Assembly: GCA_934230325.1 (NCBI GenBank)
Contig: CAKQEP010000004.1
Span: forward strand, 21,840-85,839
Length of the DNA: 64,000 nucleotides
Direction of reading: 5' to 3'
Source: an uncultured Clostridia bacterium
GTDB taxonomy: Bacteria; Bacillota; Clostridia; Christensenellales; CAG-314
The notes under the pieces were generated by a model. That model searched no databases. It saw only the letters and a program-made list of their open reading frames with translations, and had not been told where the DNA came from. Below are positions 1 through 64,000 of this stretch, one piece after another; the stretch's first letter is position 1, and each line of letters starts with the position of its first letter. The position numbers and the translations under genes were made by a program.

Positions 1-746
1 TTTTTAAGGAAGAAAGAGGCTTTAATCTTATTGCCGTAGACGCAAGCAAAAACTTTTTGAGCAAACTTGCGGGAGTTACCGATCCGGAAAGAAAACGCAA
101 AATAATTGGCGAAGAGTTTATCCGCACGTTTGAGGCAGAAGCCAAAAAAATAGGCAAAGTGGATTTTTTGGTTCAAGGCACGATATATCCCGACGTGGTG
201 GAAAGCGGTGGCAAAACCGGCGTAACGATAAAAACTCACCACAATGCGGGCGGGTTGCCTTCTGTCATCGATTTTAAAGAGATTATCGAGCCGCTTCGCG
301 ATTTGTTTAAGGACGAAGTACGCCTTGTCGGTAAGGAATTAGGTTTGCCCGACAGTATCGTAAATCGTCAGCCTTTTCCCGGACCCGGTCTTTCTATCCG
401 CATAATGGGCGACGTAACGGAAGATAAACTTTCTATTTTGCGAGACGCGGATTGCGTTTTCCGTGAGGAAATCGCTCGCGCAGGACTCGACAAAGAGATT
501 TGGCAATATTTTGTCGTGTTGACAAACACTCGCACGGTAGGCGTTATGGGCGACTATCGCACTTATGACTATACGTTGGCTTTGCGCGCGGTGTACAGCG
601 TGGACGGCATGACGGCGGACTGGGCGAGAATACCTTTTGACGTGTTGGAAAAAATTTCAACCGCAATAGTCAACAAGGTTAATCACGTCAACCGCATAGT
701 TTACGACATCACAAGCAAACCGCCGGCGACCATAGAGTGGGAATAA
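1..746 (+). CDS. guaA: GMP synthase (glutamine-hydrolysing), C-terminal portion; 5' end outside window
   Basis: Frame 3 is open from the window edge to the stop at 744-746. The translation (..[50 protein letters not shown]) matches the conserved ATP-pyrophosphatase/dimerisation end of GuaA. The track start at 57 is an internal TTG. Confidence 0.9.
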
Positions 747-774
747 ATTCGGCAAACAAACAAATTTAACAAAC

Positions 775-830
775 GCGCCCTGTTTTGAAACGGCGACAAA
801 ACGCCGCGTTTAACGGGCGCATATTTTTTT
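775..830 (+). terminator. Rho-independent terminator after guaA
   Basis: GCGCCC (775-780) pairs with GGGCGC (815-820). There is an inner CGGCG/CGCCG hairpin, followed by ATATTTTTTT. Confidence 0.6.
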
Positions 831-833
831 ATT

Positions 834-1814
834 ATGAACTATCTTGCATTCGATATAGAAGCGGCAAACGGATACAAGCAATACTCGATTTGTAGTATCG
901 GCTACGTTTTGGCTGACGAAAATTTTAACGTATTAAAGAAAGAAAACATTTGGATAAACCCAAAATGCAAGTACAATCTCAACGGAACGCGGGAAAGGGT
1001 AGGCATCGATTTGCACCTTGACCCCGCATTGTTGGAGGCTTCGCCGGATTTTTCGCAAGTGTACGATAGGGTAAAAACGCTTTTGACGGACAAAAACGTG
1101 CGAGTAGTGGGGCATGCCGTCGAGAGCGACGTCATTATGTTAAACAAAACGTGTCTGCATTACAAATTGCCATGCATAAACTTTGAGTTTATTTGCACTC
1201 AACTGCTTTTTAGACTTTTTAAAAAGGAAAAAGACGTTCGCGCGCTCAACAAAATAGCGGAAGAAATAGGTTTTTGTTTTAAACCGCATTCTTCCGACGA
1301 GGACGCCCTTGCGAGTTTGATGACGCTCAAATATCTTGTAAACGTCACATGCAAATCGGTGGACGAACTACTCAAAGATTACAACGTGCGAGTGGGCGTC
1401 AATCGCAACTTTGATATGACGCGTACCGTTTCGCTTTCGGGGCAACTCAGCAAAAACAAAATAACAAAACAAGCGGTTGCAAAAATATTTGATTTTATCA
1501 CCAAAAACAGGCTAAAACCAAAAACAAATTTGTTTAAAAATCAATTATTTTGCTTGTCGCGCGGTATAGAAGCAGGCGACGAGGAGTTATGCCAAAAAAT
1601 AATATCCTGTATATACGTCAACGGCGGTCAATACACCGCAAAAGCGTGCAAATGCGACTGGTACTTGACGGGAGAATCCGATTTGTCGCAAAACGATAAA
1701 CAAAGGCTAAATTATATCAAGTCGCTCAACAAAGGCAGCAAACCGATAAAAGTTTTGTCTGCCGCCGACTTTTTGCTAAAATACGATTGCGAAAAGGAAA
1801 GTTTTAAAGAATAG
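834..1814 (+). CDS. DEDDh-type 3'-5' exonuclease (DnaQ/epsilon-like fold) with an extra C-terminal domain
   Basis: 326 aa ORF. Exo I-like FDIEAANG, Exo II-like GHAVESDVIML and Exo III-like HSSDEDALAS motifs occur in the right order. The C-terminal ~110 aa (LFCLSRGIEAGDEE..NGGQYT) looks BRCT-like by eye only. Confidence 0.65.
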   Translation: MNYLAFDIEAANGYKQYSICSIGYVLADENFNVLKKENIWINPKCKYNLNGTRERVGIDLHLDPALLEASPDFSQVYDRVKTLLTDKNVRVVGHAVESDVIMLNKTCLHYKLPCINFEFICTQLLFRLFKKEKDVRALNKIAEEIGFCFKPHSSDEDALASLMTLKYLVNVTCKSVDELLKDYNVRVGVNRNFDMTRTVSLSGQLSKNKITKQAVAKIFDFITKNRLKPKTNLFKNQLFCLSRGIEAGDEELCQKIISCIYVNGGQYTAKACKCDWYLTGESDLSQNDKQRLNYIKSLNKGSKPIKVLSAADFLLKYDCEKESFKE

Positions 1815-1836
1815 AATATACGATAAAACAAACAAG

Positions 1837-1874
1837 ATTGAGTTTGGCGCAATGCCCGACTCAATTTTTATTTG
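1837..1874. terminator. Hairpin + T-run between convergent exonuclease gene and queT
   Basis: ATTGAGT (1837-1843) pairs with ACTCAAT (1859-1865), followed by TTTTTATTT. It overlaps the queT stop codon. Confidence 0.45.
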
Positions 1875-2376
1875 GTTCTTGTTGCGGGTAAACCAAAGGC
1901 AAAAGATGTTTTTTGGCGAGATAATAGAGGGGTATGCCCAAAGCGTACAAAACAACGGTTTGCCCCAACGCCACCCACGCTACGTTAACCCAGTACGCGG
2001 GCGCGCCGCCTACGGTAAACCAAACGAGCGGCAAAAGGAAACTGTTTAATAGAATAGGCGGCAAAACCGCAAGGTAAGGATTTTTGATTTTACTTGTAAT
2101 GAGGGCGGCGACGAGAGTGCAGACTGTACCGGACAAAACGTCTATCCAACCCCACGTAGACATAAAATTGCTGATAAAACACCCGACGGTCAGACCGAGA
2201 GTGCAAAAAGGAAAGAGTGACGGCAAAACGGTCATACACTCGGCAATGCGAAACTGCACTTGTTCAAAACTCATAAACTGAAAAATAAAAACCAACGTAA
2301 GATATACGGCGGCAATAATACCGTTGTAACACAAAAATCTCGTTGCGGATAGTTTTTTTACTTCTCGTTTAATCAT
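1861..2376 (-). CDS. queT: Queuosine-precursor transporter, ECF S-component QueT family
   Basis: 171 aa polytopic membrane protein. N-terminal pattern ..NGIIAAVYLTLVFIFQFMSFEQVQFRIAECMTVLP.. is typical of QueT. ecfA1A2T genes are present in the same window. Confidence 0.7.
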   Translation of the reverse strand: MIKREVKKLSATRFLCYNGIIAAVYLTLVFIFQFMSFEQVQFRIAECMTVLPSLFPFCTLGLTVGCFISNFMSTWGWIDVLSGTVCTLVAALITSKIKNPYLAVLPPILLNSFLLPLVWFTVGGAPAYWVNVAWVALGQTVVLYALGIPLYYLAKKHLLPLVYPQQEPNKN

Positions 2377-2382
2377 AATTGA

Positions 2383-2411
2383 ATTTTACCATTAAAAAGC
2401 AAAAAAATCAA
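2383..2411 (-). promoter_or_regulatory. Sigma-A-type promoter of queT, leaderless geometry
   Basis: On the minus strand: TTGATT (2411-2406), 17 nt, TAAAAT (2388-2383), 6 nt, ATG (2376). No Shine-Dalgarno. Confidence 0.55.
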
Positions 2412-2486
2412 CTCAAAAAATTGTTTTGCAGCAAAAATCGATAAATTTTTAAAAAACGCGCATAATAGAACTAACAGGAGGTATTT

Positions 2487-2714
2487 ATGAAAAACTTTTG
2501 GTCCATTTTCGCATTGATACTCACAATAATCGGAGGAATAAACTGGCTTATCGTCGGAATATTCAGATTTAACGTTGTGGATTGGGCGTTTGGTTTTGCC
2601 CCATGGATAGCAAGCATTATTTATATTTTGGTGGGGCTTGCAGCGATTTATATGATTTGCTGGCTTGCGGTGGAAAAATCTTCCGAGCATAAAAACAAAC
2701 ACAACGTCGCATAA
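2487..2714 (+). CDS. DUF378-family small membrane protein
   Basis: 75 aa with two TM helices. LTIIGGINWLIVGIFRFNVVDW is characteristic of DUF378. AGGAGG RBS lies 6 nt upstream. Confidence 0.7.
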   Translation: MKNFWSIFALILTIIGGINWLIVGIFRFNVVDWAFGFAPWIASIIYILVGLAAIYMICWLAVEKSSEHKNKHNVA

Positions 2715-2723
2715 AAACAACAA

Positions 2724-2761
2724 GGAGAGAAAAAGAATGCGCTTTTTCTCTCCTTTTATTT
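2724..2761. terminator. Bidirectional intrinsic terminator (DUF378 gene / convergent lipoprotein gene)
   Basis: 12-bp stem GGAGAGAAAAAG / CTTTTTCTCTCC with a 6-nt loop. T-rich tail on the plus strand and TTGTTGTTTTT on the minus strand. Confidence 0.8.
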
Positions 2762-2806
2762 GTGTAACGGAAAAAACGAACGTGTGTGTCGTCCGTTCTT
2801 AATAAT

Positions 2807-3313
2807 TTATTTTTTGAGCGAGAGTTTGCTACCGTCAAAAGTGTAGGTGTAGGTCGATTCGTTCCATTTGGTTAAGTCGCTGCGCTCCGCATTCGCACGG
2901 TGAAAGTGGAAAGCAAACGATTTCGGCTCGGAAGTTTGAGGGAAAATATCGGATAACTTTTCAAACTTTACGATAAATTCCGATTTGCCGCCGGTCGCGT
3001 TTTTCAGTTGCTCGCCCTTTAGTGAGAATATAATTTTCTCGCTAAAAGAATCGGAAAATCGATTGTCAAACGAGATTGATAAAATAAATTCGTCGTCGAG
3101 ATTCGCTTCGGATTCGGCGGTAAAATAACCTTTAAGTTCATAACCGTCTTTCAGCGTGTTTGCAATTTTATAGTGACAGTTAACATTGTCGTTAGCAACG
3201 CTGCCGTCACCTATGGGCAAATCGACTTCGTATACACTGCCGCAAGCCGTCATCGCAACTGCGCAAATCGCTATGGTAAGAACGGTCGCTAAAACCAAAA
3301 TAAATTTTTTCAT
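2807..3313 (-). CDS. Lipoprotein, function unknown
   Basis: 168 aa. Signal peptide plus lipobox MKKFILVLATVLTIAICAVAMTAC|GS. AGGAGG RBS upstream. Confidence 0.7.
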   Translation of the reverse strand: MKKFILVLATVLTIAICAVAMTACGSVYEVDLPIGDGSVANDNVNCHYKIANTLKDGYELKGYFTAESEANLDDEFILSISFDNRFSDSFSEKIIFSLKGEQLKNATGGKSEFIVKFEKLSDIFPQTSEPKSFAFHFHRANAERSDLTKWNESTYTYTFDGSKLSLKK

Positions 3314-3480
3314 TGTGAGAGTGCCTCCTGTTATTTTTTTCGCATTATATCACGATAAAATCGCGTTGTCAACGCTGCTGAGGCGTTTTATAAAGAAAAA
3401 ACCGACATCGCAATATTGATATGTACTCTAAAAGTCAGACGCTCAGAGAATCGCATATTTTTTTACGCGAAAAATCGAAA

Positions 3481-3511
3481 AAAAAGTAAAAAGACCGTCC
3501 AAAGGACAGTC
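3481..3511 (-). terminator. Rho-independent terminator of tRNA-Leu
   Basis: Minus-strand GACTGTCC TTT GGACGGTC followed by TTTTTACTTTTT. Confidence 0.7.
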
Positions 3512-3539
3512 TTTTGCATAAGTCGCTTTGCTGCGACGC

Positions 3540-3626
3540 TGGTGCGGATGACAGGACTTGAACCTGCACATCTTTGACAATACTAGAACCTGAATCTAGC
3601 GCGTCTGCCAATTCCGCCACATCCGC
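3540..3626 (-). tRNA. tRNA-Leu (anticodon CAG), class II with long variable arm, CCA encoded
   Basis: The reverse complement GCGGATGTGGCGGAATTGGCAGACGCGCTAGATTCAGGTTCTAGTATTGTCAAAGATGTGCAGGTTCAAGTCCTGTCATCCGCACCA folds as a cloverleaf. Acceptor GCGGATG/CATCCGC, anticodon stem CTAGA/TCTAG with loop TTCAGGT, T-loop GGTTCAAGTCC. Confidence 0.93.
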
Positions 3627-3658
3627 ATATTCTTTAGCGCAATTTATATTGCTAAAAA

Positions 3659-3687
3659 ATTATAATACAATATCAAAAAAAAAGCAA
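3659..3687 (-). promoter_or_regulatory. Sigma-A-type promoter of the tRNA-Leu gene
   Basis: Minus strand TTGCTT (3687-3682), 17 nt, TATAAT (3664-3659), about 30 nt upstream of the mature tRNA 5' end. Confidence 0.6.
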
Positions 3688-3811
3688 CTTATTTTTAGTG
3701 GCAAGCAAAATTTTTTTGCGGAGATTTATTAAGTTAAAACTGACTAAAAAATGGATAAATTCGTATTTGGTTAAAACGCTAATCTTTTGAAAGGTATTTT
3801 TGTTTAAAGTA

Positions 3812-3840
3812 TTGACAATACCTTTTGTCGGTGTTAAAAT
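3812..3840 (+). promoter_or_regulatory. Sigma-A-type promoter driving the FMN riboswitch and ribU
   Basis: TTGACA (3812-3817), 17 nt, TGtTAAAAT (extended -10, hexamer 3835-3840). Confidence 0.7.
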
Positions 3841-3845
3841 ATAAC

Positions 3846-3962
3846 AAAGTCTTTGGGGCAAGGTGAAATTCCTTACCGGTGGTATAGCCCACTAACAACC
3901 TTTTTCAGGTTGCCGAGCAGTTGAAATTACTGCGCCGACGGTACAGTCCGGATGGAAAAAGT
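3846..3962 (+). promoter_or_regulatory. FMN riboswitch (RFN element)
   Basis: Contains the conserved RFN cores: TTTGGGGCAAGGTGAAATTCCTTACCGGTGGTATAGCCCAC ... GCGCCGACGGTACAGTCCGGATGGAAAAAG. It lies directly upstream of a riboflavin-transporter gene. Confidence 0.85.
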
Positions 3963-3990
3963 CTTTTGTGTTTTTATGCGCAAAAAACGC

Positions 3991-4011
3991 CCCTCTTTGG
4001 AGGGTTTTTTT
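3991..4011 (+). terminator. Riboswitch expression platform: short GC hairpin + T7 that includes the ribU SD
   Basis: CCCTC (3991-3995) pairs with GAGGG (4000-4004), followed by TTTTTTT. GGAGGG is also the only SD for the ATG at 4012. The stem is short, so the split between termination and sequestration is unclear. Confidence 0.45.
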
Positions 4012-4728
4012 ATGTCAAAAAAAGATTATTCGAGCAAAAGTCAAGAGCAAAACAACAAGGTTGAAATCGCTATAGAGCCAAAAAACGATGAGAAAGAGCA
4101 GTCGACAGTCGTACAAAAAAAATCTGTTAAGCATATAGCGGCGGCAACGGCGGCAAAGGTGGCTATACTCACTGCGCTTGCATGGATATTTTATATGTAC
4201 GTTAAGGTTAAATTGCCTTTTGTTTTTCCCGAGTTTTTGGAAATGCAAATATCCGATTTGCCGGCACTTTTGGGCGGATTTGCGTTAGGGCCGTTGTGGG
4301 GGTGCGTGATAGTTGTTTTAAAATGCTTGTTAAAAATGCCTTTTAGCGGTACTGCGTGCGTAGGGGAATTAGCCGACATATTTGTGGGCGTGGCGTTTGT
4401 ACTGCCTGCGTCGCTCGTTTATAAAAAACATAAAACCAAAAAAGGCGCGTTTCTCGGACTATTGATAGGTATGGCGGCGGCAGTAGTCGTATCTTTGCTT
4501 GCCAACCGATTTGTGCTCGTTCCGTTTTATGTCAAAGCATTTTTTGGCGGAAGTTTTGCGCCGCTTCTCAATATGGTGTCGCCGCTTTACCCAAAAGTGA
4601 CGGAAAGCACCTTTTACCTTTGGTATCTCGGACTGGGCGTTTTACCATTCAACATTATCAGATGCGCGTTAAGCGGTGGTTTAACCTTTGCTTTGTACAA
4701 AAGTCTATCGCGTTTACTGCATATATAG
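4012..4728 (+). CDS. ribU: Riboflavin transporter, ECF S-component RibU, with ~45 aa hydrophilic N-terminal extension
   Basis: FPEFLEMQISDLPALLGGFALGPLWG and VLPFNIIRC resemble B. subtilis RibU motifs, and an FMN riboswitch lies upstream. Start moved from the track's 3952 (inside the riboswitch) to the ATG at 4012 behind GGAGGG. Confidence 0.8.
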   Translation: MSKKDYSSKSQEQNNKVEIAIEPKNDEKEQSTVVQKKSVKHIAAATAAKVAILTALAWIFYMYVKVKLPFVFPEFLEMQISDLPALLGGFALGPLWGCVIVVLKCLLKMPFSGTACVGELADIFVGVAFVLPASLVYKKHKTKKGAFLGLLIGMAAAVVVSLLANRFVLVPFYVKAFFGGSFAPLLNMVSPLYPKVTESTFYLWYLGLGVLPFNIIRCALSGGLTFALYKSLSRLLHI

Positions 4729-4757
4729 TTGCGTTTTTTGCGGTATTGTATTAAAAT
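4729..4757 (+). promoter_or_regulatory. Promoter of tsaE operon, leaderless geometry
   Basis: TTGCGT (4729-4734), 17 nt, TAAAAT (4752-4757), 6 nt, ATG (4764). No SD. Confidence 0.5.
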
Positions 4758-4763
4758 CTAAAT

Positions 4764-5192
4764 ATGAAATTTTTAAGCAACAGTGTTAACGACACGATAA
4801 AAATCGCGAATGAATTTGCCGCAACGCTAAAAAAAGGTCAAGTAATTTTGCTTGACGGAGATTTAGGAGCAGGAAAAACACATTTTGCCAAAGGCATAGC
4901 GCAAGGGTTGGGCGTGACGGACACTGTGACCAGTCCGACGTTTACGTTGCACAATTCTTATCAGGGGCGTGACGTTACGCTAAATCATTTTGATTTTTAT
5001 CGCATTTGCGACCAACAAGAAGTGGAAGTACTCGGTCTTTCCGACTTTTTTTACGATAAATCGGCGATTTGCCTTGTTGAGTGGTGGCAAAACGTCAAGG
5101 GACTTTTGCCTAAAAAAACCATTAAAGTCACGTTAAGCGTGACGGGTGAAAACACGAGGGAGATAACGATAGATGAAAACGCTTGTGATTGA
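4764..5192 (+). CDS. tsaE: tRNA t6A37 biosynthesis ATPase TsaE
   Basis: 142 aa with P-loop LDGDLGAGKTHFAKGIAQGLG and ..SPTFTL.. typical of TsaE/YjeE. Confidence 0.9.
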   Translation: MKFLSNSVNDTIKIANEFAATLKKGQVILLDGDLGAGKTHFAKGIAQGLGVTDTVTSPTFTLHNSYQGRDVTLNHFDFYRICDQQEVEVLGLSDFFYDKSAICLVEWWQNVKGLLPKKTIKVTLSVTGENTREITIDENACD

Positions 5193-5769
5193 TACGTCGT
5201 CAAAAAACCTATACGTTATGGTTTTAGACGGACAAAAAACAACAAAAACCGTTATGACGGACAATCAGCGGCAACATAGCGTCGTGCTTAACAAAGCGAT
5301 ATCGGACACTTTAAAAAAAGCAGATTGCGCGTTAAAAGATATAGACGTCTATGCCGTTTGCGTCGGTACGGGAAGTTTTACGGGGATACGCGTTGGCATT
5401 TCCGTTGCAAAAGCGTACAATTTAGTTTTTGGAAAAAAGTATGTTGCCGTCAACTCTCTTTGCTCTCTCGCATATACTAAAAAAGGACGCGTAAATTGTT
5501 TGATGGACGCAGGCAAAGGTTGGTATTTTGCCGTATACGACGGAGCAAACGAGATCGAGCCGCCGCATCTTATAGAGGACGAACAAGCGCAAAAACTTGC
5601 ATCTTTGCCCGATACCGTTATTTTTGACGATACTGCCGACTACAGCGAACAGATAGAAAAGCAAGTTCGCGACAAAATCGCAGCAAATAACTTTTGCGAC
5701 AAACTCACTCCGCTGTACATACGTGTATGCCAAGCAGAAGAGGAGCGGCAAAAAGGGGTTATTAAATGA
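5173..5769 (+). CDS. tsaB: tRNA t6A37 biosynthesis protein TsaB
   Basis: 198 aa. MKTLVIDTSS.., ..VGTGSFTGIRVGISVAKA.. (YeaZ/TsaB signature). Overlaps the tsaE end. Confidence 0.85.
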   Translation: MKTLVIDTSSKNLYVMVLDGQKTTKTVMTDNQRQHSVVLNKAISDTLKKADCALKDIDVYAVCVGTGSFTGIRVGISVAKAYNLVFGKKYVAVNSLCSLAYTKKGRVNCLMDAGKGWYFAVYDGANEIEPPHLIEDEQAQKLASLPDTVIFDDTADYSEQIEKQVRDKIAANNFCDKLTPLYIRVCQAEEERQKGVIK

Positions 5770-6215
5770 TTTGCCGCATAATAGACGGTGCGTTTTTGTC
5801 GGAAGTAGTTTCTCTCGACGGACTATGTTTTTTTGACGAAGTTTGGACTGCGGATATGTTTAAAAACAGTTTCGACGCTTTAAACACGCTGGTTTTAGGC
5901 GTATTCGACGGCAAAAAAATGGTTGGTTTTGCTTTGTACGACTATGCGTTTGAACAAGCGGAACTGCTAAAAATCTGCGTTTCGCCAGAATTCAGGGGCA
6001 AAGGCGCGGCAAAAAAACTTATGGAATCGGCAGAAAATTTACTTATAAAAAACGGCTGTACGGAATTGTTTTTGGAAGTAAACGCATTAAACGCCGCCGC
6101 AATAGGGTTGTATGTTAAAAGCGGCTTTAAACGGACGGGCGTTAGGCTTGGTTACTATCAAAAAAGCGATTATGAAGGCAAAGACGCGGTATTGATGCAA
6201 AAAAAATTAAAATAA
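5766..6215 (+). CDS. rimI: Ribosomal-protein-alanine N-acetyltransferase (GNAT)
   Basis: 149 aa GNAT (..ICVSPEFRGKGAAKKLM..). ATGA overlap with tsaB. Conserved tsaE-tsaB-rimI order. Confidence 0.8.
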   Translation: MICRIIDGAFLSEVVSLDGLCFFDEVWTADMFKNSFDALNTLVLGVFDGKKMVGFALYDYAFEQAELLKICVSPEFRGKGAAKKLMESAENLLIKNGCTELFLEVNALNAAAIGLYVKSGFKRTGVRLGYYQKSDYEGKDAVLMQKKLK

Positions 6216-6231
6216 AAGCAGAAAAGTCATC

Positions 6232-6960
6232 ATGAATAATATTTTTTATACCAAAGAGGGCGACGGAAACGACGTCCTCTTTTTGCACGGTTGGGGCGGG
6301 AATCACGATAGTTTTAAAATACTGTATCCGTTTTTAAAAGAAGTTTGCGCAACTTGCGTAGACTTGCAAGGGTTTGGCAACAGTCAAGACCCGCCGCCGT
6401 CGGGGTGGAATACGGAAGACTATGCAGATAATCTCGCAGAATTTGTGCGTTTGCAAAACTTTAAAAATCTTACTGTGGTCGGACACAGTTTTGGCGGAAG
6501 AATAGGCGTGGTTTTTGCGGCAAAATATCCGCATTTATTAAAAAAACTTGTCCTTATCGACGCTGCGGGGTTAAAGAGGGCAAGTTTAAAAAGATATATT
6601 GCGCAAAAGGGGTACAAAAAATTAAAAAAAGCGGTTTTAGCAGGTAAAAAAGATAAATCGGTGTTGGATAAGTACGGCAGTAAAGATTTTAAGAGATGCA
6701 AAGCAGCTTTACGACCTACGTTTGTCAAGGTGATAAATCAATCGTTAAAATCTTTTGCGAGCGAAATAAGGTGTCCTACGCTGTTGATTTGGGGCAAAGA
6801 GGACAACGCAACGCCTATGTGGATAGCAAAAAAGTATCGAAAGTTGATTAAAAACAGCGGGTTGGTTGTTTTTAAAGATTGCGGGCATTTTTGCTATTTG
6901 GATAATCCGCGTGGCGTAGCGGCAGTACTCAATAGTTTTTTTAAAAGCGGAGAAGGATAA
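6232..6960 (+). CDS. Alpha/beta-fold hydrolase
   Basis: 242 aa with LFLHGWGGN, nucleophile elbow GHSFGG, and C-terminal ..DCGHF.. (His of the triad). Confidence 0.75.
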   Translation: MNNIFYTKEGDGNDVLFLHGWGGNHDSFKILYPFLKEVCATCVDLQGFGNSQDPPPSGWNTEDYADNLAEFVRLQNFKNLTVVGHSFGGRIGVVFAAKYPHLLKKLVLIDAAGLKRASLKRYIAQKGYKKLKKAVLAGKKDKSVLDKYGSKDFKRCKAALRPTFVKVINQSLKSFASEIRCPTLLIWGKEDNATPMWIAKKYRKLIKNSGLVVFKDCGHFCYLDNPRGVAAVLNSFFKSGEG

Positions 6961-6962
6961 AG

Positions 6963-8456
6963 ATGAAAATTGTTTTTGCTTGTTTAAGCGGTTTTTTTGC
7001 CGCCGTGAGTAGTTTATATTACGTTTGGATACTGCAATTAAACTCGTACAGATATTCTCGAGCCGCAAAAGATTTGATTTTTTCTTTGCATTCAGGCTTG
7101 AGTTTTTTGTTTTCCGCATTACAAATCGTTTTGTTGTTTTGCGCAAAAAATGTTATTACGTATTATAGTTTTTGCGTCAATTTATTGCTGTGCGGTTGGT
7201 TGCTTTTGCCTAAAAAAACGCCGATTAAATTCACCAAAAGAGTTTGGCGGTGGGCGGTCGTTATTTTGGCGACGTGTGTTTTATCTTTTTTGTTTTTAAA
7301 TAGTTATGTCGTTTGTTTGGCGCAAATACTTGTCGTTATCGTTGCCGACATTATTCTTTTGCCTTTAAACTGCGCGATAAACTGCTATTACGTCAAAAAG
7401 GCGCAAAAGAAGTTGAAACAAACAAACGGAGTTGTTGTTACCGTTGTGGGCAGTATGGGAAAAACTTCCGTAAAAAATATTTTAAAAGCGTTTTTGTCTA
7501 CAAAATTTAAAACAGAGTGCAGTCCGTCAAGTTTTAACACGCCGCTCGGCATAGCAAAGTTTATAAATTCGACTGACTTTTCTACACGGGTGCTTATCGT
7601 CGAAGCGGGCGCAAAAAAACGCGGAGATATAGCAAAAATCTGCCGCCTGTTTAAACCGCGTCACGCCGTAATCACGGGAATTGCAGAACAACATCTATCA
7701 ACCTTTAAAAGCATCGATAATATAATAAAGGCAAAAGGAGAAGTTTTGGACTGCCTTTCTGACGGCGGGGTATGCGTGATAAACGCCGACAACGAGTACT
7801 GCAAAAGTTATTTTAACAAAGGCGTTGCTCAAAAACTTTCGGTAGGTAAGACGGGCAAAGATTGCCGCATAAAAAACGTGCTTAATAGTCCAAACGGCAC
7901 GCAAGCGGATTTGATTTTTAACGGCAAAACTTATCATATTTTTACGCCGTTGTTGGGAGAGATAAGCGCTTTTAACGTTGCGTTAAGTTTTTGTATGGCA
8001 GTTAAACTCGGTTGCAATCCCGATTTGTTGGTACAAGAGGCGGCAAAACTCGATTTTGTACCGCACAGATTGCAACTTTTGCGTGTTGGGAAAAGGTTTG
8101 TCATAGACGATAGTTACAACGCAAACACGGTAGGTTTAAAGTGTTTGCTTGACGTTGTTGAAGGTTTTAACGGTAACAAACTAATCGTTGCGCAAGGTAT
8201 AGTAGAACAAGGTAAAAAAAGCAAACAAGTCAATCGTTTGGCGGGCGTCGATATGGCAAAAATTGCCGATGCCGTTGCCGTAACGGGCAAAAACAAGCGT
8301 ATATTAGCGGAAGGTCTTGCCGACGGGGGTTTGCCGCAAAACAAAATTTTTGTTTGCGAAACGGTAAAAGACGCAGTAAACAAACTTGCGCCGTTTTTGA
8401 CCGATGGCAGCGTGATTGCTTTTCAAAACGATTTACCCGACAAAATAAACGGATAA
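6963..8456 (+). CDS. MurF-type Mur ligase (UDP-MurNAc-tripeptide--D-Ala-D-Ala ligase-like) with polytopic membrane N-terminus
   Basis: 497 aa. P-loop VVGSMGKTS at residues ~161-169 and DDSYNAN motif typical of MurF. Residues 1-~140 are hydrophobic (4-5 predicted TM segments) in place of the usual soluble N-terminal domain. Confidence 0.75.
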   Translation: MKIVFACLSGFFAAVSSLYYVWILQLNSYRYSRAAKDLIFSLHSGLSFLFSALQIVLLFCAKNVITYYSFCVNLLLCGWLLLPKKTPIKFTKRVWRWAVVILATCVLSFLFLNSYVVCLAQILVVIVADIILLPLNCAINCYYVKKAQKKLKQTNGVVVTVVGSMGKTSVKNILKAFLSTKFKTECSPSSFNTPLGIAKFINSTDFSTRVLIVEAGAKKRGDIAKICRLFKPRHAVITGIAEQHLSTFKSIDNIIKAKGEVLDCLSDGGVCVINADNEYCKSYFNKGVAQKLSVGKTGKDCRIKNVLNSPNGTQADLIFNGKTYHIFTPLLGEISAFNVALSFCMAVKLGCNPDLLVQEAAKLDFVPHRLQLLRVGKRFVIDDSYNANTVGLKCLLDVVEGFNGNKLIVAQGIVEQGKKSKQVNRLAGVDMAKIADAVAVTGKNKRILAEGLADGGLPQNKIFVCETVKDAVNKLAPFLTDGSVIAFQNDLPDKING

Positions 8457-8467
8457 AGGAGGGGTTT

Positions 8468-9568
8468 ATGAATATATTGCTTTTGTACGGAGGAAAAAGC
8501 ACCGAGCATGATATTAGTATTCTCACGGCAGAAATAACGTTAAACGCGCTCATTGACAAACACAAAGTTTTTCCCGTATACGTCGATACCGACAACGTTT
8601 GGTGGTTGCTTTCAAAACGTCTTACGCCGCAACAAACAAAGTCGCAATATAAAAAATACGGCGTAAGAGCCTATTTGACGTGCGGCGACAACAGATTAAA
8701 AACGGTCGGTAAATTTAATACGACAAAAACGATAGCGACGATTGACGTTGCTGTGCCGTGTTTTCACGGAGTCAACGGCGAAGACGGAAGCGTATCGGGC
8801 TTGCTTCAACTATGTAATATTCCATACACGACGGGCAAAGCCTTTAGCAACGGCGCATGCATGGACAAAATAGCGTCAAAAACCATACTCAAAGGGATAG
8901 GCGCGAGAGTTTTGTCGGGGTGCATATTAAAAAATCTTGCAGACGGCGAAAAAGCAGTCAAAAAACTCGGATTTCCTTTGGTAATAAAGCCCGCAAACAC
9001 GGGTAGCAGTATAGGAATATCTTTGGCAGAAAATCAAACGCAACTTGACGACGCATTAAAACTTGCCTTTACGTTTGATGACAAAGTACTTGCGGAGCGC
9101 GCGCTCACTGATTTTTATGAAGTAAATTGTTCTGCCATGCGTATTGACGGCAGAATCTGCACGGGAGAAGTAGAGCGTCCCGTACCGCGCGATAAGATAC
9201 TATCCTTTGCCGACAAATATGCAAGAGGACAAAAGGGGGACGCAGACAGAATCTTTCCCTATAAATTCGACGGCGAACAATACGTAAAAACGTGGACTAA
9301 ACGTATTTACAACGCATTTGATTGTAGCGGCGTGATAAGGGTAGATTTTCTCGTCAACAACCTATCCGACGAAATTTTTTTAAACGAAGTTAACGCAATA
9401 CCGGGTTCTTTGTCGTATTACCTTTGGCAACCGCAATATACTCATTCTGAGTTTCTTGAACTTCTTATTAAAGAAGCAATAAGAGAACATAATAAAAAAA
9501 GTCGCTTGACGTACGCTTTTTTGAGCGGCGTATTAAACGGTGGCGGCGGCATAAAAACTAACAAATAA
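8468..9568 (+). CDS. ddl: D-alanine--D-alanine ligase
   Basis: MNILLLYGGKSTEHDISILTA.., ATP-grasp core, and C-terminal ..EVNAIPGS... Start set at the ATG at 8468 behind AAGGAGGGG; the track's 8354 start lies inside the murF-like gene. Confidence 0.9.
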   Translation: MNILLLYGGKSTEHDISILTAEITLNALIDKHKVFPVYVDTDNVWWLLSKRLTPQQTKSQYKKYGVRAYLTCGDNRLKTVGKFNTTKTIATIDVAVPCFHGVNGEDGSVSGLLQLCNIPYTTGKAFSNGACMDKIASKTILKGIGARVLSGCILKNLADGEKAVKKLGFPLVIKPANTGSSIGISLAENQTQLDDALKLAFTFDDKVLAERALTDFYEVNCSAMRIDGRICTGEVERPVPRDKILSFADKYARGQKGDADRIFPYKFDGEQYVKTWTKRIYNAFDCSGVIRVDFLVNNLSDEIFLNEVNAIPGSLSYYLWQPQYTHSEFLELLIKEAIREHNKKSRLTYAFLSGVLNGGGGIKTNK

Positions 9569-9593
9569 AATTTATAACAATTAAACAAACAAT

Positions 9594-9625
9594 AAAAACT
9601 CGGTTATTACGCCGAGTTTTCTTGT
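9594..9625 (+). terminator. Rho-independent terminator after ddl
   Basis: ACTCGG (9598-9603) pairs with CCGAGT (9612-9617), followed by TTTTCTTGT. Confidence 0.6.
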
Positions 9626-9670
9626 CAAAAAGTGTTTGTTGATTATTACGGAAAAAAATCAAATATCAAC

Positions 9671-9703
9671 AAAAACGGTCGCTTGAGCAAAGCGACCGTT
9701 TTT
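9671..9703. terminator. Bidirectional terminator downstream of serA
   Basis: AAAAACGGTCGCT (9671-9683) pairs with AGCGACCGTTTTT (9691-9703). Confidence 0.75.
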
Positions 9704-9750
9704 GTATAAGGAACAATTCAGATATATATCGATATAGTGAATTTGCTAAA

Positions 9751-10905
9751 TTAGATAACAAGCACTCTGGTTACGCCGTCGATTGCTTTGAGAGCGGCAA
9801 TCGCTTTATCGTCGAGTTTTTTGTTGACGTTGTACAAAGCAGCGCCAAACGCTTTTTTGGTTTTAGAAACAAATCCCACCACGCTAAACGGATTGAGTAC
9901 AGCGTTGAATTTGTCGGTCAAACCTTCTGCGTCTTTGTAAAGCACGACTACTCTTTGCGCGCCCTTGCTGTCAAGGTTTACTGCGGGGTAGTTTACGCTG
10001 TTGACGATGTTGCCTTTTTCTATAAAGTTAACCATTTGTCTTGCCGCCATTACTGCGCAGTTGTCTTCTGCTTCTGCCGTGCTTGCGCCGAGATGCGGTA
10101 TAGTGATTATGTTTGCTTTGCCGAGTAATGCGGAGCAGGGGAAGTCGGTCACGTAGCGATTGACTTTGCGGGACTCTACGGCGGCGATGATGTCGTCATA
10201 GTTTGCGAGTTCTCCGCGACTGCAGTTGATAATGTTTACGCCGTCTTTCATCTTTGCGATTGTAGAAGCGTTGATGCTGCCTTTTGTTTCCGGCGTAAGA
10301 GGAACGTGATACGTGATATAATCTGCCAAAGCGTATACGTCAAAAGTGTTGTCAAGTACGCGAATACGCTCGTCGAGAGTTTTTTCTGCTTCTTTGGTGA
10401 GGAAGGGGTCGTAACCGATAACGTCCATACCGAGAGCAAGGGCTGCGTCGGCAACAAGTCTGCCGATTGCGCCGAGTCCCATGACGGCAAGAGTCTTACC
10501 CTTAATTTCCGTGCCGACAAATTGTTTTTTGCCGCTTTCTACTTGTTCTGCAACGGTTTTTTCGCCGTCTACAAGACCTTGCGCCCAAGTTGCGCCGGCA
10601 ACGATGTTTCTGCCACAGTTGAGCATGGCGGCAAGAACTAATTCCTTAACGGCGTTTGCGTTTGCGCCCGGTGTGTTGAATACCACAACGCCTTGCTCGG
10701 CATATTTGTCGCAAGGGATATTGTTTGTGCCTGCGCCTGCGCGCGCTACGCACAAAACGGATTCCGGCAGAGCATACTCGTGCATTGCAAAACTACGCAC
10801 CATAATGCCAACGGGTTGTTTTGCGTCTTTGGTCATGACGTATTTGTCTTCAAAAACGGAGTTTACCAAAGGGCTGATTTCGTTAAGTCTTAAAACTTCT
10901 TTCAT
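9751..10905 (-). CDS. serA: D-3-phosphoglycerate dehydrogenase
   Basis: 2-hydroxyacid dehydrogenase NAD fold (GLGAIGRLVA) plus an ACT-like C-terminus. Adjacent to serC. ATG at 10905 preferred over the GTG at 10914, which is part of the AAGGTG RBS. Confidence 0.88.
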   Translation of the reverse strand: MKEVLRLNEISPLVNSVFEDKYVMTKDAKQPVGIMVRSFAMHEYALPESVLCVARAGAGTNNIPCDKYAEQGVVVFNTPGANANAVKELVLAAMLNCGRNIVAGATWAQGLVDGEKTVAEQVESGKKQFVGTEIKGKTLAVMGLGAIGRLVADAALALGMDVIGYDPFLTKEAEKTLDERIRVLDNTFDVYALADYITYHVPLTPETKGSINASTIAKMKDGVNIINCSRGELANYDDIIAAVESRKVNRYVTDFPCSALLGKANIITIPHLGASTAEAEDNCAVMAARQMVNFIEKGNIVNSVNYPAVNLDSKGAQRVVVLYKDAEGLTDKFNAVLNPFSVVGFVSKTKKAFGAALYNVNKKLDDKAIAALKAIDGVTRVLVI

Positions 10906-10995
10906 TATATTCACCTTACAAAATAATAATTATTCAAAAAAAGCGGAGGGAAAAATCGCCTTAAAAAAAGCAATTTTTCTCTCCTTAAAATTTGT

Positions 10996-12084
10996 TTAAG
11001 CGTTTTCCTTTTCGAACTTAGCCATAAACTCAACGAGTTTTTTGACGCCTTCGATAGGCATAGCGTTGTAAATGCTGGCTCTCATGCCGCCGACGAGTTT
11101 GTGACCTTTCAAGGAGCTAAGACCTTGTTCTGTCGCTTCCTTAATGAATTTTGCGTCGAGGTCGGGATCTCCGGTCACGAAAGGAATGTTCATGATGGAG
11201 CGATCTTCCTTTTTGACGGCGGACTTAAACAACTTGCTGTTGTCGATAAAGTCGTAAACCATAGCGGCTTTTTGTTCGTTTATTTTTTGGATAGCCTTTA
11301 CGCCGCCCAACGCTTTGAGGTGACGGAACACCAACATTGCAACGTAAATGGGGAAGCACGGCGGAGTGTTGTACAAACTGTCGTTGTCTGCCTGAGTCTT
11401 CCACTTAAGCATGGTGGGGCAGCAATCCATAGCGTTTTCCGTATTGTCGACGAGGTCCTTGCGAGCGATAACGATTGTCACGCCTGCGGGAGCGATGTTC
11501 TTTTGCGCGCCTGCATAAATCACGCCGTAATCGGACACGTTGATTTCTCTGGACAAAATTTCACTGGAAAGGTCGGCTACGATAGGCACGTTTGTCTTGG
11601 GAAGTTGAGCGTATCTCGTACCGAAAATAGTGTTGTTGGTGGTGATGTGAAGATATGCCGCGTCGCTGCGAATATCGAGATCTTTGGGTATGTAGGTGTA
11701 CTTGTCCGCCTTGCTGCTACCCGCAACGTGAATGTCACCGTAACGAGTTGCTTCTTCATACGCTTTGTTTGCAAAATTGCCGGACAAAACGTAATCGGCT
11801 TTTTTGTTTTTGCCGAGAAGGTTGAGAGGTATCGCGGCAAATTGAGTGGACGCGCCGCCTTGAACAAACAAAACGTAGTAGTTTTCGGGTATGCCCATAA
11901 GTTCGCGGAGCAAAGCCTGAGCCTCGTCGTTGACAGCCATAAACGGCTTGCTGCGGTGGCTCATTTCCGTAATACTCATGCCCGTGCCGTTATAGTTGAG
12001 CATATCTCTTTGAACTTCCAAAAGCACTTCTTCGGGCAAAGTGGAAGGACCTGCGGAAAAGTTGTAAACTCTCTTCTCAATCAT
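10996..12084 (-). CDS. serC: Phosphoserine aminotransferase
   Basis: 362 aa with YNFSAGPSTLPEEVL.. and ..GAQKNIAPAG.. (PLP-Lys region). AGGAGA RBS. Confidence 0.92.
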   Translation of the reverse strand: MIEKRVYNFSAGPSTLPEEVLLEVQRDMLNYNGTGMSITEMSHRSKPFMAVNDEAQALLRELMGIPENYYVLFVQGGASTQFAAIPLNLLGKNKKADYVLSGNFANKAYEEATRYGDIHVAGSSKADKYTYIPKDLDIRSDAAYLHITTNNTIFGTRYAQLPKTNVPIVADLSSEILSREINVSDYGVIYAGAQKNIAPAGVTIVIARKDLVDNTENAMDCCPTMLKWKTQADNDSLYNTPPCFPIYVAMLVFRHLKALGGVKAIQKINEQKAAMVYDFIDNSKLFKSAVKKEDRSIMNIPFVTGDPDLDAKFIKEATEQGLSSLKGHKLVGGMRASIYNAMPIEGVKKLVEFMAKFEKENA

Positions 12085-12476
12085 AAAAAGAATCTCCTGT
12101 TAATATAATTATTTTTTTGTTTGGACGGCGATTTTATCTCACCTCTCCAACTTCATATTATACACAGAAACAAAAAAAAAGCAACATAAAAAGGGGATAA
12201 AAACAAAATTATTTTTATTTATTTTAATTATAATATGCAAACGCAAATTGCGGCGTTTGACGCCTATTTATAATTAAACCAAAAAAGTATTTTTTATAGA
12301 TTTTGTCGCTTTAAAACGTGATTTAAATTTATAATTATAAATATTCTGTCTGTGTTTATAAACGGCCTAAAAATTATCGTTTTAAGGATTTTTTGTTGTT
12401 TAAAGCAAAAGTGAGGCAAAGGTCAAATTTTTCGGTCATTTTATATGGTTTTTTTCGGTTTTGTGACAAAAATTGT

Positions 12477-12505
12477 TTGGCAAGAACGAATTTATGTATT
12501 ATAAT
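12477..12505 (+). promoter_or_regulatory. Promoter of RNase J gene, leaderless geometry
   Basis: TTGGCA (12477-12482), 17 nt, TATAAT (12500-12505), 7 nt, ATG (12513). No SD. Confidence 0.55.
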
Positions 12506-12512
12506 AAAAAAC

Positions 12513-14585
12513 ATGAATGATAAAACAATATACAAAAAACAACAAAAGCCAAAGCCTGCAAGCAAAACGGGCAAATCCGCGCCGTTAAAAAACGCGCGCT
12601 ACAAAGCGGATAGCAAGCAGAAAGGCGATATTTCTAAAAAACTAAAAACTTTAAATTTTTTGAATAAAGCGGAGCAGGCGGTCAACGACTCTGCGCAAGA
12701 CAAACGCAAACAAAAACGTCAATCTAAAAAGAACAATGCAAAAGTAGTTTACGAAACGCCTATTACTTCTTCGCGCGCAAAAAAACAGCCGCTCGAGCAA
12801 TACGTAAAAAATCTTGACGCCGCAGCGCAAAACACCGTCAAAAAATTGCCGCCGCAACTCGATTTTTATCCGGAAGACGGTACGCAATCCGATTTTGCGG
12901 GCAATATCACAAAACCGCCAAAAGGCGATAAAAAACTTAAAATAATCTTTTTGGGCGGCGTAGGCGAAATAGGTAAAAACATGACCGCTTTCGAGTACGG
13001 CAACGATATAGTAATCGTTGATGCGGGCAGCAGTTTTCCTACTGCGGAGATGCCCGGTGTTGACGTTGTTATTCCCGATATAACTTATCTGAAAGAAAAC
13101 CGCTCAAAAATCAAGGGTTTGTTGCTCACTCACGGACACGAGGACCATATAGGCGGCGTACCGTATCTGCTCAAAGAAATCAATATGCCCGTTTACGGCA
13201 GCAAACTTACTCTTGCTCTTGTAGAAAACAAACTCGTGGAGCAAAAAATAGAGAATTATAAGTTGGTGCAGGTAGACGAAAGCAGCGACGTAAATCTCGG
13301 CGTGTTTAAAGCGGAATTTGTTCACGTTTGTCACAGCATTGCGGACAGTATGGCAATCGCGCTCAAAACTCCCGTCGGCATGGTGTTTTTGACGGGGGAT
13401 TTTAAGATTGACTATACCCCGATAGGCGGGCAGGTCATGAACCTTCACCGCATAGCGGAAATAGGCAAAAACGGCGTGGCGGTGCTTATGGCGGAGTCAA
13501 CAAACGTCGAAAGGGCGGGTTATACCATGAGCGAAGTCGTCGTAACGGAAACTTTGCGAAAAGTGTTTGCCGCCAACGCGGGCAGACGTCTTATCGTTGC
13601 GACTTTTGCGTCAAACGTTGACAGAGTTCAGCAGATAATAGATATTGCAAAGGACAGCGGACGTAAAATATCGCTGGGCGGACGCAGCATGCTAAAAGTA
13701 GTCGATACCGCTCGCAAGGCGGGTATGTTGAGTTTTGACGAGAACGATTTTGTCGATATAGACAAAGCCGACAAAATACCCGACGGGCAGTTGTGCATAT
13801 TGTCTACGGGTACGCAAGGCGAGCCTATGAGCGCGCTTACTCGTATGGCAAGCGGACAGTTTAACAAAATAAACATCGGACAAAACGACACGATAGTCAT
13901 TTCCGCAAGCCCCATACCCGGTAACGAAAAGGATATTTATAAAGTAATCAACAATTTGTACAGGCTCGGAGCAAACGTTATTTATAGCAGTCTTGCCGAC
14001 GTTCACGTTTCCGGCCACGCCTGCAAGGAAGAACTTAAACTGATGCATTCTTTGCTTAAACCAAAGTTTTTTATTCCTATACACGGCGAATATAGACACT
14101 TGTGTCAACACTCCCGTTTGGCGCAAGAGTTGGGTACGCCCAAAAACAATATAGTTATACCCGAGATAGGCGACGTGGTAGAAGTCACTTCTCGCAAAAT
14201 ATCCATCAAGGGCAAAGTACCGAGCGGAATCGTGCTTGTGGACGGGCTTGTAGTGGGCGACGTGGGGCAATCCTTACTTAAAGACCGCAAAACTTTGGCG
14301 GAAGAAGGCATTGTGATAGTTATGGTAGGCGTAAACACCACAAACGGCATTATCACGAGCGGTCCGGAGATAATTTCGCGCGGGTGCATTTATACCGGCG
14401 ACGACAGCAACAGCGCCATTATAGAAGACCTCAAAAATCTTGCGTCAAACGCGCTTGCCGACATCGATTTGAAGGAACTCAACGTCAGTATTACAAAACA
14501 ACTTTTGCAAAAACCCATCAAAAACTATTTCCGCAAAAAATACGACCGTTATCCGATGATAATACCGATAATTTTAGAGAATTAG
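12513..14585 (+). CDS. rnj: Ribonuclease J with ~140 aa Lys-rich N-terminal extension
   Basis: Metallo-beta-lactamase/beta-CASP core starts at KLKIIFLGGVGEIGKNM.. and includes ..LLTHGHEDHIGG... Start set at the first ATG (12513); the track's 12393 is an upstream non-ATG extension crossing the promoter. Confidence 0.88.
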   Translation: MNDKTIYKKQQKPKPASKTGKSAPLKNARYKADSKQKGDISKKLKTLNFLNKAEQAVNDSAQDKRKQKRQSKKNNAKVVYETPITSSRAKKQPLEQYVKNLDAAAQNTVKKLPPQLDFYPEDGTQSDFAGNITKPPKGDKKLKIIFLGGVGEIGKNMTAFEYGNDIVIVDAGSSFPTAEMPGVDVVIPDITYLKENRSKIKGLLLTHGHEDHIGGVPYLLKEINMPVYGSKLTLALVENKLVEQKIENYKLVQVDESSDVNLGVFKAEFVHVCHSIADSMAIALKTPVGMVFLTGDFKIDYTPIGGQVMNLHRIAEIGKNGVAVLMAESTNVERAGYTMSEVVVTETLRKVFAANAGRRLIVATFASNVDRVQQIIDIAKDSGRKISLGGRSMLKVVDTARKAGMLSFDENDFVDIDKADKIPDGQLCILSTGTQGEPMSALTRMASGQFNKINIGQNDTIVISASPIPGNEKDIYKVINNLYRLGANVIYSSLADVHVSGHACKEELKLMHSLLKPKFFIPIHGEYRHLCQHSRLAQELGTPKNNIVIPEIGDVVEVTSRKISIKGKVPSGIVLVDGLVVGDVGQSLLKDRKTLAEEGIVIVMVGVNTTNGIITSGPEIISRGCIYTGDDSNSAIIEDLKNLASNALADIDLKELNVSITKQLLQKPIKNYFRKKYDRYPMIIPIILEN

Positions 14586-14608
14586 TATTTTTTGATTTGC
14601 TTATTCAA

Positions 14609-15832
14609 ATGAAAACAAAAAAAGTAGAGTTGCTTGCTCCCGCAGGCAATATGGAAAAATTTTTTACTGCGATTCACTTTGGCGCGGACGCCGTGTATTT
14701 GTCGGGCAAAAATTTCGGTTTGCGCGCTTTTGCCGACAACTTCGACGCCGACCAACTTGCTTTTTGCGTAAAATACGCGCACGAGCGCGGCAAAAAAGTT
14801 TATGTTACCGTCAATATTTTTGCGTCGGACTCCGATTTTGACGAATTGAAAGATTATCTGGCGTATTTGCAAAAAATAGGCGTGGACGCCGTTTTGGTCA
14901 GCGACGCCGGCGTCATTTCTTTCGCAAAAAAAGTCGCGCCCGATTTGCCGTTGCATTTGTCAACGCAGGCAAACACGCTCAATAGTTATGCGGTGGATTT
15001 TTGGCACAAACAAGGTTTGGAAAGAGTCGTGCTTGCCCGAGAATGTACTATCCGACAAATCAAAGCGATATGCGACTTTAACCCTGATTGCGAGATAGAA
15101 GTCTTTGTTCACGGCGCAATGTGCGTCAGTTATAGCGGTCGCTGTCTTATGTCAAACTATTTGACGGGCAGGGATGCAAATAGGGGCGAGTGCGTTCAGG
15201 CGTGCAGGTGGAGTTGGAAAATTGAGGAAGATGGTCACACTGACAATCCGTTTATTTTAAAACAAGACCAAAGAGGCACGTATATATTCAACAGCAAAGA
15301 CCTCAACTTGTTGGACAAATTGAAAGAAGTCGTAGAGAGCGGCGTAGCGTCGTTAAAAATAGAAGGTCGAATGAAATCCGTGCATTACGTTGCGACGATA
15401 GTAAACGCTTATCGCAGGGCTTTGGACGCATATTATGCAAACCCCGACAAATTTAACGTTGCCGACGATTTGATAGAGGAAACTTTTAAAACCGTCCACA
15501 GAGAGTATACGCACGGATTTACTTTCCCCGACAAAACAATACGGCAAAGCGTGATTAACGGCAAAGCCGAGTGCGACAACGACTTTGTAGCGGCGGTAAA
15601 AGGCTACCAAAACGGCAAAGTTTACGTAGAAATGCGCAACAAGTTTGCGGAAGGTGACGAGTTGGAAATTTTGTCGCCTGACGATTCGTTTGGCAAAACG
15701 GTCAAAGTAGTCGGATTGTGCGACAAAGATTTAAACCCGATACCTGTGGCAAAACTTGTCAAGCAAATCGTCTGTTTTGACTGCCCGTATCCGTTGAAAG
15801 AATACGACATACTGCGTACGCACAAACAATAA
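14609..15832 (+). CDS. Peptidase U32 family protein
   Basis: MKTKKVELLAPAGN.., ..EVFVHGAMCVSYSGRCLMSNYLTGRDANRGECVQACRW.. (U32 signature). Start set at the ATG at 14609 after the rnj stop. Confidence 0.85.
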   Translation: MKTKKVELLAPAGNMEKFFTAIHFGADAVYLSGKNFGLRAFADNFDADQLAFCVKYAHERGKKVYVTVNIFASDSDFDELKDYLAYLQKIGVDAVLVSDAGVISFAKKVAPDLPLHLSTQANTLNSYAVDFWHKQGLERVVLARECTIRQIKAICDFNPDCEIEVFVHGAMCVSYSGRCLMSNYLTGRDANRGECVQACRWSWKIEEDGHTDNPFILKQDQRGTYIFNSKDLNLLDKLKEVVESGVASLKIEGRMKSVHYVATIVNAYRRALDAYYANPDKFNVADDLIEETFKTVHREYTHGFTFPDKTIRQSVINGKAECDNDFVAAVKGYQNGKVYVEMRNKFAEGDELEILSPDDSFGKTVKVVGLCDKDLNPIPVAKLVKQIVCFDCPYPLKEYDILRTHKQ

Positions 15833-15836
15833 ACTA

Positions 15837-15891
15837 CACCCGTAGCCTATTTGTATTTTTTTATATTAAGTAAGGTTACGGGTGCTTTTTT
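15837..15891 (+). terminator. Rho-independent terminator after U32 gene
   Basis: CACCCGTAGCC (15837-15847) pairs with GGTTACGGGTG (15874-15884), followed by CTTTTTT. The loop is large. Confidence 0.55.
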
Positions 15892-15963
15892 ACTTGATTT
15901 TTGTCGATAATTTGTATATATTTAAAATATAATTCATATTTATTATACTTATTTAGAGGTGTT

Positions 15964-16986
15964 ATGGGAAGACAAGACGGAAAAAAAGCGTCATATCTTG
16001 ATCCGATGGTTCAAATGATGCCGTATATTATGACAAAACGCTCCGACGCTACAAACACCGCAAAAGTGGAGTTGAAGTGCGACGCGATAGACAAATTTAT
16101 CGCAGAGCAAAAGCAGCAAGGCAACGTATTCAGTTACAACGACGTTATTGTTTCCAGCCTTGTCAGATTGTATGCGACGAGATTGCAACTAAACAGATTT
16201 GTTATCGGCCGCAAAATATACGACAGATACAAAATGACGGTTGCGTTTGTCATTAAAAAAGGACTCAAAGAAAACGGCGCGGAAACTACGGTCAAACTTG
16301 ATTTTGACGGAAGCGAAAGTATTTTTGACGTGCGCGACAAAATTGCCAAAGTAGTTGCGGAAAACATGAAAGAGGACGTCAACATCACCGACCTTGCCAT
16401 GAGCAAACTTTTGAGTTTGCCGAGTTGGGTGTTGCGTTTTGTCATGTGGATAATAAGAGGTCTTGACCGTTGCGGCAATCTTCCGAGTTGGCTGTTGGAC
16501 GCAAGTCCGTTTCATACAAGTTGTTTTATAACCTTTTTGAAATCCATCAAATGCGACTATATCTACCACCACATATACGATTTTGGCACTACGGGATTGT
16601 TTTTTGCAATGGGCAAGGACAAGCGAGTACCCGTCGTGGGAGAAAACGGCGAAGTGACGGTAGGCAAATCGATTACTATGGGCGTAACGATGGACGAGCG
16701 TTTTTGCGACGGACTATATATGGCAAACACCGTGCGCTACTGGCAAACCTTGTTGTCGCACCCCGACAAACTTCTACAAAAAGTCGAGCCGGTTTACACT
16801 AAGGAATTAGTGCTTAAACGCCGTAAGGAAAACATAGAAAAACGCAAAGCGGAACTGAAAGAACTCAGCGAATCTTTTAAGCGCAACAAAAAACTTCTCA
16901 AACAAAACAGGCGCAAAGAAAAAAAGGAGCAGAAAGCGGCAGAAAAACAACGCCGTGCGCAACTTCGCCAACAAAACAAAAAATAA
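15964..16986 (+). CDS. 2-oxoacid dehydrogenase E2 acyltransferase catalytic-domain-like protein (no lipoyl domain), with K/R/E-rich C-terminal tail
   Basis: 340 aa. ..ITMGVTMDERFCDGLYMA.. aligns by eye with the E2/CAT-family DHRxxDG motif, with His replaced by Glu. AGAGGTG RBS before the ATG at 15964. Confidence 0.55.
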   Translation: MGRQDGKKASYLDPMVQMMPYIMTKRSDATNTAKVELKCDAIDKFIAEQKQQGNVFSYNDVIVSSLVRLYATRLQLNRFVIGRKIYDRYKMTVAFVIKKGLKENGAETTVKLDFDGSESIFDVRDKIAKVVAENMKEDVNITDLAMSKLLSLPSWVLRFVMWIIRGLDRCGNLPSWLLDASPFHTSCFITFLKSIKCDYIYHHIYDFGTTGLFFAMGKDKRVPVVGENGEVTVGKSITMGVTMDERFCDGLYMANTVRYWQTLLSHPDKLLQKVEPVYTKELVLKRRKENIEKRKAELKELSESFKRNKKLLKQNRRKEKKEQKAAEKQRRAQLRQQNKK

Positions 16987-16999
16987 ACAAACAAAAACG

Positions 17000-17037
17000 A
17001 CGGAGTTTAAATTCATACAAACTCCGTTTATTGTTTC
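17000..17037 (+). terminator. Rho-independent terminator after E2-like gene
   Basis: ACGGAGTTT (17000-17008) pairs with AAACTCCGT (17019-17027), followed by TTATTGTTT. Confidence 0.7.
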
Positions 17038-17068
17038 AAAAATTTGCATACGTATAGTTAAAATTGCG

Positions 17069-17101
17069 ACAGACGGTGATTTTTCACCGCCTGTTTTTTA
17101 T
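17069..17101 (+). terminator. Second tandem hairpin + T-run
   Basis: ACAGACGGTGA (17069-17079) pairs with TCACCGCCTGT (17084-17094), followed by TTTTTTA. Confidence 0.55.
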
Positions 17102-17107
17102 ATGATT

Positions 17108-17142
17108 AAACCCGCCGAACACATTATATGTTCGGCGGGTTT
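17108..17142. terminator. Bidirectional terminator downstream of the PFOR gene
   Basis: AAACCCGCCGAACA (17108-17121) pairs with TGTTCGGCGGGTTT (17129-17142). Confidence 0.8.
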
Positions 17143-17186
17143 TGCTTGATATAAAACTAAAATCGTTTAAAAATATTTACGTTTGA

Positions 17187-20100
17187 TTATTCGCCCAAAA
17201 TATCGGTCTTTGCAAGTTCCTGATATCTGTGTACGCGCTCCATAGAGTCTTTTTCCGTCTTTGCAAAAAGTTGTTCTGCGATTTCCGGCTTTGTCTTTAT
17301 GAGACTTGTGTAACGAGTTTCCTTGCGAAGGAATTCCTGATAGTTTCCGGTAGGCGCTTTGCTGTCCATAATAAACGGATTTTTGCCTTCTTCGATAAGT
17401 TGCGGGTTGTAGCGATAAAGTTGCCAGTAACCGCAATCGACGGCTTCCTTAATGATGTTTTGAGGATTAGTCATATCGATACCGTGATTGATGCAGGGTG
17501 CGTAAGCGATGATGAGAGAAGGACCGTGATATGCTTCCGCTTCTGAAATAGCCTTGACTACTTGGTTGTAATCTGCGCCCATACCTACTTGCGCTACGTA
17601 TACGTAACCGTAACTCATAGCCATCATGCCGAGATCCTTTTTCTTTGTGCGTTTGCCTGCCGCCGCAAATTTTGCAACTGCGCCGGTGGGGGAAGATTTG
17701 CTTGCTTGTCCGCCCGTGTTGGAATAAACTTCCGTATCGAGAACGAGAACGTTTACGTCTTCTCCTTGAGCGAGAACGTGGTCGAGTCCGCCGTAACCGA
17801 TATCGTATGCCCAACCGTCACCGCCGAATATCCACATGGACTTCTTGACAAAGCAATCCTGCATTTTTGCAAGTTGGTCGACTTTTTCGTTACCTTTGAT
17901 GCCCTTGATTGCCGCCTTGAGCATTGCGGACGCTTTTTTGCTACCTTCCGCATTGTCTTTGTTTGCAATCCATTCGTTTGCGGCTGCGGTCATTTCTGCC
18001 GTCGTACCTTCTGCGATAATTTCTTTGAGTAAATCTTCTACTTTGTTTCTGCGTTGAGTATAAGCAAGATTCATACCAAAGCCAAATTCGCTGTTGTCTT
18101 CAAACAGGCTGTTTGCCCAAGCAGGACCGTTGCCGTTTTTATCTTTGCAATACGGGCAAGTGGGCGCGCTGCCGCCGTAAATGGAGGAGCAACCCGTTGC
18201 GTTTGCGATAATCATTCTATCGCCAAACAGTTGTGTGACGAGTTTGACATAAGGAGTTTCGCCGCAACCTGCGCATGCGCCGCTGTACTCAAACAGAGGT
18301 TGTTTAAACTGACTGCCTTTTACGCTGTCGATTTTAAGACCGCTTTCAACCTGTTCTACAGTTTCGGAGAAGTTGAAGTTTTCTTCTTCCTTAACGTGTT
18401 CTGCGGGAGTCATAGTCAAAGCCTTTTCCTTTGCGATACAAACGTTTGCGCAACTTCCGCAACCGCTACAATCGAGAGGGGATACCTGAATACGATATTT
18501 TGCGCCCTTGATGCCGATAGCGGGTTTTGTGACAAATTCTGCGGGGGTAGCGGTCGCGTCGGAAATAAGCACGGGACGGATAGCGGCGTGCGGGCAAACC
18601 ATACTGCAACGGTTGCATTGTACGCACTTGTCGGGATTCCATACGGGGATATTGACGGCAATGCCGCGTTTTTCAAAGCGGGTGGTAGCGGTGGGGATAA
18701 CTCCGGACACGTTGAAAGCGGACACGGGAAGTTCGTCGCCCTTCTGCTCCAAAATAGGTTTGATATAGTTGACGAAGTAAGGATCGTCGCTACCTTTTAC
18801 CATCGGCTCGCCTTTGGTGGTAGTAGCCCAGTCGGCGGGAACGTTGACTTTGACAAGGCCGGTTATCGCGTTGTCGATAGCGGCAAAGTTGCAGTCGAGA
18901 ACTTTTTGACCTTTTTTGCCATAAGTCTTTACGACTGCTTGTTTCATATATTGCTCGGCTTCTTCGTAAGGAATGATATTTGCGAGTTTAAAGAAAGCGG
19001 CTTGCATTACCATGTTGGTGGATTTTGCGCTACCTGCTTTTTTAGCAAGGTCAAGACCGTCGATAATGTAGAAGTTGAGATGTTTTTTAGCGATTTGGTT
19101 TTTGACCTGCGCAGGAAGTTTTTCCGCCAACTCGTCTACCGTCCAGTTGCAGTTAAGAAGGAAAGTTCCGCCGTCTTTGGCGTCTGCAAGCATATCGTAG
19201 CGATAGATATAACTTTGGTTGTGGCAAGCGATAAACTCCGCGTTGTCGATGAGATAACTCGATTTGATGGGGGTTTTGCCAAAACGCAAGTGGCTTATCG
19301 TCAAGCCGCCGCTCTTTTTGCTGTCATAAGCAAAGTAACCTTGCGCATAAAGGTCGGTATGATCACCGATAATTTTGATGCTGTTTTTGTTTGCGCCGAC
19401 CGTGCCGTCGCTGCCGAGTCCGTAGAACTTGCAACGAGTGGTTCCTTCCGGCGCGACGTCGATTTTTTCGTTAACGGTGAGAGAAGTATGCGTCACGTCG
19501 TCGTTGATACCGACTGTAAAGTGATTTTTGGGTTGTTTAGATTCCAGATTTTTGTATACGGAAAGAATCATGGACGGAGTAAACTCTTTGCTGCCCAAGC
19601 CGTATCTGCCGCCTACGACGGTGTATTTGTCCGCAACGCCATGCTCTTTGAGGGCGGTAACGACGTCGAGATACAAAGGCTCGCCCAAACTGCCGGCTTC
19701 CTTTGTTCTGTCAAGCACTGCGATGTGTTTGACGGTTTTGGGAAGCGCCGCAACGAGTTTGTCGGCGGGGAAGGGGCGATAAAGTCTTACTTTGATTGCG
19801 CCGACTTTTTTGCCTTGTTTGACGAGGTAGTTGATTGTTTCTTCTACTGCTTCCGCTCCGCTACCCATCAAGACGATGACGTCGGTGGCGTCGGGCGCGC
19901 CGATATAGTCAACCAAGCCGTAATTTCTGCCCGTCAACTTGCTGACTTGTTTCATATATTTTTCTACGATAGCGGGGGTGTTGTCGTAGAGACTGTTGGC
20001 TGCTTCTCTGTTTTGGAAGTAAATATCGGGGTTTTGAGCAGTGCCTTGCAAGTGGGGATGCTCGGGATTGAGCGCGCGTGCGCGGAACTCGTCGACGTAC

Positions 20101-20687
20101 TTCATGTCAAGGAGTTTTGCCATGTCTTCGTAATCGATAGCGTCGATTTTGCTGACTTCGTGGCTGGTGCGGAAACCGTCAAAGAAGTGCAAGAAAGGCA
20201 CTTTTGCTTCCAACGTGGAGAGATGAGCGACGAGAGCGAGGTCCATTGCTTCCTGAACGCTGTTGCTGCAAAGCATTGCAAAACCGGTCTGACGGCACGC
20301 CATAACGTCTGCGTGGTCACCGAATATGGACAATGCGTGAGCCGCCAAAGCGCGCGCGGACACGTGGAAAACGCAAGGTAAATTTTCACCCGCGATTTTG
20401 TACATGTTGGGTATCATCAGCAACAAGCCTTGACTTGCGGTAAAAGTGCTGGTGAGAGCGCCCGCGACAAGACTGCCGTGAACAGCGCCCGCTGCGCCTG
20501 CTTCAGATTGAAGTTCTGCAATTTTTACCGTTTGTCCAAACAGGTTTTTTCTGCCTGCCGCCGCCCACTCGTCCGCTACTTCCGCCATAGGGGAAGAAGG
20601 AGTAATGGGATAAATTGCGGCAACGTCGGAAAAAGCATACGCTACGTGGCTCGCAGCGGTATTGCCATCGATTGTCATTTTTGCCAT
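17187..20687 (-). CDS. nifJ: Pyruvate:ferredoxin (flavodoxin) oxidoreductase, single-chain
   Basis: 1166 aa. MAKMTIDGNTAASHVAYAFSDVAAIYPITPSSPMAE.., two CxxCxxCxxxCP ferredoxin motifs, and a TPP region GGDGWAYDIGYGG. Start at the ATG at 20687 behind GGAGGAAC; the track's extension to 20798 lacks support. Confidence 0.95.
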   Translation of the reverse strand: MAKMTIDGNTAASHVAYAFSDVAAIYPITPSSPMAEVADEWAAAGRKNLFGQTVKIAELQSEAGAAGAVHGSLVAGALTSTFTASQGLLLMIPNMYKIAGENLPCVFHVSARALAAHALSIFGDHADVMACRQTGFAMLCSNSVQEAMDLALVAHLSTLEAKVPFLHFFDGFRTSHEVSKIDAIDYEDMAKLLDMKYVDEFRARALNPEHPHLQGTAQNPDIYFQNREAANSLYDNTPAIVEKYMKQVSKLTGRNYGLVDYIGAPDATDVIVLMGSGAEAVEETINYLVKQGKKVGAIKVRLYRPFPADKLVAALPKTVKHIAVLDRTKEAGSLGEPLYLDVVTALKEHGVADKYTVVGGRYGLGSKEFTPSMILSVYKNLESKQPKNHFTVGINDDVTHTSLTVNEKIDVAPEGTTRCKFYGLGSDGTVGANKNSIKIIGDHTDLYAQGYFAYDSKKSGGLTISHLRFGKTPIKSSYLIDNAEFIACHNQSYIYRYDMLADAKDGGTFLLNCNWTVDELAEKLPAQVKNQIAKKHLNFYIIDGLDLAKKAGSAKSTNMVMQAAFFKLANIIPYEEAEQYMKQAVVKTYGKKGQKVLDCNFAAIDNAITGLVKVNVPADWATTTKGEPMVKGSDDPYFVNYIKPILEQKGDELPVSAFNVSGVIPTATTRFEKRGIAVNIPVWNPDKCVQCNRCSMVCPHAAIRPVLISDATATPAEFVTKPAIGIKGAKYRIQVSPLDCSGCGSCANVCIAKEKALTMTPAEHVKEEENFNFSETVEQVESGLKIDSVKGSQFKQPLFEYSGACAGCGETPYVKLVTQLFGDRMIIANATGCSSIYGGSAPTCPYCKDKNGNGPAWANSLFEDNSEFGFGMNLAYTQRRNKVEDLLKEIIAEGTTAEMTAAANEWIANKDNAEGSKKASAMLKAAIKGIKGNEKVDQLAKMQDCFVKKSMWIFGGDGWAYDIGYGGLDHVLAQGEDVNVLVLDTEVYSNTGGQASKSSPTGAVAKFAAAGKRTKKKDLGMMAMSYGYVYVAQVGMGADYNQVVKAISEAEAYHGPSLIIAYAPCINHGIDMTNPQNIIKEAVDCGYWQLYRYNPQLIEEGKNPFIMDSKAPTGNYQEFLRKETRYTSLIKTKPEIAEQLFAKTEKDSMERVHRYQELAKTDILGE

Positions 20688-20780
20688 TTTTAGTTCCTCC
20701 GATAAATATAAGAAATTTAAATTCGTAAAATAACGATAATTTTGCTCGCCAAAAGGCGGTGAACAAAACCACCGTTTTTG

Positions 20781-20808
20781 ATTATAACACATTTGCAAAA
20801 TAAGTCAA
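20781..20808 (-). promoter_or_regulatory. Sigma-A-type promoter of the PFOR gene
   Basis: Minus strand TTGACT (20808-20803), 16 nt, TGtTATAAT (hexamer 20786-20781). This leaves a ~85 nt 5' UTR. Confidence 0.65.
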
Positions 20809-21041
20809 ACGTTTTGTCGAAACCGAACAAATTTAATCTGATTTTGGTCTATTGCCAAATAAAAAAATAGATAATTTTTTTAAAGAAAACAAAATATTAT
20901 GCGCGGCGATTTTTAATTAAAAATAATTTTTGATAATATCGCCAACAAAGTTAACGCTATGTTAAATAAAGGACAAGACGTCAACAGAGCCGTTTTAGGG
21001 CTTTAATTGTGTATTTTTCATATTTTTATCAATGTCTAATC

Positions 21042-21062
21042 ATATATATATATATATATATA
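21042..21062. repeat. (AT/TA) dinucleotide microsatellite, ~10.5 units
   Basis: ATATATATATATATATATATA read directly at 21042-21062, in the 545-bp AT-rich intergenic region. Confidence 0.95.
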
Positions 21063-21121
21063 GTTAAGAAATTGTCAAACGTTTTTGCGATAATGAAATA
21101 TTGATGAAAATATGATTTTTT

Positions 21122-21160
21122 TGTTACCGTGTCACGAATTTTATGCTATAATGTTACCGT
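21122..21160 (+). promoter_or_regulatory. Extended -10 promoter of the orphan lipoprotein gene, bracketed by a 9-bp direct repeat
   Basis: TGcTATAAT (TG 21144-21145, hexamer 21147-21152). TGTTACCGT occurs at 21122-21130 and again at 21152-21160. Confidence 0.5.
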
Positions 21161-21233
21161 AAATAAGTATAAAGCAAGCAAAAGTGTTTCGGTCAAAAAT
21201 AATTAGACAAAAATGTTAAAAGGAGAAAAAGTT

Positions 21234-22316
21234 ATGTTTAAGAGTAATTTAAAAAAAGTATTATGCTGTGTATGTCTGATACTTATGTTGTTTTCGCTTT
21301 TCGCCTGCAAACCTAAACCTAAACCTAAACCTGCTGGCAATAAAATAAATGCAGTCGTACAAAACGAGCCCGACGGTTATACCTTTCCTAAATTCGATTT
21401 GGTAGAACAAAAATTCAATCAACCCGTTCTTACCGACGAGCAAATGCTCAAAGTGGTTTTTGAACAACTTTCAACAAGAATTGAAGGGGACGAAAACGGC
21501 AATTTGCCAAAACTCAATTATCAACTCGGAGAAGTATATTTTTGTTTGGTTGACGACTTGAAAGAATTTACGAGAAATACAAAAGACAACGCAATTTACA
21601 AATGCTCGGGAATTTCTTCGGATATAGAGTTGTCCGCCGATTACTCGCTTTACAAGATTATGTCGGAGGAAGTTATTCCCGGCGCTACTTATGGGGTAAA
21701 AGTAAACAATGCTTACTGGCAGCAGTATTTTGACGTTATGCTCAAAAATCTTGAGTTTGGCGATGCCGACCAAAGCGATTATTTGGTTTTGGCTCATCTT
21801 TACGGCGGCGACAAAGAGTATCTGATATGCGATGACTGGTACGTAAGAACAAAACAATCGGACGGAAAAATCCTTAAGTCGGACAAAAAGGTTGACGCGC
21901 CCAAAATATGTTTGGTCGCTTTGCTCTTTGAGTACATTCATAAACCCAACTACTACAATAGCGGTACCGACCTACCGTTTGTAGAAAACGAAATAACTTT
22001 TCATTACGACGGTAAAATGGCTACGGTACAAAAAGAAGACTTTGCCAAACTCGGATACGAGCAAGAAGAAGGTAAACAGTACAAACTTATCAAAACGTAC
22101 GTAAACGAAATGTTTTTGCAAACGGAAGACGTTGTTTACGTCAGTCTTGGGTACGACAAATATTTAATAATCGATCAAGCGAGCGATCTCTATTACGTGT
22201 GGAACAATTTTTACTTTATAAAAATAAACCGCATATGGGCACTAGTTCAATATCAAAATGCGAGAAAGATAGAAAAATTGTTTGATTTTTCCGCCGTCAC
22301 CGCTTTGTTTAAATAG
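21234..22316 (+). CDS. Lipoprotein, function unknown (no family recognised)
   Basis: AAAGGAGAAAAAG RBS before the ATG at 21234. Signal peptide/lipobox ..LMLFSLFAC|KPKPKPKP. 360 aa, with no motif I recognise. Confidence 0.7.
   Translation: MFKSNLKKVLCCVCLILMLFSLFACKPKPKPKPAGNKINAVVQNEPDGYTFPKFDLVEQKFNQPVLTDEQMLKVVFEQLSTRIEGDENGNLPKLNYQLGEVYFCLVDDLKEFTRNTKDNAIYKCSGISSDIELSADYSLYKIMSEEVIPGATYGVKVNNAYWQQYFDVMLKNLEFGDADQSDYLVLAHLYGGDKEYLICDDWYVRTKQSDGKILKSDKKVDAPKICLVALLFEYIHKPNYYNSGTDLPFVENEITFHYDGKMATVQKEDFAKLGYEQEEGKQYKLIKTYVNEMFLQTEDVVYVSLGYDKYLIIDQASDLYYVWNNFYFIKINRIWALVQYQNARKIEKLFDFSAVTALFK
21309..21332 (+). repeat. In-frame hexanucleotide tandem repeat (AAACCT)x4 encoding (KP)4
   Basis: Four perfect AAACCT units immediately after the lipobox Cys codon. 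Confidence 0.9.
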
Positions 22317-22417
22317 CAAACTCGCAACTAAAAACTCAACGCCCAAACCGTCAAAAAAATTCCCGCCAAAAACTTTTGGAAATCACTGCTTAATTCCCGC
22401 CGATTAAATTATCTGTT

Positions 22418-22452
22418 AAACCCCGCTTTTAGTTTGGCGGGGTTTAATTTTT
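22418..22452 (+). terminator. Rho-independent terminator after lipoprotein gene
   Basis: AAACCCCGC (22418-22426) pairs with GCGGGGTTT (22437-22445), followed by AATTTTT. Confidence 0.75.
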
Positions 22453-22505
22453 AACTGTGTAAAATTTAGATTTAATCTAATTTACACCTGCGGTTTTATT
22501 TATAC

Positions 22506-22535
22506 TTGACTATTTTGCGGTTGATATGTTAATAT
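22506..22535 (+). promoter_or_regulatory. Promoter of ecfA1-ecfA2-ecfT-truA operon
   Basis: TTGACT (22506-22511), 18 nt, TGtTAATAT (extended -10, hexamer 22530-22535). Confidence 0.55.
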
Positions 22536-22571
22536 ACATATTCAGAGAAACAAAAAAGGCAAGGTACGACT

Positions 22572-23438
22572 TTGACGGATACAAACAAAAAAACCGTAAT
22601 ACAACTTAACGACGTGGTGTACAACTATCGCGAGTACGGCGAAGACGGAAAATCTACCGTGAGCGACAGGGGCGTCAACGGCGTTTCTCTCTCCGTATAC
22701 GAAGGAGAGTTTTTGGCGTTGGTAGGACACAACGGAAGCGGCAAAAGCACCCTTGCCAAACTGTTTAACGGGCTGATTAAAGCGCAGAGCGGAGAAGTGC
22801 GCGTGTTCGGACTTAATCCCGATGTGGACAAGGAGTTGTACGAGATACGTTCGCTCGTCGGTATGGTTTTTCAAAACCCCGACAATCAAATGGTGGCGTC
22901 TATCGTAGAGGACGACGTCGCTTTCGGTCCGGAAAATCTCGGTATTCCGCAAAAGGAATTGCGACAAAGGGTGGACGACGCTCTCAAAAGCGTCAATATG
23001 ACGGAATATGCCAAAAAAACGCCCACTCGGCTCAGCGGCGGACAAAAACAACGCATTGCTATTGCGGGAGTTTTGGCGATAAAGCCTAAAATTTTGGTTA
23101 TGGACGAGTCCACGAGTATGCTCGACCCTGTCGGCCGCAAGGAAGTTATGGAAACCGTCACCCGCCTAAATCGCGAAGGAATGACCGTTGTGGCAATAAC
23201 GCACTTTATGGACGAAGTTTCTCAAGCAGACAGAGTGGTGGTGCTAAACGAGGGCAAAATCGCTATGCAAGGTCCGCCAAAAGAGATTTTTGCAAAGGGG
23301 AGAGAATTGCATCTTATGGGACTTGACGTTCCGAGAAGCGTCGCGCTCGCAACGCAACTAAAGGAGCGCGGCTTTGACGTGGAAGCGGTAGAAACGGATA
23401 TAAACAAACTGGGGGAAGAAATATGTCGATTGTTGTAA
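22572..23438 (+). CDS. ecfA1: Energy-coupling factor transporter ATPase EcfA1
   Basis: 288 aa ABC ATPase with GHNGSGKST, LSGGQKQR and VMDEST. Apparent TTG start 7 nt after AAGG; the start codon is uncertain. Confidence 0.88.
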   Translation: MTDTNKKTVIQLNDVVYNYREYGEDGKSTVSDRGVNGVSLSVYEGEFLALVGHNGSGKSTLAKLFNGLIKAQSGEVRVFGLNPDVDKELYEIRSLVGMVFQNPDNQMVASIVEDDVAFGPENLGIPQKELRQRVDDALKSVNMTEYAKKTPTRLSGGQKQRIAIAGVLAIKPKILVMDESTSMLDPVGRKEVMETVTRLNREGMTVVAITHFMDEVSQADRVVVLNEGKIAMQGPPKEIFAKGRELHLMGLDVPRSVALATQLKERGFDVEAVETDINKLGEEICRLL

Positions 23439-24316
23439 AAAACCTTAGTTACGTTTACAATCCTAAATCACCGTATCAGACGCAGGCTTTGCATGACGTT
23501 TCTTTTACCATAGAAGACGGACAATTTGTGGGATTGTGCGGTCATACGGGCAGCGGAAAATCTACTTTTGTTCAACATCTCAATGCGTTGGTAGAAACGC
23601 AACAAGGCGCGCTCACAGTTGACGGACTTGACCTTACCGTAAAAAACAAAAAGTTGCGTAAAGCAATGCTTAAACAGTTGCGCGGCAAAGTCGGTATGGT
23701 GTTTCAATATCCCGAATATCAATTGTTTGCAAATACGGTGTATGAGGACGTTGCTTTCGGACCTAAAAATATGCAATTAAGCGCGGAAGAAATAGACGGC
23801 AGAGTCAAAAAGGCAATTGCTTCCGTTGGTTTGGATTATGATTACATCGCGCAAAAATCACCTTTTGAGTTGAGCGGTGGAGAAAAACGCCGCGTCGCGC
23901 TTGCGGGAGTGTTGGCAATGGATCCCGTAGTGCTTGTTTTGGACGAGCCGACGGCAGGACTCGATCCGCGCGGCAAAAGAGAAATTCTTAACCTCGTTGT
24001 GGACTTAAATAAAAATCACGGGTTGACCGTAGTGATGATTAGTCACGATATGAACGAAGTATACGAGTACACGGACCGTACCATAGTCTTTAACGACGGC
24101 ACGGTTGCTTACGATATGCCTACTTACGCCCTTTTTAAAGAAGTCGATACAAAAAAACTCGGTCTCGAAGTGCCGCAAATGGCTATTTTAAACAATATTT
24201 TGGCGGAACACGGCATTAAACTTGAAGGACAAAACAGAACGGTTAAGCAAATGCTTGCAGCGCTTGTAGAGTATCGCAACGCAAATACGGAAAAATCGGA
24301 GGCGGACAAATGTTGA
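23423..24316 (+). CDS. ecfA2: Energy-coupling factor transporter ATPase EcfA2
   Basis: 297 aa with GHTGSGKST, LSGGEKRR and VLDEPT. Overlaps the ecfA1 end. Confidence 0.9.
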   Translation: MSIVVKNLSYVYNPKSPYQTQALHDVSFTIEDGQFVGLCGHTGSGKSTFVQHLNALVETQQGALTVDGLDLTVKNKKLRKAMLKQLRGKVGMVFQYPEYQLFANTVYEDVAFGPKNMQLSAEEIDGRVKKAIASVGLDYDYIAQKSPFELSGGEKRRVALAGVLAMDPVVLVLDEPTAGLDPRGKREILNLVVDLNKNHGLTVVMISHDMNEVYEYTDRTIVFNDGTVAYDMPTYALFKEVDTKKLGLEVPQMAILNNILAEHGIKLEGQNRTVKQMLAALVEYRNANTEKSEADKC

Positions 24317-25173
24317 AAGACGTAGCATTCGGTCAATATTATCCCGCCGACAGTTTTGTTCACAAAATGGATCCGCGCGCAAAAATATTGTTAAGCATCG
24401 CTTATATGGTTGCGATATTTTTGATTAAATCGTTTTTTTGCTATGCGATTTTGACTTTATTTTTAGTGGGACAAATCATTTTCAGCAAAATTCCCGTCAA
24501 AAGCGTTTTTAAAAGCGTAAAAGCGATACTTTTTCTTGCGTTGTTTACTGCGATTATCAACATTTTTTTTGTTAAAGGCGCAGAAGAACAACTGCTCGTA
24601 GAGTGGTGGATAATAAAAATCTATTCCACAGGTCTTATCGCTGCGGGAAAAATGATTTTAAGGCTTGTGTTGTTGGTGACGGGCGCAAGTCTGTTGACGC
24701 TTACTACCACGCCGGTGGATTTGACTCACGCTATAGAAAGTTTGCTGTCACCGCTAAAACTCATTAAAGTGCCGGTTGCGGACTTTGCGCTTGTTATGAG
24801 TATTACTTTGAGATTTATCCCCACTTTGATGGAGGAAACGGATAGAATAATACGCGCGCAAAAAGCAAGAGGAGCGCAGTTTGATACGGGCGGAATCATA
24901 GCGCGAGCAAAAGCCTTTGTGCCTATTTTAGTTCCGCTGTTGGTAAACAGTTTTCGCCGCGCAGAAGATTTGGCACTTGCAATGAATGCGCGTTGTTATG
25001 AAGGTAGCGTAAAGCGCACGAGATTAAAAAAACTTTCTTTCGGGTGGCGCGACCTCGTAGGAATAATTTTGTTTGTTGTCGTTATCGGTTTTGCCCTTAC
25101 CGTCAGATACGTAAATCAGGAGTGGTTGGCGAGAATTTTGGGGCAGGACGTGTTTTTTTGGATAACTCTTTGA
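24310..25173 (+). CDS. ecfT: Energy-coupling factor transporter transmembrane protein EcfT
   Basis: 287 aa polytopic protein. ..RIIRAQKARGA.. coupling-helix motif. Conserved ecfA-ecfA-ecfT order. Confidence 0.88.
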   Translation: MLKDVAFGQYYPADSFVHKMDPRAKILLSIAYMVAIFLIKSFFCYAILTLFLVGQIIFSKIPVKSVFKSVKAILFLALFTAIINIFFVKGAEEQLLVEWWIIKIYSTGLIAAGKMILRLVLLVTGASLLTLTTTPVDLTHAIESLLSPLKLIKVPVADFALVMSITLRFIPTLMEETDRIIRAQKARGAQFDTGGIIARAKAFVPILVPLLVNSFRRAEDLALAMNARCYEGSVKRTRLKKLSFGWRDLVGIILFVVVIGFALTVRYVNQEWLARILGQDVFFWITL

Positions 25174-25175
25174 TT

Positions 25176-25916
25176 ATGCGGTACAAAATTACGGTACAAT
25201 ATATAGGTACGGCTTATAGCGGGTGGCAGAGCCAAAAAAACGGCGTAAGCGTTCAGGACGTTTTGCAGGACGCTTTGAGTCGTGTGTTTGGCGAGCCGAT
25301 AAAGGTAACGGGTAGCGGGCGTACCGACGAAGGGGTGCATGCTTTGGCGCAAGTCGCTCACTTTGACGCAACCAAAGAGATAAGGCCTTACAACCTTTGT
25401 CGCGGCGTTAACGTGTTTTTGCCGTCGGATATTGCCGTCACGGACGCAAGCGTCGTTAGCGACGAGTTTAATGCTCGCAAAAGCGCAAAACAAAAGACTT
25501 ACGTTTACAAAATGTACGTAAGCCCAATACGTATGCCGTTTTTGGATATTGACCACAAACAAATCTTTAAACAGCCAGATATTGCCGCCATGCAAAAAGG
25601 AGCGGCTTTTATAGAAGGAAAACACGACTTTAAGTGTTTTATGTCTACGGGAAGCAACCAAAAAACCACCGTGCGAGAAGTTTATTCATGTACCGTCACT
25701 CAATCTCGCAACCAAATTTTTATTACCGTGACAGGCAACGCATTTTTGTATAATATGGTAAGAACGATAGCGGGAACGTTGCTTTTTGTGGGAACGGGCA
25801 AATTGCAACCTACCGACGTCAAAGATATAATAGAATCCGGTGACAGACATAAAGCGGGCAAAACCTTGTCGCCAAACGGATTGACGCTTTTGAGCGTTGA
25901 GTATATGGAAAAATAA
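25176..25916 (+). CDS. truA: tRNA pseudouridine(38-40) synthase
   Basis: MRYKITVQYIGTAYSGWQSQ.., ..GSGRTDEGVHALAQVAHF.. (catalytic Asp motif). The track's 25044 start lies inside ecfT. Confidence 0.9.
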   Translation: MRYKITVQYIGTAYSGWQSQKNGVSVQDVLQDALSRVFGEPIKVTGSGRTDEGVHALAQVAHFDATKEIRPYNLCRGVNVFLPSDIAVTDASVVSDEFNARKSAKQKTYVYKMYVSPIRMPFLDIDHKQIFKQPDIAAMQKGAAFIEGKHDFKCFMSTGSNQKTTVREVYSCTVTQSRNQIFITVTGNAFLYNMVRTIAGTLLFVGTGKLQPTDVKDIIESGDRHKAGKTLSPNGLTLLSVEYMEK

Positions 25917-26009
25917 ATATTTTTCAGTTTGTCTGCCGAACGATTTTTTAGATTAACTTTGATAGGATAATTTTTTTAAAAAAAATATTCAAAAGTCAAT
26001 AAAAAACGT

Positions 26010-26038
26010 TTGACTTGGACTGTAAATTATTGTATAAT
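26010..26038 (+). promoter_or_regulatory. Near-consensus sigma-A promoter of rplM-rpsI
   Basis: TTGACT (26010-26015), 17 nt, TATAAT (26033-26038). Confidence 0.7.
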
Positions 26039-26045
26039 ACTCGGG

Positions 26046-26165
26046 CTGTGAATAATTGGGTTTGTATTTTAAGCTCTGCAAATCAAAATTCGGTGTCCAC
26101 TTCCGACGGTTATTCATCGTGAACAGCAAAATGCGTTTCCACGCAAATCTTAAAAAATCAGGAGT
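26046..26165 (+). ncRNA. Possible ribosomal-protein L13 leader (autoregulatory 5' UTR)
   Basis: ~125-nt untranslated leader between the promoter and rplM. Possible long-range pairing GTGAATAA .. TTATTCAT and a GCGT/ACGC hairpin. Assignment is by position only; I cannot verify the Rfam L13_leader consensus by eye. Confidence 0.3.
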
Positions 26166-26173
26166 TTATTATT

Positions 26174-26608
26174 ATGAAAAGTTTTATGGCAAAGCCGGAG
26201 GACGTAAAGCGCAACTGGTACTTGGTTGACGCAGAAGGTATGGTTCTCGGCAGACTTGCAAGCCAAGTGGCAAGCATACTTCGCGGCAAAAACAAGCCCG
26301 AGTTTACTCCGCATGTCGATACGGGCGATTATGTCGTTGTAATCAACACCGACAAGGTTGTTTTGACGGGTGACAAACTCGATCAAAAATTGTTCCGTCG
26401 TCATAGCGGCAAACCAGGCAACCTCAAAGAAATTAAATACGGCAAACTCATGGAAAACCGTAGCGATTTTGTTGTTTACAGAGCCGTCAAAGGCATGCTC
26501 CCCAAAAATAGTTTGGGCGCAAAAATGCTCAAAAAATTGCGCGTTTACAAAGGTGCGGAACACGAGCAACAGGCTCAAAAACCCGTACAAATCGAGTTGG
26601 GGGAATAG
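26174..26608 (+). CDS. rplM: 50S ribosomal protein L13
   Basis: 144 aa. ..[47 protein letters not shown].. Confidence 0.97.
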
Positions 26609-26617
26609 AGGTGAATT

Positions 26618-27028
26618 ATGGCAAAAGTAGCAAAAAGTAAAAAGATTCAATTTTGGGGTACGGGCAGACGCAAAAAGTCTGTCGCTCGCGTAAGACTTCT
26701 ACCCGGTGGCAACGGAACGATAACGATAAACGATAAAGAGTTGGACGTTTATTTCCCTCTCGACACGTTAAAGTATATCGTTAAACAACCTTTGGTTGCA
26801 ACCGATACCCTTACCAAATATGACGTTGCCGTCAACGTAAGCGGCGGCGGTTATACCGGTCAGGCAGGCGCTGTTCGTCACGGTATTGCTCGCGCGTTGG
26901 TAGTAGCGGGAGAGGACAAGGATACCATCAAAAAAGCAGGATTCTTGACTCGTGACCCCCGTATGAAAGAGCGCAAAAAGTACGGTCTTCACAAAGCCCG
27001 CAAAGCGCCGCAATTCTCCAAGAGATAA
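26618..27028 (+). CDS. rpsI: 30S ribosomal protein S9
   Basis: 136 aa, ..[14 protein letters not shown].. and C-terminal ..[10 protein letters not shown]. Confidence 0.97.
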
Positions 27029-27047
27029 TTATTATCAAACACAAATC

Positions 27048-27078
27048 AAAACCCTCGACTTGTTTCGGGGGTTTTTTG
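27048..27078 (+). terminator. Rho-independent terminator after rpsI
   Basis: CCCTCGA (27052-27058) pairs with TCGGGGG (27065-27071), followed by TTTTTT. Confidence 0.8.
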
Positions 27079-27251
27079 TCGTGCTAAAATTTGATATAAA
27101 CAATCGTTGCTTTTAAGCGTTGAGATAAAAGATTTTAAGAAAAAAACTCAAATAACAACAAAAAAGCGATTGTAAAACGCAACGTAACTCAAAAAATATT
27201 GTTTTTAAAGTTAATTTGCAATACAGTCGCTTTTAAAATGACGGTAATTTT

Positions 27252-28415
27252 TTAATCTACTTTAAGGATTAAAAACTTTAAATATGCTGTGTTATCCGAC
27301 GTAAAAAGACTTGCGTGGTCGGGGGATTGCGTGCGTATTTCGCAAAGGCGGACGCGTCTGTTTGACGCCGCCGCCGCTTGACGTATAGTGCGTAAAAACA
27401 AAGGCATATCCACGTAATGCGAGCAACTGCAAGTGACGAGATACCCGCCTGCGTTTACAAGTTTAAATCCGAGAAGGTTTATATCCCTGTATCCTTTTAC
27501 CGCGTCTTGCGTTTGGTCGGCAGATTTTGTGAAAGCAGGGGGATCGAGTATAACAACGTCAAACTTCGTGTTTTGCTGTTTGTAAGCGCGCAACAATTCA
27601 AAAACGTCGGCTTTTAACGTCGTAACGTTATTAAATCCGTTAAGAAGGGCGTTTTTTTGTACGTTATCAAGGGCAGTTTGCGATACGTCTACCGCCGTCA
27701 CGTGTTTTGCAAATAACGCCGCATTTACAGTAAAACCGCCGCAATTACAAAAGCAGTCCAGCACGGTTTTGTCTTTGCAGTATCTGCGAATTGCTTGTCT
27801 ATTAAATTTTTGGTCCAAAAAATAGCCCGTTTTTTGTCCGTTTACCACGTCTACGGAAAGTTTAAGTCCGTTTTCCTTAATGATAACTTCGTCGTTTAAC
27901 GCGCCGTACAAAACGCCGACGAAAGGTTGTAAACCTTCTTTTTGACGTACGGCAACGTCGCTTCGCTCGTAAACGCAGGTCGGATTGAATAAATCGACGA
28001 GAATATCTACAATCATTTTTTTGCGCATATCCACGCCAAGCGACAAAAACTGAACGACGAGAACGTCGGCGTATCTGTCTACGATGAGGGCGGGGAGATT
28101 GTCTGCTTCCGCAAACACTACGCGGTAATTGTCGTCCGACAAAATACTGCGTTTAAAAGCGTCTGCTTGTCTTATTCTTTCGCGCCATAAATCTGCGTTG
28201 TCATCTTGATTTGTATCAAAAATAAACATACGTATAAGAATTTTGCTGAGAAAATTGACGTAACCTTTACCTAAAAATTTGCCGTCAAAGGTGTAAACTT
28301 CTGCAAGACTTCCGTTTTTTTGGCGATTTAAAATGCGCGAAACTTGGTTTGCATATACCCAACATTGACCTTGCAATATATCTTTTTCGCAATTTTTCTT
28401 TAAATAAACCTGCAT
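27252..28415 (-). CDS. Class I SAM-dependent rRNA (cytosine-C5) methyltransferase, RlmI-like (PUA + MTase)
   Basis: 387 aa. N-terminal PUA-like region, ..VLDCFCNCGGFTVNAA.. SAM motif, ..ILDPPAFTKS.. motif IV. Confidence 0.8.
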   Translation of the reverse strand: MQVYLKKNCEKDILQGQCWVYANQVSRILNRQKNGSLAEVYTFDGKFLGKGYVNFLSKILIRMFIFDTNQDDNADLWRERIRQADAFKRSILSDDNYRVVFAEADNLPALIVDRYADVLVVQFLSLGVDMRKKMIVDILVDLFNPTCVYERSDVAVRQKEGLQPFVGVLYGALNDEVIIKENGLKLSVDVVNGQKTGYFLDQKFNRQAIRRYCKDKTVLDCFCNCGGFTVNAALFAKHVTAVDVSQTALDNVQKNALLNGFNNVTTLKADVFELLRAYKQQNTKFDVVILDPPAFTKSADQTQDAVKGYRDINLLGFKLVNAGGYLVTCSCSHYVDMPLFLRTIRQAAAASNRRVRLCEIRTQSPDHASLFTSDNTAYLKFLILKVD

Positions 28416-28422
28416 AATTTTT

Positions 28423-28998
28423 TTAATAGGGGTACAACGCCATACCGCATAATGCGCTTAACATAATAAGCCATATTGCCGAAAGATTTTTCTTTGTGGT
28501 AAGTTTGTATGCAAATTTTGCCAAAACTACTATTGCTATAATTACTAATGTGTACCAGTCGAATTGTATAGGTACGTCCGAGTTGCCGTAAGTAGTGATA
28601 AAGTTTTTAACAAACAACATTACGCCCGTGCCTATAATGAGGGCGCAGACGACGGGGGTTATACCACTGAGAACGCCTTTTACGTACTTGTTTTGCGCAA
28701 AATTTTTAAATAATATCGCAATAATTAGTATAATGATAAAACTCGGCAAAACAACGCCCAAAGTCGAGCATAGCGCGCCCAAAACGCCCGCTTGCGAAGT
28801 TCCGACAAAGGTTGCGATATTTATAGCGAAAGGACCGGGCGTTGCTTCCGAAATGCCGATATAATTGATAAGGGTGTCTTCCGTCAGCCAGCCGCGCCCG
28901 ACAACTTGTTGTTGAATCAGCGGTATCATAGCGTACCCGCCGCCAAAAGTAAACAAACCTATTTTAAAAAACTCCCAAAATAATTGAAGGTAAATCAT
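28423..28998 (-). CDS. Chromate transporter (CHR) family protein, second half-size subunit
   Basis: 191 aa. ..FFKIGLFTFGGGYAMIPLIQ.. CHR signature. Overlaps the upstream paralog by 4 nt. Confidence 0.8.
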   Translation of the reverse strand: MIYLQLFWEFFKIGLFTFGGGYAMIPLIQQQVVGRGWLTEDTLINYIGISEATPGPFAINIATFVGTSQAGVLGALCSTLGVVLPSFIIILIIAILFKNFAQNKYVKGVLSGITPVVCALIIGTGVMLFVKNFITTYGNSDVPIQFDWYTLVIIAIVVLAKFAYKLTTKKNLSAIWLIMLSALCGMALYPY

Positions 28999-29711
28999 TG
29001 TTTTGCCTCCTTATCGGTTGGCTCGTCCGTTTGTTGCTCGTCGGTAGTATCATTGTCTGGTTTTTGCGACAAATTTTCCTTTACGGTTGATTCGTTGACG
29101 TCTTGCAGGCTTTGTTGCGGCGGTTGCGTCTGCGTTTGTTTTTTTGCTTTTGCGTTGGAAATTATCGTAATAAAAAGTCCTACTAATCCGCCTAAAAGAA
29201 TAAGGTACAACGTAGAAAAGTTTAAACTAAACACGCTTATCGATATAGTTGCGGCAAAAGACAAGGTAAACAGCACCGCAAAAAGCCAGTTTTTTTTGGC
29301 GCTTTTAAATAGTTTGAGTCCTGCGATTATTATCAGTGCGACCACGCCTGCCTTGATGCCTTTAAATGCGTTTGCGACGACGGGATACTCCAAAAGATTG
29401 TTGAAAAACAATGAAATGACGTAAATGACTACAAAACTCGGCAAAACTACGCCGAGAGTGGCGAGTACGCTACCCCAAAATCCCAAAACTTTGTATCCGA
29501 TATAAGTTGCGCTGTTTATGGCGATAGGACCGGGCGTTGACTCTGCGATTGCGATGATTTGAGTCAATTCCTGATTATCGATCCATTTGCGTTTTTCTGC
29601 GACTTCGTTTTGAATAAGGGCTATCATGGCGTATCCGCCGCCAAAAGTAAACAACCCTATTTTAAACCAAGTCCAAAACAATAGCATGTAGTTTTTAAAC
29701 TTTTTTTCCAT
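28995..29711 (-). CDS. Chromate transporter (CHR) family protein, first half-size subunit, with Q/T/D/E-rich C-terminal tail
   Basis: ..WFKIGLFTFGGGYAMIALIQ... Start set at the ATG at 29711 (MEKKFKNY..), 7 nt after a TATAAT. An internal Met (MLLFW..) is an alternative start. Confidence 0.75.
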   Translation of the reverse strand: MEKKFKNYMLLFWTWFKIGLFTFGGGYAMIALIQNEVAEKRKWIDNQELTQIIAIAESTPGPIAINSATYIGYKVLGFWGSVLATLGVVLPSFVVIYVISLFFNNLLEYPVVANAFKGIKAGVVALIIIAGLKLFKSAKKNWLFAVLFTLSFAATISISVFSLNFSTLYLILLGGLVGLFITIISNAKAKKQTQTQPPQQSLQDVNESTVKENLSQKPDNDTTDEQQTDEPTDKEAKQ

Positions 29712-29718
29712 AAGAATT

Positions 29719-29747
29719 ATTATAGTCAAAACCTCAAAAAAGAGCAA
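29719..29747 (-). promoter_or_regulatory. Promoter of CHR transporter pair, leaderless geometry
   Basis: Minus strand TTGCTC (29747-29742), 17 nt, TATAAT (29724-29719), 7 nt, ATG (29711). Confidence 0.5.
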
Positions 29748-29762
29748 GCAATAACGTAGGTT

Positions 29763-29797
29763 TGCAAAAAAATATGCGCCCTTTTTTGGACGCATAT
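29763..29797 (-). terminator. Rho-independent terminator after iorB
   Basis: Minus strand ATATGCGTCC AAAAAA GGGCGCATAT followed by TTTTTTTGCAA. Confidence 0.8.
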
Positions 29798-29809
29798 CTA
29801 TTGTTTTTG

Positions 29810-30385
29810 TTATTTTGCGAGTTCTATACCGACGCGAAGTGCCTTTTTGTTTACTTCTACAAATTGAGGTTTGACGTTGGCTTCCAAAATTTTGTCCCAG
29901 TCAATGTTGGTGAGATTCATTCTTCCGATAATAGTGCCGAGCAAAATTATGTTTGCAACTTTGGGATTGCCGAGTTTAATCGCTTCGTCGTTGGCGTCAA
30001 TAACCGTGACGTCGGCATGCTTTTTGAGTTCTTCTATGATATTTGCGGGATATTCGCATATACCGGAAGTAACGGGCATGCTCGGTATTTGGCAATCGTT
30101 TACGACGATTTTTCCGTCGGGTTTGAGGTAATCGAGATATCTCAATGCTTCCATCTCTTCAAACGCGACTATCATGTCTGCGTTGCCTAATTCTATGACG
30201 GGGGAGTAAACCTTTTGTTGGGAATAACGAATATGAGAGGTTACGCTGCCGCCGCGTTGGCTCATACCGTGTATTTCGCTCATTTTAACGTCATAATCTG
30301 CGGCAGTCAGTCCAAGACTGAGTATTTTGCTTGCAAGTATCGTGCCTTGTCCGCCTACGCCGACTAATAAAATATTTTTTGTCAT
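29810..30385 (-). CDS. iorB: Indolepyruvate:ferredoxin oxidoreductase subunit beta
   Basis: 191 aa. ..LLVGVGGQGTILASKIL.., ..SEIHGMSQRGGSV.. (OFOR gamma-type domain). Immediately downstream of iorA. Confidence 0.85.
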   Translation of the reverse strand: MTKNILLVGVGGQGTILASKILSLGLTAADYDVKMSEIHGMSQRGGSVTSHIRYSQQKVYSPVIELGNADMIVAFEEMEALRYLDYLKPDGKIVVNDCQIPSMPVTSGICEYPANIIEELKKHADVTVIDANDEAIKLGNPKVANIILLGTIIGRMNLTNIDWDKILEANVKPQFVEVNKKALRVGIELAK

Positions 30386-30398
30386 ATCTTGCTCTCCT

Positions 30399-32192
30399 TT
30401 AGTTTATTGCCTTTACGGGGCAGATTTGTTTGCAGACGGTGCAACCTACGCACATCGTGCCGTCTATGTGTGCTTTTTTGTTGACTAAGGAAATAGCGGG
30501 GCAGCCGCACTTAAGGCATGCTTTGCAACCTACGCACTTGTCGGTGTTGACGGCGCATTTTTGTTTGTATGCGTCGGGGAACTGTTCTTTGTCGAGATTG
30601 CTGAATTTTTTAAGCACGCAGGGGTAGCGGGTAATGATTACGCTTGCTTCGTTTAAACCGAGCGCCCAATCCAAAGCGTCGTTTACGGCTTTAAGGTCGT
30701 TGGGATCGATGATTTTGATGTTTTTAATGCCGATTGCCTTTACCAAACCTTCCAAATCGACGATATGAGTTTCCGAGCCTTGTGCGGTAAAGCCCGTGCC
30801 CGGATTTTGTTGGTGTCCGGTCATACCGGTGATGCGGTTGTCAAGTATAATCGTGACGTTGTTGCCGCGATTGTATACGACGTCCATAAGGCTGGTCATT
30901 CCGCTATGGAAAAACGTGCTGTCGCCAAGTACGCTGACAACGCGTTTTTGGTTGCCTTCTACTTTGTTGAGTATTTTTTGCGCGCCGTTGCCGCTACTGA
31001 TACTTGCTCCCATGCAGCAGTTGAAGTCCATTGCGTTGTAAGGCGCGGCAAAAGCCAAAGTATAGCAACCTATATCGCCGCTTACTATTACGTTTTTGCG
31101 TTTGCCTAATTCATAAAAAAGACCTCTGTGCGGGCAACCTGCGCAAAGCGCCGGAGGACGAGCGATTATTTTTGAGCGGTCAAAGTCGGGCAACTCAACT
31201 TTTTTTCCGGTAACGGTTGCGCGCAACACGTCTGCAGTGAGTTCTCCGCAGAAAGGAATAAAGCGGCTGCCGTCGGGAGCGTATTTGCCGTAGCAAATAT
31301 TGCCGAAACCGAGCATTTTGACCATATCTTCTATGTATTCGTCGTTTTCTTCTATCACGTAGACCTTTTTAAGTCCTTTGCAGAAAGAAGCGATGAGTTG
31401 CGCGGGCAGAGGATAAGTAAAACCGAGTTTGAGATAGTTTGCACTGTCCTCAAAAACTTCTTTTGCGTAGTTGTAGCACATACCGCTTGCAATCACGCCG
31501 ATATCTTTGCCGTTGTTTTCAACTTTGTTGTAAGCGCATTCGTTTACCGCTTGCTTAAAGTAGTCGAGATGTTTTTCGACTTCTAGTCTGCGGATACGCG
31601 CGTTGGCGGGTACGTCGACGTAGCGTTTAGCGTCTTTTTTGTAGGGCACGATGGGTTTTTCTACCCTGTCTTCGAGTGTGACAAGACCTTTGCTGTGGCA
31701 TACGCGCGTAGTAAGGCGAATAAGCACGGGGCATTGATTTTGTTCGGAAATATCAAACGCCTTTTTGACCATATCTTTACATTCCTGACTATCTGCCGGC
31801 TCGAGCATAGGCACTTTTGCGGCGCGCGCAAAGTTGCGGTTGTCTTGCTCGTTTTGGCTGCTGTGCTGACCGGGTTCGTCCGCCGTAACGACAACAAAAC
31901 CTGCGTTTGCGCCGGTATAAGCGATAGTAAAGAAGGGATCTGCCGCAACGTTAAGACCGACGTGCTTCATACTTGCAAAGGCTCTACCGCCTGCAACTGC
32001 CGCGCCCCACGCCGCTTCTACCGCGACTTTTTCGTTGGGGGACCATTGCGCGTCGATATCCTTGTAAGTGGACAAAGTTTCAAGAATTTCCGTACTGGGA
32101 GTGCCTGGATAAGCCGCCGCAAACCGCACGCCTGCTTCCCAGACGCCGCGAGCGATGGCTTCGTTGCCTGTCATAAGTACTTTTTGTGCCAT
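30399..32192 (-). CDS. iorA: Indolepyruvate:ferredoxin oxidoreductase subunit alpha
   Basis: 597 aa. MAQKVLMTGNEAIARGVWEAGV.., TPP motif GDSTFFHSG, and two C-terminal CxxCxxCxxxCP motifs. Start at the ATG at 32192 behind GGAGGTAAAT. Confidence 0.88.
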   Translation of the reverse strand: MAQKVLMTGNEAIARGVWEAGVRFAAAYPGTPSTEILETLSTYKDIDAQWSPNEKVAVEAAWGAAVAGGRAFASMKHVGLNVAADPFFTIAYTGANAGFVVVTADEPGQHSSQNEQDNRNFARAAKVPMLEPADSQECKDMVKKAFDISEQNQCPVLIRLTTRVCHSKGLVTLEDRVEKPIVPYKKDAKRYVDVPANARIRRLEVEKHLDYFKQAVNECAYNKVENNGKDIGVIASGMCYNYAKEVFEDSANYLKLGFTYPLPAQLIASFCKGLKKVYVIEENDEYIEDMVKMLGFGNICYGKYAPDGSRFIPFCGELTADVLRATVTGKKVELPDFDRSKIIARPPALCAGCPHRGLFYELGKRKNVIVSGDIGCYTLAFAAPYNAMDFNCCMGASISSGNGAQKILNKVEGNQKRVVSVLGDSTFFHSGMTSLMDVVYNRGNNVTIILDNRITGMTGHQQNPGTGFTAQGSETHIVDLEGLVKAIGIKNIKIIDPNDLKAVNDALDWALGLNEASVIITRYPCVLKKFSNLDKEQFPDAYKQKCAVNTDKCVGCKACLKCGCPAISLVNKKAHIDGTMCVGCTVCKQICPVKAIN

Positions 32193-32427
32193 ATTTACCT
32201 CCAAATGTAAAAACGAATAAACGTCATTTAAACAAATTATATACCAACGTAGCGATTTTGTCATTTGTTTTAAAAAAGTTTTTGCATAAAAAATAATTCA
32301 GCGCATAATTTTAAGTAAAATTGTATATTTAGCCCTACATCAAGGTGCAAATATTTATAATTATAAAAATTGACGCTTATACTTTAAAATAATCTAAAAT
32401 TTCCACAAAAAAATACATTTAATAAGG

Positions 32428-32456
32428 TTGACAAAATTCGTCGTTTGCAATATTGT
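32428..32456 (+). promoter_or_regulatory. Promoter of typA
   Basis: TTGACA (32428-32433), 17 nt, TATTGT (32451-32456). Confidence 0.5.
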
Positions 32457-32479
32457 ATAGGTTGTTTTTGGAGAAATAG

Positions 32480-34309
32480 ATGATTAAAAGAACGGATTTG
32501 AGAAACGTAGCCATCATCGCCCACGTCGATCACGGCAAGACCACTCTCGTAAACGAGATGTTAAAGCAGGGCGGAGTATTCAGAGAAAATCAGCAGGTGG
32601 CGGACAGAGTAATGGATAGCAACGCGTTGGAAAGGGAGCGCGGCATTACGATACTTTCAAAAAACACATCGGCGTATTACAAAGGCATAAAAATCAATAT
32701 CATAGACACGCCCGGTCACGCAGACTTTGGCGGAGAAGTAGAAAGGGTATTAAAAATGGTCAACGGCGTACTCATTTTGGTAGACGCGGTAGAAGGGCCT
32801 ATGCCTCAGACGAGATTTGTGATGCAAAAGGCGTTGGAGTTGGGGCATAAACTTATTTTGGTTGTCAACAAAACGGACCGTCCCGACGCGCGTCTTAACG
32901 AGGTAGAAAACGAGATACTCAACTTGCTGTTAGAGCTCAATGCGTCGGAAGATCAATTTGACAGTCCGATAGTATATTGTAGCGGGCGCAACGGCACTGC
33001 GAGTCTTGACTATCACGAACAAGGCAAAGATTTGACGCCGCTGTTTGAAGCGATAATAAATCATTTTGAGCCGCAGGAAGTGGACGTAGACGGACCGATG
33101 CAAATGCTTATATCTTCTATCGACTACAACGATTACGTCGGGCGTATCGGCATCGGCAGGGTAGAACGCGGCAAAGTCAAAGTCAACCAACCCGTTTCTA
33201 TATGCAATTACCACGATAAAAGCACGGTAGCGCAAGGCAAGATAGTATCTGTTTTTCAGATAGACGGACTCAACCGCAAACCCGTAGAAGAAGCGATAGC
33301 CGGCGACATAGTTTGCATCGGCGGATTAGAAAACGTCACCATCGGGGACACTGTATGCGATCCGACGGCAGTAGAGCCCGTATCGTTTGTCAAAATATCC
33401 GAGCCGACGGTAGAAATGTTGTTTTCCGTCAATGACGGACCTTTTGCGGGCAAGGAAGGTCAGTTTGTAACTTCTCGGCACTTACATGACAGACTGTTTA
33501 AGGAAATGTTGAAAGACGTATCTTTAAAGGTTTACCCGACCGACACGACGGACAGTTTTCGCGTTTGCGGAAGGGGAGAAATGCACTTGTCAATTCTTAT
33601 AGAAACGATGCGCAGGGAGGGTTACGAATTTTTGGTAGGACCGCCCAAAGTCATGTACAGAATGGTTGACGGCGTAAAAACCGAGCCTATCGAGCGACTC
33701 GTATGCGACGTTCCGGAAGACAAAACCGGCGTAGTATTTAGCAGTATGGGGGAGCGGAAAGGCGAATTGTTGCACATGGAAAACATCGGCAACCGCATAC
33801 GTCTTGAATTTGCCGTTCCCGAGCGCGGGCTATTCGGTTACAAAAACATATTTTTGACCGACACTCGAGGAGAAGGCGTCTTCAACACGGTATTTATGGA
33901 TTATCAGCCGTACAAAGGCGACATAGAACGCAGAAACACCGGCAGTCTTGTTGCCTTTGAAACGGGCGAAGCGGTGACTTACGGATTATACAACGCGCAA
34001 GGCAGGGGCAGTTTGTTTATCGGCGCAGGCACTCCCGTGTACGAAGGAATGATAGTCGGCGTAAGCCCCAAAGCGGAAGATATTTCCGTCAACGTTTGCA
34101 AAAAGAAACATCAAACAAACATGCGCGCGGCGGGTAGCGACGATGCAATGCGTTTAGAAACTCCAAAACGTTTGACTTTGGAAGAAGCGATGGAGTTTTT
34201 AAACGACGACGAACTGATGGAGGTCACACCCAAAACCGTTCGTCTTCGCAAAAGAATTCTCAACACCGAGCAACGCCTAAAATACAAAGCGAGAATGGCA
34301 GATAAATAA
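32480..34309 (+). CDS. typA: Translational GTPase TypA/BipA
   Basis: 609 aa. ..NVAIIAHVDHGKTTLV.., DTPGHADFGGEVER, NKTDR. GGAGAAA RBS. Confidence 0.95.
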   Translation: MIKRTDLRNVAIIAHVDHGKTTLVNEMLKQGGVFRENQQVADRVMDSNALERERGITILSKNTSAYYKGIKINIIDTPGHADFGGEVERVLKMVNGVLILVDAVEGPMPQTRFVMQKALELGHKLILVVNKTDRPDARLNEVENEILNLLLELNASEDQFDSPIVYCSGRNGTASLDYHEQGKDLTPLFEAIINHFEPQEVDVDGPMQMLISSIDYNDYVGRIGIGRVERGKVKVNQPVSICNYHDKSTVAQGKIVSVFQIDGLNRKPVEEAIAGDIVCIGGLENVTIGDTVCDPTAVEPVSFVKISEPTVEMLFSVNDGPFAGKEGQFVTSRHLHDRLFKEMLKDVSLKVYPTDTTDSFRVCGRGEMHLSILIETMRREGYEFLVGPPKVMYRMVDGVKTEPIERLVCDVPEDKTGVVFSSMGERKGELLHMENIGNRIRLEFAVPERGLFGYKNIFLTDTRGEGVFNTVFMDYQPYKGDIERRNTGSLVAFETGEAVTYGLYNAQGRGSLFIGAGTPVYEGMIVGVSPKAEDISVNVCKKKHQTNMRAAGSDDAMRLETPKRLTLEEAMEFLNDDELMEVTPKTVRLRKRILNTEQRLKYKARMADK

Positions 34310-34532
34310 AACGGCAATAACAAAAAATAGCATTTCTTTTTTATGCAAACGACAGTTTGACTTAATTTCTTTTTTCTGTGATTACGGTATAATGTATTCA
34401 AGAAATAAAAAATAAGCCGAAATGAGGCACCGGTTTTGATATATCAAAAAATATTTTAAGAGCATTTGAAAAAACATTTAACATGAAGGGTATAATAACC
34501 GAGTGATTCAAGAATATTATTCCTTAATATAT

Positions 34533-34569
34533 AAAAGATAGCTTGCTTCTTTGAAGCAAGCTATCTTTT
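34533..34569. terminator. Perfect bidirectional terminator (ABC exporter gene; also the first hairpin downstream of typA)
   Basis: 17-bp stem AAAAGATAGCTTGCTTC / GAAGCAAGCTATCTTTT with a 3-nt loop. Confidence 0.85.
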
Positions 34570-34592
34570 AGTTGAGTAAAGTTCGATAAATT

Positions 34593-36206
34593 TTAACTCG
34601 GATTGTTATGTACTAATTTTGTGTCCTCAATTGAATAAATGTCTTCGCAAAAACTTAAGGCTCTTTTGTCGTGCGATATGATAATTACTGTTTTATTCGA
34701 AAAATTTTCTTTAATGAAGTTCATTATTTTACTCACAAAATTGGCATCTATGTAATTTATTGGTTCGTCAAATATATATAAATCGGCATTTCTATACAAT
34801 CCTCTTGCCAATTGGATCATTTTTGCTTCACCACTTGATACATTTGAACCACTTGTCTCAATAATTGTTTCTATATCGAAAAACTTATTGACAGTTATCT
34901 GTTTTATAAATTCCTCAGAGAATACACTTTTATCTTTTTTTTCATTTCCCAACGCAATATTATCTAATACCGAAGCGTTAATTAAATCAACAGAAGCTGG
35001 AATCAACGCTATTTTCTCCCTTAAAGCAGTAGGGTGTATATCTTTAATATTTTGGTTGTTGTATAGGACTTCACCTTCATAATCGATAATTATTCCTGAT
35101 AAGATATTTGCCAATGTAGATTTTCCAGAGCCATTTGCGCCTATTATACCGATTTTTTGCCCTTTTTCTATCTTTAACGTTACATCATTTAAAAGTATTC
35201 TTTCGTCTATGGAATAGAATAGATTTTTTACAATCAAATTATTTAGAGGAGATATTGAACTGACGGTGTAATTTATTTTATTATCGGAATCTGTTATTTC
35301 GTTAACTCTGTTTTTATATATTTTGTATTTTGTATAGTCTTTTGGGTAACCCAAAAAGAATTCTACTGGCACCCATAGTTTAGAATAGTACAGTGAAAAA
35401 GAAGTAAGCATACCTAATGTTATACTTCCGCCCAATATCATTCTGCCGCCACAAAAGTAAATAACAAAACTTGCCAAATTGAGCAATCCCGTTACTAATA
35501 GGTAGTCATAAACGGTTTCCAACCACATTTTTTTCTTTATTTTGTTCATGGTCATTCCCATTTCTTTTTTTAATCTATTTTCGGCAAATGCTGTGGAGTT
35601 GTTGGCTCTCAGCATATAATTATTATTGATAGTTTCTTCAAACTCCGTACTGATTTTTTCCTGAAGTTTTGTTATTTCTTTGGTGTATTTTTTTACCTTT
35701 TTACTAAAGAAAATTTGCACAATAACAAAGAGAGGAAAAACAGCCAATAATAGCAAAGTGTATAAATAATTTTGTAATAGCATTATTACGACCATACTTA
35801 TTCCGTAGATAATATTTGTAACAAACTTAACCTTTTTTTCTAAAATAAAAGGCCGAATTTTTTCCACGTCCTCGTTAAAACGTTGCAAATAAAACCCTGA
35901 CGATTGTTTTTGCAGTTTCTTATAATCGGTTATATTGATATGTCGAATCATTTGTTTTCTTTTTTCATAAATATAATTTTCTTCAATAAGAGCTTTTACG
36001 AAATAAGAGAAAGAAAGGGATACTACAAAGAGTACGATTGCAATCAAAAAAAACATTCCGTTTTTATTGATTAAGGAAATATCTTTTTGTATTGTTGCAG
36101 CATCAATCAACCTCTGTGTTATTATAGGAATTACAAGGCTCGCAATGAGATTGAATACAATCAAGACGCAATATATAATTTTTTTATGTATATCTTTTTG
36201 TTTCAT
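34593..36206 (-). CDS. ABC transporter, fused permease/ATP-binding half-transporter (type I exporter architecture), strongly AT-rich
   Basis: 537 aa. N-terminal ~300 aa with about 5-6 TM helices. The NBD has Walker A GANGSGKST, Walker B LYIFDEP and H-loop IISHD. The signature reads VSSGE (not LSGGQ) and the Q-loop position reads IPAS (no Gln). Confidence 0.85.
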   Translation of the reverse strand: MKQKDIHKKIIYCVLIVFNLIASLVIPIITQRLIDAATIQKDISLINKNGMFFLIAIVLFVVSLSFSYFVKALIEENYIYEKRKQMIRHINITDYKKLQKQSSGFYLQRFNEDVEKIRPFILEKKVKFVTNIIYGISMVVIMLLQNYLYTLLLLAVFPLFVIVQIFFSKKVKKYTKEITKLQEKISTEFEETINNNYMLRANNSTAFAENRLKKEMGMTMNKIKKKMWLETVYDYLLVTGLLNLASFVIYFCGGRMILGGSITLGMLTSFSLYYSKLWVPVEFFLGYPKDYTKYKIYKNRVNEITDSDNKINYTVSSISPLNNLIVKNLFYSIDERILLNDVTLKIEKGQKIGIIGANGSGKSTLANILSGIIIDYEGEVLYNNQNIKDIHPTALREKIALIPASVDLINASVLDNIALGNEKKDKSVFSEEFIKQITVNKFFDIETIIETSGSNVSSGEAKMIQLARGLYRNADLYIFDEPINYIDANFVSKIMNFIKENFSNKTVIIISHDKRALSFCEDIYSIEDTKLVHNNPS

Positions 36207-36265
36207 CTTTCGTTCTCCTTATTAAGGTATTTGGCCTTCAGCATAAATTGCGTCCATTTTTTCAT
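36203..36265 (-). CDS. Unannotated 20-aa ORF (MKKWTQFMLKAKYLNKENER) overlapping the ABC start codon
   Basis: AAAGGAGA RBS 7 nt upstream of the ATG at 36265. Its TGA stop overlaps the ABC ATG (ATGA). The ABC gene's own SD (AAGGAGAA) lies inside this ORF. Below the 60-aa cutoff of the supplied track. Confidence 0.45.
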   Translation of the reverse strand: MKKWTQFMLKAKYLNKENER

Positions 36266-36351
36266 AATTATCTCCTTTAAAATTTATTTTTCATAAAATA
36301 TATTTTGTATTAAATCATAGTAGGATTTCTTTTATCTGAAGATTTTTTATT

Positions 36352-36370
36352 CCACCGCTCCAAGCGGTGG
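36352..36370. other. GC-rich stem-loop CCACCGC-TCCAA-GCGGTGG in the sORF/ABC intergenic region
   Basis: 7-bp perfect GC-rich stem in an otherwise very AT-rich stretch. No U-tail on the minus (coding) strand; TTGCTTTT on the plus strand. Confidence 0.6.
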
Positions 36371-36387
36371 TTGCTTTTCGCTAAAGG

Positions 36388-36422
36388 CTACAAAACAAAG
36401 AGAGGAGCTGTTATACTCCTCT
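36388..36422 (-). terminator. Rho-independent terminator immediately after the 35-aa ORF
   Basis: Minus strand AGAGGAG TATAACAG CTCCTCT followed by CTTTGTTTTGTAG. The stem overlaps the TAG stop (36421-36423). Confidence 0.65.
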
Positions 36423-36528
36423 ATTTATTGGCAAACATCGATAAAAGGCATTCAAATAAATTGTTAATACACAGGCTTGTATTAACGAGATACGATATAT
36501 GTCGATTTCTCTTCATATATTGAATCAT
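36421..36528 (-). CDS. Unannotated 35-aa ORF (MIQYMKRNRHISYLVNTSLCINNLFECLLSMFANK)
   Basis: Hand translation of the minus strand. GGAGA RBS 5 nt upstream of the ATG at 36528, a consensus promoter ~30 nt upstream, and an intrinsic terminator overlapping the stop. Below the track's cutoff. Confidence 0.5.
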   Translation of the reverse strand: MIQYMKRNRHISYLVNTSLCINNLFECLLSMFANK

Positions 36529-36556
36529 AAAAATCTCCAAACTTCAACTACTTTTA

Positions 36557-36585
36557 ATTATATCATATCATATACAGATTGTCAA
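36557..36585 (-). promoter_or_regulatory. Perfect consensus sigma-A promoter driving the 35-aa ORF (and probably the ABC gene by read-through)
   Basis: Minus strand TTGACA (36585-36580), exactly 17 nt, TATAAT (36562-36557), with AT-rich UP-like sequence upstream. Confidence 0.75.
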
Positions 36586-36695
36586 TAAATTTTCATATAA
36601 AAATAATTTTAACTGTTTGATGGAAAAACTAATTAATTTAGAACTTCAATTGCTATTTTATAAACTCGTAAGGTAATGTTTTAATATTTAAGCAT

Positions 36696-36722
36696 AAAAA
36701 AGCGCTCGCAAGGGTGCTTTTT
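36696..36722. terminator. Weak A/T-flanked hairpin at the right edge of the AT-rich segment
   Basis: AAAAAGCGC (36697-36705) pairs with GTGCTTTTT (36714-22), with only 4 G/C-containing pairs including a G-T wobble. Could be a remnant terminator. Confidence 0.35.
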
Positions 36723-36818
36723 GCGTTAAGTAAAAAAAGACGGTTATCTAAAAAACGCGCTGTTTTTGTTTGTCAAGGTTTTCAACGTAAAAAATATTTA
36801 AAAAATTCCCTTTTTGTC

Positions 36819-36847
36819 TTGCAAAATATGGCGATATTTGTTAAACT
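36819..36847 (+). promoter_or_regulatory. Promoter of pyrG
   Basis: TTGCAA (36819-36824), 17 nt, TAAACT (36842-36847). Confidence 0.55.
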
Positions 36848-36858
36848 ATTAAAAGTAG

Positions 36859-38478
<1,620 letters not shown>

Positions 38479-38582
38479 ATTCGTCGTTTTGATGTTAAAA
38501 CAAAAAGCGACGCAAAAGTCAACGCCGACCAAAAAAGCGGCAGTCTGATTTTTTGATTTAAAGTTTTATATTGTAAAATATT

Positions 38583-38631
38583 CCCCAAAAGTTTTGCGGT
38601 TGAGGCTAAACTTTTGGGGTTTTGTCGTTTT
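38583..38631 (+). terminator. Rho-independent terminator after pyrG
   Basis: CCCCAAAAGTTT (38583-38594) pairs with AAACTTTTGGGG (38608-38619), followed by TTTTGTCGTTTT. Confidence 0.8.
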
Positions 38632-38733
38632 CTGTGGATTTTTTTGTTGTCTTTTTAAAGAATATATCGCGCAAAATTGCGCAAACTTTGGGATAAGGGA
38701 AAACAATCGGAATATTAAAGGGAATATTGTCTT

Positions 38734-39510
38734 ATGATTCACAAAGTAGTTATTTGCGGCATAAATACTGCATCGTTGCCTAAATTGTCGGCAGATGATA
38801 CAAAAAAACTTATCGTCGGACTAAAAAACGGCGATTATTCTTGCCGACAACAAGCCATAGAAGGCAATATGCGACTCGTTTTGTCGGTTTTGCACCGTTA
38901 CGTGCCGCGCGTGTGTAATATGGACGATTTGTTTCAGGTGGGGTGTATGGGACTCGTCAAGGCTATCGATAACTTTGACGTCGATTTAAACGTGCGATTT
39001 TCTACTTATGCCGTGCCGATGATTGTAGGGGAAATACGACGGTTTTTGCGAGAATCCAGCGCGATGCGAGTCAGTCGCGGAATAAGAGACGTTGCGTATC
39101 TCGCTTTGACCACAAGAGAACGTATGCGCGCGGAAGGTAACGACGAAGTTAGTATCACGATGTTGGCGCAACGAATGAATATGCCCGTCAGCAAGGTCGC
39201 TTTTTGTCTTGACGCAATAAACGAGCCGGTGTCGTTGTACGAACCGATGTACAGCGATGACGATGACGGCATAATGGTTATGGACCACATAAGCGACAAA
39301 AGCAATACGGAGGAGCGGTGGCTAAACAACGTTTCGCTTGCCGACGCAATCGCTCGGTTGGAGGAGCGGGAGCGCAGAATACTAAAAAAACGATTTTTTG
39401 AAGGCAAAACGCAGACGGAAGTAAGCGGCGAGATAGGTATATCTCAAGCGCAAGTATCTCGTCTTGAAAAAAACGCCGTAAACAATATAAGACAATATTT
39501 TGCCGATTGA
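38734..39510 (+). CDS. sigG: Sporulation sigma factor SigG-like (sigma-70 family, SigF/G group)
   Basis: 258 aa. ..KVVICGINTASLPKL.., ..GNMRLVLSVLHRY.., DDLFQVGCMGLVKAIDNFD, FSTYAVPMIVGEIRRFLR, GISQAQVSRLEK. Closely parallels B. subtilis SigG from memory. Confidence 0.8.
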   Translation: MIHKVVICGINTASLPKLSADDTKKLIVGLKNGDYSCRQQAIEGNMRLVLSVLHRYVPRVCNMDDLFQVGCMGLVKAIDNFDVDLNVRFSTYAVPMIVGEIRRFLRESSAMRVSRGIRDVAYLALTTRERMRAEGNDEVSITMLAQRMNMPVSKVAFCLDAINEPVSLYEPMYSDDDDGIMVMDHISDKSNTEERWLNNVSLADAIARLEERERRILKKRFFEGKTQTEVSGEIGISQAQVSRLEKNAVNNIRQYFAD

Positions 39511-39560
39511 GGTCATAATTTGCGCTTTTGCTTAATAAAATATCAGCGGAAGCAGCGATT

Positions 39561-39926
39561 ATGGAAATTTCGTATTGTGATTTAAAACAGAAAGAAGTCA
39601 TCAACGTCACCGACGGCAAACGAATGGGGCGTATCGTCGATTTGATAATAAGTCTTGATTCTTGTCGCGTTTTGGGCGTAGTTGTGCCGAGCGTAAAAAA
39701 ATTGTTCAAAAGCAAGGAAGACATTTTTATTCCGTGGAAAAATATTCGCAAAATAGGCGACGACGTAATTTTGATTTGTTTGACGGAATGTAATTTTGAC
39801 AACGCGATAAATCCAAACAAAAAACCGCCGCCACCGCCTCCGCCGCCGAGATATTATCAAACGGGAAGCGACGACGCGTTGTTTGCGGGCGCGACTTCCG
39901 TTGCGTTTAGCGAAGCGGACGAGTAG
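39561..39926 (+). CDS. YlmC/YmxH-family (PRC-barrel) sporulation protein with poly-proline C-terminal tail
   Basis: MEISYCDLKQKEVINVTDGKRMGRIVDLII.. is the YlmC/YmxH pattern. The tail is ..NKKPPPPPPPPRYYQTGSDD... Start set at the ATG at 39561. Confidence 0.75.
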   Translation: MEISYCDLKQKEVINVTDGKRMGRIVDLIISLDSCRVLGVVVPSVKKLFKSKEDIFIPWKNIRKIGDDVILICLTECNFDNAINPNKKPPPPPPPPRYYQTGSDDALFAGATSVAFSEADE

Positions 39927-40007
39927 CGCGCAATATTGCCGTTGGTTTGATTTTCTTTTTAAAAACGGCTTAACATATATTACGATTTAACCAAAACAAG
40001 AAAAATT

Positions 40008-40031
40008 AAACCCTGCCAAAAGGGTTTTTTT
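40008..40031 (+). terminator. Short terminator after ylmC-like gene
   Basis: AAACCCT (40008-40014) pairs with AGGGTTT (40021-40027), followed by a T-run. Confidence 0.5.
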
Positions 40032-40033
40032 TA

Positions 40034-40062
40034 TTGCAAAATCCTTTTATTTATGCTAAAAT
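40034..40062 (+). promoter_or_regulatory. Promoter of RluA-family gene, leaderless geometry
   Basis: TTGCAA (40034-40039), 17 nt, TGcTAAAAT (hexamer 40057-40062), 6 nt, ATG (40069). No SD. Confidence 0.6.
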
Positions 40063-40068
40063 AAAAAA

Positions 40069-40917
40069 ATGCTTAAAGAAATCATTTCACGCAATAATGC
40101 CAGAATATCCGATTTGATACGAGAACAAACCGATCTCGGTTTTTATCAAGTCAAAAAAATTATATCGGGCAAAAGCGTCAAAATAAACGGCAAGCGCGTC
40201 AATACCGACGTGACGGTAAAACAAGGCGACGTTATCTATATCTATATTAAAGATAGGGAAAAGGATAAAATAGATATAATATACGAGGACAAAAACGTTA
40301 TTGTGGTCAACAAACCCGCTAATATGGAAGTTGAAGGTCCTGACGGGCTTAAAGAGCGTTTAGAAGTCGCTCATGCGGAAAAAACGCTTTATCCCGTCCA
40401 TAGGCTTGACCGCAACACAATGGGACTTGTCATTTTTGCCTTGACGCCGCAAGCGCAAACCGAGTTGGACAAGGCTTTTAAGGAAAAAACGGTTTTTAAA
40501 CTTTACAACGCAATAGTGGTAGGCAAACCAAAGCAACCGTCGGCAACCTTAAAAGCGTATTTATTTAAAGACGCAAAAAAGAGCCTTGTCATTATTTCCA
40601 ACGTAGAAAAACAAGGGTATCTACCCATAGAAACGAGGTATCGTTTGGTCAACACAAAAGGGGATTTGTCCTTGTTGGAGGTTCAGCTTGTCACGGGACG
40701 CACGCATCAAATCCGCGCGCATCTCGCTTATATAAAACTGCCCGTTTTGGGCGACGGAAAGTACGGCGTCAATGCAATCAACAAAAAATACAAACAAAAC
40801 AGACAACTGCTTGCAAACGTTAATATGAAGTTTGCTTTCCCAAAAACAAGTCCTTTGGCTTATTTAAACAAGCACAATTTTAAACTAAACATGGATTTGT
40901 GGAGTTTTATAGGGTAA
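40069..40917 (+). CDS. RluA-family pseudouridine synthase with S4-like N-terminus
   Basis: 282 aa. ..YPVHRLDRNTMGLVIFA.. (catalytic Asp motif), ..GRTHQIRAHLA.. Confidence 0.85.
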   Translation: MLKEIISRNNARISDLIREQTDLGFYQVKKIISGKSVKINGKRVNTDVTVKQGDVIYIYIKDREKDKIDIIYEDKNVIVVNKPANMEVEGPDGLKERLEVAHAEKTLYPVHRLDRNTMGLVIFALTPQAQTELDKAFKEKTVFKLYNAIVVGKPKQPSATLKAYLFKDAKKSLVIISNVEKQGYLPIETRYRLVNTKGDLSLLEVQLVTGRTHQIRAHLAYIKLPVLGDGKYGVNAINKKYKQNRQLLANVNMKFAFPKTSPLAYLNKHNFKLNMDLWSFIG

Positions 40918-40995
40918 AGTTGTCAAAAAGTTTGTTTAAATACTTGCCTAAAAACGCCGTTTAATATATAATATCTGCTTGTAGAGGTTTTTAAA

Positions 40996-41871
40996 ATGAA
41001 AAAGTTATTCAAAAGCATTTTACTTGTTACGTTGGCAATCATGGTTGCTTTTACGTTTGTTGGCTGTTCTTCTAATTTTTTGAGCGAAGGCAAAATCAAA
41101 ACGCTTGGCAAAAAACTCGGGTTGGAAAAAACCGCCGACGGCAAATTTGTCAATCCTACCGCAACGATAACAATCAATTGCACAAACGTGGAAGCCGGCG
41201 GCAACTACGAGGTTACGCTTGTTTACGAGTTGCTTTTTGACAAAGCGCCCATCACGGTCAACAACTTTATTTATCTCGTTCAAAACAAATTTTATGACGA
41301 TACGCTTATGGATACGGTAAACTCTTCTTACAGCGTTTTGGGACGTTACTTTTTAAACGATTCCAACACTTACGAAGCAAAAGAGTACAAGTATACGATT
41401 AAAGGCGAGTTTATTTCCAACGGCTGGTCGGTTGACGGCAGCGAGGACGGCGCGGCAAACGCTGTTCACGAGTTGGGTAGTCTTGGTATGTATCACAAAC
41501 CTCAATCCGATACGGTAAACTATTTTGACTCTGCAAGTACTGGTTTTTATATCGCTTGGTCAAATTCTTTTGGTAGCAACGATACTATCCAAAACAAAAA
41601 CTATGCGGTATTTGGCAAAATAGTGGAGAGCAAAGTCAAGTTTGTCGGCGGCGACGCTTTGTCCGAGTCTTTTTATGCAGACGATACTTTCCGTCCCGGT
41701 ATTGACAGCGGATTTGTAAGATATATTACAAATATCAACACAACCACGCGTAAAGATTCTACGGGAGAAGTTACCCTTTCCGAAACTCCGTCTTCTACGG
41801 TAAAAATCAAAGGCGTCACTTTAAACGGAGTCAAAGGCGACGCAGACAAAACCCTTCGCAAAAAAGCGTAA
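40996..41871 (+). CDS. Cyclophilin-type peptidyl-prolyl isomerase lipoprotein (divergent)
   Basis: Lipobox ..FTFVGC|SS. ..KAPITVNNFIYLVQNKFYDDT.., ..GSLGMY.., ..NYAVFGKIVES.. parallel cyclophilin motifs by eye. Confidence 0.65.
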   Translation: MKKLFKSILLVTLAIMVAFTFVGCSSNFLSEGKIKTLGKKLGLEKTADGKFVNPTATITINCTNVEAGGNYEVTLVYELLFDKAPITVNNFIYLVQNKFYDDTLMDTVNSSYSVLGRYFLNDSNTYEAKEYKYTIKGEFISNGWSVDGSEDGAANAVHELGSLGMYHKPQSDTVNYFDSASTGFYIAWSNSFGSNDTIQNKNYAVFGKIVESKVKFVGGDALSESFYADDTFRPGIDSGFVRYITNINTTTRKDSTGEVTLSETPSSTVKIKGVTLNGVKGDADKTLRKKA

Positions 41872-41884
41872 AATGCGTTAATAC

Positions 41885-41909
41885 AAGCCCGCTTTATGCG
41901 GGTTTTTTA
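41885..41909 (+). terminator. Rho-independent terminator after PPIase gene
   Basis: CCCGC (41888-41892) pairs with GCGGG (41898-41902), followed by TTTTTT. Confidence 0.7.
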
Positions 41910-41966
41910 ATATGGCATTTTTTGTGAGTTTGCCGAAAGGCAACGTCAACAGATAGAGGATTTTTT

Positions 41967-43280
41967 ATGAGTAAACCTTTGGTTGCCATTGTCGGCAAAC
42001 CTAACGTAGGCAAATCTACGTTTTTTAATAAGGTATGCGGCAAACGTATATCTATAGTATCGGACGAAGCAGGCGTCACTCGCGACAGATTGTACGGCGA
42101 CGCCGAGTGGCAAGGTCACGAATTTTGTTTGGTGGATACCGGCGGCATACAGTTGAAAAGCGACGACGTTTTGCAGGTTCATATCAAAAAACAGGCGGAA
42201 ATTGCCGTTGACCTTGCAAAAGTCATACTTTTTTTTGTGGACGGAAAATACGGACTCACGGCAGAAGACGAGGAAGTCGCTCATCTTTTGCGCAAGACAA
42301 ACAAACCTTTGTATCTTGTAGTAAACAAAGTTGACAATTTTGCGTCTTTTGATATGACGGATTTTTATTCGCTCGGACTTGACGCTTTCCCCGTTTCGGC
42401 AGAACATATGCAGGGGATAGGCGATTTGTTGGACGAAGTAGTCAAAAATTTTGACCAAAACGAAACCGACCAAGCAAACGAACCGCTTAAAATAGCAGTT
42501 GTAGGCAAACCGAACGCAGGCAAATCTTCTTTGGTAAACAAATTGTTGGGGTATGACCGCAGCATAGTGACAAATATTGCGGGTACTACTCGCGACTCCA
42601 TAGATACGCCGTTTGAGTACAACGGCAAAAATTACGTTTTGATAGATACGGCGGGGATAAGGCGCAAACGCAGTATAGAGGACGAGAGTTTAGAGAGATA
42701 TTCCGTTATGCGCAGTCTTGACGCAGTACGTCGCGCCGACGTATGTTTTGTCGTGTTTGACGCGGCGGAAGATTTGACGGAGCAGGACGTAAAAATAGCG
42801 GGTTACGTGCATGAGCAGGGCAAACCCAGCATTATCGTCGTCAACAAATGGGATTTGATAGAAAAAGATACGTTTACCGTAGAAAAATTCAAAAAGAAGT
42901 TGACGTGCGACCTTGCGTTTATGGATTATTACAAATACATTACCGTATCCGCATTGACGGGGCAAAGGCTCAATAAACTTATGGAGATGGCTGACTACGT
43001 AAACGAAAAATCGTCTTTCCGCGCGTCTACGGGTTTGCTTAACGAAGTAATTGCAGACGCCGTTGCGGCTGTCGAGCCGCCGACAAAAAACGGCAGACGA
43101 CTAAAAATAAAATATGCGACGCAACCGACGACAAATCCGCCCACATTTGTGTTGTTTGTTAACGACGGCGAGTTGATGCATTTTTCTTACAAAAGGTATT
43201 TGGAAAACAATTTACGCAAGGCGTTTGGGCTTGACGGTACGCCTTTAAGGTTGATTATCAGGAGCAACGGAGACGATTAA
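41967..43280 (+). CDS. der: Ribosome-biogenesis GTPase Der (EngA), tandem G domains
   Basis: 437 aa. GKPNVGKST and GKPNAGKSS P-loops, two DTGG/DTAG motifs, KH-like C-terminus. Confidence 0.95.
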   Translation: MSKPLVAIVGKPNVGKSTFFNKVCGKRISIVSDEAGVTRDRLYGDAEWQGHEFCLVDTGGIQLKSDDVLQVHIKKQAEIAVDLAKVILFFVDGKYGLTAEDEEVAHLLRKTNKPLYLVVNKVDNFASFDMTDFYSLGLDAFPVSAEHMQGIGDLLDEVVKNFDQNETDQANEPLKIAVVGKPNAGKSSLVNKLLGYDRSIVTNIAGTTRDSIDTPFEYNGKNYVLIDTAGIRRKRSIEDESLERYSVMRSLDAVRRADVCFVVFDAAEDLTEQDVKIAGYVHEQGKPSIIVVNKWDLIEKDTFTVEKFKKKLTCDLAFMDYYKYITVSALTGQRLNKLMEMADYVNEKSSFRASTGLLNEVIADAVAAVEPPTKNGRRLKIKYATQPTTNPPTFVLFVNDGELMHFSYKRYLENNLRKAFGLDGTPLRLIIRSNGDD

Positions 43281-43281
43281 G

Positions 43282-44076
43282 ATGAAAGAATATATCTGGC
43301 AATTTATTTTGACGGGAATATTGAGTTATTTTATCGGTAACATAAACTTTGCCGTGATAATAAGCAAATCGGTCAAGCACGAGGATATACGCATGCACGG
43401 CAGCGGAAATCCGGGTACTACTAATATGATGCGCGTTTTCGGTCTTAAATACGGCGCGCTTACGCTTGCTTGCGATATGGTCAAGGGCATAATACCGGTA
43501 ATTGCGAGTTATTTTATTTTTAAATGCGTTACCGACAACAATGCGGAGATTTATCGCTTTGCCATGTATCTTGCCGCTTTGTGCGCCACCGTCGGACACG
43601 TTTTTCCCGTGTTTATGAAGTTTAAAGGCGGCAAAGGTTTTGCGACCAGCGTCGGCGTATTGCTTGCGATACAACCCGTACCGACCTTGATAATACTTGC
43701 GATAGGTTTTATAATAATTTTGATTTGCGACAGAATGAGCGTATTTGCCTTGTTTTACGTGTCGGCAGAACTTGCTTTTCATATTCTTGCATACTTTGGC
43801 TTGTTTAAAGAAGTTTTGCTTGTGTCGCATGCCGTAACTTTGCCTATGCTCATTATCGTTTGTTTGTTTTGGGTGCTTGTCGTGTTTGCGCATAGGAGCA
43901 ATATAATACGTCTTTTGCGCGGCAAGGAAAGTCCGTCGGGACTACGCAAATCGCTTTTGAGATTAGGTAAAAAGCACAACAAACAACAAGACGATACGAC
44001 GCAATCGTCGCAAAATTCGCAAGATAACGACGGTTCGACTCAAAATATCGACGATGCCTCAAAAAAATCGGAATAG
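43282..44076 (+). CDS. plsY: Glycerol-3-phosphate acyltransferase PlsY with ~60 aa hydrophilic C-terminal extension
   Basis: ..YFIGNINFAVIISK..HGSGNPGTTNMMR.., ..FKGGKGFATS... The tail is rich in Q/S/D/N. Confidence 0.9.
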   Translation: MKEYIWQFILTGILSYFIGNINFAVIISKSVKHEDIRMHGSGNPGTTNMMRVFGLKYGALTLACDMVKGIIPVIASYFIFKCVTDNNAEIYRFAMYLAALCATVGHVFPVFMKFKGGKGFATSVGVLLAIQPVPTLIILAIGFIIILICDRMSVFALFYVSAELAFHILAYFGLFKEVLLVSHAVTLPMLIIVCLFWVLVVFAHRSNIIRLLRGKESPSGLRKSLLRLGKKHNKQQDDTTQSSQNSQDNDGSTQNIDDASKKSE

Positions 44077-44079
44077 TCC

Positions 44080-44108
44080 AAAAATCCCGCCGCGCGGGAT
44101 TTTTTTTG
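44080..44108 (+). terminator. Rho-independent terminator after plsY
   Basis: ATCCCGC (44084-44090) pairs with GCGGGAT (44094-44100), followed by T7. Confidence 0.85.
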
Positions 44109-44186
44109 CGCCTAAATTAGCGTAAAGCGTTCTAAACGTCGTTTAACGGCATAGGTTATAAAGAAAGTATCGGAGGTTTGGCGCAA

Positions 44187-45659
44187 ATGGATAAAAAAGA
44201 CAATTTTGAGATTTACAACGACATCGCAACTCGGACGGGCGGCGATTTGTATATCGGCGTGGTAGGACCGGTAAGGACGGGCAAATCTACTTTTATCGCT
44301 AAATTTATGGAGAGCGTCGTTTTGCCCAACATTAAAAACAAAAACGTAAAAAAGCGCGCCATAGACGAGTTGCCTCAAGCGGCAGACGGAAAAGCGGTAA
44401 TGACGACGCAGCCCAAATTCGTGCCGGACGAAGCGGTAAAAATCACTTTTTCCAACAGCATAAGCGCGTCGGTCAGATTGATAGATTGCGTCGGTTACAT
44501 GATAGAGGGAGTGACGGACGGCAACGAAGATACCCCGAGAATGGTCAGTACGGCATGGTCTAAAGAACCTTTACCCTTTGATAAAGCGGCGGAAATCGGC
44601 ACAAAAAAAGTTGTAGAAGAACACAGTACGGTTGCGGTAGTCGTTACAAACGACGGTTCGGTCACAGACATACCGAGAAACAATTACGTTGCCGCAGAAG
44701 AAAAGGTAATAAATCAACTCAAAACCTGCAAAAAACCGTTTGTGGTGGTATTAAACAGCAAAACACCCGATTCCAACGAGTGCAAAGCTTTGGCGGAGGC
44801 GTTGGAAACGAGGCACGACGTAAAAGTATTGCGTATCAACGTCAAGGAAATGGGTGAGGCAGAGTCTGCGTCCGTGCTTGCGGCTATTGCAGAAGAGTTT
44901 CCCGTCAAAAAGATACAAATAGAATTACCCGAATGGATGCAGACTTTACCTGCGGACAATTCGGTAATATCAAAAATAGTCAAAAAAATCAAAGAAAACG
45001 TTGCGGAAGTCACAAAAATGAAACATCACGACGTTTTGTTGCGCGGTTTTGACGGTGACGATGATATAAACGCCCCCGTTTTGAAAGAAGTCAAAATGGG
45101 CGAAGGCACGGTGCGATACGCTATCGCTCCGCAGGAAGGTTTGTTTTATCGCGTGTTGAGCGACTATGCTCAAATGCCTATTCTCGACCAGTACAGTTTG
45201 ATGAGTTTTGTAGCAAAAACTGCTTTTGCAAAAACGCAATACGAAAAATTTGCGCAAGCGTTGACGGAAGCGGACCAAAGCGGATACGGCGTAGTCAATC
45301 CTACTATCGACAGTATGCAAATGGCAGCGCCTGAAATTGTCAAACAAGGCTCAAAATACGGCGTAAAACTCAAAGCGTCCGCGCCGAGTTGGCATATTAT
45401 GAAAGTAGACGTCACGACGGAAGTCAATCCGATGGTGGGTACGGAGCAACAAAGTCAGTATCTGTTGAGCGAGTTTCAAAACAATCCGCAGGGGATTTGG
45501 AACACGAATATGTTTGGTAAATCTATGAGCGATCTTGCAAAGGAAAGCCTTGCGGACAAAGTGACGGCTATGCCGACGGAAGCGCGAGCAAAAATACGCA
45601 AAACCGTCGGACGCATCGTAAACGAAAACAAAGGCGGACTTATTTGCTTTTTGCTTTAA
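44187..45659 (+). CDS. spoIVA: Stage IV sporulation protein A (spore-coat morphogenetic ATPase)
   Basis: ..IYNDIATRTGGDLYIGVVGPVRTGKSTFI.. (Walker A), ~490 aa, ends ..GGLICFLL. ATG at 44187 (9 nt after GGAGG) preferred over the TTG at 44178. Confidence 0.92.
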   Translation: MDKKDNFEIYNDIATRTGGDLYIGVVGPVRTGKSTFIAKFMESVVLPNIKNKNVKKRAIDELPQAADGKAVMTTQPKFVPDEAVKITFSNSISASVRLIDCVGYMIEGVTDGNEDTPRMVSTAWSKEPLPFDKAAEIGTKKVVEEHSTVAVVVTNDGSVTDIPRNNYVAAEEKVINQLKTCKKPFVVVLNSKTPDSNECKALAEALETRHDVKVLRINVKEMGEAESASVLAAIAEEFPVKKIQIELPEWMQTLPADNSVISKIVKKIKENVAEVTKMKHHDVLLRGFDGDDDINAPVLKEVKMGEGTVRYAIAPQEGLFYRVLSDYAQMPILDQYSLMSFVAKTAFAKTQYEKFAQALTEADQSGYGVVNPTIDSMQMAAPEIVKQGSKYGVKLKASAPSWHIMKVDVTTEVNPMVGTEQQSQYLLSEFQNNPQGIWNTNMFGKSMSDLAKESLADKVTAMPTEARAKIRKTVGRIVNENKGGLICFLL

Positions 45660-45687
45660 AACTTGACGTTAAAATTTATCACAAACC

Positions 45688-45729
45688 AAAAATATCCGTT
45701 TGCAAAAAAATGCAAACGGATATTTTTTT
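45688..45729. terminator. Perfect bidirectional terminator between spoIVA and the Cys-rich gene
   Basis: 13-bp stem ATATCCGTTTGCA / TGCAAACGGATAT with an A6 loop, flanked by A4 and T6. Confidence 0.9.
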
Positions 45730-45752
45730 AAAAAGTAAGGTTTTGTTGCCGT

Positions 45753-46106
45753 TTAAAGGTTGTCTTTAAGCGCGAGAATGGCTTCACAAGCCGCGCAAGC
45801 GGGACAATCGCAATACTTTGCGCCGCTCTCTTTTAATGCGCGCGCATGCGCCGCAAAGTCGTTGGCGCGTTCTCCGAATATTTCCTTGCATTTGGCTGAA
45901 TTTGTAAAGGCAATCAAATCGTCAATGGGTTCTATGTCTTCTTGCAGTTCTTTGATAAAAGCGGCGGTTTCCTTTTTGTAATCGTCGGTACCTATCGATG
46001 CCAACCATTTTTCCGCCGCTACCTTCGCTTCTTTGCAACAACTCGTTGCGGCAATAAGTTTGTTTGCGTATTCTGTCGCTTGGTTAATGGATTCTTTTTG
46101 CGTCAT
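45753..46106 (-). CDS. Small Cys-rich protein, function unknown
   Basis: 117 aa. AGGAGG RBS. Cys residues at ..TSCCKEA.., ..SAKCKE.. and a C-terminal cluster KYCDCPACAACEA. Confidence 0.7.
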   Translation of the reverse strand: MTQKESINQATEYANKLIAATSCCKEAKVAAEKWLASIGTDDYKKETAAFIKELQEDIEPIDDLIAFTNSAKCKEIFGERANDFAAHARALKESGAKYCDCPACAACEAILALKDNL

Positions 46107-46183
46107 ATCAAATGCCTCCTAAAAAATATGATAATCGGTTTTTTCGCCGCCGTCAATACTATATCGGTGATTTTGGCAAAAAA

Positions 46184-46199
46184 TATTGAGATTTACACA
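46184..46199 (-). promoter_or_regulatory. Candidate Crp/Fnr-family operator upstream of the Cys-rich gene
   Basis: Minus strand TGTGTAAATCTCAATA (5-N6-5 layout). Its centre lies ~40-41 nt upstream of the TSS predicted from the -10 TATAGT (46163-46158). Confidence 0.35.
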
Positions 46200-46235
46200 A
46201 AAATATTTGCTTTATCGTCAATTATATTGCGTTTG

Positions 46236-46898
46236 TCAATCAACGACTGACGGATTTATTATTTCAAATCGGTTGTGTTTGTATCGTATTATTCCGTCTT
46301 TTTGCATTTTTGAAAGTTCGTTGCACAACGCGCTTCTGTCTACGCCGAGATAATCGGCAAGTTGTTGTCTGTTAAACGATACGTCAAAAGTATACTTTTG
46401 CTGGCTTTTTACTATGTCGGAAAAATAAGACATTAGTCTGCCGCGTATTGTTTTGTATGTCGTATGTATTGCGCGACGGGACAAATGCAAAGTCTTTTTT
46501 GCGCATATTTCAAGAAGATTTTTTAATAGTTGCAAATCGTTTATATCGTCGCAGTATTCAAAAATTCGTTTGACTTTTATAAACAAAACTACCGTGTCGT
46601 CGGTTGCTTTGACCGTCACGGGTAGGGGTTGAGCAGGTAGGCTTGCATATATTTCTGCAAATACTTCGCCTGCCGCCGCTCGACCTAAAACGGAGTTGTT
46701 GCCCCAAACGTCGGAGTATTCTATTACGACAGTGCCCGATAAAACTATACCCAAACTTTCGGTAACGTTGCCTGCGTGCAAAACGACGTTGTTTTTCTTA
46801 AAAGTTTTTTCTTGCGCTTTTAAATTTTTTAGTAAATCGGCAATATTGCTTTCGGGTATGTTGTAAAACAATTTTGTTTTGGATAAAAGTTTTTCCAT
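46236..46898 (-). CDS. Crp/Fnr-family transcriptional regulator
   Basis: 220 aa. N-terminal cNMP-binding-type beta-roll and C-terminal HTH ..RQQLADYLGVDRSALCNELSKMQKDGII... No FNR-type N-terminal Cys cluster. Confidence 0.85.
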   Translation of the reverse strand: MEKLLSKTKLFYNIPESNIADLLKNLKAQEKTFKKNNVVLHAGNVTESLGIVLSGTVVIEYSDVWGNNSVLGRAAAGEVFAEIYASLPAQPLPVTVKATDDTVVLFIKVKRIFEYCDDINDLQLLKNLLEICAKKTLHLSRRAIHTTYKTIRGRLMSYFSDIVKSQQKYTFDVSFNRQQLADYLGVDRSALCNELSKMQKDGIIRYKHNRFEIINPSVVD

Positions 46899-46913
46899 AA
46901 AAAATCTCCGATT

Positions 46914-46929
46914 TGTTGTTAAAACAACA
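46914..46929. promoter_or_regulatory. Candidate Crp/Fnr-family operator in the divergent regulator / 4Fe-4S gene region
   Basis: TGTTGTTAAAACAACA has 7-bp inverted arms around a 2-bp centre (reads as TGTTG-N6-CAACA). The centre (46921.5) is ~41.5 nt upstream of the TSS predicted from TATAAT (46951-46956). Confidence 0.45.
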
Positions 46930-46986
46930 TTTTTCTTGACGTGATTATACTATAATATCTACAAATAAGTCAAGAGAGGTGTACAA

Positions 46987-47700
46987 ATGAAAAGAAAAAT
47001 TATCGAAATCAATCAATCCAAGTGCAACGGTTGCGGCGCTTGCGCCGACGCCTGTCACGAAGGCGCGATAGGTATGTTAAACGGCAAGGCTGTTCTTTTG
47101 CGGGACGATTATTGCGACGGTTTAGGAGATTGTCTGCCTGCTTGCCCGACGGGCGCGATTACTTTTGTAGAGAGGGAAGCGCTCGAATACGACAAACAAG
47201 CGGTTTTAGAAAACAAACAAAACAAGATGCGTAAACAGGGTATGTGTTTAAATCATTCCGGTTGCGCAGGCAGTCAAATCAGACAACTTAACCCCGAAAA
47301 AATCGACGTCGAAAAAACGACTGCGGCGCACATAAAGTCGCAACTTTCGCAGTGGCCGTGTCAAATCAAATTAGTTCCCGCAAATGCGCCGTATTTTGAC
47401 GGAGCAAAACTTCTCGTAGCGGCAGATTGTACGGCGTACGCATATGCAAATATGCACAATGAGTTTATGAAAGGCAAAATAACGCTTATCGGGTGTCCGA
47501 AACTGGACGGCGTAGATTATAGCGAAAAATTGATCGACATAATCAAGTCCAACGACATAAAAAGCGTCACGGTATTGAGAATGGAGGTTCCTTGTTGCGG
47601 CGGGTTGGAAAACGCAGTAAAAAAGGCATTGCAAAATAGCGGAAAATTTATTCAATGGCAAGTTGTGACTATTTCTATAGACGGAAAAATTATGGAATAA
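46987..47700 (+). CDS. 4Fe-4S dicluster domain protein with Cys-containing C-terminal domain
   Basis: 237 aa. CNGCGACADACHEG and CDGLGDCLPACPTG motifs. The C-terminal region has ..LIGCPKLD.. and ..EVPCCGG... AGAGAGGTG RBS. Confidence 0.8.
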   Translation: MKRKIIEINQSKCNGCGACADACHEGAIGMLNGKAVLLRDDYCDGLGDCLPACPTGAITFVEREALEYDKQAVLENKQNKMRKQGMCLNHSGCAGSQIRQLNPEKIDVEKTTAAHIKSQLSQWPCQIKLVPANAPYFDGAKLLVAADCTAYAYANMHNEFMKGKITLIGCPKLDGVDYSEKLIDIIKSNDIKSVTVLRMEVPCCGGLENAVKKALQNSGKFIQWQVVTISIDGKIME

Positions 47701-47729
47701 TATAAAAATATATCATTTTTGCAAAAATT

Positions 47730-47738
47730 TGATATAAT
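47730..47738 (+). promoter_or_regulatory. Extended -10 promoter of DUF3810 gene, leaderless geometry
   Basis: TGaTATAAT (47730-47738), 7 nt, ATG (47746). No SD. The -35 is poor. Confidence 0.5.
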
Positions 47739-47745
47739 AGTAGAT

Positions 47746-48918
47746 ATGAAACCAAATTGTCAAAATCAAAAAATAAAATTCAAACGCGAATTGATTTTTT
47801 GCGCCGTTTCTTTCGCTTTGTTTTTGGTTATGCTTTTGCTAAAAACAAACGTAGAAATATGCGAATGGTGGACGGTAAACGTATCTCAAAAGATAGTTTG
47901 GCTTGCGTCAACTTTGACGGGATGGTTCGGTTTTAGTTTGTTTGAGTTTTTATGTGCGGCGGTTGTCGTCATAGGCATTGTTTTGCTTGTGACGATAATC
48001 GTCCTTTTTTGCCGTCAAAAAGGACGCGTCGCGTTAAAAATACTTGCCGTCGTACTTTGCGTCGCGTTGACGATTGTTTGTGTTTATACCGCAAGCGCAG
48101 GTTTTGCATACAACAGAAAAGAATTGCCCGTACAAATTAAGCAAGGCGATATAGAAAGGACAAAAATCAATGAGTACGCCGAGTATTTTGTGGATTTGTT
48201 AAACGACGTTTCTCGTAAGATTGAGCGAGATAAAGACGGAGTGGTTGTTTGTCCGTACACTACAAAAGAATTATCCGATTTGCTTTCAAAAGAGTACGAG
48301 CGGCTTGACAAAACGTATTTTTACAACAAAACGCCGCGCGCAAAAGGCGTTACTTTAAGCAAAATAATGAGTCAAGCGCAAATTACGGGCGTGTTTTTTG
48401 CGCCTACGGGAGAAGTCAATATCAACGTTGATTTTCCTAAATCTACTTTTGCCGTAACGATGGCTCACGAAATGGCTCACGGCAAAGGCGTTATGAGAGA
48501 AAACGACGCAAATCTTCTTGCGTATTACGTTACGCTCACGAGCGACGACTATTACGTAAAATACAACGCATTGTTCAGCCTTGTGGGTTCGGTGGCGAGA
48601 GCGGTGTCCTACTACCCCGACAGTTTGGCGGAGTGGAAGGCGTTGATTAAAAAAATATCTCCCGAAGTAACAAACGAAATGAATTTTTACAACGAATACT
48701 GGAAAAATCACGATAAACTCGCCAAAATAGAGGAGTGGTTTAACGATTTGTATCTAAAAATGAGCGGCGTAAAGCAGGGAACAAAAAGTTACGTAGACGG
48801 TGACGGCAACGAATACGGCGAGGATTTGGACGGTGACGGAAGAAAAATCGCGACAAAAATCAATTTTTCTCGTCCGCAGAGAATGGTTTTTTTACTGATA
48901 GAAAAAGGCTGTATTTAA
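47746..48918 (+). CDS. DUF3810-family membrane-anchored putative Zn-metallopeptidase
   Basis: 390 aa. N-terminal TM helices and ..VTMAHEMAHGKG.. (HExxH). Start set at the first ATG (47746); the track's 47719 is a TTG spanning the promoter. Confidence 0.7.
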   Translation: MKPNCQNQKIKFKRELIFCAVSFALFLVMLLLKTNVEICEWWTVNVSQKIVWLASTLTGWFGFSLFEFLCAAVVVIGIVLLVTIIVLFCRQKGRVALKILAVVLCVALTIVCVYTASAGFAYNRKELPVQIKQGDIERTKINEYAEYFVDLLNDVSRKIERDKDGVVVCPYTTKELSDLLSKEYERLDKTYFYNKTPRAKGVTLSKIMSQAQITGVFFAPTGEVNINVDFPKSTFAVTMAHEMAHGKGVMRENDANLLAYYVTLTSDDYYVKYNALFSLVGSVARAVSYYPDSLAEWKALIKKISPEVTNEMNFYNEYWKNHDKLAKIEEWFNDLYLKMSGVKQGTKSYVDGDGNEYGEDLDGDGRKIATKINFSRPQRMVFLLIEKGCI

Positions 48919-48932
48919 TTAAATTAAAATCG

Positions 48933-48961
48933 TTGAAATCATTTTGTTTGTGTGTTATAAT
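48933..48961 (+). promoter_or_regulatory. Promoter of RimK-like ATP-grasp gene
   Basis: TTGAAA (48933-48938), 17 nt, TGtTATAAT (hexamer 48956-48961). Confidence 0.6.
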
Positions 48962-48981
48962 AAAAATTGAGGTTTTTAAAC

Positions 48982-49872
48982 TTGAAAAAAGGCTGGATAG
49001 TTTACAACGCTTATTGCAAAGTCGCGTCTACGGGAGAATGTATAAACAAACTCGCCGCATCGTTAAAAGACGTTGGAGCAGAGATAAAAATTTTGCCGCA
49101 CACCGACGTAAAGTTGGGTTTTGACGCCAACGGAGATATCGTTCCGTTTGTACAAATGCAAAAACCCGATTTTTGCATATACTGGGACAAAGACGCGCAA
49201 ATAGCCTATATGTTGGAAAAATGGGGCCTAAGAGTCTTTAATCGTCCTTTTGTGCTTGAGTGTTGCGACCACAAAGGCAAAACTTTTTTTGAGTTGAGCG
49301 GTAAAGGTATACCGATGCCAAAGACTATTTTATCGCCGCTCGTTTACCCGATAAACAACGAGTTTGACGACGATTTTTCGCATTATGTCGTGGATACGCT
49401 CGGGTTGCCGTTGGTGGTAAAAGAGAGTTATGGCAGTTTTGGCGCGCAGGTACACCTTGCAAAAACTTTTGAAGAATTTAAATCATTACGAACAAAATTG
49501 TTGCACTCGCACCATCTGTATCAAGAGTTTGTATCGTCAAGCGTCGGTAGGGACGTTAGAGTCATTGTGATTGCAGGCAAGGCAATATGCGCTATGCAAC
49601 GCAAAAACGACAAAGATTTTAGAGCAAACATAGAGTTGGGCGGTACCGGCAGTCCCTATCCTATAGATGAAAAACTTTATTCTTTGTGCGGCAAGATAGC
49701 GGATATTTTGGGAGCGGATTACTTCGGCGCAGATTTTTTGTTTGGTAAAGACGGTTACGTTTTGTGCGAAGTGAATACAAACGCGCATTTTTTGGGTATT
49801 CAGTCCGTGACGGGCGTGGATATCGCTAAAAAATATGCCGATATGGTAGCGGAGATATTAAACAATGGTTGA
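48982..49872 (+). CDS. RimK-family ATP-grasp ligase
   Basis: ..LPLVVKESYGSFGAQVHL.., ..GRDVRVIVIAG.., ..FRANIELGG.., ..CEVNTNAHF... Start uncertain: TTG at 48982 (9 nt after GAGG) preferred over TTG at 48967, which is only 5 nt after the -10. Confidence 0.7.
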   Translation: MKKGWIVYNAYCKVASTGECINKLAASLKDVGAEIKILPHTDVKLGFDANGDIVPFVQMQKPDFCIYWDKDAQIAYMLEKWGLRVFNRPFVLECCDHKGKTFFELSGKGIPMPKTILSPLVYPINNEFDDDFSHYVVDTLGLPLVVKESYGSFGAQVHLAKTFEEFKSLRTKLLHSHHLYQEFVSSSVGRDVRVIVIAGKAICAMQRKNDKDFRANIELGGTGSPYPIDEKLYSLCGKIADILGADYFGADFLFGKDGYVLCEVNTNAHFLGIQSVTGVDIAKKYADMVAEILNNG

Positions 49873-50536
49873 TTTTAAAACGGCGTTTACAGAAGCGCAA
49901 AAAAATATTGAGGCAAACAAAACTGCGGAAAAAGTTTTGATTGTGGGAGCAACCAAAACGCGAGATATAAACATAATAAAAGCGGCGGCGGCTGACGGTC
50001 TTGCCGTTGCGGGGGAAAACAAAGTTCAGGAATTTGTAGGCAAATACGAGCCGATACAAGGGCTTTCTTGGCATTTTATCGGGGCGTTGCAAACCAACAA
50101 GGTAAAGTATATCGTCGACAAAGTGGATATGATTCATTCCGTTGACAGGCTCGATTTGGCAAAGGAAATAAACAATCGCTGCGCCAAAATAAACAAGGTT
50201 ATGCCTGTTTTGATAGAGGTCAACGTTGGCGGAGAACAGAGTAAAAGCGGCGTTTCTCCCGACGGCGTGTACGGGTTGGCGGAAGAATTGCTTAAATTCG
50301 AGCATCTTTTGCTTAGCGGTATTATGACGGTTTTGCCTATCGGCGCGCCCGAATATATGTACCGACAAACGGAAAATATTTTTAAATCTTTACAACAAAA
50401 ATATCCGCAACTTCCCGTTGAATATCTCAGTATGGGCATGAGCGGAGATTACGTCACGGCAGTACGACACGGCGCAAATATAGTACGACTCGGTACTGCG
50501 TTGTTTGGCGCAAGGTTTTATGGTAATGAAAATTAA
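49865..50536 (+). CDS. yggS: YggS-family pyridoxal-phosphate homeostasis protein
   Basis: 223 aa. ..LIVGATKTR.. (PLP-Lys), ..HFIGALQTNKVKYI.., ..LSMGMSGDY.., ..VRLGTALFG.. Confidence 0.88.
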   Translation: MVDFKTAFTEAQKNIEANKTAEKVLIVGATKTRDINIIKAAAADGLAVAGENKVQEFVGKYEPIQGLSWHFIGALQTNKVKYIVDKVDMIHSVDRLDLAKEINNRCAKINKVMPVLIEVNVGGEQSKSGVSPDGVYGLAEELLKFEHLLLSGIMTVLPIGAPEYMYRQTENIFKSLQQKYPQLPVEYLSMGMSGDYVTAVRHGANIVRLGTALFGARFYGNEN

Positions 50537-51086
50537 GTACGACAAAAAAAACTGGATATGTTTTGGCGTTTGCATAGCGATAACGATTGTCGGTATCGTT
50601 TTGGACCAACTCACTAAATCGCTTTTTGAAAGATTGTTTCAACAAGGCAAACTTCCTATTACCGTCATTGATAACGTAGTGATTTTTACCTATGCCTTAA
50701 ACGACGGCGCGGCGTGGGGGTCTTTGTCCGGCAGTAGCGTGCTGTTTTTTGTGCTTACCGTCGTCGCTTTGCCTGTATTCGTATGGATTTTTGTTGCGAG
50801 AATAAAGCGTGGTTGGTGCGGTTCGCTCGGATTTGCTTGCGTGATTTCGGGTACAATTGGCAACGCGATAGATCGCGCCTTTTTGGGCGACGGATTTTTC
50901 AACGGCAAAGTGAGAGATTTTATCGCAACGCAATTTTTGGGCAAACTCGACTTTATTTGTAACGTTGCGGACATATTTTTGACTATAGGCGTCGTTATTC
51001 TCATTTTGGGAATGATTCTATTTGACGACGACGCGATATTTAGTAAACGCTCCGCAGATAAGGGCGGAACAATTGACCATGAGTGA
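50526..51086 (+). CDS. lspA: Lipoprotein signal peptidase II
   Basis: ..LDQLTKSLF.., ..NDGAAWG.., ..GNAIDRAF.., ..VRDFI.., ..FNVADIF... ATG at 50526 (10 nt after AAGG) preferred over 50520. Confidence 0.88.
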   Translation: MKIKYDKKNWICFGVCIAITIVGIVLDQLTKSLFERLFQQGKLPITVIDNVVIFTYALNDGAAWGSLSGSSVLFFVLTVVALPVFVWIFVARIKRGWCGSLGFACVISGTIGNAIDRAFLGDGFFNGKVRDFIATQFLGKLDFICNVADIFLTIGVVILILGMILFDDDAIFSKRSADKGGTIDHE

Positions 51087-52017
51087 CGCATTGACCGATT
51101 TGTTTGAAATAAAGTTTTTTGAGTCGCAAGAAACCGACGCAGGCAAAAGGCTCGATGTTTTTTTGGCGGAGAGTCTTGACTCTACGAGAAATCATGCGCA
51201 GGTGCTTATAGCCAAAAATTTTGTAGAGTTAAACGGTGCGCCGGCGACAAAAGCAGGCAAATCCGTCAAAGCAAACGACGTCGTCAAAGTCAATTTGCCC
51301 GTTCCCGTGCCGATACGTATTTTACCTCAAGACATACCGCTCGATATCGTGTACGAAGACGCAGATTTGGCGGTAATAAACAAACAACAAGGACTGACGA
51401 TTCACCCCGCAAACGGTAATTATAACGATACTTTGGTAAACGCTTTACTGTTTCATATAAAGGATTTGAGCGGTATCAACGGACAAATACGACCGGGTAT
51501 AGTACACAGACTGGATAAGGACACGGCGGGACTTATGGTGGTGGCAAAAAACGATTTTGCCCATGCAGAACTCGCTCGTCAGATTTTTGTCAAGGAATGT
51601 AGCAGAATTTATTACGCTCTCGTAGAAGGCAAGTATAAAGACGACGACGGTATAATTCAACAACCGATAGGGCGCAGTCGTTCTGACCGCAAAAAAATGG
51701 CTGTCGATTATTCGGGAAAACCTGCCGTCACTCTTTTTCACGTGGTGGAGAGATTTGACAATTACACGTTGGTGAGATTTCAGTTGAAAACGGGGCGTAC
51801 CCATCAAATACGCGTTCATACGGCGTTTTTGGGCAATCCCGTAGTCGGTGACAAAACTTACGGATTTAAAAAGCAAAAATTTGCTCTCAACGGGCAGTTG
51901 TTGTTTAGCAAAATTATCGGTTTTACTCACCCGAGAACCAAAGAACCTATGCGGTTTGAAGCGGATTTGCCCGATTACTTTAAAAATGTTTTAAATATTT
52001 TAAGAAAAACCGACTAA
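51079..52017 (+). CDS. rluD: 23S rRNA pseudouridine synthase RluD
   Basis: S4 domain (..RLDVFLAE..), ..PGIVHRLDKDTAGLMVVAK.., ..GRTHQIRVH... Conserved lspA-rluD order. Start at the ATG at 51079. Confidence 0.9.
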   Translation: MSDALTDLFEIKFFESQETDAGKRLDVFLAESLDSTRNHAQVLIAKNFVELNGAPATKAGKSVKANDVVKVNLPVPVPIRILPQDIPLDIVYEDADLAVINKQQGLTIHPANGNYNDTLVNALLFHIKDLSGINGQIRPGIVHRLDKDTAGLMVVAKNDFAHAELARQIFVKECSRIYYALVEGKYKDDDGIIQQPIGRSRSDRKKMAVDYSGKPAVTLFHVVERFDNYTLVRFQLKTGRTHQIRVHTAFLGNPVVGDKTYGFKKQKFALNGQLLFSKIIGFTHPRTKEPMRFEADLPDYFKNVLNILRKTD

Positions 52018-52077
52018 TTAGGCTGTAAAAAGTTTACTTTTTTGCGGCAATAAGTTAAAATATATCAGAGGTAAAAA

Positions 52078-52929
52078 ATGTCCTACAAAAATCTGTTGTC
52101 TTTAAACGACCTTACGGATACGGAAATCAATCAACTGTTGGACGTTGCGTCGGAAATGAGACGCGTCGTTTTGTCGAGAGTCAAAAGAGGACCGCAGTTG
52201 TTGGGCAAGGTTTTGGCGATAGCGGGCGATTACGACGATTTGTCGCGCAACTGCCTATCGTTGGCTTGCGGGTATTTGTCGGGGTTGACGGCTGATTTTT
52301 TTAAAACGCCTTGTTATGACGATATACTCAACATCAAGGCGGCGGGCGTCGATTATATCGTCATTGAGCCTGAGCAGACAGAGATTGCTCGGTTAGCCCG
52401 CGACGAAGAAGGCGTAGTGACTTATGGCGGCAAATACAGCGGCGCGCTGGCAACGCTTGCAATTCTTTTTACCATAAAACAGCGGTTGGAAACAATCAAA
52501 TCCGTTGACGTGTCTTTGTTGGGTAACCTACAAAAAGGATACAAATGCGCGGAAGACTTAAACGATATTTTGCTTCGGTTTGAGTCGCGTGTTTCGGTCT
52601 GCGGGTACGACAAAAATATTGCTAACTATTTTAAAGAAAAATCGATACGCGTGTATTCCGACATAAATATGGTAACGCATGGCGCAGATTTTATTATTGA
52701 TTTTGGCGGCAGAGAGGAAGAAAACATTTATTTTTACGGCGATAGCATGGGGCTGACGCAAGAAACGATAAAACTTGCTCAGCCAAATGCGCCGCTACTG
52801 TTTAAAAATCGGATTTTCAGTAAGGAAAAAGGTTGTTTTGTAACGTATCCGTTTAGCGCAACGGCAGATTATTACACAAATCTTACTGCGGTCACTATGG
52901 CAGTGTTGTATTTGTTAAAAAGGAATTAA
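52078..52929 (+). CDS. Aspartate/ornithine carbamoyltransferase-like protein lacking catalytic motifs (probable pseudoenzyme)
   Basis: 283 aa. The N-terminus LLSLNDLTDTEINQLLDVASEMR and the overall length and segment order parallel PyrB by eye. The STRTR position reads DLSRN, and there is no HPxQ (the protein has a single His). Confidence 0.5.
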   Translation: MSYKNLLSLNDLTDTEINQLLDVASEMRRVVLSRVKRGPQLLGKVLAIAGDYDDLSRNCLSLACGYLSGLTADFFKTPCYDDILNIKAAGVDYIVIEPEQTEIARLARDEEGVVTYGGKYSGALATLAILFTIKQRLETIKSVDVSLLGNLQKGYKCAEDLNDILLRFESRVSVCGYDKNIANYFKEKSIRVYSDINMVTHGADFIIDFGGREEENIYFYGDSMGLTQETIKLAQPNAPLLFKNRIFSKEKGCFVTYPFSATADYYTNLTAVTMAVLYLLKRN

Positions 52930-52974
52930 AGACAAAAAAGTCTTGATTTAATATATCTATAAAGGTGAACAAAA

Positions 52975-53268
52975 ATGAGAAGAACATTAGAAAACATTAT
53001 CATCGGTATACTTATCGTGGCGTTGATTCTTGCCGTTTTGGGCGTCGTGCTTAAAAACGACGTAGTATCAAAAGCCGCATTCGTCGTGTTGATTATCGTT
53101 GCCGCTGCGTACACGGTGCTGCAAGTGGTGGACTACTTTGACACGTTGAAGATTGACGACGTAAAAAAGCAAAAATCACAGTTTTGGTTTATGGTAGTTA
53201 CCGTCGTTTTGTCTTTGGTGATAGTTTGCGTAAGCATCTTTGCTCTTGCGGGAAAATTAGTATTTTGA
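52975..53268 (+). CDS. Small membrane protein (3 predicted TM helices), unknown function
   Basis: 97 aa. AAAGGTG RBS. Hydrophobic segments IIIGILIVALILAVLGVVL, AAFVVLIIVAAAYTVL and FWFMVVTVVLSLVIVCVSIFALA. Confidence 0.6.
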   Translation: MRRTLENIIIGILIVALILAVLGVVLKNDVVSKAAFVVLIIVAAAYTVLQVVDYFDTLKIDDVKKQKSQFWFMVVTVVLSLVIVCVSIFALAGKLVF

Positions 53269-53303
53269 TTTTTTAGCAAAGGCTGTTTTATTAACGTAAC
53301 GCC

Positions 53304-53343
53304 AAAAAAAACACTCCCCGATTGTTGCGGGTAGTGTTTTTTT
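53304..53343. terminator. Bidirectional terminator between small membrane gene and rqcH
   Basis: ACACTCCCCG (53311-53320) pairs with CGGGTAGTGT (53328-53337), flanked by A8 and T7. Confidence 0.8.
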
Positions 53344-53367
53344 AGTTTAAAGAGATTTTTGCTAAAA

Positions 53368-55065
53368 TTATTGCTTTTGAGAAAGCAGTTCCTCGTGCTT
53401 GTCGGGATTGACTATGACGGTATTAAAATCGGTATATACGACAAAGCCTTTCGGTGACTCGGGCGGCTTTTTTACGCGTTTTTTAAGACAATAGTCAACA
53501 GCAATTTTTGTTCCTGCAGACGCTTGAGAATACGCCGCAACTATTTCCGCCGCTATTAGAATAACGTTGTCGGGAACTTTTTCTCCGTCGCTTTGTATTA
53601 CGGCGTGACTGCTATGTATATTTTGAGCATGCAACCACAAATCGGAGGAGCGCGCAAGTTTAAAGGTGACGTAATCGTTTTGAATATTGTTTTTTCCGAC
53701 AAATAATGCGTATCCGTTCAAATCGAAGCGTAGGGGGGTTATTGCCGTTTTTGCCTGTTGTTTTTTGCCGTTTTTTGCTTTGATTTTTATTATGCCCGCT
53801 TCGGTAAGTTCTAGAGCAATTTCTTGTAAATCCTCGCTCGTACTGCAAAACTCGAGATTTTTTTTGACTGATTTTAAATAATCGAGCATCGCCGTATTTT
53901 GTTGAATAAGTACGGAATTGTGTTTTAATGTGCTTTTTTGTTTGGCGTACTTTTTGTAATACTCTTGCGCGTTTTGTTTTGCCGACAGAGCGCGGTCGAG
54001 CAGAATATGAACGACGGGGCAGTTTTCCTCGTAATAATTTACAGCGTCAAATCCGTCGGAATTTTTTTGTATGTTGCCGAGATTTGCCAAAATAAGATCG
54101 CCAAAAAATTTATTTTGAGCATTTTGTTGCGCCTCGACGTAGGCTTGTTTTTGAATGCCGAGTTTTTTTTCCGTTCGGTTTATCGCATTTTTTAAAACCG
54201 TAGATACGCCTTTTGCTTTTTCCGCAAAGCGTTGCGTTTTGCTTTTGTTGTAATAAAAACGGTCGTGAGCCTCGTTTAGAGTGGCAAAAGAGATTTTTTT
54301 GCCTTTACTACTGACGTAATCATAAGGAAAAACGTCTTTCGGAAGGTCATTATTATATACTATTACAGGCATAGTATTATATAAATTGTCAAAATACGTA
54401 TCAAATGCGCTACAAACGTTGTTTACGTCGTTGTTTGCAAGCGCGCATATTTCGTTTACTGTAGAAGGGCAAACGCCGAGTATTTTTTTAGAAACAAAAT
54501 CGTGTATATCGTCGCAATTTTTTGCCGCCGTCATTATTGCTTGTTTGTCGGTGGGCGGTATTTTGTCTTGCTTGTCAAAAAAGCGGTATTTTGCGTTTGG
54601 CAAAACGATTCTTTGGGTTGTCAAATCGCAAGAAAAATGGCGTAATCCGTCAATAATTTTGTAATCGGCGTCGGTCAAAATAACGTTGCTGTCCCTGCCC
54701 GTCAATTCAAAAATAAGATGCACGTCGTTTTTGTAACCTAATTCGTTTTTTGTCGCGACGGTAAAATCTACGACGCGTTCAAAGGGCTGTTGTTCTATTG
54801 CGGTTATCGTTCCGCCCAAAAGGTATTTGCGTAACAACATACAAAAAGACGGCGCGGTAAGCGGATTTTCCTGCGAGTATTCCGTCAAATGAATTCTGTT
54901 TACGTTGCTGTTGCAACTCATTAGTAGTTTTAAACTTTGTTTGTTGAAAATGTTTATTACAACGTCGTCTTTTTGCGGCATAAATATTTTGTTTATTTTG
55001 CCGCCTTTTATCGTATCGTTGAATTCTTTGGTCAATTTTGACAAAGTGATTGCGTCGTAAGCCAT
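53368..55065 (-). CDS. rqcH: Ribosome quality-control protein RqcH (NFACT / fibronectin-binding protein A family)
   Basis: 565 aa. MAYDAITLSKLTKEFNDTIKGGKINKIFMPQKDDVVINIF.. NFACT-N pattern, central coiled coil, NFACT-R-like ..WLHAQNIHSSHAVI.. Confidence 0.85.
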   Translation of the reverse strand: MAYDAITLSKLTKEFNDTIKGGKINKIFMPQKDDVVINIFNKQSLKLLMSCNSNVNRIHLTEYSQENPLTAPSFCMLLRKYLLGGTITAIEQQPFERVVDFTVATKNELGYKNDVHLIFELTGRDSNVILTDADYKIIDGLRHFSCDLTTQRIVLPNAKYRFFDKQDKIPPTDKQAIMTAAKNCDDIHDFVSKKILGVCPSTVNEICALANNDVNNVCSAFDTYFDNLYNTMPVIVYNNDLPKDVFPYDYVSSKGKKISFATLNEAHDRFYYNKSKTQRFAEKAKGVSTVLKNAINRTEKKLGIQKQAYVEAQQNAQNKFFGDLILANLGNIQKNSDGFDAVNYYEENCPVVHILLDRALSAKQNAQEYYKKYAKQKSTLKHNSVLIQQNTAMLDYLKSVKKNLEFCSTSEDLQEIALELTEAGIIKIKAKNGKKQQAKTAITPLRFDLNGYALFVGKNNIQNDYVTFKLARSSDLWLHAQNIHSSHAVIQSDGEKVPDNVILIAAEIVAAYSQASAGTKIAVDYCLKKRVKKPPESPKGFVVYTDFNTVIVNPDKHEELLSQKQ

Positions 55066-55155
55066 TTTTATCTCCGTAAACCCGATATTTTTTCGGGATT
55101 TTTATATTTTACTATAATTTGCCAAATTATTCAACTTGTTTGACCTTATTTTTGT

Positions 55156-55184
55156 TTGCTATTTTTATTATATTGTGTTAAAAT
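55156..55184 (+). promoter_or_regulatory. Promoter of tig-clpP-clpX
   Basis: TTGCTA (55156-55161), 17 nt, TGtTAAAAT (hexamer 55179-55184). Confidence 0.6.
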
Positions 55185-55223
55185 ACCATATTGCAAAACA
55201 TATCTAAGGAGAAATTCTCAATC

Positions 55224-56513
55224 ATGAAGTACACCTTTAAAAAGCAAGACAGCAACGTATCGGTCACTTTTACCGCAACGGCGGAAGAATGGGAAGCCGC
55301 TAAGGAAGAAGCTTATCAAAAAAACAAGTCCAAGTATGCAGTGCAGGGTTTTCGCAAGGGGCATGCTCCTCGCAAAGTCATGGAAAAAGCCTACGGAGAA
55401 AATTTGTTTGACGAGTACGCTTTTGACGATATAGTAGAAAAACAACTCACTGATTTTTACAATAAGGAAAAATCTTTAGAGCCGGTAGACAGACCGCAAC
55501 TTGTTTCCAGAGAAACGGATAAAAAAGGTTTGAAATACGTTATCGAAATCACGGTAAAACCGGAAGTGACTTTGGGAGAATACAAAGGTCTTACCGTAAA
55601 GCAAGACAAAGCGCAAGTGACCGACGAGGAAATCGAGCGTGAAATCAATCTCGCAAGAGAAAGAGCGGCGCGCTTTAAACAAATCACCGACCGCCCCGTA
55701 CAAAACGGCGACGAAGTTTTGTTGGATTATTCCGGCACGGTTGACGGCGTAAAGTTTGACGGCGGCACGGCGGAAAAACAAACGTTGGTCATAGGCAGCC
55801 ATCGCTTTATCGACGGGTTTGAAGATCAAATGATAGGCATGAAAGTGGGCGAAACAAAAGACTTGCACGTCAAATTCCCCGACGATTATCATGCGGAAAA
55901 TCTTAAAGGCAAGGACAGCGTATTTACCGTCACCGTACACGAAATCAGAGTAAAAGAGTTGCCGGAAATCGACGACGAGTTTGCCAAAGACGTGAGCGAA
56001 TTTGATACCCTTAAAGCCTACAAGGAAGATATCGTCAAAAAACTGACGGAACGCAAGCAAAAGCAAGCGGAAATAAAGGCAGAAAACGATTTGATGGACG
56101 CTATAGTCAAAGCCAGCAAAATGGTGGTACCCGATTGCATGATAGAGTCTCAAATCGACAATTATTTGCAGGAATTTGAATATTCTCTCATGTATCAAGG
56201 GTTAAAACTCGACGATTACGTCAAATATACTAACACGACGATGGAGCAGTTGAGGGAGCAGCATAGAGAAAAGGCGCAAAAAGCGGTAGAAACTCGTCTT
56301 GTAATGGAAGCGATAATAAAAGCGGAAAAAATCAAAGCCGACAAAAAATCCGTTGACAAGAGGATTGCGGACTTTGCTAAAGAAATGAATCGCGACGCAA
56401 AAGAATACAAAGAGAGTTTAAATCCTAATCAAATTGCATACTTTGAAAATGAGGTAGTCACGGATAAACTGCTCGAATACCTTAAAAAAGAAAATAATAT
56501 AGTTTGCGAATAA
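55224..56513 (+). CDS. tig: Trigger factor
   Basis: 429 aa. ..QGFRKGHAPRKVMEK.. ribosome-binding signature and an FKBP-type middle domain. AAGGAGAAA RBS before the ATG at 55224. Confidence 0.93.
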   Translation: MKYTFKKQDSNVSVTFTATAEEWEAAKEEAYQKNKSKYAVQGFRKGHAPRKVMEKAYGENLFDEYAFDDIVEKQLTDFYNKEKSLEPVDRPQLVSRETDKKGLKYVIEITVKPEVTLGEYKGLTVKQDKAQVTDEEIEREINLARERAARFKQITDRPVQNGDEVLLDYSGTVDGVKFDGGTAEKQTLVIGSHRFIDGFEDQMIGMKVGETKDLHVKFPDDYHAENLKGKDSVFTVTVHEIRVKELPEIDDEFAKDVSEFDTLKAYKEDIVKKLTERKQKQAEIKAENDLMDAIVKASKMVVPDCMIESQIDNYLQEFEYSLMYQGLKLDDYVKYTNTTMEQLREQHREKAQKAVETRLVMEAIIKAEKIKADKKSVDKRIADFAKEMNRDAKEYKESLNPNQIAYFENEVVTDKLLEYLKKENNIVCE

Positions 56514-56525
56514 CGGAGTTTTGAT

Positions 56526-57113
56526 ATGAATTTAATACCGATGGTGGTAGAACAAACAAACAGAGGCGAAAGATCATATGATATTTTCAGTCGTTTGTTG
56601 GAAGACAGAATAGTATTTTTGACGGGCGAAATCGACGACAGCGTTGCAAACAACGTCGTTGCTCAACTTATTTATCTCGAAGGTAAGGATCCCGACAAAG
56701 ATATCAGTTTGTACATCAACAGTCCCGGCGGCTCTGTGTCGGCGGGAATGGCGATTTACGATACGATACGCTACATCAAATGCGACGTGGCGACTATTTG
56801 CATAGGTCTTGCCGCGAGCATGGGCGCGTTTTTGCTGTCCAGCGGCACAAAAGGCAAAAGGTACAGCTTGCCAAACAGCGAGATTATGATACATCAGCCT
56901 TTGGGCGGCGCGAGCGGTCAAGCGAGCGACATAGCGATAACCACAAATCAGATATTAAAGACAAAGGAAAAAATCAACAGAATTTTAGCCGAAAACACAA
57001 ATCAAGACATAGAAAAAATTCGCGTGGACACAGACAGGGATTATTATCTTTCTGCAGAGGAAAGTTTAAAATACGGTTTGATAGACAAAATTTTTTATGA
57101 CAGAAAGGGCTGA
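56526..57113 (+). CDS. clpP: ATP-dependent Clp protease proteolytic subunit
   Basis: 195 aa. ..[13 protein letters not shown].., ..[11 protein letters not shown].. (Ser), ..MIHQPLGG.. (His). Confidence 0.97.
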
Positions 57114-57118
57114 TTTTT

Positions 57119-58381
57119 ATGGATTTTTTTGAGAAAGAAAAAGGTAAGGAGCAACGTTGTTCTTTTTGCGGAAAACTAAAATCGCAGACAGGCAAACTAA
57201 TAAGCGGTCCGAGTGATTTTTGTATCTGCGACGAGTGCGTTGCTATCTGCAACGAAATTTTAAAGCGGGATAATGCTGCAAAACAAAAGGCGGCAGAGTT
57301 TCATTTGCCTACTCCGGAGGAAATTAAAACGGAGTTGGATAAATACGTAGTGGGGCAGGACACGGCAAAAAAGACTTTGTCGGTTGCCGTGTACAATCAC
57401 TACAAAAGAGTTTTTAACAAAGCGTCAAAAGACGACGTAGAGTTGGAAAAAAGCAATATTCTTATGTTGGGACCGACGGGTTGCGGCAAGACTTTGCTTG
57501 CAAAAACGCTTGCTCGCACTCTCAACGTGCCTTTTGCCGTTGCCGACGCAACAACGATAACGGAAGCGGGTTATGTAGGGGAAGACGTAGAAAATATTTT
57601 GCTTAAACTGATACAAAACGCCGATTATGACGTGGAACGCGCGCAAAAAGGTATCGTTTATATAGACGAAATCGATAAAATCGCAAAAAAAGGAGAAAAC
57701 GTTTCTATTACCAGAGACGTTTCCGGCGAAGGCGTACAACAAGCCTTGCTTAAAATTTTGGAAGGTACGGTAGCCAACGTGCCTCCGCAGGGCGGACGCA
57801 AACACCCGCAGCAAGAGTTTATCAGTATCGATACGACAAATATTCTTTTTATTTGCGGCGGCGCGTTTGTCGGGTTGGACAAAATTGTGTCCAAACGTAC
57901 GGAAAAAGGCAGTCTTGGTTTTGGCAATTCCGTCAAAGTCGAGGAAGAAACCGATATGGCAAGACTTATGGAACATATTCAGCCGCAAGATTTTATCAAG
58001 TTTGGTCTTATCCCCGAGTTTGTGGGGCGTTTGCCTATTGCTGTCGGATTGTCGCCTTTGGACGAAAAAGCGTTGGTAAAGATACTTACCGAGCCGCACA
58101 ACAGCCTGATAAAACAATACAAAAAACTAATGCAGTTGGACGATATCGAGTTGGAATTTAAGCCCGACGCGGTAGAAGCGGTTGCAGAGCGTTCTATAGA
58201 ATTAAAAACGGGCGCAAGAGGATTGCGCAGTATCATAGAGTCCGTAATGCTTGACTTTATGTATACGGCGCCGAGCGACAAAACTATCAAAAAAATAGTT
58301 ATCGACGGCGATTGCGTAAAAAAACGCGCAAAACCGCAAATAATACGCAAAAACGACGTTAACGACAAAGTGACGGCATAA
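57119..58381 (+). CDS. clpX: ATP-dependent Clp protease ATP-binding subunit ClpX
   Basis: 420 aa. Zn-ribbon CSFCGK..CDEC, Walker [17 protein letters not shown]. Confidence 0.97.
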
Positions 58382-58406
58382 AAAACGATAATATGTAAAT
58401 CATTAT

Positions 58407-58448
58407 AAAAATCCTTTACGTCATACCGACGCATCAAAAGGATTTTTT
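58407..58448 (+). terminator. Terminator-like hairpin after clpX
   Basis: AAAATCCTTT (58407-58416) pairs with AAAGGATTTT (58437-58446), followed by TTATT. The loop is 20 nt. Confidence 0.5.
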
Positions 58449-58459
58449 ATTACAATTTG

Positions 58460-58488
58460 TTGCTTTTGTGGCATTTTTTAATTATAAT
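58460..58488 (+). promoter_or_regulatory. Promoter of lon
   Basis: TTGCTT (58460-58465), 17 nt, TATAAT (58483-58488). Confidence 0.6.
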
Positions 58489-58522
58489 AAAAATGCTTTT
58501 AAGTAAAGAGAGGACAAAAAAT

Positions 58523-60811
58523 ATGATTTATCCTTTAATACCGGTGAGAGGTATGGTGGTTTTTCCTTCCACCACGATAACGATAGATATAGGCAGAAAA
58601 AAATCCGTTGCCGCTTTTTCGGAAGCGATTAAAACCAACGGGCTCGCTTTGTTTTGCTCTCAAAAAGTATTGTCTATCGTAGAACCCGCTCAATCGGACA
58701 TAGAGCAAACGGGTACGGTTTGCAAAATACTTCAAAAAATCGATTTGCCAAACTCGCACATAAGACTTTTGGTGCAAGGACTTTATCGCGCCAAAATTAC
58801 GGAGTTTGTGGCAAACGTGGACTTTTTTGAAGTTAACGCAGAAAAAATCGAGTCGATAAACGCCGACACGGTAGAAACGGAGGCATTGTATCGCAAGGCA
58901 AGGGAATTGCTTGCGACGCTTAGCGTAAACTCAAACGGCAAAATAAACAAAGAGATTTTGACTCAACTTGCAGAAAAAGCCGATCCAAACGATTTTATCG
59001 ATATGTTGAGCCATCTTGTCATTTATCGCGACGCCAAAAAGCAACAGTTGCTCGAGATGACGGACACGGAAGAAAGATTGCGCGAGATATGCACTATTCT
59101 TGCAAACGAAATAGAAATTGCCAAAGTCAATCAAAAAATTGCTTCCGACGTCAAGGAATCTATAGATAAAGGGCAAAAAGAGTTTTATCTCAAAGAGCAA
59201 ATGAAAGCGATTTCTCACGAGTTGGGTAGCGACGAAGACGAATTTGCCGAAATAGAAACAAAAATTAAAAATGCGAAGATGCCCAAAGAAGTTGAGGAAA
59301 AAGCCTTAAAGGAATTGTCGCGTCTTGCAAAAATGCCTTTGGTGAGTCCCGACGCAAGCGTGAGTCGCACTTATTTGGAGTGGCTCACCGACTTGGAGTG
59401 GAACAAAGAAACGGAGGACAACAAAGATTTGACCAAAGCCCGCAAAATTCTCGACGAGGATCACTTCGGGTTGGAAAAAATTAAAGAACGCATTTTGGAG
59501 TATCTTGCCGTCATACAACTCACAGGCAAAATAAAAGGTCCTATACTTTGTTTTGTCGGTCCGCCGGGCGTTGGTAAGACAAGCATAGTCAAGAGTATTG
59601 CTCGCGCGCTCAATCGTCGTTACGTAAGAATGAGTCTTGGCGGCGTGAGCGACGAAGCGGAGATTCGCGGTCATCGCAAAACGTACGTTGGAAGTATGCC
59701 GGGTAAGATAATATATCTCATGAAACAGGCAAAATGTATCAATCCCGTCATGCTTTTTGACGAGATAGACAAGATGAGCCGCGATTACAAAGGCGATCCC
59801 GCCAGCGCAATGTTGGAGGTTTTAGACCCCGAGCAAAACAATTCTTTTGTGGACCATTATTTGGAAGTGCCTTTTGATTTGTCAAAGACGTTGTTTGTTG
59901 CTACGGCAAACAAACTCGATAGCATTCCCGCGCCGCTTTTGGACAGAATGGAAATTATCGAGTTGTCAGGGTATACGGAAGAAGAAAAAATTCAGATAGC
60001 CAAAAACTTTCTTATCCCAAAGGAAGAAGAACTAAACGGACTTAAAAAAGGCGCGTTAAAATTAACCGACGACGGACTGCGCAAAGTGATTCAGGCGTAC
60101 ACGAGAGAGTCGGGAGTCAGAACGTTGGAAAGAGAGTTGGCAAAAATTTGCCGCAAACTTGCATTAAAGCAAGTAGAGGGACAAAACGCCGACGTGGAAG
60201 TTACGGCGCATAACCTATCGGACTTTTTAGGAGTAGAAATATTTAAAAACGACGTCATCAGTCAAATTGACGAGGTTGGTACTGCTACGGGGCTTGCTTG
60301 GACGGCTGTCGGCGGTATGACGCTCAGCGTCGACGTGACTTTGTTTGAAGGTAAAGGCGAAGTTTTGCTCACGGGAATGTTGGGCGACGTAATGAAGGAG
60401 TCTGCCCGCACCGCCATCAGTTTGGTAAAAAGTTTGGGCAAACAATACGGAATAAATCCGGAAGTGTTTGCAAAAACGGATATTCATATTCACATACCCG
60501 AAGGGGCTATTCCCAAAGACGGTCCGAGCGCGGGTATAACTATGGCGACGGCTATTATGTCGGCGTTTACGGGACGTCCCGTGTCCAAAAAAGTGGCTAT
60601 GACGGGAGAAGTAACTTTGCGAGGCAAAGTTTTGCCTATCGGCGGACTAAAGGAAAAATCTTTGGCGGCATATCGTGTAGGCATCAGAAAAATTATCATA
60701 CCAAAAGACAATCAAAAAGATTTGCAGGATATTCCCAAAGAAGTACTCGACAATATGACGGTGATTCTTGCTGAAGACATACAAACGGTGTTTGCAAACT
60801 CTTTGGTTTAA
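58523..60811 (+). CDS. lon: ATP-dependent protease Lon (LonA)
   Basis: 762 aa. N-terminal LON domain MIYPLIPVRGMVVFP.., Walker A GPPGVGKTS, protease Ser motif ..KDGPSAGITMA... Start at the ATG at 58523 behind AGAGAGGA. Confidence 0.96.
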   Translation: MIYPLIPVRGMVVFPSTTITIDIGRKKSVAAFSEAIKTNGLALFCSQKVLSIVEPAQSDIEQTGTVCKILQKIDLPNSHIRLLVQGLYRAKITEFVANVDFFEVNAEKIESINADTVETEALYRKARELLATLSVNSNGKINKEILTQLAEKADPNDFIDMLSHLVIYRDAKKQQLLEMTDTEERLREICTILANEIEIAKVNQKIASDVKESIDKGQKEFYLKEQMKAISHELGSDEDEFAEIETKIKNAKMPKEVEEKALKELSRLAKMPLVSPDASVSRTYLEWLTDLEWNKETEDNKDLTKARKILDEDHFGLEKIKERILEYLAVIQLTGKIKGPILCFVGPPGVGKTSIVKSIARALNRRYVRMSLGGVSDEAEIRGHRKTYVGSMPGKIIYLMKQAKCINPVMLFDEIDKMSRDYKGDPASAMLEVLDPEQNNSFVDHYLEVPFDLSKTLFVATANKLDSIPAPLLDRMEIIELSGYTEEEKIQIAKNFLIPKEEELNGLKKGALKLTDDGLRKVIQAYTRESGVRTLERELAKICRKLALKQVEGQNADVEVTAHNLSDFLGVEIFKNDVISQIDEVGTATGLAWTAVGGMTLSVDVTLFEGKGEVLLTGMLGDVMKESARTAISLVKSLGKQYGINPEVFAKTDIHIHIPEGAIPKDGPSAGITMATAIMSAFTGRPVSKKVAMTGEVTLRGKVLPIGGLKEKSLAAYRVGIRKIIIPKDNQKDLQDIPKEVLDNMTVILAEDIQTVFANSLV

Positions 60812-60827
60812 AATAAGGAGTCTTTTT

Positions 60828-61436
60828 ATGAAAATCAGTTCGGCGGAGTTTATCGCCGGCGCGGCGGATGCGGGCGGTCTGTTAAAAACGGATTTGCACC
60901 AAATAGCCGTTGTGGGCAAAAGCAACGTGGGCAAAAGCAGTTTTATAAATTATTTTGCTAATGACGGTAAACTTGCGCGCGTGTCAAAGCAACCGGGCAG
61001 AACAAAAATGATAAATTACTTTTTGATAAACAAGCAATTTATTTTGGCTGATTTACCCGGTTACGGATATGCGGAAGTTTCCAAAGCGGAAAAAGCGCGT
61101 TGGGCAGATTTGATAGAACATTATCTCAACAACGAACCGCAGTTGTGCTACGTCGTCTTTTTGGTGGATATAAGGCACGATCCGACAACGGACGATTTGA
61201 TAATGTACAACTTTTTGTTTAAAACAAACGTGCCTTATCTTATCGTGGCGACAAAGGCGGACAAAATACCGCGCAGTCAGATTGCGGCAAAAAAACATCG
61301 TCTTGCGGGATTTTTTCGCGTTGGGGCAGAAAATATTTTGCCGATAAGCAGCCAAGCCAAAACGGGAATGGAACAAGTTTATCAAAAAATTGACAATATT
61401 TTAAGTTATGCGGACAGCATAACGGAGGAAGAATAG
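60828..61436 (+). CDS. engB: Ribosome-biogenesis GTPase YihA/EngB
   Basis: 202 aa. ..VVGKSNVGKSSFIN.., ..DLPGYGYA.., ..TKADK... AAGGAG RBS. Conserved lon-engB order. Confidence 0.92.
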   Translation: MKISSAEFIAGAADAGGLLKTDLHQIAVVGKSNVGKSSFINYFANDGKLARVSKQPGRTKMINYFLINKQFILADLPGYGYAEVSKAEKARWADLIEHYLNNEPQLCYVVFLVDIRHDPTTDDLIMYNFLFKTNVPYLIVATKADKIPRSQIAAKKHRLAGFFRVGAENILPISSQAKTGMEQVYQKIDNILSYADSITEEE

Positions 61437-61441
61437 AATTT

Positions 61442-61474
61442 TGCGCTCGATTTTTTCGGGCGCATTTTTCTTTT
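61442..61474 (+). terminator. Rho-independent terminator after engB
   Basis: TGCGCTCG (61442-61449) pairs with CGGGCGCA (57-64), followed by TTTTTCTTTT. Confidence 0.65.
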
Positions 61475-61547
61475 GGTATAATGTATCAAAAAACTTTTGC
61501 CTCACATATAATTATAGTAAAAACGTAGTTTCTGTTGTGAGGTGTAT

Positions 61548-62138
61548 ATGGCTAATTGTACTTCGAGAGTGTGTATTCAGGCAAAAAAAGTATTTGACGC
61601 GTGTTTAAAGCAAGCAAGTATCGACACCGTAAGTATTACTTTGCGCAATCTCAATCCGCAAAATCCGACCTTGCCGTTGACTTTTGTCGGCGGAAGAAGT
61701 ATGGCGGTCAATGCAGAAATAGAAAATCTCGTCGTCACTCGATTGCCCGACAAACCCCGCTACGGCAGAGTACAGGCGGACGTTGTTATACCCATATCTA
61801 TTGCTTATACCGACGCTAACAACGTTGCGGGTACGGGCGTAGGCACGCTTACCGTGCATCAAGACGTAATTATGTTGTTGCCGGAGGCGAGCATAATGCC
61901 GTATCAGATAGAAGCGTCCGTGAGTGTGGTTATTCCAAACGCAACTTTTGACGCGACGGGCGAAAATTATACTTTTGTGTGCAATACCTGTGTTTCCGTT
62001 ATTCTCAAAATAATAATCAACGTAGAACTTATAGTGCCGACGTACGGTTATGCCGTCATTCCCGCATGCAAGGATTACAACAGTCAGGTATGCTCGGGAT
62101 TTTTCGATTTGCCGCTTTTTCCCGAGATAAACGGTTAA
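61548..62138 (+). CDS. Hypothetical Cys-containing, beta-rich protein (no family recognised)
   Basis: 196 aa from the ATG at 61548 (GTGAGGTG RBS). N-terminus MANCTSRVCIQAKKVFDACLKQ... Further Cys at ..FVCNTCVSV.. and ..PACKDYNSQVCSG... Confidence 0.6.
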   Translation: MANCTSRVCIQAKKVFDACLKQASIDTVSITLRNLNPQNPTLPLTFVGGRSMAVNAEIENLVVTRLPDKPRYGRVQADVVIPISIAYTDANNVAGTGVGTLTVHQDVIMLLPEASIMPYQIEASVSVVIPNATFDATGENYTFVCNTCVSVILKIIINVELIVPTYGYAVIPACKDYNSQVCSGFFDLPLFPEING

Positions 62139-62228
62139 AATGCAAAAATAGTCGGTTTTTTTATAAAAATTATCCGTTGTAAACTTTTTTTATTTGCTTT
62201 GATATGTTAAAATAGTATTGAGGTAAAA

Positions 62229-62927
62229 ATGAAAGTATTTGCGATAAGCGATTTGCATCTGTCAACCGTAGTGGATAAGCCGATGGACGTATTCGGCGAA
62301 AAATGGAAAAATTATTTCGATATTGTCAAACAAGATTGGGCGGAAAAAGTTTCCGATGACGATATCGTGCTTTTGGCGGGCGATTTTTCTTGGGCTATGC
62401 GTATGGAAGAAGTGTTGCCCGATTTTGCGTTGTTTAAAGACTTTAAAGGTAAAAAAGTCATAGTAAGGGGCAATCACGACTACTGGTGGAACACGATAAG
62501 CAAAGTTCGCGCGCAAATTCCGCAAGATTTTTTTGCTATTCAAAACGATTGTTTGCGATTTGACAACCTTCTTGTTTTCGGCACGCGTGGTTGGGTAGTT
62601 CCGGAAGGTTGCAATCAAAGCGAAGAGGACAAAAAGATTTATTTGAGAGAGATAGAGCGTCTTAAACTTGCCTTAACCGACCTCAACAAAAAGCGTACGC
62701 CGTCGGACAAAGTGATTTGTATGATGCATTATCCGCCCTTTAACGGCAGGCGAGAAGAAAGCGATTTTACCAAATTGTTGGTTGCAAACGACGTAAATAC
62801 CGTTGTTTACGGACATTTGCACGGTAAAGATTGCAGAGCGGACAAAATAGTAAAAAAATTCGGCATAGATTTTTATTTGACTTCTGCCGATATAGTAGAC
62901 TTTAAACTGACGGAAATACCTATTTAG
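62229..62927 (+). CDS. Metallophosphoesterase family protein
   Basis: 232 aa. MKVFAISDLHL, ..LAGDFSW.., ..RGNHDYW.., ..YGHLHG.. (calcineurin-like phosphoesterase motifs). Confidence 0.85.
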   Translation: MKVFAISDLHLSTVVDKPMDVFGEKWKNYFDIVKQDWAEKVSDDDIVLLAGDFSWAMRMEEVLPDFALFKDFKGKKVIVRGNHDYWWNTISKVRAQIPQDFFAIQNDCLRFDNLLVFGTRGWVVPEGCNQSEEDKKIYLREIERLKLALTDLNKKRTPSDKVICMMHYPPFNGRREESDFTKLLVANDVNTVVYGHLHGKDCRADKIVKKFGIDFYLTSADIVDFKLTEIPI

Positions 62928-62991
62928 CAACGACGCAAATTTTTTAATCGGTTGCAAACTCGGGCTGTTTTGATATATTTTTTGTATATGC

Positions 62992-63018
62992 GACTCCTTT
63001 TTGAGGAGTCTTTTTTTG
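62992..63018 (+). terminator. Rho-independent terminator after metallophosphoesterase gene
   Basis: GACTCCT (62992-62998) pairs with AGGAGTC (63004-63010), followed by T7. Confidence 0.85.
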
Positions 63019-63067
63019 TTTCAATTTAATTTTAGCGTTTTAAAAAGGAGCGTTTTTAAGGGGTTTG

Positions 63068-63161
63068 TGGTTTAAAAACCCTTATGGTGGCAAAAAAATA
63101 ATATTTTTTGGTTAAAAGTGGTTAAAAGTGGTTGACAATACTTTTTTTATGTGGTACATTA
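63068..63161 (+). promoter_or_regulatory. dcw-cluster promoter (Pmra) with MraZ-type direct repeats
   Basis: TTGACA (63133-63138), 17 nt, TACATT (63156-63161). The 10-bp unit GGTTAAAAGT is repeated at 63111-63120 and 63121-63130 and degenerates into GGTTGACAAT (the -35). GTGG cores occur at 63068, 63088, 63119, 63129 and 63152. Confidence 0.65.
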
Positions 63162-63183
63162 TCTACGTAAAAGGAGAATGACC

Positions 63184-63612
63184 GTGTTTTTGGGTGAAAG
63201 CAGACATCAACTCGATGCTAAAAACAGATTGAGAATACCTGCCAAGTTTCGTGCGGAACTGGGTAACGGTTACGTTGTCACTGTTGGTAGCAACGGATGT
63301 CTTTGCGTTTATAGTTCCGATAAGTTTTCTAAATACGTTGACAAGTTGGAGCAAATTCCCACGTTTGATTTAGCCGCCCAAAAATCGGTGAGAAAAATTT
63401 TGTCTTTGGCGACGGAAGTTGAGCCGGACGAGCAGGGCAGATTTATACTCCCAAAAAATCTCAAAGATTTTGCCAACATAGATAAAAACATCGTCGTCAT
63501 AGGCAACGGCAGCAAAATAGAAATATGGAGCGAGGAAGTCTGGGATAAATACAGCCAAAGCGACGATTTTGACAAAGAGTTGGCTGTTTTGGGACAAAAA
63601 TACGGAGTATAG
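63184..63612 (+). CDS. mraZ: Transcriptional regulator MraZ
   Basis: (M)FLGESRHQLDAKNRLRIPAKFR.. and a second ..DEQGRFILPKNLKDFA.. SpoVT/AbrB-like repeat. GTG at 63184 (7 nt after AAAGGAGA) preferred over the ATG at 63178, 1 nt after the SD. Confidence 0.9.
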   Translation: MFLGESRHQLDAKNRLRIPAKFRAELGNGYVVTVGSNGCLCVYSSDKFSKYVDKLEQIPTFDLAAQKSVRKILSLATEVEPDEQGRFILPKNLKDFANIDKNIVVIGNGSKIEIWSEEVWDKYSQSDDFDKELAVLGQKYGV

Positions 63613-63615
63613 GCG

Positions 63616-64000
63616 ATGGAATTTTCTCATATCCCCGTCATGCTCGAAGAATGTATGCGCTATCTCGACGTACACGGCGACGGAATTTACGTCGATTGCA
63701 CGGCTGGCGGCGGCGGACACAGCGGAGAAATACTTTCACGGTTGTCCGACAACGGTAGGCTTATCGCATTTGACAAAGATCAAGACGCAATAAACGTTTG
63801 CAAACAGAAATTTGACGGCGACAACAGAGTCAGTTTGGTAAAAAGCGATTTTAAACTCGCTCCGCAATATTTAAAAGATAACGGTTTTTGCGGAAATATC
63901 GACGGCATTCTTATCGATTTGGGCGTCAGCAGTTGGCAACTTGACAACAGACAGAGAGGATTTAGTTATATGAGCGTCGATTCTCTTTTGGATATGAGAA
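63616..64000 (+). CDS. rsmH: 16S rRNA (cytosine1402-N4)-methyltransferase RsmH, N-terminal part; 3' end outside window
   Basis: Hand translation from the ATG at 63616: MEFSHIPVMLEECMRYLDVHGDGIYVDCTAGGGGHSGEIL..ILIDLGVSSWQLDNRQRGFSY... The frame is open to the window end and is not in the ORF track because no stop is reached. Confidence 0.9.
   Translation, partial: MEFSHIPVMLEECMRYLDVHGDGIYVDCTAGGGGHSGEILSRLSDNGRLIAFDKDQDAINVCKQKFDGDNRVSLVKSDFKLAPQYLKDNGFCGNIDGILIDLGVSSWQLDNRQRGFSYMSVDSLLDMR

Follow-up and report, generated by a model that had tools for sequence, protein, structure and literature searches.

The question raised by this locus is whether a 35-codon ORF with textbook expression signals is a peptide gene. 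The window, which is the whole analyzed stretch of 64,000 nucleotides from an uncultured Clostridia bacterium, contains an AT-rich island, and the ORF lies in this island on the minus strand, upstream of an ABC exporter gene (Table 1). An earlier note on this DNA had placed the ORF in the transcription unit of the ABC gene, which holds as a predicted unit with the ORF under the operon promoter. It had offered three possible roles: a peptide exported by way of the ABC protein, a type-I-toxin-like peptide and a regulatory peptide.

Table 1. Features of the locus, in positions of the window (position 1 is its first letter).
Feature	Position	Strand	Description
AT-rich island	34310..36700	.	~25-31% GC vs. 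~48% in the flanks; between typA/bipA and pyrG; composition profile and ORF map
Sigma-70-type promoter	36557..36585	-	TTGACA 36585..36580, 17-nt spacer, TATAAT 36562..36557; 12/12 in promoter scan
Shine-Dalgarno (SD) GGAGA	36534..36538	-	5 nt (five T) 5' of the ATG at 36528; read directly
35-codon ORF with TAG	36421..36528	-	Peptide MIQYMKRNRHISYLVNTSLCINNLFECLLSMFANK; truncated allele, codon 36 GAG to TAG
Hairpin HP1	36495..36520	-	ATATATG ... CATATAT, ORF codons 3-12; predicted in 8/8 haplotypes
Hairpin HP2	36463..36486	-	GTTAATACA-N6-TGTATTAAC, ORF codons 15-22; predicted in 8/8 haplotypes
Terminator-like hairpin with U-tract	36391..36426	-	Stem AGAGGAG-TATAACAG-CTCCTCT at 36422..36401, tail CTTTGTTTTG; terminator scan
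77-nt insertion	36315..36391	-	Window allele only; GC-rich hairpin CCACCGCTTGGAGCGGTGG at 36370..36352
20-codon ORF	36203..36265	-	MKKWTQFMLKAKYLNKENER; in-frame maturase remnant, first 7 codons joined to last 13
ABC exporter, 537 aa	34593..36206	-	Fused transmembrane and ATPase domains, without C39 peptidase domain; Pfam ABC_membrane and ABC_tran
162-nt deletion scar	34586..34592	-	Directly after the ABC stop; removed precursor gene (MLVKVVRNKFMNLSIMSQAILMSKDSCCGGRHVIC in L032/L036)

The expression signals described in the earlier note are all there. TTGACA, 17 nt and TATAAT precede the ORF on the minus strand, and the spacer, read on that strand, ends in TGA, giving an extended -10 (TG). GGAGA stands 5 nt from the ATG, and the frame of 35 codons ends with TAG. 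Two statements needed correction. The promoter had been called the sole perfect consensus promoter of the window, but there are two matches to TTGACA-N16-18-TATAAT, the second at 3344-3372 (minus strand); the chance expectation is 0.02 per window. The untranslated leader, put at ~25 nt, measures ~22 nt. When the 435-nt intergenic stretch was shuffled and ATG-ORFs were counted, ORFs of at least 35 codons appeared with P = 0.33 and those of at least 52 codons with P = 0.07. The length of the ORF alone is within chance, and what is unusual is that promoter, SD and ATG stand side by side.

The comparison of strains changes the picture of the ORF. All other recovered alleles have GAG at codon 36 and continue to 52 codons, reading straight through the terminator hairpin. 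TAG is the derived state, because haplotypes of both clades have GAG. The 52-codon frame is open in seven of the eight haplotypes. An exhaustive phmmer search of 1.84 billion representatives gave as its sole match the 52-aa form, from the same locus of other strains. The cluster of these matches includes seven 52-aa variants and one 49-aa variant, none with the stop; by exact look-up, neither the 35-aa nor the 39-aa form is on record. By this comparison of alleles, the 35-codon ORF is a shortened, derived form of a leader ORF that has 52 codons and is specific to the species. The -35, the SD and the ATG are invariant across the eight haplotypes; the -10 varies among TATAAT, TATACT and TACAAT with the haplotype. 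Nonsense, C27Y (L023) and 3'-deletion alleles of the ORF circulate in the population. Accordingly, the two Cys in C-x6-C spacing that the earlier note pointed out are present in the window peptide, but this spacing is variable, as seen in the C27Y allele.

Sequences related to the ORF were not found elsewhere. No Pfam or NCBIfam entry matched the 35-aa, 52-aa or 20-aa peptides, in agreement with the view that the 35-aa peptide resembles no known family. tblastn of the 52-aa ORF against the sister clusters L007, L037-L050 and L049 gave only noise, and scans of JGI metagenomes and of viral sequences with the invariant 24-mer of the ORF gave zero matches each. The tblastn and HMM searches for homologous small ORFs that the earlier note suggested thus returned no homologue beyond the locus itself, and no codon bias was seen. 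In the searches made, the leader sequence is limited to one locus of one species.

Gene order in the other strains shows, as far as sequence comparison can, that the 52-codon ORF is the promoter-proximal first frame of a small horizontally acquired operon. The complete operon consists of the promoter, the 52-codon ORF, a radical-SAM (rSAM)/SPASM maturase gene, the ABC exporter gene and a gene for a ~35-aa precursor ending in SKDSCCGGRHVIC. The place of the precursor in this order is taken from L032 and L036; the loci with an intact maturase end inside the ABC gene. In L026-L031, the 52-codon ORF is followed after a gap of 26 nt by a 439-aa rSAM gene in the same orientation, which overlaps the ABC gene, and the ORF stops just 5' of the SD of this next gene.

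In the window, only the 20-codon remnant is found at the place of the maturase gene. It has its own SD and overlaps the start of the ABC gene by ATGA. Compared with the intact 439-aa gene of L026 (L026:2685-4001), the deletion in the maturase gene is flanked by the direct repeats ATGCTGAAGGTCA and ATGTTGAAGGCCA. The deletion downstream of the ABC gene was called by aligning the window, L023 and L024 against L032 and L036. The window has thus lost the maturase, the precursor and the distal third of the leader ORF (the last 17 residues), and it has gained the 77-nt insert. Judged from these alignments, the window operon is decayed, and its intact remainder is the promoter, the leader and the ABC exporter only. 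Across strains, no fewer than two distinct deletions, and in addition a frameshift, account for the loss of the maturase, and a separate deletion for that of the precursor. The states observed within this one human-gut Clostridia species are complete, maturase lost, precursor lost, and ABC gene in an integrative element. Wherever a locus variant keeps the promoter region, both the ORF and the ABC gene are retained.

The constraint on the ORF is relevant to the possibility that it is incidental. On this explanation, the locus would have a strong promoter, a structured 5' UTR and a constitutive leaky terminator, and the ORF would be untranslated or translated without effect. Constitutive leaky terminators are common before biosynthetic genes in peptide-antibiotic operons. 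The codon-usage score per codon is 0.025 for the ORF, compared with means of 0.004 out of frame and 0.182 for true genes. The true short precursor scores poorly as well, so codon usage is compatible with a functional peptide. The density of non-synonymous polymorphism is 5.6% in the ORF vs. 1.2% in the ABC gene (P = 0.002), a difference of about fivefold. Counting all changes, diversity is 7.1% for the ORF, compared with 1.9% for the ABC gene and 9.6% for the non-coding DNA upstream. Non-synonymous and synonymous changes in the ORF stand at 7:4 (~0.42), a ratio statistically indistinguishable from that of the ABC gene (P = 0.73). It is the polymorphism densities alone that discriminate the ORF from the ABC gene; the ratio by itself is uninformative. 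The missing codon bias, the diversity close to the non-coding level, the tolerated nonsense allele, the frequency of ORFs of this length in shuffled sequence of the same composition, the lack of homologues in the exhaustive search and the lack of an antiterminator by folding (see below) are all consistent with an incidental ORF. However, the longest ORF has a GGAGA at ideal spacing from its first ATG, ~22 nt past the predicted start, which is unlikely by chance, and this GGAGA is invariant across haplotypes. The frame is open in nearly all haplotypes and ends before the next SD, a spacing typical of a translated operon member. An incidental ORF is possible but somewhat unlikely.

The peptide that belongs to the maturase and the exporter is a different one. 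The cognate precursor ends in ...SKDSCCxxR and is conserved across eight related clusters, with the C-terminal core motif ...[AMF][SFH][SK]KDSCCxxR; such a peptide goes with every related rSAM cluster. In L032 and L036, which are from the species of the window, its gene adjoins the ABC gene downstream, at 4385-4492 in L032. The maturase encoded by the rSAM gene is of the SPASM RiPP type and carries an RRE-like region at its N-terminus. TIGR04463 is its top NCBIfam match and CteB its top PDB match; geopeptide, CefB and Clo7bot are also among the best. The protein scores under the cut-off of each curated family (for instance, 203 bits vs. 525 for TIGR04463). No Pfam or NCBIfam model matches the SKDSCC precursor, and a literature search for the SKDSCC motif and TIGR04463 yielded nothing relevant. 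From these matches, the SKDSCC precursor, the rSAM/SPASM maturase and an ABC exporter or ABC-F appear to constitute an uncurated RiPP family. In sister clusters, this precursor and this maturase are accompanied by an ABC-F of the "ribosomal protection-like" kind in place of the exporter. No comparable leader ORF is present in the sister clusters L037, L041, L007, L045 and L050, indicating that the leader element is not needed by the system in general. Among viral contigs, 24 pattern matches to the SKDSCC family were obtained and none was confirmed. Phage and plasmid collections queried with the maturase contained only distant homologues, the best on the Sarcina plasmid p5 (33% identity). The peptide encoded upstream of the p5 homologue ends in ...IDKCPARA.

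The ORF was compared with this precursor family. An HMM of the eight precursors (control E = 8e-22) matched nothing in any frame of the ORF and nothing over positions 34300-36900 of the window, and aligning the precursor profile with the ORF by hhalign gave E = 0.9 with one aligned column. An apparent likeness between "SMFANKERS" and "VMFSKDSCC", together with the basic N-terminus, was ruled out by hhalign, HMM and comparison at the DNA level.

A bioactive or signaling peptide exported by the ABC protein, such as a second maturase substrate, a bacteriocin-like peptide or a pheromone, would fit several features of the ORF. These are the strong promoter with the SD, the two Cys and the co-retention with the ABC gene wherever the promoter region is kept. 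Short ORF, leaky terminator, maturase and exporter follow one another as in a textbook RiPP operon, the precursor genes of the sister clusters L045, L050 and L069 occupy the position that the ORF has here, and the TAG allele would give a proper layout of gene, stop and terminator. However, the ORF has no similarity to the conserved precursor family and is absent from all sister clusters. One allele has lost one of the Cys, the window has lost the C-terminal 17 residues, the density of amino acid polymorphism is five times that of the ABC gene, and codon bias is lacking. The common allele has the terminator inside the ORF, which would leave terminated transcripts without a stop codon, and the ABC cassette also exists without the ORF in an integrase/WYL element. 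It is unlikely that the ORF encodes such a peptide. The role of an exported peptide, suggested in the earlier note, is not supported: the exported peptide of the cluster is that of the SKDSCCxxR family, whose gene is deleted here and whose profile misses the ORF.

The small size, the basic N-terminus, the moderately hydrophobic middle and the strong expression signals are also features of a membrane-active peptide of the type I toxin-antitoxin kind. In the ORF peptide, the 23 most hydrophobic residues include N, N, N, E, S and T, and their mean Kyte-Doolittle value of ~1.2, computed from the sequence, is under that of a typical transmembrane helix. No antisense promoter-terminator pair was found across haplotypes, and the only terminator-like hairpin on the plus strand (36352-36370) belongs to the window-specific 77-nt insert. 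In addition, the nonsense, C27Y and 3'-deletion alleles circulate. The toxin option of the earlier note loses its ground with no clear transmembrane segment, no convincing antisense partner and tolerated nonsense and Cys-to-Tyr alleles, and is extremely improbable. Taken together, the ORF is probably neither an exported peptide nor a toxin.

The leader RNA is predicted to form three hairpins. The TAG of the window allele lies inside the stem of the terminator hairpin before the U-tract, as had been noticed earlier; its A and G are the first two bases of the stem. In the 52-codon alleles, the terminator occupies codons 35-47 of the coding region. The predicted dG of the terminator is -14.8 kcal/mol in the window vs. 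-21 kcal/mol in strains with intact clusters. In predicted folds, HP1, HP2 and the terminator are all kept in eight of eight haplotypes. Polymorphisms of the leader sit in loops, at stem ends, or yield G-U pairs. For example, the Y4C allele converts an A-U pair of HP1 to G-U, and both polymorphisms of HP2 (S18N and a synonymous change at L19) are located in the loop. In the minimum-free-energy fold the three hairpins co-exist, so they are not mutually exclusive. Constrained folding with a blocked 3' arm was used to look for a stable antiterminator, and the strongest alternative pairing of the 5' arm reached only ~-4 kcal/mol. In a footprint simulation, a ribosome breaks the terminator only with its P-site at about codon 34 or beyond.

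A strong promoter followed by a terminator would also yield an abundant short RNA, and the terminated transcript of ~150 nt could be a small regulatory RNA, acting in trans or in cis, for which the ORF is irrelevant. The three conserved hairpins and the leader fold z-score of -4.4 are consistent with such an RNA. On the other side, Rfam, searched at the gathering threshold and at E <= 10, gave no match at the gathering threshold; the best E values in 36100-36900 were 0.55-10, far below the cut-offs. The sequence is limited to one locus of one species, no target was identified, and a small RNA would not need the conserved SD and ATG. A regulatory RNA of this kind is very improbable.

The 77-nt insert is missing from all 14 other loci with the same leader. 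No second copy was found within the window or in any fetched locus. Two viral-contig matches to its 19-nt hairpin are unrelated GC-rich coding DNA.

The best reading of the locus, and one that we consider somewhat more probable than its negation, is a promoter with a translated leader ORF and an embedded terminator, in a layout like that of bmrB (see below), controlling an orphan exporter. On this reading the ORF is a translated leader and not a product gene, and the weak constraint on its protein, the conserved signals and hairpins and the footprint simulation speak for it. Among the roles named in the earlier note, it is the regulatory one that is favored, in the form of a leader ORF; the 35-codon peptide itself is only the truncation of the 52-codon ORF. 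In the proposed mechanism, most transcripts from the strong promoter would end at the hairpin and U-tract, at ~36391-36400, and read-through would supply the downstream genes. A ribosome that translates the distal codons of the ORF, or that pauses at TAG in the window allele, would cover the 5' arm of the hairpin and thereby favor read-through. Translation of the exporter would be coupled to that of the 20-codon remnant via the ATGA overlap. The start site, the termination efficiency and the translation of the leader are predictions. In Firmicutes, transcription and translation can be uncoupled. An uncoupled ribosome might arrive too late, in which case the hairpin of the leader could be a constitutive leaky terminator.

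The exporter that would be controlled by the leader is intact in every locus variant, with pN/pS of ~0.2-0.3 among haplotypes. Its best NCBIfam matches are peptide and bacteriocin exporters, all below cut-off. A scan of genome contigs with the ABC protein returned only distant ABCs (19-28% identity), indicating that the species or the island is not among the GTDB representatives found in this way. The strong promoter would now mainly drive the leftover ABC exporter. The most likely function of the retained module of promoter, leader and exporter is export of, or immunity against, the peptide of conspecific strains with the full cluster. An extension of this is that the leader is a ribosome-based sensor of the product of the cluster: stalling by the peptide of neighbors would suppress the terminator and switch the exporter on. 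The ABC-F of the sister clusters is a hint that the SKDSCC peptide may target the ribosome. This extension is speculative and has a low probability. If it were true, promoter, leader and ABC gene would form a self-contained inducible immunity cassette, which would explain the survival of exactly these three in non-producer strains.

The locus has implications for annotation. Textbook expression signals were insufficient to establish a peptide gene, and the truncated leader, the 20-codon stump of the enzyme and the missing real peptide gene were exposed by the comparison of strains alone. The locus also shows a peptide-antibiotic cluster at several stages of decay inside one human-gut Clostridia species. 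The exporter and the promoter-leader survive nearly all decay states, and the exporter survives alone in the integrative element. This pattern is what is expected if non-producers retain immunity.

Orphan bacteriocin immunity or export genes can persist after producer genes are lost. The situation here is similar in that purifying selection acts on an intact ABC gene with maturase and precursor gone, and in that the ABC cassette is also found alone in the integrase/WYL element; the immunity function of this exporter, however, is only inferred. The ancestral operon resembles sactipeptide/ranthipeptide clusters (CteB, PapB and the "very short Cys-rich" TIGR04463) in having an rSAM/SPASM maturase, a short Cys-containing precursor and an ABC protein. 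The window differs from them in having neither maturase nor precursor, and the ORF is outside the precursor family.

In the E. coli pyrBI operon, the ORF of the pyrL leader runs on through the attenuator hairpin, and a closely following ribosome prevents the terminator. The footprint simulation predicts a similar block of terminator formation by the ribosome here. pyrL depends on UTP-sensitive pausing of RNA polymerase, of which there is no evidence here, and tight coupling of transcription and translation is uncertain in Clostridia.

The closest parallel is bmrB (yheJ) of the B. subtilis bmrBCD operon, which acts by ribosome-mediated transcription attenuation (Reilman et al. 2014, PMC4191407). 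It is a 53-aa ORF with an intrinsic terminator within its coding region, upstream of an ABC exporter, and its translation is required for efficient read-through (PMC4191407). The leader here differs in that it first preceded a peptide-maturase gene and not the transporter directly. Leaders of the bmrB type have an anti-antiterminator, an antiterminator and a terminator that are mutually exclusive, and ribosome-targeting compounds induce their read-through. The leader here also differs from bmrB and from erm leaders in that no stable antiterminator is seen and the three hairpins are not mutually exclusive. Sequence conservation is not expected for leader peptides of the bmrB kind. The 52-aa sequence has no match beyond its own cluster among the 1.84 billion representatives, in which the presence of BmrB is unconfirmed. 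The likeness is in the layout. The two leader ORFs have 53 and 52 codons, and each precedes an ABC exporter gene, with co-transcription predicted here. Both are small ORFs with their own SD under the operon promoter. Both leaders have three stem-loops, with the terminator inside the distal coding region of the ORF. If the leader acts as a bmrB-like attenuator, this little-studied mechanism would be extended to a natural-product operon.

The ORF is inside an AT-rich island between typA/bipA and pyrG; the GC content is about 25-31% in the island and about 48% on either side of it. The host is a sporulating member of Clostridia from the human gut, and its TypA is 79% identical to TypA of MAGs labelled "Clostridia bacterium" and "Subdoligranulum sp." At 36700-36730 (both strands), with the island promoter region on one side and the pyrG promoter on the other, is a hairpin, AAAAAGCGCTCGCAAGGGTGCTTTTT, bordered by A- and T-runs. 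It resembles a terminator that acts in both directions, perhaps the one that originally served typA before the island was inserted between them.

The promoter, the SD, the ORF and the TAG inside a hairpin, all claimed in an earlier note from the sequence, are present on the minus strand. The promoter had been described as the only perfect consensus found in the window, but another is at 3344-3372 (-), and perfect TTGACA-N16-18-TATAAT sequences occur twice in the window against 0.02 expected. Near this second one, with a 17-nt spacer, are a tRNA gene and an FMN riboswitch (105 bits), at 3543-3626 (-) and 3845-3967 (+). The length of the ORF by itself is unremarkable: in shuffles of the 435-nt intergenic stretch, the chance of an ATG-initiated ORF is P = 0.33 for at least 35 codons and P = 0.07 for at least 52 codons. 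No Rfam, Pfam or NCBIfam model matched the ORF or its region, in agreement with the earlier remark that it resembles no recognised peptide family.

Features of the ORF locus and of the SKDSCC precursor genes (window positions, or positions in loci fetched from other genomes, L; L007, L037, L041, L045, L050 and L069 are sister clusters, L032 and L036 are from the window's species)
Feature	Position	Strand	Remarks
typA/bipA	32480-34309	+	one side of the island
162-nt deletion scar	~34586-34592	-	immediately past the ABC stop
ABC exporter, 537 aa	36206..34593	-	fused membrane and ATPase domains; without C39 peptidase domain
20-codon ORF	36265..36203	-	MKKWTQFMLKAKYLNKENER; good SD; overlaps the ABC gene by ATGA
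77-nt insertion	36391..36315	-	directly behind the ORF hairpin; missing from 14/14 other leader-bearing loci
GC-rich 8-bp hairpin	36370..36352	-	within the 77-nt insertion
Hairpin	36422..36401	-	opened by the last two bases of TAG; then CTTTGTTTTG
35-codon ORF	ATG 36528 to TAG 36423..36421	-	product MIQYMKRNRHISYLVNTSLCINNLFECLLSMFANK
SD GGAGA	36538..36534	-	then five T, then ATG at 36528
-10 TATAAT	36562..36557	-	preceding 17-nt spacer ends TG-A (extended -10)
-35 TTGACA	36585..36580	-	read from sequence
pyrG	36862-38478	+	other side of the island
HP1	codons 3-12 of the ORF		ATATATG/CATATAT; predicted
HP2	codons 15-22 of the ORF		GTTAATACA-N6-TGTATTAAC; predicted
Terminator (the hairpin that holds the TAG in the window)	codons 35-47 of the 52-codon ORF		AAAGAGAGGAG-loop-CTCCTCTCTTT then GTTTTT; predicted
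Precursor MKKLVVIRPRYSDLGLMKQAIRMSKDSCCGGRAAIQ	L037:4347-4457		after the ABC gene
Precursor MLVIREKIKIDILRQSIMSSKDSCCSARS	L041:~4373-4462		between maturase and ABC
Precursor MKIIRKARKTHSIIRGSVMFSKDSCCPARSR	L045:2848-2943		upstream
Precursor ...KIIRHKLPNISIMKQAIIMSKDSCCSGRSRVLPE	L007:~5315-5419
Precursor MIKIIKKAQKSKSILKSSIAFSKDSCCSQRS	L050:3372-3467
Precursor MKTLKKATSTHSIIRGIVAFHKDSCCGARS	L069:~3414
Precursor MLVKVVRNKFMNLSIMSQAILMSKDSCCGGRHVIC	L032:4385-4492, L036:2039-2146		window's own species; 28 nt past the ABC stop

An exhaustive phmmer search of 1.84 billion representatives with the 35-aa peptide found one match, a 52-aa protein, and its residues 1-35 are identical to the peptide except for one substitution. 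Its cluster has eight proteins, of which seven are 52 aa and one is 49 aa long, and all originate from the corresponding pyrG-side locus of other strains. They have GAG at the position of TAG in the window, and their frame extends across the hairpin (...ANK-ERSITAPLFIFNTKYIL). The haplotypes fall into two clades in the DNA alignment. As GAG is present in each of these clades, the TAG in the window is a derived nonsense mutation.

In L026-L031, which are loci of the same species, a 26-nt gap separates the 52-codon ORF from the next gene (L026:2685-4001), which encodes an rSAM/SPASM RiPP maturase, a radical-SAM protein of 439 aa, and which overlaps the start of the ABC gene with its stop. In NCBIfam, the maturase scores best with TIGR04463 (203 bits; the cut-off is 525) and with the geopeptide maturase, CefB and Clo7bot models, and its nearest solved relative is CteB. 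The top matches of the ABC exporter are peptide exporters, with every score under the family cut-off. Among 5.8 billion clustered proteins it has just three close relatives, two at 98-99% identity and one at 37%. Its pN/pS among the haplotypes is 0.2-0.3.

In the window, the 20-codon ORF is an in-frame stump of the maturase, in which codons 1-7 lead directly into the last thirteen. The endpoints of the deletion are 13-nt direct repeats, ATGCTGAAGGTCA and ATGTTGAAGGCCA. Annotators could misread this stump as another gene for a small peptide. L034/L035 have a deletion of their own, by which the end of the leader ORF (49 aa) is fused to the 3' end of the maturase gene (L034:2501-2740), and split, frameshifted maturase genes are seen in L029 (2685-4011) and in the sister cluster L050 (3498-4803). 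These are several independent inactivations of the maturase. In L013-L022 (e.g., L013:2112-6806), human-gut contigs, the ABC gene keeps merely ~60 nt of the maturase 3' end and is 98.55% identical over 1658 nt to that of the window. The order there is a phage-type integrase, a 155-aa ORF, a WYL-domain protein, a 38-aa ORF and the ABC gene, adjoining rpoA-rplQ. The same ABC gene in a different genomic context indicates that the exporter moves or recombines as a cassette. The promoter, leader and exporter are retained together in nearly all decay states; the integrase/WYL element has the exporter alone. The persistence of the exporter despite the repeated loss of the maturase and the precursor suggests that non-producers retain it for immunity.

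About twenty homologues of the maturase were found, at 37-60% identity. Every fetched maturase context has an ABC protein partner, and each also encodes a small peptide with a conserved C-terminus. These peptides are about 29-36 aa long and end in ...[AMF][SFH][SK]KDSCCxxR. Their genes are upstream of the maturase, between the maturase and ABC genes, or past the ABC gene. The SKDSCC peptides are the cognate precursor family. A clean 162-nt deletion took the precursor gene from the window and from L023 and L024 of the same species; the gene is kept in L032 and L036. The HMM of eight precursors had no match in window 34300-36900, with E = 8e-22 for the L032 control. No Pfam or NCBIfam model corresponds to these precursors, and a literature search did not find the motif. 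The family of SKDSCC precursor, rSAM/SPASM and ABC proteins appears to be uncurated. This by-product, seen in several decay stages within one species, is more interesting than the ORF itself.

In two sister clusters, the maturase and the SKDSCC precursor are accompanied by an ABC-F protein (L045:4316-5851 and L050:4815-6401), not by a membrane exporter. Both ABC-F proteins match "ribosomal protection-like ABC-F" best, with 280 and 297 bits (cut-off 380), a hint that the ribosome could be the target of the mature peptide. A distant cluster (L049), with a maturase 33% identical and then an ABC exporter, is carried by Sarcina sp. JB2 plasmid p5 (NZ_CP051759.1). Upstream, an unannotated ORF (L049:3302-3403) ends in ...LVLIDKCPARA, and it may be related to the SKDSCC precursors but with one Cys.

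Four lines of sequence comparison agree that the ORF is not the SKDSCC precursor. The profile comparison gave E = 0.9, the eight-precursor HMM had no match in any ORF frame, the DNA comparison with the precursor gene gave chance words alone, and tblastn of the ORF against all sister clusters gave noise. The proposal of an exported peptide handled by the ABC protein is not supported, as the precursor is a separate peptide, deleted here. The type-I-toxin-like peptide, also proposed, is not supported either, because the ORF does not show the features that define type I toxins. A search for homologues linked to ABC genes had been recommended; it recovered 52-aa forms linked to the ABC gene at the same locus, and none elsewhere by phmmer or in the sister clusters by tblastn. 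No upstream ORF or terminator of this kind is present in the sister clusters, thus the ORF is confined to one locus of one species.

Constraint on the peptide was analyzed with a codon-usage log-likelihood, trained on the maturase and ABC genes of the island, and with eight haplotypes of 97-99% identity. The ORF scores 0.025 per codon, against averages of 0.004 (sd 0.058) for out-of-frame and 0.182 (sd 0.079) for in-frame windows. Of the true in-frame windows, 98.5% score higher, and the ORF frame does not surpass the other frames of the same stretch. The power of this test is limited for genes this short, as the true precursor itself reaches just 0.12. There are seven amino-acid-changing differences (Y4C, S18N, C27Y, E36stop, S38N, T40A and V45I) and four synonymous ones, a ratio indistinguishable from that of the ABC gene. 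The density of differences is higher in the ORF than in the ABC gene, both non-synonymous (5.6% vs. 1.2%, P = 0.002) and at all sites (7.1% vs. 1.9%, P = 0.0007), and is 9.6% in the non-coding DNA upstream of the promoter. One ORF allele is common to all intact-maturase strains; the C27Y, nonsense and 3'-deletion alleles are found only where the maturase is lost. The -35 hexamer, the SD, the ATG and the three hairpins are kept in every haplotype.

Polymorphisms in the hairpins are in loops (S18N, L19, T40A) or at stem ends (K35, S38N, F44), or make a G-U pair (Y4C). The predicted energy of the terminator is -21 kcal/mol in intact strains vs. -14.8 kcal/mol for the window allele, in which one stem pair is broken by the G-to-T change behind the TAG. 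The z-score of the whole-leader fold is -4.4. Constrained folding revealed no antiterminator worth more than about 4 kcal/mol. With a simulated ribosome footprint, the terminator was lost only when the P-site was at about codon 34 or beyond.

The 77-nt insertion occurs once in the window and in none of the fetched loci. Read on the plus strand, its hairpin resembles an intrinsic terminator, CCACCGCTCCAAGCGGTGG then TTGCTTTTCG. A 10/12 promoter-like site is present at 36151-36179 (+), antisense inside the 5' end of the ABC gene, and the terminator-like hairpin at 36352-36370 (+) is ~170 nt past it. They could produce an antisense RNA across the ABC start; it may be chance, because such promoter matches are common in this AT-rich DNA.

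In B. subtilis bmrB-bmrCD, bmrB is a 53-codon ORF with three stem-loops, its terminator sits inside the coding region, and its translation is needed for efficient, antibiotic-inducible read-through into the ABC exporter (PMC4191407). The locus here has a similar layout: a strong promoter, a short ORF, a terminator in the distal part of the ORF, and then the operon. The ORF is therefore read as a leader: its translation as such, not the peptide made, would be what counts, by modulating a leaky terminator. A real though less probable rival is that the leaky terminator is constitutive and the ORF incidental or without relevance. The regulatory peptide of the earlier note probably survives as a leader ORF, not as a functional product. 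Transcription, termination and translation of the leader are all predicted. The ribosome would directly occlude the 5' arm of the terminator, with no alternative RNA fold, and in the window allele a ribosome paused at TAG would still cover this arm. Read-through transcripts would traverse the 77-nt insertion, and the exporter would be translated through coupling to the 20-codon remnant. In pyrL, the ribosome directly occludes the 5' arm of the terminator, and the proposed mechanism is similar to it. The ORF shares with bmrB the position and the terminator within the ORF, but unlike bmrB it shows no alternative structure in the constrained folding, and the phmmer search gave no match beyond the ORF's own cluster. 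Due to this partial correspondence, the ORF is not considered to be a member of a bmrB family, but it may work like bmrB.
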